NCBI GenBank assembly: GCA_951406725.2
Contig: OX597825.1
Coordinates: forward strand, 12,586,001 to 12,650,000
Direction: 5' to 3'
Origin: Octopus vulgaris
Lineage: Eukaryota
DNA length: 64,000 bases
Both the position numbers and the translations under genes were made by a program. This document shows positions 1 to 64,000 of this stretch, piece after piece (the stretch's first letter is position 1; each line of letters starts with the position of its first letter). The notes below the pieces were generated by a model. It did not search any database and had not been told where the DNA came from. It saw only the letters and a program-made list of their open reading frames with translations.

Positions 1-522
1 ATTGCATCGTGTAAATAAATGTTTTATGCGTGTCCAAAAACTATAAAAATATTCAAAAATGGTTAATGCATATATATAAATTTGCAATTCAATGCAATCA
101 TATATTTTCATTCTAAGAACATTTTAAAATTATTTACATAGTCTACATTCGTAAGAGAAGTTCAGTATTAGATGTATATATTACGATTTTTTATGACTTT
201 TCAATGATAATTTTACCCAATGATATGGCTTCTTTTCAATATGTGTCTTTAAACTCCACTCACTGATATCTGTAACCCAGTATTACGTTCAAGAACCAGG
301 TACGGGAAAGTACAAGTTTAATTTGCGAAAAAACAACTTGTAATAACAATTTAAGTCGTGTTGACAACTCTTCTACCATGGATTATATACACAAACGTAC
401 ATGTTTTCGAATTTCACACTCACTCACCCTATTTGTTTGCTTGTCTGGAACTCTCTCACTCACTCACTCACTCACTCTCTCTCTTTATATATATGTATAT
501 ATATATATTCTTGTATGTTTTT

Positions 523-692
523 TTGTTTCAGTCATTTGACCGCGGCCATGCTGGGACACCAACGTAAGGTAAAAACATGTATGCACTCATAAATGTCGAC
601 TGTGGCCAAGCTGGAGCACCGCCTTTTAGTCGAGCAAATCGACCCCAGAACATATTCTTTGTAAGCCTAGTAATTTTTCTATCGGTGTCTTT
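523..692 (-). mobile_element. SINE family A, 3' fragment(s)
   Basis: Reverse complement matches the 3' part (..ccagcatggccgcagtcaaatgactgaaaca) of the full copies at 9115, 16152 and 63039. The tail motif occurs twice. Confidence 0.75.
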
Positions 693-762
<70 letters not shown>

Positions 763-989
763 TATATATATGTAATGTATATCATTCTATGTATGTATTT
801 ATAAATATTAGGTTGAGGAATACGTTCGTGCGCCGTGTTAAAATAAAGTTGTTTTATATATTCTTGTGGTGTGTGTGTACGTGTGTTCATTCAGTTCATG
901 TAGGGTTCAATGATGAGTCACTGCTGAAAAGTACCCAAGACTTGTTCTTCGAAAACGCGCGTTGTTTGAATGAGACAATGCAAAGCGTC

Positions 990-1345
990 TTACCGCTAGA
1001 AAGACCAGCAAGAAAATACAATAATTGGATTGTGTGGAAGTTCTGCCGCATCCAGCCTATTAATCCAGACGTTGCTCCATCAGTCTACGTTTTCTTCCGA
1101 CCAATAGAGCACTTTATGAAAGGTCGCCGATATCAGTCATTTGGTGAAGTAGTTGAAGCTTGTGAAGAATTTTTCGATTAAAAGCCAAAGGATTGGTACT
1201 TTGACTAAATCTGAAAGCTTTGCAGATCATTGGCAGAAGATCGTGGAAAATAATGGTCTTTATTTTGAAAAATAATTTTGTTTTTTAAGTCTTGCATAAA
1301 ATATCATTATTTTACGGAGCCAAAACTTTTCCTCGCTTTAACTCT
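990..1345 (+). mobile_element. Decayed mariner transposase, C-terminal remnant
   Basis: Translation QPINPDVAPSVYVFFRPIEHFMKGRRY..EEFFD*KPKDWYFD matches the mariner YSPDLAPSDYHLF..F..K...F motif. Stops and frameshifts are present. Confidence 0.8.
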
Positions 1346-1449
1346 CTTCCTTATTAAGTTTAGCATCAAACAATCTAAAACATTCTTAAGCCTCCTGTCT
1401 CCTTGCAGAACGCAGCATGAAACTATTCCAGTGGTGTGTGTGCGTTTGT

Positions 1450-1587
<138 letters not shown>

Positions 1588-2140
1588 ATGTACGAAGTCA
1601 TGCTTTGTTTTCGTTACAGTTAGTGCGTCACTGAACATACATGTAGCAAAAGCATGGCAAAATGTCAAGACTCTATCCAATATTTTGATCCAGAATCGGT
1701 CGCATAATTTATCCAGTAAAATCGCAAATCTGGTCTACGAAATACACCACTAAAACGTTTCGTGATCGTCTTTATCCAAGCAGTCAGAAGGTAAAGAATA
1801 GCTAAACGTTTTTCTTCGTAGAATATCTGCTTTGTTATTCCCTATAGATTAAAATTCGTAATCTACTACGCGAATATTCTTAACGTTTCAAAGCATATAT
1901 TTCAGCGTCGTATGTAGGCAATGATCTCAATAATCGAAATTTTATTACAGAACAGTCTCTATTAAATAAATCGAGCGTAATAACAACGCTGCAAATAAAG
2001 CAACTGTAATTCCGTCAGAAGGTAATTATATTGCAATCCGAGATATTGTCGTTTGATTCACAGTCATATGTTTATCTGTGGAGGTAAATGACTGGTAAAT
2101 GTTAATTATATATTTATTTCTTCCTAAAGTAAATACACGT

Positions 2141-2256
2141 GTGTATGTATGTATGTATGTATGTATGTATGTATGTATGTATGTATGTATGTATGTATGT
2201 ATGTATGTATGTATGTATGTGTGTATGTATATATGTATGTATGTATGTATGTATGT
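2141..2256. repeat. (TATG)n microsatellite; a second array lies at about 2648-2785
   Basis: Directly visible tetranucleotide arrays. They explain the MYVC/HTYI ORFs. Confidence 0.95.
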
Positions 2257-2992
2257 AGGTGTGAGGTTTGTGTTTGTGTGTGTTGTATGTTTGCTAGTGT
2301 CATTGTAAACATCGTCAATACCATTTTTATTTTCTAAAACACAATAATTTAACTGGCAGAAAAAATATTTTGAAATTAAATAGATACCACCCCGTGTAAC
2401 CTTCTTCGCTTATTTTTATGTGAACAGCAATATTTATATATTGGAGGATACTAATGAATTCTTGAGAACAAAGCAAACACCAGATTATCTACGCTGACAC
2501 TTAAGTAGGCCTCTCCAAAAGATAGCATACTTATAAATAGGCTCATTTACATGACCCTCACCAGAGAGACGAGTTTCAGAGAGCGCAACTATACCAAGGG
2601 AATATTTCTTAAGCTCACATTCAATAAGTACCGAACCGTTCAATCTTTGTATGTATGTATGTATGTATGTATGTATGTATGTATGTATGTATGTATGTAT
2701 GTATGTATGTATGTATGTATGTATGTATGTATGTATGTATGTATGTATTTATGTATGTATGTATGTATGTATGTATGTATGTATGAATGTAAGTGTGTAA
2801 TGCATACGTATATATTTGTGTGTATGTAAAAGTATATACATATAATATATATATATAAATGTTTTCTCTTTACGTTCATTTAAATACATGAGCGTATGTA
2901 TGGAGATTTTAAGAAGTGTGCTGCAGTCAACAATAATTATTACTTATTGTCTAATGCACCTTGTCTAGTTAAGATTGCAAGAATAAATACTG

Positions 2993-3056
<64 letters not shown>

Positions 3057-3066
3057 CAGTAGCAGT
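2993..3066. repeat. (TAG)n microsatellite
   Basis: Directly visible. Confidence 0.95.
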
Positions 3067-3396
3067 GTCGGTTGGAGCTGGTGGCAATCAAAGCATCTCT
3101 GACACCAATTGTGAATATATAATGATGATGTTTGTGAACGATTTCTAGTTATTGCTTTTTGCAGCTGTTCTAAGAATTATAGTCCAAATGTTATTCCTGA
3201 TTGTTATGTCTTACAGCTACATAAGCATCATAGATATCACATATTTAATTCTATTTTTCAGATTTCCTGTTGGTTTTCTGTAGCTAGAAGAAATATATAT
3301 CTAAAGGAGTTGGACAGAATTATGGAAAAAAACCTAGCTCTATAGCATCATAATTTTGAAATATCTATAAAATCGCCAAAAGCTTACTCTCTCTCT

Positions 3397-3807
3397 CTCT
3401 TTTACTCTTTTACTTGTTTCAGTCATTTGACTGCGGCCATGCTGGAGCACCGCCTTTAATCGTGCAACTCGACCCCGGGACTTATTCTTTTGTAAGCCAA
3501 GTACTTATTCTGTCGGTCTCTTTTGCCGAACCGCTAAGTAACGGGGACATAAATACTACCAGCATCGGATGTCAAGCAATGCTAGGAGGGCAAACACAGA
3601 TACACAAACATATACACACGCATATACACATATATACATATAAACGACGGGCTTCTTTCAGTTTCCGTCTACCAAATCTACTGACAAGGATTTGGCCGGC
3701 CCGAGGCTATAGTAGAAGACACTTGCCCAAGATGCCACGCAGTGGGACTGAACCCGGAACCATGTGGTTGGTAAACAAGCTACTTACCACACATCCACTC
3801 CTGCGCT
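3397..3807 (-). mobile_element. SINE family A, full length (tRNA-like head, CORE-like segment)
   Basis: Reverse complement aligns end to end with 9115-9484 and 63039-63453. It has a B-box-like GGTTCAGTCCC, a CORE-like CTTGGGCAAGT and a (GTAAAAGA)n tail. Confidence 0.9.
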
Positions 3808-4215
3808 TGTTTATTTTTTATGTTTTTTTTGTTGTTTAATATGCTTTGCTAAAATTGGGGTTTCTTTTCAGACACCATCAGAACAACGCAATTAAAATTC
3901 ATTAAAATGACAGATCTATCGAACTTTCAAGGAGGTCAATATGCACATATGTTTATCTGAGTTTATGTCTCCCTCAAATTCCATTTGCTATGATGAACCA
4001 TTGCTCCAAATTGCTCCCCAGACCATCACAGAATAACTGCCGCGTTTCGTTCGTAAATGCAAAGTCAGAAATCCAGGATCTAGAATTATCCAGTAATTTT
4101 TTATTATTTTCATCTTCTCTCTTTGTTTTCTCTCTGTGTTGATATAAAGACACTTAAGCAGATCATGGCTGCTATTTTCAGCATGGTGGTATCTCGTAGA
4201 TACCCTAATTTATAA

Positions 4216-4248
<33 letters not shown>

Positions 4249-5258
4249 AGAATACAGTGTACATTCAAACACATAAGAGGTGACCAATGATAGGACATTT
4301 GGCTCACTAGAAAGAGCAGTTAAAACTCCAAGCCTCTAATAGTTGCAATTCTGAAAGGGAATGAAAAATAAAATCATTTACCCTATTTTCCTCGACTATG
4401 CATAGTTTCTGCAATCTTATATAAATTAAAATAAAATAATTTTACCTTATATCTGGCGTTGCTTCGTCAGATATATGTATGTATTTATTTATTTATGTAT
4501 GTATATATGTATGTATGACTATTCCTGTATCTGTGTGTGTGTATGTGTATCAATTTGTTACTATTAAAAGACCCACTATTGTAACATTACTTTTGATCCT
4601 TACCACTCAAAATCATACCTTACGCCGGAAGTTCAGCAAGACTGCAGACAACTTCATTTGACATGACTTCCGGTTGAGATATAAACTTCAAACTTTGATT
4701 GTTTAGCGGTGACCTTTTTAAGATAACTATTTCAGATTTATATGAAAAGCCAAAGACAGTTTAAAAACTGAAGATCGAATGATTCTAAGAATATATGTTG
4801 GCAGGATTTCATTGACAAATCTTAACATCTGTCATTCTGTCTACATTTCTGTCATTAATTATAGCTCGAACTGAATTTATAATTACCAGCCACCATTTCT
4901 CTCAGAGTGTCTTTCTCTCTGTCTATAAGTACTTATGTATATATTTGTATCTATATCTTTTTCTTTCTCAAGTTGTCTATCTATGTTATTTTTCTTTATC
5001 GTTTTCAAAATTTTATTCTTCTGTTTGTTGATATTTATCACTCAGTTTCTCCGTACGTTACCCATCTCTCGACCTCTTTTCTCTCTCCTCACTCTTTTCT
5101 CTCCTCCTCCTCTCTTCTCTTTCCTCTTCCTTCTCTCCTCTCCCGCGCCCCCTCCCCCCTTTCTCACCCCTACCCCCCTGCTCTTCTCTCTATTTATACA
5201 CACACATATATATTTCTAAGTATTTACCAATCTCTATAATATACTTTCTTTCTTTCTT

Positions 5259-5296
<38 letters not shown>

Positions 5297-5421
5297 CATT
5301 TATCTATTTTCTATTTCTGTATACATATATTTATATATACATGTATATGTGTGTGTGTGAGTGTGTGTGTATATATATATATGTTTGTGCATATATATAT
5401 ATATGTATGTATATATATCTA

Positions 5422-5456
<35 letters not shown>

Positions 5457-5501
5457 ATATTTATGTATGTATATGTATGTGTGTATACGTATATGCATAT
5501 C

Positions 5502-5532
<31 letters not shown>

Positions 5533-5534
5533 CA

Positions 5535-5603
<69 letters not shown>

Positions 5604-5864
5604 GAACAAAGGAAGAATTCTTTCAATTCGCGTCAAGATCTATACTTCCGACACATACAAAAGACAAAAGGAGGAAGAATATATCTTTATTATGCTCCAT
5701 GGGAAAATATGTTTGTCTTCTGTGAAGTTATATGATGCCCTTTGTGTTTCTAAATGGTTCTTCTCAGAAACCTTACACAAATCTACTCCTTAAGGAACAT
5801 TGCCTTGTATTTTACGAATTTTATCAACAATTTCGCTTTGGACGCTCATATACTTCTTCCCCCT

Positions 5865-6140
5865 GTGCAGCCTAGAATTGTCTGCTATTCTGTATACGCA
5901 GAACTGCCATCAATACGTAAAATGCATATCATTGGCCAAGTGGCTTCAGTTCGTAAGCAAAACACGTTAAATTTATGAGAAGACACTCGTAAATCAAATA
6001 TCCACACACATCGAGCAAACGGTCAATTCTTCGTTGGAATATTGTATCTACCGTAGTCAACGAAAGTAAAATATTTAGAAGACAGCTACAATTACTAGAA
6101 TTCCAAATATGAATGATCAGGGAAGCCCCCATTGTCTATA
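5865..6140 (+). mobile_element. Possible highly decayed GIY-YIG endonuclease (Penelope-like) remnant
   Basis: Frameshifted patches SAILYTQNC / HIIGQ / STHIE / WNIV / LQLLE..I....P follow the motif order of a PLE endonuclease. The signal is weak. Confidence 0.25.
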
Positions 6141-6244
6141 AAAATAAAGTAGTTCTACCAATCTAATACGTGTGGTTTTCCGAATCCAGCAAGTAAGCTT
6201 CTACTTTCTACTTGCCATTCTTTCTGCTGCTATTAAAAGCAAGT

Positions 6245-6631
6245 GTGGAGGCGCAATGGCCCAGTGGTTAGGGCAGCGGACTCGCGGTCGTAGGATCGCG
6301 GTTTCGATTCCCAGACCGGGCGTTGTGAGTGTTTATTGAGCGAAAACACCTAAGGCTCCATGAGGCTCCGGCAAGGATGGTGGTGATCCCTGCTGTACTC
6401 TTTCACCACAACTTTCTCTCACTCTTACTTCCTGTTTCTGTTGTACCTGTATTTCAAAGGGCCGGCCTTGTCACTCTCTGTGTCACGCTGAATATCCCCG
6501 AGAACTACGTTAAGGGTACACGTGTCTGTGGAATGCTCAGCCACTTACACGTTAATTTCACGAGCAGGCTGTTCCGTTGATTCGGATCAACCGGAACCCT
6601 CATCGCCGTAACCGACGGAGTGCTTCCATCC
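6245..6631 (+). mobile_element. SINE family C, full length (tRNA-derived, probably Arg-like head)
   Basis: A box TGGCCCAGTGG, B box GTTTCGATTCC. Nearly identical to 35037-35424. 13-bp TSD ATTAAAAGCAAGT at 6232-6244 and 6632-6644. Confidence 0.92.
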
Positions 6632-7671
6632 ATTAAAAGCAAGTAAATCTGTATCCATAACATGACCATTCCTAAATACAGCAAAATCTCTATCAAATAT
6701 AACTTATTTGTTCTGACAAGAAAACCGACATTGGATAATGTATTGGTAGATAAAGAGAAGATGGCGATGCGTATATATGTTTTGACCTTATGCTTGCGCA
6801 ATCTTGGAATTAAACAATGGTAAGTAAAGTTATTGAAAGAACGTACAATTTTTAAAACATCAAATAATTTATGTTTCTAAATGAAAATGGATTTCATGTA
6901 ATCATAGCAGAAATTCTAATCCAGCTACGGTATACAGATTGCTTTCTTCATAATCTTTTGTTTGAAAGAACCACGTGTTAAGAAGCAATGCTGTTCAACA
7001 TGACCAAGGTGTTAATCTCTAATCCATGTAATAATTTATAACTTCAGGGTTGCTTCCCCTACCCAGAATTGATTATGAAGTTAATGATTCTTTCCTTTCT
7101 CAAAAGGGCAATTATAGTTAATTAAAATCTAATGGCTCACTAAATTGATGGCTTTATTTTTAAGCAGAATATTTCCCTGGGTAATTTTCTCCATTGAACC
7201 CTACTTCCCAAAATGCGCTCTTTCGATGGTCGATTCTGATTTCCTAAATTTACAGATATCTGTCAGAGATGTATGCATAGATCAAATATGAAAATTCATG
7301 TTAAATAGAAATATACATCCTTAAATCGTTAAATCCTTTAAAATGTTTCAGCCCGAAAGCTGCGGCCATGCTGGGGCATCACCGTTGAATGAGCTACACT
7401 AGTATGTGAAACTACCTCTCATATGTGGCACTTGGTCAACAAGGGAGTTCGACGCCGCTGCCCGTATCTGTGTTTCCTGTCGGGAGGTAGGTTCATCTGG
7501 AACCCCTGAGATAGATTTTAATTTTAAAGAAGAAAATACATGTAGAGATTTCTTTAAAACTGGTGCTGTAATGGAGTTTTACTTGCTGAGTTGTATAAGT
7601 TTCAGAAATGTAAGCATCGCCTTTCATTCCTACATTCCTACAGGGAAGAATTTTGCATTAAAAAAAATAAT

Positions 7672-7881
7672 AATGATTTCAAATTTTGCCACAAGGGCAG
7701 CAATTTTGGGGGAGAGAATGAGTCGGTTACATCCACCGCAATGTTGAAGTGGTACTTATTTTATCCACTCTGAATGGATGAATAACAAAGTCGACGGAAT
7801 TTGAACTCAGAACCTTCAGAGAGGCAGATTGCCTTAGGCATTTCGCCCGGCACGCTAACGATTCTGCCAGCTTGCCGCCTT
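7672..7881 (-). mobile_element. SINE family B, diverged copy with alternative tail
   Basis: Reverse complement begins aaggcggcaagctggcagaatcgttagc and contains GAGTTCAAATTCC, as at 57421. Confidence 0.8.
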
Positions 7882-9055
7882 AATGATAACAACAACAATA
7901 ATAAGGATGATGGTGATGATAATAATAATATTCTTCCACATAAATGAACCAACACATTGTCTACTTGTAACACATTTTTATTCTGGTATTCTTGTCAAAT
8001 TATTTTCAAAATATCAGTATTGTACACACCGGATTGAAGTAAAACTATTCGCTTGAAATATCTCTGAAATATGATTATGTTAAATAAATTGGCTTCTCAA
8101 AGCCAATGGAGGTGGTTTAAATTTTTATCGGAAATTAGTATATAGCATCTCATAATACCATACTAATCATCTTTGGGTATCGGATTTAAGTAACATGATT
8201 CTAAGTACTCAATTAGAATGTTTGTAAAATACCAACAATACAGACGTCTGTGACGGGTTTAGAAAGAATGTATGAAGTTAAAATGTTTCAAAAAACATAC
8301 AGTATTTGGATTGCAAATTTATGAGAAGACCATCAGAAGCTGAATTGCAGAAACTCTGAACTGTACCATATATTTATTTCGCGTTAGCGTAATCGTCGTA
8401 CGGAGAAAATGAAAGAAATATGAAATCTCGAAATCATCGAAGATCTGGCTGTATCTGCGACCATAGTGAGCATATCTCCTTCCCTTGTCAGCTCATTAAA
8501 ATAGTGCTTTTGTTGGTTATTGAGTTGTTTTAACACTTATTTCTAGCAAAGCTGCTTCTGATTAGTGACCTTGTTCATTTTAGTCTTGTTACTTTATTTC
8601 TCACGCTCAGCGACTGTGTGTGTCGCTTAAAGAATATACAGTATTTGCGAATGGAAATAGCTTTTGTCACGTCACTAGCTGGAGATTGTCTCTCACTGAG
8701 GAGGGATAACATTCAGAAACCTAGGTTTGTGAGTATCACGTAAAGCTAGAAATGAGAGCGATGATCTCTTAATACGACGGGCAGAAAGTAAATAAGAAAT
8801 GTTAACGGAAAATAAGTTTTGTACAGGAGGAAGCGAAATTTGTCACTCGGTGAACCAAAGAGACAGTATCGAAGAAAACAGACAGAAACAGTCAAGAACA
8901 GAGAAACACAAAACCGTACACATTGAAAGGAAATTTATGAAAATATGAATTGCAATATACGGACACAAACTAATGGAAAAGATGTTTTCCTGGGGCTAAA
9001 ACAACAGTAATATCGTCCTTTACGGGACTGCCACGTTATGTTGGCATATAAACAT

Positions 9056-9114
<59 letters not shown>

Positions 9115-9116
<2 letters not shown>

Positions 9117-9285
9117 CGCAGGAGTGGCTGTGTGGAAAGTAGCTTGCTAACCAACCACATGGTTCTGGGTTCAGTCCCACTGCGTGGCATCTTGGGCAAG
9201 TGTCTTCTGCTATAGCCCCGGGCCGACCAATGCCTTGTGAGTGGATTTGGTAGAGGGAAACTGAAAGAAGCCTGTCGTATATATG

Positions 9286-9316
<31 letters not shown>

Positions 9317-9484
9317 ATGTTTGTGTGTCTGTGTTTGTCCCCCTAGCATTGCTTGACAACCGATGCCGATAGAATAAGTACTGGGCTTACAAAGAATAAG
9401 TCCTGGGGTCGAGTTGCTCCAGTAAAGGCGGTGCCCCAGCATGGCCGCAGTCAAATGACTGAAACAAGTAAAAGAGTAAAAGAG
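9115..9484 (+). mobile_element. SINE family A, full length
   Basis: ggcgcaggagtggctgtgtgg...gaaacaagtaaaagagtaaaagag. It starts immediately after a (TA)n run. Confidence 0.9.
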
Positions 9485-10291
9485 TACATAGCAAATACAT
9501 CGATGTAACGAACTGCAAACTTTGAGAAGTTAAAGACATGTCTGAATCCATTTCCTCATTAAGATTTAACTTCCATAAGAGTACAAATATGAAATCTTTC
9601 TGAACATAACATAATTTCCATACAGAGACATTAGAGTAGCATATAACAAAAGCATCTCTTGCAATGACACAGACATTGTGTGTGGTGGCACAAAGACAGT
9701 TTATATCTACAGCAATGTAGATGTAGCGGCATCTGTCCTTTGAAATCAGTTCAGACACCTCCACAAGTGAATACTTGATACGAATATTGAGATAATAAAA
9801 TATTAATCGGCTGTGAATTTTGAAACAAATTGATGGATTAAGTAATAAGATATTACAAACATCAATACAACGAAATAAATATCGTTGGAAACTATATCGA
9901 AAGGACAATAAACACATATAAAATGCATTTCAGAAAACAAATATAAATTCTCTATAAAATGGAATTCTAGAATACCATATGAATGTGAATGTAGCTTACA
10001 GCCACGCCTCTGCCTACATAATTACTGCCATTAAGAATATTTTTTACCAAAAATCAAATGAGTAGTTTTTATACCTGCAAACATGGTCCTGTTTGATTTA
10101 TTAGTTCAAAGTGATTTATAACTTCGACGTGCGTGTTTGTGTGTCATGTGTGTGTATTCCTGATAAAAGATCATATTTATGCCAAAAACGATGCCGCGTA
10201 ACAAAATTGGTTTCTTGAACGAATAAATACTCACAACTGCGAAACCTCATAATTCATAAGGATAACACTATTTGATCACAAATGAAACCTT

Positions 10292-10500
10292 AATAATCCT
10301 TAGCACTATAGGCACGGAGCCAGAAATTGTGTGTGAGGGAGCTAGTCGATTTCATCGAACCCCAGTGCGTAACTGGTACTTATTTAATCAACCCCGAATG
10401 GATGAAAGGCAAAGTCGACATCGGCGGAATTTGAACTCTGCACGGAAGGAAGCACGAAATACCGCTAAGAATTTTGACTAACGTGCTAAATGTTCAGCCA
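10292..10500 (-). mobile_element. SINE family B, diverged copy
   Basis: Contains ccccagtgcgtaactggtactt..gatgaaaggcaaagtcgac..ggcggaatttgaactc, shared with other B copies. Confidence 0.75.
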
Positions 10501-10754
10501 AATTTACGGTCAACATTCAATGTTTCGAGTAATCAAAATACTTTCCCCATCTATAAATCTTGCTGTTGTGTTAAAACATCAAGATACCATAGAATTGTGT
10601 GTAAAAGACCAAAAATCATGAAAGCGTGATGTATCTAAGAATCTTACAGTTTCAGAAATATAGAAATGAAATTGTGCGGCAATGAGAGAAAACCATTCGA
10701 GAAAACCAAAACACATCTCTCTCTTTCTCACAATCTGTATTAATTATTATTTGT

Positions 10755-10817
<63 letters not shown>

Positions 10818-11063
10818 TACATAACTATATACGTCTAAACAATAAACATACATACATATCTATATACCTATAAACGATAAACACATACCCACACACAGAT
10901 ACAAGTTTGTGAGGCGCGAGGTGTGTGTATACGAGCACAATCCACAATATTCCCGGCTACAATATCCCGAATCCAAAGTATTGTGAACCGAGATGACAAT
11001 AAATGCCGAAACAACCTGGTTGGAATCGAAACAACAAGGGTATTTTTTTCGTTTATATATATA

Positions 11064-11452
11064 CTAGCAGTATCGCCCGGCGTTGCTCAGATTTGTAAGG
11101 GAAATAACTATGAAGCATTTTTAGAGAGTTATAGCCAAAAAATAGCAAAAAAATGGAAAAAAAATGATGGTAAATTTTTTTGAGAGTTAAAAAAGGTGGA
11201 GTTGCGTCCCCTAGACGGTCTGTGGTTTGGGTTTCTGATTCTCGACCCCATGTCGAATTTATCAATTTTTTTCAGAACTGGGGGAACTTTTCAAAATTTT
11301 CGCTGCGTTAGTTTTGAATTATGACATTGGGCTATGTGTGTGTCAAGTTTCATCAGAATCGGTTGAAAGCCGTGGTCAGGGTGGAGGGTACAACCTGACA
11401 GACACACAGAAACACGCACAGACAGACAAACTGCCGTTTATATATAGAGAGA
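11064..11452 (-). mobile_element. Non-autonomous Helitron (Lep1-like architecture)
   Basis: On the minus strand it starts A|TCTCTCTATATATAAA and ends with the GC-rich subterminal segment gagcaacgccgggcgatactg then CTAG|T. It has an internal (CTGT)n-like tract, an AT target and no TSD. Confidence 0.7.
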
Positions 11453-11948
11453 TGTCAAAATAAAAATTGACTCATAATATTTGTCTTTCACTTTGTCGTG
11501 AAAAAACGCCATTATTAAAAAAAGTGTAATGCAAAATATATGCTACCCGCCTTGTGCTTGTGTATATTAACCCAATCAACTAATACACTACAACTTTCTG
11601 TTATCTTACAGATGTGACATCTGAGTTAATGCTAATGAAAGGTCAATGATATTAAAGGAACGTTCTGCATGACATACGGCTTTCCTTAGATCAAAGCGAA
11701 TCTAGGGCACATATTCCCATGTAATCTGCTTCTATAGATAAGTGTCTTGGGAAAGAACACATACAACCACATACTTATTTTCACGCACATACACATGCAT
11801 AATTGATAAACACATATAACTATGTACAAATATATAATTACATATTTATGTAAATATACATACATAAATTATGAACCATCAATCCCTGTACATTGTTTCT
11901 CTCTCCGTTCTATTTCGTTCTTTCTCTATTTTTTTTTTCCACTCAACA

Positions 11949-11984
11949 CTTTCTGTCGCAGAAAGTAGGTTCGAAACGTCAATG
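11949..11984 (+). ncRNA. Degenerate hammerhead-like motif in a Penelope-type tail repeat (about 11900-12080)
   Basis: cttt-CTGTCGC-a-gaaa-gtag-gttc-GAAA-cgtc-aatg. Homologous to 39824-39859, including the downstream ttcctgagcgt..gaactctc, and ends at a microsatellite. Confidence 0.4.
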
Positions 11985-12072
11985 ACTTTTCCATTCTTCC
12001 TGAGCGTCAAATTAACACACTCGTTTCTCGTAGCTTCACTTGTGTTCCACTTTTGTCTTCCGTAAATTTGAA

Positions 12073-12141
<69 letters not shown>

Positions 12142-12159
12142 AAATATATATATATATAT

Positions 12160-12194
<35 letters not shown>

Positions 12195-12718
12195 CTAACT
12201 GTCTGTATATATAATATACATGTACATATGTAGGTATATATGTATATATGCTGATATATAAGTATGTAGGCATGTATATATGTGTGTACTTACGCATGCA
12301 TGTATTTGTGTATGTACATATCGGAATTGAATATACACTGTCGATAAACCAATGACTACAGCATTTTTCCTGTGACAGCATCTCTAAAGGATAGCATGTG
12401 TTAAAAGCTCAACGTCTATCAGAAGTGCACGACAATTCTTCTTGACAGCGACCATGCACGTTTCATTGGCGGGTATTCGCAGCAACAGTTATGTCCCTTC
12501 TAAAATGAGGAGTTGGGATTTGTTTCACATTTCATGAAATAGCTTGAACATTAATTATATCTGTAATGACAAATATACTATTTATTTACCCCCACCTGCT
12601 ATACAAAGAGTCTGAACTGCACAATTAATGTAATACAAAAATATTCCATTATTCATAAATCCGTACGTACACACACACACACACACACACACTTACTTAT
12701 GTATGTCAGTCCTAACAT

Positions 12719-12953
12719 CTTATTTCTTTATTGCTCACAAGGGGCTAAAAATAGAAGGGACAAACAAGGACAGACAAAGGGATTAAGTTGATTACATCGA
12801 CCCCAGTGCGTAAATGGTACTTAATTTATCGACCCCGAAAGGATGAAAGATAAAGTCGACCTCGGCGGAATTTGAACTCAGAACGTAGCGTTAGACGGAA
12901 TATCGATAAGCATTTCGCCCGGCGTGCTAACATTTCTGCCAGCTCGCCGCCTT
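12719..12953 (-). mobile_element. SINE family B, full length
   Basis: Matches the reverse complement of 57421-57657. TSD TCAGTCCTAA(C/T)AT at 12706-12718 and 12954-12966. Confidence 0.9.
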
Positions 12954-13222
12954 TCAGTCCTAATATATTCTCAGGCAAATTATTGGATTTAGCCGACTCT
13001 GGTATTCTTGTTAATTTTGATACAACGCCAGAATTTTTGAGGAGGGGAAAAAAATCAATTACAGCGACCCCAGAGCTCAGCTGTCATTTACTATGTGCCC
13101 CCATGAATGGATGAAAAGCAGACATCATCTAGACGACATTCAGTCTCCATAAAAGAAGAAAAAAAACAGGAAGAAATATCAAGTTCCTTATCCGCCAAAG
13201 TAACAAATATGCCAGTTCTTCG

Positions 13223-13274
13223 CCATTGTGTTAATGATATTAAAAGAACCATTGTGTTAATGATATTAAAAGAA
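13223..13274. repeat. 26-bp perfect tandem duplication
   Basis: CCATTGTGTTAATGATATTAAAAGAA occurs twice, followed by degenerate partial copies. Confidence 0.9.
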
Positions 13275-16151
13275 CATTAAAAATTATTAAAAGATCATTA
13301 ATATTGAAAGGACATTAATGAATTGTAGACATCGGATAATGAATTAGTTGGGTGGTAGCTACTGTTTTTTCAGTGTTTTTGACTGGACCGTCGTTAGTAG
13401 AATATTTTCCTCATTTCATTGTAAAATTTTGTTGAATGCTATAACGACTGTTCGATGAATTGTGAACTAAGCTGCTTTACACATTTCTGTCTTATCGGGT
13501 CCGTTAACGTACACATGTGACCGCATATTAAAGAGGTCCGTCCATTTGTGACCACCAGTGTTTTTCGAAAATCATAATTACATTAGAGCAACTTGAGAGA
13601 AAGTAGGCTGCACTTTCTAGTAGTTTTTGGGGACCCATTTAAAGTAGCGTCGCCTTGACTCATGAAGAGATTATTTCTGCAGATAAATCGAGAGAATAAA
13701 ATAGAGGGAGAGAGAGAGAGGGGGAGAGAAGGCTGATGATATAGGCAGTAGATTAGAAAAGATAATTAAAGAACTATCGGAAATAATAATGAATTTAATG
13801 AATAGAGGAAATATCGGATCATATTTAACTAATAGGTTTTCGGTTGGTTAAGCGAGGCAGATCATGAACTATTTACCTCATAAATCAAATCGCATTCTTA
13901 CATTCCTCTCCCTTACATCTTCTGCATTAAAGATGCATTATCTTTATGAAAATGCAACCATCTCTCAATAGTTAAATGAAGCGTGATATCCGACTAGATA
14001 TGGTTTATATTTGCAAGCGCGAACCTAATTCACTTATTTGCCTCCGGAATCAGAACATTGCAGTTCATGCCATACCCACTTTCTTTCAGCATGGCTTGAT
14101 TTCATTCTTTTTTTTTTTCGTATTATTTCGGCAACTTATAGCCACACCTTCCTTAACCGATACTCAATATTGTGCAGCATTTTATAGTTTCTTTTCGAAA
14201 TCATTTTTAAAAAATTACGAAAATGAAACTTCGATATTTATTAAATATAATTTTAGTGCAGAATTTACTGCTCTTTGTTTTCTTACCACTAATGAGAAGT
14301 GGAATATTAATCTTGCCCTTACACGCCACATCACTGGTCGTGAACATACAATCCAAAGCATCAGTCTCATGGTTTCCAAATGGCATCAAAGGATGAATTC
14401 CTTTTAAAAACCATGTTTCTCCAGTGGATCAATTTTTACAATGTACCTACCACAAAACATCGTCCTACCTACAAGATTATGCTTGATCTCCTAAACAATA
14501 TACCTGGCTGTCTCACAGACGTCTCTTTTTCATATACAAACCCAGCTTGTCTTAAATCATGTCTGCTTCTGTACAGTTTATTGTTTGCTCACATACACTA
14601 CCTAACCATATAGCCAAATATTAGGCTATTTCTTGGCAATCTTTTTGCGTCATGCAAGAGTAATTATATCCAATTATTCTGCTGTTTTCACAGCGATACT
14701 ACGTTCGAAATAATCATTTCTTGTTTGCATAATACATTACTTATGGTATTTTCTTCACATACCTTAGAAATCTTATGGCATTTCATGTAAGGTGACCGGT
14801 CAGAAGTTTGTCAGTTCAATGATTTTACATTAGCACATGCTGAGCGCTATTATATAAGCCATCGCTGTGAGTTGCTAAAACAAAATACAATTCAAATACT
14901 GCAGTTTTTCTAATCGATTAACTCTTCCCCTACCTATGTGTTTCGTCTTGTGCCTATGTTACGAAATCTTATTGTATTTTTACATCTGCCGAAAGGTGTA
15001 TATATCTTTTCGGTGGTTATATTTAATTTAATCAACTGCAGTACGCTGCAAATACCTATATACAACTAAACTCTTCCATATATTTAATCTGGTTGCATCA
15101 GATTTTGAGGCTTCCTCCTGCTGATAACCAAAAAAGAAAGCAAAGCCTGAATCTGAAAATGGAAACAAATAACACAAACATACTGAATTCATTTGAAAGC
15201 ACCAATAGATTAAGTTGTTATTCAGATTTCTCATCTAATATTTCTTTTATGCCATCTGTGTCTCAATTATATACAAACATCTACGTACAATGAGCCATAA
15301 AAATATACGACCACTCTCAGAAAATAAAAAGGAAAGTATAATGAAATGGAAACGAACATTCGTAAATTAAGAATTAACCAATTAAACAAATGATTAATAA
15401 TACTTGTGGGACCCGCAATTCTAATCACAACATGAAGATCAATGTCTTGTATCGATGCTGGCAAAACTGCTGCTCTCCAGAACCAGCATCATTATTACCC
15501 TCCTTATAACTAATTAGTTCACATTTTCTAAATGCTGAAGTAATAAGCATATTGCTCAATCCTGTCTTACCATTTAAAATCCATCTCAACAAGATAACAT
15601 GAAAATTGTGTAAATGAATTTAGAACAAGGAGGTTATAATCCACTCTCTTGCTGGAAGTTCATTCTTGGCAAATATACACAGTACACAGAGGTCTTAATG
15701 AGAGAAGGATGGATATAACCATTGAGAAATACGTTGACACATAAGAAATGGTAAGAGCACTCACGAAACCCGAAATGTCACAATGACATGACTATGTGAT
15801 TCTCTGACAGACCATTCCGTATTGACAAAGCCATTGTTGCGAACAACCAATATATACCAAAGAAAGAAGTTATTCAGTTTGACAGACACTTGAAATCATT
15901 ACAATAGACACAACGCTGGGAAAGATGTTAAAAGCTTTCATAGTACTTTGATTTTAAAATGTATATAGTTTGTGTATGAAAGTTCAACACAAGACTAATG
16001 TCGAGTGCTCTTTATACAAATAAAAAATGTTTATGAATAAATAATATAAGCACAAAATGTCCTCATCGCTGTACGTTTATTTCAAAAAGTTAACGATGAT
16101 AGCCATAGGGACAACTAACACCGAGACATACTACACAATCATCATCATATA

Positions 16152-16322
16152 GGCGCAGGAGTGGCTGTGTGGTAAGTAGCTTGCTAACCAACCACATGGT
16201 TCTGGGTTCAGTCCCACTGCGTGGCATCTTGGGCAGGTGTCTTCTGCTATAGCCCCGGGCCGACCAATGCCTTGTGAGTGGATTTGGCAGACGGAAACTG
16301 AAAGAAGCCTGTCGTATATATG

Positions 16323-16355
<33 letters not shown>

Positions 16356-16547
16356 CTGTGTTTGTACCCCTAGCATTCCTTGACAACCGATGCTGGTGTG
16401 TTTACGTCCCCGTCACTTAGCGGTTCGGCAAAAGAGACGGATAGAATAAGTACTAGTCCCGGGGTCAATGTGCTCGACTAAAGGCGGTGCTCCAGCATGG
16501 CCGCAGTCAAATGACTGAAACAAGTAAAAGAGTAAAAGAGTAAAGAG
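16152..16547 (+). mobile_element. SINE family A, full length
   Basis: Aligns with 63039-63453 apart from a small internal deletion. Confidence 0.9.
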
Positions 16548-18093
16548 TATATCTCTATATTGGAAAGTTATTTTAACATATAAAAGCTACACTATGACAA
16601 CACAAGTTGCAACATCAACGACAACAAGAACAACAACAACCATACCAACAAAGCACATTTCGGAACAGAAGGTATTAGATGTATAACAAAACATTACAAC
16701 ATATTCCAAAAAGACAATATTGCACATATCTCAAGGACACACAAATGCACCCGGTGATGTTGTGATGGGCGATAGAGAATATACCGAAAATAACTCTCAA
16801 TAAATTTTCCAGCTGTCGCATTACGCTTAAGCCTGAAAAATTCCATCAACCTTCCCCCACGCATTCTTTTCTGTTTTGATAAAAAATTTCTTTGATCATT
16901 TAAACATGCTCTATTATTTATCAGAACATCTGTTTCTGCTTGATAACCAAAACAACCAAATTCTGCTGTCAGTAATACAAAAATAATTTTCTCATGGAAC
17001 TTGAAAAATGTTCTTGAATAGTTTTCAAATTTTTATTAATGGCAGATTTTTAAGATAGGCACAAGATGAGTCACATTGTAAGAGGGAGTCAGTGGACTGT
17101 ATCAGCTTCAATACTATTTTGTTACATAGCTTCTTACATCGGGAAGCTTAAACGATAAAAATCAACATCGGCGGAATCTGAACTTAAAACGATAAAACAT
17201 GTTATTATATTGTTCCAGTATTTCATACAACATTCTATGCAATCAGTCTATTCATTCCCAAACCACTGTATTATATCCTGGAAAAAATTATGGAAGAAAA
17301 GGATAAATTAACAGCGAAACAAAACAAAAAAAAGTTTAAAATAATAGTTGCGCTGCTGGGATGTTATGTGAAATTAACTGATAATGGTGAGAGCCACTGA
17401 AGAATAAGGGCTTTTGGTATACGTATCTGTTGTATACGGGATCAGTTACACACCAGCTACAAATAAAATTCCTAAATATTGATTTAAAGATAAATAAAAA
17501 ATTCAAGAAATTACCAGCTGGTGTATTATCTTCAAAGCGGAAGAATTTTCTTCCGCATTTGTTTAATTTTTTTCTGCTCCCGAAAAATCTTTTTGATTTT
17601 TTAAAAACAAATTGCAGTACTTATCTAAACATCTGTTTTTGTTGGGTGATAGGAAAAACCAAATGCTTCTATCATGAATAAACTTATATTCATCGTAGAA
17701 CTTAAACAATTTTCTTAGAATACTTTCCAAATATTTGTTAGTGATCCTGTTATATCGAGCACTATTTTGTTTTTTGGTTCTGAATGTGTTTTTGTTGTCC
17801 ATTTTATATCATTTTCCCATGTTGCTGTTGTCGGGATTGAATTATAAATAAATTTACTTTCGTGGTAGAACGAATCCTATAGCGGGAGCGTTCAGATCTC
17901 GATCCTTTGTGAAGATGATAGCAATAAATGAAATAAAACATAAACCACTTATAATCCGGCAAAATTGGTCTAAGAACAATATGGTGAACTGATTATAGCC
18001 ATTGTCCTAAATAGCCATTGTCCTGCATTTGACTGAATTTAATATGCGTTGTGTTTTAAAGCTTCAAAACTTTTAAATATTATTTCAGTGTAA

Positions 18094-18301
18094 GGCGGCG
18101 TACTGGCAGAATCATTAACATACACCGGGCGAAATGCTTAGTAGCATTTCGTCTGTCTTTACGTTCTGAGTTCAAATTCTGCGAAGGTCGACTTTGCCTT
18201 CAATTCTTTCAGGGATATTAATTAAGTACCATTTGCGTATTGGGTCGGTCTAATCGACTGACACCCTCTCCCAAAATTTCGGTCCCTGTGCCTAGAGTAG
18301 G
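18094..18301 (+). mobile_element. SINE family B, alternative tail
   Basis: B head and body. 18-bp TSD AATATTATTTCAGTGTAA at 18076-18093 and 18302-18319. Confidence 0.88.
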
Positions 18302-19102
18302 AATATTATTTCAGTGTAACTTTTCTGTATGCTAGTATACTAATTTTAAAAAGCTGTTTTGACTAGAAAGCTAGCAAAACAACACGGAATTGTTTCAAAA
18401 ATAGGCGTAGAGCATCGTTCAGAGGAATTGTCGACATCATCGTTCCCTAATTATTTTATTGACTCTGAAAGGATGAAATGCTCAGTTGATTTTTGCGAGG
18501 TATAGACTTTCACAACTTGACTGTAATTTACAAATTTAGAATGACAGGAAAACATTATCAAGATTTCTAATAAGAAACACTCGAAGAAGTATTTGCAGAA
18601 TGAGACTCCCCAGAGTAACTCTAAATATGCCGATTATTTCGTGGGTGTATATAATGATTATGCAGTTTCCTCATCACTGATCCATCTGAAAATTAATATA
18701 GCATATGGCTGTTATTAGTACAAAACGTATATCTATGCATGGAATGTTTAAAATGACTTTTGCTTTGCTAGAAATGGTACACCAATTTTCCTTAAATCAT
18801 TAAAATGTAATGAAAAGACAGATACTATAACTGTTGGAAAGAGGGTATGGCAAAGAGTGAAAAGCCTTTCATAATAGGTCCGCTTTGTTTCGAATTGGCC
18901 TATCGACTGACAACAACACTGATGTTAAAAGATGTTGCCCATGTAATTATATTGACGAATGATTTTTTTTTTATTTTCAGAATTAAGATAAAATCATATT
19001 ATGAAGAAAACTTAGGTGACAACCTATACGATAATTAACTGAGTCAATTACACTGCCATGTGGATTTAATTCTTTAAAAATATCAAACAACTACTATATA
19101 AC

Positions 19103-19495
19103 AATCCTTTCTACTATAGACACAAGGACTGAAATTTTTGGCAGAGGGATAGTTGATTACATCAACTACGATACTCAACTGGTACTTCATTTATCGAGCC
19201 TCAAAGGCAAAATTCGACCGCGGCGGAATTTGAACTCATAACGCAGTGACGGGAGAAATACCTATTTCTTTACTACTCACAAGGGGCTAAACACAGAGAG
19301 GATAAACAAGGACAGACAAACGGATTAAGTTAATTATATCAACCCCAGTGTGTAACTAGTACTTAATTTATCGACCCCGAAAGGATGAAAGGCAAAGTCG
19401 ACCTCGGCGGAATTTCAAATCAGAACGTAGCGGCAGATGAAATACTGCTAAGCATTTCACCCGGTGTGCTAATGATTCTGCCAGCTCGCCGCCTT
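19103..19495 (-). mobile_element. SINE family B dimer (full monomer plus head-truncated monomer with alternative tail)
   Basis: Two B bodies joined at about 19262. The junction reads gaaatag|gtatttc on the minus strand. Confidence 0.8.
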
Positions 19496-19751
19496 TATTT
19501 TTTCCGACTCAGTATTAACTGGTTTTTACAACGATTTGTAACTGTGCCTTTATGAAGAACACACTATCGCTATTTCGAATTTTCAATAGAAATTTAGGGA
19601 AAATCTATATTCCCTTAAATCTAATTACTTACACACCGTTTCTTCTAATACAAATGAGGAAATTACATTAAAGTAGAAACTAGGTGAACATTAAACAATC
19701 TTCACTTATTTCCTCGAATCCACACGAAAGGGATTATTCAAAACCAACTTT

Positions 19752-20191
19752 GGATCTTTTCGGTTTGAACGGCAGTTTTTAGCATAATTTCTAGGTAGTT
19801 AAAAAATTTTAAACTTCGTATACTAGTAGAATATGTTTATAAAACATCTTTTTCTCTTGGCTTTATTGAGAAAATTCTATAGTTTTTAAGATATTTGTTG
19901 TTTTTTCTTCAATTTCTGCAATTTCAACCAATCACTGACGTCCATTGAGGTAAACAACATTCTATGCCGTATGAATATGTCCCTCGTTTAAAAAACAGAT
20001 TGGGTTTATTTACATTTGTGAAGAAAAAAAGATACCCTTTCCACCACACCTAACCCTAACCCTAACTAAACCTAACTAACTCTAACCCTAAAAGAGATTG
20101 AAATGCAATAGATCGATTCTAGGGTCATAATTATGGGTGACAATTTCATATGGCACCGCTAGAAAAACTGCCGTTCAAACCGAAAAGATCC
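19752..20191. mobile_element. MITE with about 30-bp TIRs and 8-bp TSD (Merlin-like)
   Basis: TIRs GGATCTTTTCGGTTTGAACGGCAGTTTTT / AAAAACTGCCGTTCAAACCGAAAAGATCC. TSD CCAACTTT at 19744-19751 and 20192-20199. Internal CCCTAA-type repeats at about 20049-20091. GG termini with an 8-bp TSD fit Merlin (superfamily call is inference). Confidence 0.85.
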
Positions 20192-21195
20192 CCAACTTTT
20201 TCTCAGGTACTTCAGCATATATTTTCTGTTTCAATGTCTACAATGCACACTATTTATTACTCATTTCAAATGTCTGCATCATTTTTAAATGGTGAGCAAC
20301 ATTTTGAGCGCAAAAATATCTTATTTGCTTCTCAATTATCGTCAAGTAACAAATACGATTTTCTAGCTTTCATTGGGCTTCCTTCAGAGTATTTGTTTCT
20401 TTCAATTTTCACAGCTTTTATATATACGAATGGATTTCTGTTTACGATTGCTGTGTTTGTGTTTGTGTGTGCACGCACCTGTATGTATGTGTGTATGTTT
20501 GCGCGTGTTATCATAGAAGAACTAAATAGTGTTTTTGCTTTATTTTTCGGTACTTCTTTCTGAACGTCTACCACATTTTAATTCCAATTGTAGACAACAA
20601 ACTCTTCATTGTGGAATAATGTGGATATCTTGCGGTTCGAATTGCTACGGTATTCTAAAAGAAAAAATATATATATACATGCAATGGATTCAGTTATATA
20701 GGTAGGGATATTTTCTTTCTGTTATTCTTTATTATATTGTAATATTGCGTTAGTATTAGAGCTATCGTCAGGGACGTCTACGTCCCTGATAATGAATTTA
20801 AATATTAATCCACTTTCGACGAGTCGTTAAACACAATGTTTGACGTCAGTTACAAAATGAGATACTTTCAAACAGAACAAAAACGCTTTTTGTGTGTTAG
20901 CTTTCCCTTCTAACTCAACTATATTAATATTTGTGGCTGTAACAAAGTACCACAATGAACTAACAACGCACCAATATAAGAAGCGACACGTTGACAGTAA
21001 GGAGGTTTCATTAGATTGCAATCTTTTGTTGAAATATTTCTGTAAATGCATGGCGTCTAAATGGTCGCAAAACATACAGTGATAGCACAGAAATGTTTCT
21101 CATATCCAACAGCCACGTCTTTGTGATTGCGAACAAGTATTAGACCGGTTCGTCCTGGATGAAGATAGATCGAGCAGTCATGGCTGCAATTCAAT

Positions 21196-21343
21196 GATCA
21201 GTGCTTTTATCGATTAGCTCCGGCGTTAAGGTCAAGGACAACGGAAGTGAGAAAACTTACAGAGATGAAAATGAAAGAAAGATTCGGTAGTGGCACATCT
21301 CACATATTTCAGGTGTACAATCTGAAGATTAAAAGTTCGGTGA
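21196..21343. repeat. About 147-bp dispersed direct repeat, copy 1 (copy 2 at 22513-22659)
   Basis: Both copies read gatca..ttttatcgattag..gtgagaaaactta..gagatgaaaatgaaaga..acaatctgaagattaaaagttcggtga. Confidence 0.85.
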
Positions 21344-22678
21344 TGTCTACGGCTTATGCTTCTGACTCCCATATTCAGATGGCAGTCCGGATTATATAAA
21401 TATATAATATTGGTTTATTTGAGTGACTCCAGTAAATCATTAAGTTCTGATCTGCATAGATACACAGTAGCCCTAAATATTTGTTGCATTTTATGCATTA
21501 TAATCAACGACGTCATTTCGTACGAGCGTAGACACGAAACCTGAACGTTACCTATCGCTGGCAGGGTGACCAATTACTGCTGTTTAGCATTCAAGTGACC
21601 ATCATTGAAAAGACCAAAGAAGGTCGAAATCACTTAATCTGGTGGACTCGGCGCTGGAGGTAGCAGGGACTTATCTTCCCGAGGTGATATAAGGAGGAGT
21701 GCATTCGGCACCAAAATGCCTATACGATAGTTTCGTCCATAGCAGTTTCCGCAATAAAGTTTGTTCTTACAGAACACCCACGTGGGGATAAATATTACTT
21801 CTTTGTATTAGTACTACTTCTGTCTCTTATACATTTAGCTATAGAGGTTTAGGCTCGCCCTTAATATCCGTTGGCAGCTTTTAAAAATATCAACCTGTTA
21901 CATAAATTTGCTGATCCACAAAAGACTATATTTGTTCAAGATGCATGACATTTTCATAATAGGAAATATTCTTATTATTAATACCTTCACTAGCATTGTC
22001 TCATCGCAAATATCTTCATTCAATAGATTCAACTCCTGCCTTGCAAAAGTTATGTTCTACTTGACCCACAGGCAGGAGATAAAGTTAAGCTCAGATTTCA
22101 TTTGTGATTGAAATTCACTGATTTATTTATTTCTGAGAGTGCCAACTGCGTTAAGAAATACACGAACATCGGATTATAAGGTAAATGACATTTACATTAA
22201 GAACAGCTTCAGTCATATTCGTCTTGTATATGGACACGGAAAATATCTTAGGAAAGTTAAAATTTCATTGAGCTGATATTATGAATTGATTTTGAGATTT
22301 GGTAAGTTACATTTACACCACAACGGCAAAATGGCTCATTTGACTTATGCAAGCCTCACTTGTAAAATAGAGTCGTCTCTGCTTTGTTTCAGCTGTCATT
22401 GACTTAACGTCATTTCATGTGTAAAAATTCAGTTATTTTTCGTCTACAATTCTGTATTTCAGGAGACACAATTATTTCATTATGACTTAGCTGCTTTGAC
22501 GACACTAAAATAGATCATTAGTTTTATCGATTAGTTCCGACGTGGAGTTCAAGAACAAGAAAGGTGAGAAAACTTAAGAGATGAAAATGAAAGAGAGATT
22601 GGCTAGTGGTACATCCCACATGTTTCAGATACACAATCTGAAGATTAAAAGTTCGGTGAATAGTAAATTACTTTTCTT

Positions 22679-22839
22679 AACATTATTTACAATTGACGGA
22701 TATTTGTCCTCATCTTGTTTGTTGTTAACACAACGTTTCGGCTGATATACACTCCAGCCTTCATCAGGTGTCTTGGGGAAACTTTGAACCTGGGTTCTCA
22801 TCCCTAAAATATTTTTCAATGTTGTTGTTGTTGTTGTTG

Positions 22840-22898
<59 letters not shown>

Positions 22899-22992
22899 GC
22901 TATTATTATTATTATTAATATTATTATTATTTTTAGTTTTATTATTATTGCTATTAATATTATCATTATTATTATTATTGCTATTATTATTA

Positions 22993-23065
<73 letters not shown>

Positions 23066-23152
23066 CATTATCCTTATTCAGGTTTCTGCCTGGAATCGAA
23101 CTCAGAATCTTAGGGTTAGTATCGCGCGCTCTTAACCACTACAACATATGCC
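22679..23152 (-). mobile_element. tRNA-headed non-autonomous retroelement with (TAA)n spacer and hammerhead ribozyme tail, full-length copy
   Basis: The minus strand reads GGCATATGTTGTAGTGGTTAAGAGCG..CTGAGTTCGATTCCAGGCAG (A and B boxes), then (TAA)n/(CAA)n, then a unique tail with the HHR at 22727-22772. Confidence 0.8.
22727..22772 (-). ncRNA. Minimal type I hammerhead ribozyme
   Basis: GACAC-CTGATGA-A-GGCTG-gagtgtatat-CAGCC-GAAA-CGTT-GTGTT. Intact core, 5-bp stem I, 5-bp stem II and a palindromic AACGTT stem III region. Confidence 0.8.
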
Positions 23153-23336
23153 GAGTTCGATTCCAAGCAGTAACCTGAATAATAATAATGATAACAACAA
23201 CATCGAAAAATATTTTAGGAATGAGAACCCAGGTTAGAAATTTCCCCCAAGACACCTGATGAAGGCTGGAAGGTATATCAGCCGAAACGTTGTGTTAACA
23301 ACAATCAAGATGAGGACAAATATCCGTCAACGTAAA
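23153..23336 (+). mobile_element. Inverted, 5'-truncated second copy of the tRNA/HHR element
   Basis: Begins at the B box GAGTTCGATTCC, directly abutting the 5' end of the minus copy. It has a short (TAA)n and the same tail. Confidence 0.8.
23251..23296 (+). ncRNA. Minimal type I hammerhead ribozyme
   Basis: GACAC-CTGATGA-A-GGCTG-gaaggtatat-CAGCC-GAAA-CGTT-GTGTT. It differs from the minus copy only in loop II. Confidence 0.8.
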
Positions 23337-23570
23337 CCTGAAAGTATATACAATACTACCACTGGATAGCAAAGGGTGGAATCTGAAGGTTGACGTGCTT
23401 TATACTGTACTCTTTCTTAACAGAATATATCCTAACTTCTTTCTGTTTTCTACTCCCAAATTCACGTACAAGTGTTTGATCGGGTCGAGGCTGTAATAGA
23501 AAACACTTTCCCAAGATGTAACGCATTGGGACTGAACCAGGGACCATGTAGTTGGGAAGCAAGCCTCTTA

Positions 23571-23794
23571 TTTGTTTATTGCCCACAAGGGGCTAAACAT
23601 AGACGGGACAAACAAAGACAGACACAGAGATTAAGTCGATTACATCGACCCCAGTGCGTAACTGGTACTTAATGTATCGACCCCGAAATGATGAAAGGTA
23701 AAGTCGACCTCGGAGGAATTTGAACTCAGAACGTAGAGACAGACTGCTAAGCATTTCGTCCGTCGTGCTAACGATTCTGCTAGCTCGCCGCCTT
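23571..23794 (-). mobile_element. SINE family B, nested
   Basis: Full B sequence. The approximate TSD GCAA(G)CCTCTTA at 23559-23570 and 23833-23843 also encloses the tRNA fragment. Confidence 0.88.
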
Positions 23795-23796
23795 CA

Positions 23797-23835
23797 TCGT
23801 GGAGAATCCGGGGATCAATCCCGGTACTTCTCGCA
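23797..23835 (-). pseudogene. 3' half of a tRNA (tRNA-Ala-like), retrocopied fragment
   Basis: Minus strand TGCGAGAAGTACCGGGATTGATCCCCGGATTCTCCA-CGA resembles the 3' half of metazoan tRNA-Ala (..TGCGAGAGGTACCGGGATCGATACCCGGCATCTCCA, recalled from memory). The T-arm CCGGG/CCCGG pairs. Confidence 0.65.
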
Positions 23836-24766
23836 ACCTCTTACTACACAGCTATGCCTGCACCGATGATAGTGTTCTTTCTTGTTACACCAAGAGAGAG
23901 AGAGTTATGTTATTCTGGTAAATGCAAGATGCGTAACAAAAAATTCATTCATTCCTGAATAGGAATATCGTCGTAAAACAACCGAAAAAGCTTCATTAAG
24001 AAACCGAAAGCTGATCATAGATACGGCGTACTAGAAAAACTAATTTTTTAAATCATTAAATCGACTTATATTACAAATAAATCCATACGGAGTTCTTTCA
24101 AGCCAAATATTATAAAGAACACTCCTTCCAAAATATTTCTCGTTGAAAGTTATTTCTGTTAGTTACAGATTTTATTTATCTGAAAAAAAACCCCGGAAAT
24201 TTAAGTCCAATACAAAGTTAACAACAAAAAAAAAGAATCGCTTTTCCTTCCCCTTCTGTTTTATTCTCTTTCACTGAAGGTATTCTCTCTTTCTCCTACG
24301 TACACACCATATGCGCAGAAAAAATAATGGTAAACATTATTCTTTGGAGCACAAAACTATCAGATTTCCAAACCATAGCAATTAATTCAAACCGGAACTC
24401 TTTCTTAAAAGCATTAAACTGTTCGAAATCGTAAAGTGTCCAATAATTTTCTTTCTCGCCAGGAGGTGTACTCAACGCTATCTTATGACAAAAGAAATGT
24501 GGAGGTTTACTATCAATGCTAAGCAATGGCTACCCAAACAGACATCTGATACTGGACTGAAATATAAAAACAAAATCTAATAAACCTCAATTGTTTCTTT
24601 CGTTTTCTTATAAATTGCTATCCTTTTCGTTGTTGATGTTGTTGTTGTTGCTGTTCTTGTTGATGCCTCTTTTCAACCACTTGACAATGTGTGAACCCCG
24701 TGGTTCGGAAATTTCTCCTTGTAACGCCTTTCAATCCGTCACACGTGTGGTCTGCAGAAGACATCG

Positions 24767-24768
24767 TT

Positions 24769-24815
<47 letters not shown>

Positions 24816-24992
24816 AATCATCATCACCATCACCACCACCGCCACGCCACACCACGCCACACCACCACCACTATCATCATCACCATATCTATCATCGTCA
24901 TCATCATCATCATCATCACCACCATCACCGCCACTCCACCACCCACCACCCCATCCCAACACCACCACCACTACCACCACCATCACCACCAC

Positions 24993-25039
<47 letters not shown>

Positions 25040-25199
25040 CCATCACCACCACCGCCACGCAACACCACGTCACACCACCACCACTATCATCATCACCATA
25101 TCTATCATCGTCATCATCATCATCACCACCATCACCGCCACTCCACCACCCACACCCCACCACCACCACCACCACCACCACTACCACCACCATCACCAC

Positions 25200-25231
<32 letters not shown>

Positions 25232-25233
25232 CC
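24767..25233. repeat. (CAT/CAC)n compound array with an internal duplication of about 210 bp
   Basis: The block cgccacg.acaccacg.cacaccaccaccactatcatcatcaccatatctatcatcgtc..cgccactccacc occurs twice. Confidence 0.9.
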
Positions 25234-55152: not shown

Positions 55153-56018
55153 AGTGGTGTGATCGATAAGTATCTGGACTGTTGCCATAGTAACAAAGCT
55201 AAAGCACGCAGAGTGAAGCCACTTGGCACAGATTGACTTTGAATTCTACAGTGCATGTGCACTATATTTTACCATTCTATCTCACTTCTGTGTTTGCAGC
55301 AGCGCTTGGAAAGAAGGTGTGTGACGTGTGATCGTTACTTTGACCATGACAGAATCTGCATCAAATTTTGTGAAGAGCTTGGCGACACCTCTTCAGTAGT
55401 CTACGCAAAATTTTCAAAATGCTTTCATCGTTCTCGACAAAATCATGGAAATTTTTAGCAACTGAAAGCCAAGTGTCTTCTTGGTCAGCTGAAAGTAGTT
55501 TTGGCAGAAACTTAACAGACACACGTCTCATACCCAAATCTTCAGTGATGATGGTCTGAACTGAACCGTGACTAATCTTCACACCCTCTGATAACTCACG
55601 AATGGTGATTTAAAGATTTCCCGCCACAGCTGCACGTACACCTGCAACATTTGTCTCAGTTCCACAGGTTGCGGTTCTCCCAGAACATTCGTCACTATCG
55701 ACTTTTTCGGCCATCTTGAAAACCACTAAACCACTTGTGAACTTGTGTGCCGCTCATACACTCCTCCCCATACACATTCTGTAACTTTGCACGGACCTCT
55801 GAGCAGGTATCGCCCTGACAACTTGGTCTATATGATGATCACACGCTACACACCTTCCTTCTAAGCACTGTTGTAAACAGCAGAAGTGAACTAGAACGTT
55901 AACACTTAATGCGCATGTACAGCAGAGTTTAAGTTCAATCTTTGCCAAGCGGCTTTACTCTGCGTGCTTTACCTTCGTTTCTATGGCAAGAGTCCGGATA
56001 CTTATTGATCAGACCTAG
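55153..56018. mobile_element. Non-autonomous mariner derivative with long (about 230 bp) inverted arms
   Basis: Both ends read GGT(G/C)TGATC(G/A)ATAAGTATC(T/C)GGACT..GCCATAG..AAAGCACGCAGAGT. Transposase remnants are DRICIKFCEELGDT (+) and ISHGSVQTIITEDLGMRRVSVKFLPKLLS (-). Confidence 0.85.
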
Positions 56019-56769
56019 TTTCTTATATCTGATAATATGGAGTATTTTTTATGCTTGAAATGCTCTTGAACACACTTCTCCGTCGAAACTGAACAAGAAA
56101 TTAGCAACAAAATTGGCTACACTAAATTATGTCCTTGAATTTCTTACGCACCTCAATGACAACCATAGCAACTTCCGCACAACCACATCTGCTCAGACTA
56201 GTTTTATTGCATTATAATTCTTTCATCTCTAAATCTTCAAAGGTTTGATGCAACCAATGTTGTTACAGTTAATGGTTGACAAACGTTTCTGTGTCTCACA
56301 TGAAAAGCGTCAGCCATATTTTCTCTTTCTTTTGTTCAAAGGTCTCATATCTTGCAATACAATATCTTTCTCGCAATGCATCCTTGCTTGGTATTTCTCC
56401 ACAACACATTGAAGCAAATATTTTATAGCTAATACCACTAATGGAACATAATATCGCTTTTTCCATATATGGAATAACTATGATCTATATAAATGTAGAA
56501 GTTTATATAAGATTTCCTTTTCCCTATCTCTCCGCTATGTTTCATTCAAATCATAACATTGTATCTTCATTGATATATAGGACATCATTATATGCGAATG
56601 TAATGTGACGTGTATACAATTACATCCATTAATGAATGTCTTTGTCCCTATACGAATGCAAGAGAAATTATTTAATATTCAAATATTAAAGTTTGTGTGA
56701 AGTGATTCTCAAACCACTGTACGGAAATTAGCTCAGATTATAGTAACCATGCTGGACTTCATCTCATGT

Positions 56770-57081
56770 TTGTTTTTAATCTTTGTTCCTTCTCGAGCCA
56801 CGCCTAGCTCATAGGGCCGGTTTCCCGGTTTCCTTGGCGTATAGGTTCCCCACCTGGACGGGACGCCGGTCCGTCGCAGATGAGCTGCAAGATGTAGGAG
56901 GAAAGAGTGAGAGAAAGTTGTGGCGAAAAAGTCAGCAGAAGTTTGCCATTCCCTTCTGTCGGCGCGCTGTGGAACTTAGGTGTTTCGCTCATAAACACAC
57001 ACATCGTCCGGTCTGAAATTCGAACCCACGGTCCCTAGACCGCAAGTCCGCTGCTCTAACCACTAGGCCATGTGCCTCCAC
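56770..57081 (-). mobile_element. SINE related to family C with a third type of tail
   Basis: Head gtggaggcacatggcctagtggttagagcagcggact..gggttcgaattt and shared ccacaactttctctcactct. Tail ctgcgacggaccggcgtcccgtccagg..gaaaccggg. TSD TCATCT(C/G)ATGT at 56759-56769 and 57082-57092. Confidence 0.82.
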
Positions 57082-57420
57082 TCATCTGATGTACAATATC
57101 AATATACCTGAGAATCCTTGAATGCATTTTATTGCAATCCCTAAAGGATGAGAGGCAATGTTGGCCTCATCAGCCGCATGTAATGAATAGGCAATGAAAA
57201 TACGGGATATAATCTACCCTCCATAAAGATGGGAAAATGAGGGGGAAATATAGACACTTCTTACGGACCAAGAATCATTACAAAGAGAGTCTAACGTAGA
57301 TGTCATCGATATCTAGGACGAAACATTAATACAGAAAAGTGAAAAACTAATACTAAATCTATAACTGGTAAAGTCCTAAAAGCTATATATGTGCCTATAT
57401 ATATATATATATATATATAT

Positions 57421-57657
57421 AAGGCGGCGAGCTGGCAGAATCGTTAGCACGCCGGGCGAAATGTTTAGCCGTATTTCGGCTGCCGTTACGTTCTGAGTTC
57501 AAATTCCGCCGAGGTCGACTTTGCCTTTCATCCTTTCAGGGTCGATAAATAAAGTACCAGTTTCGCACTGGGGTCGATGTAATCGACTTAATCCCTTTGT
57601 CTGTCCTTGTTTGTCCCTTCTATGTTTAGCCCCTTGTGGGCAATAAAAGAAAATAAG
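57421..57657 (+). mobile_element. SINE family B, full length
   Basis: aaggcggcgagctggcagaatcgttagc..GAGTTCAAATTCC..gactttgcctttcatcctttc..ccccttgtgggcaataaaagaaaataag. Confidence 0.9.
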
Positions 57658-58764
57658 ATAGACGTAGATAATAATACAATTAAACGATCTTGTACTGATT
57701 ATTGAATGCAGACAATTTAATAATTTATCCTTTTGTTTGACTAACACAAACACAAAGCAGCGACTGAGTACTATAACTATATATTAGAAGCCTCATGACC
57801 AGCATTTTAAATGACTCAAATAGGGAAGTGTTACTAGTTATAATAAATGTAATTGTATATATTTTTGTTAGCAATACTACTGGAATTGAATCCTAAAATT
57901 GCTGTAAAAAGAAATGGTAATTATAAATCTGAGGTTTATGATATCATCGTTTATTCCATGGAATTTATGGAGTATTAGTACCAACAATGGAGACCTAAGT
58001 AAATTGCATTGTGAACAAATTCTCCTAAACTAAAGACGATAGATACGAGTAAATCTAGGAAGGAAAAAAAGAAGAGAAATTAAATTGATATACACTTTTT
58101 ATGTGAGGAAGTGAATCCAAAGATACCTAAGAATGTCACCTATATAACAAGTAAAACCTTACCAACTAGGCATAAATACAATGGTATTGTATTTATGTTT
58201 AGATGTAAGCCTTTTGTTTGTCTTCCATTATATTTGTTCTCTAATAATCTCCTGAACACCGATAAGCATTTGGTGGTTACGTCTGTACGTGTTCAACATC
58301 ACTTATAATAAATACCTGACTAGTGACGATGAGCCATTCACAATCTGTTTACACTGCAGGTTTTCTAAAAACCGAGCTGAGCTTTAGCATCTAATGGTTA
58401 TTTTCCTACGGCCGCTCTGCATGAACCTTGTCGAAAAAACTTTTTATCGTTTTCCGTTCTCCTAATAATTTACGCAACATTTAATTTAGTCGTTCCAATC
58501 TAGTTTTGGTACTTCTGTCATTTCCTGCGTTCATATTCTCTTGTATATGTATTCTTTAAAACGCGTATGTTTTTATTATATATTTTGTTCAAAATACTTT
58601 AGAGGTATCCTCGTCTCTCTATATCGCCATTCTATTTCGCTTGTTATTTCCTTTCTATCCACTCAAATTCCATCCGTTTCTACAACTGTACATATCTTTT
58701 GTTTAATAACTTTTTGGAATTGTTTCTATGCACAACAAGGAATATAGTCCGTTTTAATCAGGCG

Positions 58765-58803
<39 letters not shown>

Positions 58804-58870
58804 ACACACATATATATATATATACACACACATATACATATATATGTATATATATATATGTATATGTATG

Positions 58871-58911
<41 letters not shown>

Positions 58912-59361
58912 GTTTGTGTACGTATCAATGTATGTATGTATGTATGTATGTATGTATGTATGTATGCATTTATGTGTGTGTTGGTGCATGAGCGAGAGAG
59001 AGCGAGAGCATCTATGTATACATGTGAGCCTCTGTGTGTCTATGTATGCATTCATGTAACTGTGAGCAAACAGCAGAAAACTATGTCCGTTACGCTAAAA
59101 TTAAAGCTACTCATTATATTATATTGACAGTTAAGCCTCTGCAACTCGTTCAGAGAACCATCTCGTTTGCGAGAAGCATTAGCGAAGATTTTAGTGTTGT
59201 AGCTTTAATTAAACATAACTGTTATTGCTTTTCCCTAACATGTCATATACTCACGCACACACACTCAGATACATACATATATATATACTCACACATAACA
59301 CACACACTCTCTCTCAAACACAAACACGCACATATATATATATATATATATACATACATAC

Positions 59362-59401
<40 letters not shown>

Positions 59402-59402
<1 letters not shown>

Positions 59403-59518
59403 TAAGAAAAAAGAAATAGAAAGCTTCTAACACTAAAACGTTTTATAAAAACCTTTATATTTCAGGCGCAACACACACACGCACACACATATATATATAC
59501 ATATATACATACATATTC

Positions 59519-59549
<31 letters not shown>

Positions 59550-59595
59550 TATATTTATATAGATATACATATATATATGCGCATATATATATATG

Positions 59596-59640
<45 letters not shown>

Positions 59641-59711
59641 TAAGAAAGAAGAAATAGAAAGCTTCTAACACTGTAGAACGTTTTATAAAAACCTTTATAT
59701 TTCAGGCGCAA
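59402..59711. repeat. About 70-bp direct repeat (59402-59471 and 59641-59711) embedded in TA/CA microsatellite
   Basis: taagaaa.aagaaatagaaagcttctaacact..aacgttttataaaaacctttatatttcaggcgcaa occurs twice. Confidence 0.9.
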
Positions 59712-59744
59712 TACTCACATATACACATACACGTGTGTGTGTGT

Positions 59745-59794
<50 letters not shown>

Positions 59795-60137
59795 CGAAGC
59801 AATAAAAGTGAACCAAGAATTAGGACACAAAACTGATGCGTGTGCAATTGTTGTAATTATGCACTCAGCTTTATGTATACCATTTATATCAATATTTAAT
59901 TATAGCGCTTTTTGGATAATGTGGCGCCTGAAATATGGATCCTTATTGCTCAATTGGTTAACACGATTCAAATACACCCCGTTTAATAGATGGAATAGAT
60001 GCATAATATTTAGATTCGGCATTTTAAGCAGATGAACAATTCATTACACATCCCAACACAAATACACACCCTCAGGTTTTGCACACAAAGGAACATATGC
60101 CACACTTCACCGTCTCTCTCTCTCTTATTCACTTTGA

Positions 60138-60482
60138 CTTCTCCTTCTTCTTCTTCTTCTTCTTCTTCTTCTTCTTCTTCTTCTTCCACTTCTTCTCCTT
60201 CTTCTTCTTCTTCTTCTTGTTTCTTTTCTTCCTCCTCCTGCTCTTCTTTTTCTTCTTTTTCTTCTTCTTCTTCTTCTTCACCTTCTACTTTTTCTTCTTT
60301 TTCTTCTTCTTTTTCCTCTTCTTCTTCTTTTTCTTCTATTTCTACTTCCTCTTCTTCATCTCCTCCTCCTCCTTCTTCTTCTTCTTCTTCTTCTTCTTCT
60401 TCCTCTTCTACTTCTTGTTTCTTTTCTTCTACTTTCTCTTCTTCTTCTTCTTCTTCTTCTACTCCCCCCACTTCTTCTTCTC
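60138..60482. repeat. (TTC)n-rich polypyrimidine array; a similar array lies at 63745-64000
   Basis: Directly visible. It produces the poly-E/S/F ORFs. Confidence 0.95.
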
Positions 60483-60812
60483 AATCTTTAACTGCTGAAA
60501 TCCCACTAGGTGTCTGATGCGAGGATTCTCTCTGCGTGTCATAGGCTTTCGTCCAGCGAACAACTCTAATACCACCATTTCGCATTACTATGCACTGCAC
60601 AAACAAGAAGCGAAGATTTACATTACATTATCAATACATCAGGTGAACGGACATAGAAATCTCTTCTCCATATTGTGCCTCCTCTGGAGACTACTCTACT
60701 ATGTAGGTACGTACGCACACTATACATACAGTTCGCACACATGATATACGCATATACGAATCTATGTATGCATAAATGCAATCCTATGGTTTCATAATGA
60801 TGTGCCTATATA

Positions 60813-61186
60813 CACTACCGTCAGAAATTAATTAGCACCCTTGATTTGCTCTTCACTCAAGGTATGTGCTGTCACCTAGTGGCCATATCTCGAACTATTG
60901 CTTTGTTGCGAGTTCACTGTTGCGCAGAACGATGACGTAACTTTGTTTGCAGAGCAGTTTGAGAGTCTACAGCCTTATGATGTTGACATAGCAGTGCAAC
61001 AACTTGGAGTGCGGATGCAGACAAATCTTCCTGTGTTTAATAGATATAGGTAGCGCCTCGCAAGGACCGAAATCACACCATACTAACTTTTCTCATCGCG
61101 TAAGACGTTTTGAACAGCTCATAGGTTAATTGATTTAACCTATTTAATGTAGAAATTTGAGAAGTGCTAATTAATTTCTGACGCAA

Positions 61187-61189
<3 letters not shown>
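60813..61189. mobile_element. Tc1/mariner-type MITE
   Basis: TIRs CACTACCGTCAGAAATTAATTAGCAC / GTGCTAATTAATTTCTGACGCAAGTG, flanked by TA on both sides. Confidence 0.82.
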
Positions 61190-61229
<40 letters not shown>

Positions 61230-63038
61230 ACGTTATAAATCTATGTATAGCGCTCCCCGCTACTGAATTTCTACCTGGTAAATTTAATCAATCGTCCAGG
61301 GACACAAACAGATTTCCTCGTCTTGTATCGATTCGGGCGTTATTTACGTTCAAATGGTAGCTAATTCCTTTCCTTGCACTTGCTCTGGGGGTGGAGTCCA
61401 GTAAGAATGAAGGATTTGAATTTTTCAAGGCAGTATAAACAAAAACATAACACATGATAACATTCACAATGACTAATTGCTGTGAGTAGTTCCCTGGTTT
61501 ATTAATAATTTACCAGAGTTCAATCCCTTCTCCTTCCCAAAACTATTAAGTTTTTATCACTAATTTAAACATAATTCAACATTTTCAGTACCACTGCCCA
61601 TTTACATATATATTTACAAGGTAATCGATGACAGTACAATAATTATTGAACTAGCAATGCAGTGTGGTTATGAATAACTAAATGTACACATATATACTGC
61701 TCGGATCAATCATGGAACTTAAGGTTCACGACCCACAATCTTCAAGGAACCTTCATAACAATTGTATGTTAAGGAATAAATATTTCAGCGCTGTCTGCAT
61801 CTGTAGCATTAATAAAATCTGTTCAGGAGACTACGGGTATATAGATGCGAATCTTATCTATTTATACATATTTGGTTTCACTGTGAAATTTAGCTTAACT
61901 GTCCTTTTGGCTGATTACTGAGAAGATCAAATGACAACGTTCATTGAATATTTAATAATTAATCAGAATTCACTCGACTCAATCCGTTTATGTCTATCTT
62001 CACTTATTATTAATATTGTTAACTTTGAACTGCGCAAGGTTATATATACTACGCTTTTGATAGGCTCATAGGATACCGGATCAAGAAAAGCGGATTTTAG
62101 CCGTGACCGCTGTCTAATATATATTTCATGGGTTGGCTACATTTTACAGTTTATCTTCCTTCAAATATCAATTGGGAAAAACACATAACTGATATTTATA
62201 GCTCGGTAACCAAGTTATATTTTTGTTCGGACTACTGGTGCTTATGTTGCTGGATTTATGGCTAACGGTTATGCTGTACTTTTAGATGTGACATAGCAAT
62301 TAATAAAACTTAATTAAGTGAAGCAATTAATAAATTTCAAATTTACTATACAGGACGACGTTACTGTTACTGCCTTTGTTGTTTCTTCTGTTCTGCATAT
62401 TTATATCGCTACAGGAAGTGGTAACAAAAGACGGCGAACGGCAGAGGGCAGCTTTAATAAGGTTATAATGCAGTGATGTTGTCACAGGAGCGACACTGAC
62501 TGACTAAAGAAGGTCAAAGGTGTACATTACATATGGTCGATCACCGCAAATAAGTGGGTGTTTTATGAAGTCAAGATGTGGCAGACCATAAGATGGATTC
62601 TTTTAAGTATATGTTTACATTACGGTAATTTAGCATCTGTATAACATAGCGGAAGAAAAGGTGGTGGTTGGGGCGGGGGGTTGGGGGGTTGTTGGATAGG
62701 AAAACAGAATGATAGTTGAGCGGAAATTGCTATCACACTTGTTAAAATTGCTTGATTATTGAGAAACACACCTTTCGTCGGCGTGCTGAAGGAAGTTTCA
62801 AGGAAAAAAAAAAAGGGAAATAAAGAAATGAAGGAAAAGAGAATGAGAAAAATATGACATAGCGTGGTAATGAAAATATCATGCATAGGAAACCTCATCA
62901 TGTGGTTGAGTGACGCGAGAAACGGGCATGCTATCGCAGACATACTTAAAGTGCAAATGGAGTTCTTTCTATTTCGTCCATCTCCATCTTTATGCATGTT
63001 TGTGAGCATGTATTTATACATATATATATATATATATA

Positions 63039-63209
63039 GGCGCAGGAGTGGCTGTGTGGTAAGTAGCTTGCTAAACAACCACATGGTTCCGGGTTCAGTC
63101 CCACTGCGTGGCATCTTGGGCAAGTGTCTTCTGCTATAGCCCCGGGCCGACCAATGCCTTGTGAGTGGATTTGGTAGACGGAAACTGAAAGAAGCCTGTC
63201 GTATATATG

Positions 63210-63240
<31 letters not shown>

Positions 63241-63453
63241 GTTTGTGTGTCTGTGTGTTTGTCCCCCTAGCATTGCTTGGCAACCGATGCTGGTGTGTTT
63301 ACGTCCTCGTCACTTAGCTGTTCGGCAAAAGAGACCGATAGAATAAGTACTGGGCTTACAAAGAATAAGTCCCGGGGTCCATTTGCTCGACTAAAGGCGG
63401 TGCTCCAGCATGGCCGCAGTCAAATGACTGAAACAAGTAAAAGAGTAAAAGAG
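63039..63453 (+). mobile_element. SINE family A, full length
   Basis: Complete copy with (TA)n on both sides. Confidence 0.92.
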
Positions 63454-64000
63454 TATATATATATATATATATATATACCTACATGCACATACACACACAC
63501 GCACACTCGCACAGCCACGCACATACGTATGTACATATATGCATGTTGGCGAGTGTGTGTGAATGCATGTGCGCATGTGTACGTATTGCTGTTTAGTTTT
63601 CGTAGATTAGATTTTAAAAAAAAAAGTATCATTCAATTAAACTGGCAACTCTCTGGTATATGGATCATCATTATCGCCTTCACCAACACCAAAACACTTT
63701 TCCTCTCAACCACTTTCTCTTTGTTCCTTTTCTCCTCTTCGTTTTCTTTTCTTCTTCTTCTTCTTTTTCTTCTTCTTCTTCTTCTTCTTCTTCTTCTTCT
63801 TCTTCTTCTCATCCCTCTCCAGCCTGCACCACCACCACTTCAGCCTTATTCTGTCGACTACCTCGTCCTTTTCATCGGCCTCTTCTTCTTCTTCTTTTTC
63901 TTCTTCTTCTTCTTCTTCTTCTTCTTCTTCTTCTTCTTCTTCTTCTTCTTCTTCTTCTTCTTCTTCTTCTTGTCACCCCTCTCCCACCTGCACCTTCTTC

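Follow-up and report, generated by a model that had tools for sequence, protein, structure and literature searches.

The window analyzed here, a 64,000-nt stretch of Octopus vulgaris DNA, carries at positions 22679..23336 two hammerhead ribozyme motifs on opposite strands together with a tRNA-like segment, and the question raised by this locus is what kind of mobile element put them there. A sequence-only reading had proposed a non-autonomous SINE/retrozyme hybrid, in which a tRNA-like head and a (TAA)n-type spacer are followed by a hammerhead-bearing tail borrowed from a Penelope-like element (PLE). The head, the spacer, the tail, and the two hammerheads were all found where that reading had placed them. 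The classification was not upheld. What the locus holds is two 5'-truncated copies, in inverted arrangement, of an autonomous Penelope/Poseidon-type PLE, and the head, spacer, and hammerhead are the pseudo-LTR of that PLE itself (Table 1).

Table 1 Parts of the inverted PLE pair, in positions of the window. The last column gives the basis of the assignment or a remark.
Feature	Position	Strand	Basis or remark
tRNA-derived head of PLE pseudo-LTR, arm 1	23079..23152	-	lacks the first G of the family head; tRNA comparison
A box, arm 1	23136..23146	-	two changes from the majority of 56 aligned heads
B box, arm 1	23093..23101	-	motif reading
(AAT)n/(AAC)n spacer separating head and tail, length variable, arm 1	22828..23078	-	sequence
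Tail, arm 1	22680..22827	-	forms the 5' part of the PLE frame when in tandem; ATG 22801-22799; 3' end at the short site
Minimal type I hammerhead, arm 1	22727..22772	-	predicted cut after 22732
2-nt CC microhomology at inversion junction	23151..23152	.	sequence compared with head majority
3' part of head from B box onward, arm 2, 5'-truncated	23153..23177	+	sequence
Short (AAT)n spacer, arm 2	23178..23194	+	sequence
Tail, arm 2	23195..23336	+	ATG 23221-23223; ends before the long tail
Minimal type I hammerhead, arm 2	23251..23296	+	predicted cut after 23291

Both window arms stop at the shorter of two 3' sites and lack the ~35-nt long tail of the family. Arm 2 had been described as fused exactly at the B box without a spacer; it does start around the B box, but not cleanly, because the junction has a 2-nt CC microhomology. 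The motif called A-box-like in arm 1 is an A box, although a damaged one. TTTT occurs in both arms (23213 and 22809), upstream of the hammerhead, through a CC-to-TT change that is absent from the family majority, and its presence in both arms may reflect either a shared template variant or gene conversion. Immediately to the right of the pair, at 23480-23800, lie two more SINE-like pieces that belong to other families and recur in many of the fetched loci. At family tail positions ~135-160 (window 22680-22697, minus strand) there is a 9-nt repeat whose copy number varies while the reading frame is kept.

In order, each window hammerhead parses as stem I (5 bp), CUGAUGA, an additional A, stem II (6 bp), and GAAA-CG-U; stem III is a palindrome of two bases, and the cut position, H17, is U. 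Loop II is the sole difference between them, as had been noticed from the sequence, and the cut predicted earlier after 23291 on the plus copy agrees with our parse. [quoted passage not shown] The differences are that H17 is U here and that cleavage of the present motifs is predicted from sequence. Dimer cleavage had been considered as well; since the two window hammerheads lie on opposite strands, no cis dimer is possible. Opposite-strand hammerhead pairs 100-700 bp apart have already been recorded in schistosomes (PMC4209133, in the excerpt). Between the window and loci of related PLEs the type I core is the same and the paired stems differ, which is covariation. The core is kept in 119 of 187 arms, and H17 is U in 180 of 187. 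Across the family, core conservation is 0.972, compared with 0.958 elsewhere, and matches the neutral-decay expectation. Rfam returned no hammerhead or tRNA match, either at gathering thresholds on the whole window or in E-value mode on the locus, L050, and L382, and the minimum free energy fold does not take the hammerhead form (z -1.7 and -2.1).

The tRNA-like character of the head was evaluated by comparison with genomic tRNAs. The family head scored 64 against a shuffle mean of 35.5, and the window head scored 51 against 34.9; both were above 500 of 500 shuffles, which argues against a chance resemblance. Among 30 sampled genomic tRNA loci, a set that covers part of the isotypes, the closest to the family head was tRNA-Arg. 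The family head, taken as the majority of an alignment of 56 heads (L028 and L031 dropped as duplicates), retains the A and B boxes, which were called against the box consensus, and has lost the cloverleaf. ARAGORN found no tRNA at the locus, the head does not fold as a tRNA (z +1.5; Rfam and ARAGORN negative), and by inspection its acceptor and T stems are broken. In having a tRNA-related head with A and B boxes, the family resembles SINEs. Other repeats are often found inside the (AAT)n spacer, with head-tail distances of 0.3-1.3 kb (L033, L038, L185, L188, L196, and L359).

A 20-mer from the tail has 12,406 exact matches in the 2.8-Gb genome, compared with 0 for the reversed control, which likewise speaks against chance, and the family is present in runs of three organism labels. 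Copies diverge from the majority sequence by 5-6% in the tail and 7-8% in the head. The genome-wide linkage of head and tail on which the sequence-only reading depended was confirmed in most loci fetched by either part. For a survey of ends, 100 arms were taken in order along one contig, and 98 remained after two were dropped as a segmental duplicate. An inverted partner is present at the 5' junction in 56 of these 98 arms. The 3' ends form two clusters ~35 nt apart, with 55 arms ending at tail positions 136-165 and 42 at 184-199, and one arm runs into the frame. In a set of 41 inverted pairs, in which L290 is entered twice and some flanks are microsatellite, a single arm carries the long tail in 35; neither arm does in six (the window pair being one of these), and in no pair do both. 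A TSD of at least 8 nt was found in 24 of the 41 pairs versus 4.8% of mismatched flanks; the absence of a TSD had been reported for the window pair and holds there, but it does not extend to the family. The two arms of inverted pairs showed no excess of shared derived changes over random pairs (0.22 vs 0.18, P 0.31).

An inverted partner together with a 30-40-nt tail at one end only is the pattern of EN+ PLEs, and inverted partners and one-sided tails are given as PLE features in PMC8557442 (as excerpted). The inverted pair had been taken for a PLE signature from the window alone, and the arm counts bear this out. In Anolis Poseidon, reverse transcription is primed at two internal sites bounding the tail, ORF sequence is required downstream on the template, and hammerhead cleavage is dispensable in vitro (PMC11167929, in the portions available). 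The insertion pattern of the octopus family fits the Anolis priming model.

The element that carries the head, spacer, and hammerhead is almost certainly a Penelope/Poseidon-type PLE. On one copy, RNA reads have a conserved loose end upstream of the head; exact matches to this junction number 267, and the sequence on its upstream side is the C-terminal end of a GIY-YIG frame. A protein-only search with that frame returned 4,356 candidates, and among the best 30 of these by protein alone, the tail is present in 28, the head in 25, and both in 23; no locus lacks both. Mobilization by a PLE RT/GIY-YIG protein, as had been proposed, is supported. The longest open frame among 150 scored is that of L243, which spans 569 aa of RT and GIY-YIG; head, spacer, and hammerhead come after it, and on its 5' side lies a truncated copy in inverted orientation. 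Its RT catalytic motif has a substitution, and its RVT_1 match is just below the cut-off (27.7 vs 29.6 bits). RT motifs, a CxC between GIY-YIG-like motifs, and two His were recognized by eye in the PLE frame, as in EN+ PLEs; the Pfam GIY-YIG model gave no score on L243 or on the related element L382.

The order of the unit is head, spacer, ATG, hammerhead, tail, the rest of an 838-codon RT/GIY-YIG frame, 29 nt, and the next head. The 838-codon frame, continuous in a majority built from natural copies, begins at the ATG inside the tail, crosses the hammerhead, and stops 29 nt before the next head, which places the head just upstream of the PLE start codon, between the preceding stop and the next frame. 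A search for the tail at the 3' end of an autonomous PLE ORF had been suggested; the tail does occur there, but so do the head, spacer, and hammerhead, 29 nt after the stop. In the upstream walk, the 5' portion of the frame was found to follow immediately on the end of the tail, with the upstream repeat cut short at varying points, as in a pseudo-LTR with partial tandems; this tail-frame junction is partly selected, because the search query contained 30 nt of tail. A near-complete head lies directly upstream in only one of 30 ORF-start loci (L360), a point against a promoter role of the head, and in one more it is set apart by a 1.3-kb insertion. The Zn-finger-like motif between RT and EN is absent from L243, as in the Penelope/Poseidon clade, and present in a Neptune-type family. 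A quick, unfinished tree, made up of sequences other than named Penelope/Poseidon references, separates the PLE from that Neptune-type family. Based on the RT and GIY-YIG frame, the linkage of head and tail, the start of the frame in the tail, and the lack of a Zn-finger linker, we therefore conclude that the feature is the pseudo-LTR of a Penelope/Poseidon-type element. The closest protein relatives of the PLE frame are 55-68% identical. Two insect metagenome runs have 7-10% of words in common with the family, prokaryote genome contigs yielded three distant fragments, and viral contigs yielded no relative.

A young Neptune-type PLE, found by a Pfam GIY-YIG search, was considered as the partner and rejected; no tail similarity was present in 30 + 20 loci except for one separate insertion in L097. 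This Neptune-type PLE (L091-L096; e.g., L092:779, 2245-4590, 5566) has many intact 781-aa frames, an upstream open frame of 333-479 aa, a tandem-repeat 3' UTR, and a hammerhead-like motif with a U3-A8 core variant.

The abundance of short copies could be explained differently, by a separate non-autonomous SINE/retrozyme lineage whose copies give rise to further copies with the PLE protein acting in trans. ORF-bearing copies are far fewer than short ones, with 7 of the 98 arms reaching beyond 100 nt upstream of the head; many short copies keep both boxes, and the hammerhead core is kept at the frequency given above; the CC-to-TT variant common to both window arms also favors this explanation. 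However, at all tail positions tested the majority base in 67 unselected short arms agrees with that in 19 ORF-linked arms, and the two groups are alike in divergence (5.4 vs 5.9%), which is not what is found where a separate lineage shares only the 3' tail. A short-copy variant at tail position 19 that had appeared to separate the two groups arose from selection by likeness to the window and was gone in the unselected set (P 0.19). Short copies also lack, because they end at RT start sites, the downstream ORF sequence that the Anolis Poseidon template needs (PMC11167929, in the same portions), and no tandem arrays were present among the sampled arms. With 100 tail words along one contig, 15 neighbors were found less than 1.2 kb apart, and all 15 were divergent and none tandem. 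Tandem copies, which the sequence-only reading had suggested counting, were accordingly not seen among these neighbors, and the family does not have the layout of a non-LTR retrozyme. An independent lineage is improbable, and the short copies are probably cis by-products of the coding PLE that are dead on arrival.

We consider it somewhat probable that the head is, as the sequence-only reading held, a Pol III promoter, here an internal one of the PLE. The head sits where, according to a review (PMC6765202, as excerpted), the promoter of a PLE should lie, immediately 5' of the start codon. Of the 35 arms that reach the head start, 24 stop within -15..+5, an interval picked after the data were seen; for comparison, stops number 17 of 52 across the rest of the head (71 nt) and 4 of 11 across the 85 nt that follow. 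Genome-wide exact words agree with a cluster of 5' ends at the head start, with counts of 12,406 in the tail, 5,491 in mid-head, and 1,013 just upstream of the head. A run of four or more T is a Pol III terminator. The sense strand of the 2,647-nt unit has no such run versus 4.6 expected (P 0.01), and natural copies have 53 versus 249 expected. The corresponding counts are 8 versus 4.2 expected in the Neptune-type PLE frame of the same genome and 193 versus 135 expected in 32 related frames, which were chosen for long matches from 79 metagenome loci. The T4 signal is modest. Runs of four or more G are also absent from the unit (0 vs 3.3 expected), and a synonymous-codon shuffle of a 532-codon part gave P 0.15 for the T4 depletion.

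The same PLE could instead carry the head as a passenger, i.e., an old tRNA or simple-SINE insertion, with transcription by Pol II or host read-through and with RT stalling or fold-back at a hairpin as the source of the 5' cluster. Fold-back could account for some of the clustering, since a natural 5-bp hairpin overlaps the head start (-7..+5) and inverted junctions make up 14 of the 24 clustered ends. Junctions are likewise drawn to another palindrome close to the hammerhead cut, where four of six are inverted; in that region 5 of 23 tail-internal 5' ends lie at most 3 nt after the predicted cut (P 0.001, post hoc and confounded by an overlapping palindrome). The T4 depletion has a P of 0.01 and is accompanied by the lack of G4 runs, and Penelope of D. 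virilis has a TATA-less, LINE-like promoter (PMC2377424, in the excerpt). On the other hand, the remaining 10 clustered ends were scored as non-inverted, and several of these fall at -3..+1. The boxes are kept although the cloverleaf is lost, no GT-AG pattern was seen by eye in 21 internal-deletion junctions, and the same layout with low T4 recurs in L382, which was not grouped with the family in the quick tree. On this evidence, we regard a passenger head as unlikely. It is very improbable that the head serves as a processing signal, with a longer transcript being cut at +1 by RNase P or some other enzyme of tRNA processing; the ends do cluster at the position equivalent to tRNA +1, but the head does not fold as a tRNA and its acceptor and T stems are broken, as described above.

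L382, a metagenome contig, contains at 1976-5022 an intact tandem Poseidon-type PLE with two units identical over 2,231 nt and an open frame of 901 codons, the protein of which is 38% identical to that of the octopus PLE. Each of its pseudo-LTRs has an A box, a B box, AAT repeats, and a hammerhead. The 2,791-nt unit has two T4 runs and no T5 run, and its frame is alone among 32 matched frames in having no T4. The L382 head is weakly tRNA-like, with 5 of 500 shuffles reaching its score and no Rfam match. The loose box pattern also matched L389/L390, inside the coding region, and low-threshold ARAGORN on PLE relatives gave noise only. In the unfinished quick tree, L382 was not grouped with the octopus family, and T-rich relatives without boxes were closer. 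This suggests that box capture by L382 may have been independent of this family.

RNA reads of organism B showed no pile-up of ends, were equal on both strands, and gave no start, end, or strand signal. From the ORF end to the head, depth rose only ~1.5-2-fold in organism B RNA and ~1.2-1.4-fold in DNA contigs, measured on a diverged reference and not a copy number, and a five-fold depth step at the head was not seen in the RNA. The RNA pattern fits passive transcription of old copies or unstranded libraries and is neutral on Pol III. No circular RNA joint was present among the best-supported joints listed, beside which there were 147 and 122 further joints. In runs X23 and X24, on L002 and L171, an identical loose end occurs in 785-880 and 382-536 reads; much of the read set appears to come from a single locus, i.e., a copy inside an expressed transcript of organism B.

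The boldest account of these observations is a tentative one, to which we give rather less than an even chance. An autonomous coding PLE would have captured a tRNA-Arg promoter and be transcribed end to end by Pol III; T-run terminators would have been purged from its 2.6-kb unit, and its protein would be translated from uncapped or ribozyme-cut RNA. Tens of thousands of SINE-sized cis copies would have been produced along the way, and L382 would have followed the same course independently. On the promoter reading given above, which we hold more probable than this account, a tandem master would be transcribed from the head, likely by Pol III. The PLE protein would nick the target and prime reverse transcription within the RNA at one of two sites ~50-90 nt past the hammerhead, in the way demonstrated in vitro for Anolis Poseidon. 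Priming near the RNA 5' end would give a complete SINE-sized head-to-tail copy of ~290 nt plus spacer, and priming one unit further down would give ORF-bearing copies. If two target strands were primed at the two sites, inverted pairs with the long tail on one arm would result.

To our knowledge, autonomous retrotransposons are generally held to need Pol II (or Pol I co-transcription), and Pol III is held to serve short non-coding parasites. If the promoter reading is true, a PLE that carries a tRNA-derived promoter and a frame free of terminators would depart from the Pol II rule, its hammerhead would gain a context in which the cap is irrelevant, and SINE-like repeats would have a route to arise within an autonomous element. 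Repeat libraries may also misfile such PLE ends as SINEs. If the head is a passenger, the family is a PLE family of ordinary kind, decayed and very abundant. What sets it apart is the tRNA-derived head in a PLE pseudo-LTR. The octopus tRNA-derived SINEs OK, OR1, and OR2 reportedly go back to Ohshima and Okada 1994. As cited in PMC4824008 and PMC4758252 (both in part), OK/OR1/OR2 are tRNA-derived repeats, probably from the same animal group, and OR1 and OR2 are CORE-SINEs; they are set beside this family by description only. The short form may already be filed as a SINE, or the family listed, in Repbase, Dfam, SINEBase, or octopus repeat libraries. Two octopus repeat papers mention Penelope and, in the text examined, no hammerheads (PMC13282606 and PMC8967140), and a full-text literature search found, in the passages it returned, no description of a tRNA-derived promoter in a PLE pseudo-LTR.

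Anolis carolinensis Poseidon (PMC11167929) has the same single RT and C-terminal GIY-YIG frame starting in the pseudo-LTR at or near the hammerhead, as well as partial tandems, a tail on a fraction of ends, and inverted truncated partners. Judged by the description in the portions available, the octopus PLE differs in that its pseudo-LTR includes, ahead of the start codon, a microsatellite and a tRNA-derived segment with A and B boxes, and in that its sense strand is without T4 runs. The nearest precedents for the head are the Cassandra, Helenus, and Ajax TRIMs (TRIMp3; PMC10886601) and the schistosome Sm-alpha repeats (review PMC6765202), both as excerpted. The TRIMs likewise have a small-RNA-derived Pol III promoter in a retrotransposon terminal repeat, but they are non-autonomous LTR elements, whereas the carrier here is a protein-coding PLE; the autonomous partners of Cassandra-type TRIMs must, as argued in PMC10886601, use Pol II. 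In the Sm-alpha/Sj-alpha repeats a Pol III promoter is followed by a hammerhead, comparable to the head and hammerhead here, but these are non-coding tandem repeats, whereas the promoter-like head and ribozyme described here are in an autonomous PLE and the copies are inverted. Animal non-LTR retrozymes (PMC7229834; bioRxiv 10.64898/2026.07.22.740005; both in part) are short hammerhead-bearing PLE derivatives, as are the short copies here, but they are defined by tandem units, and the window locus is not tandem. A head-less derivative of the same PLE does fit that definition. In L352, L358, and L365/L373 (around 1530-2060), a recurrent internal deletion joins frame position 123 to tail position 14, which gives a head-less unit of ~280 nt that is retrozyme-like and, in L365, tandem.
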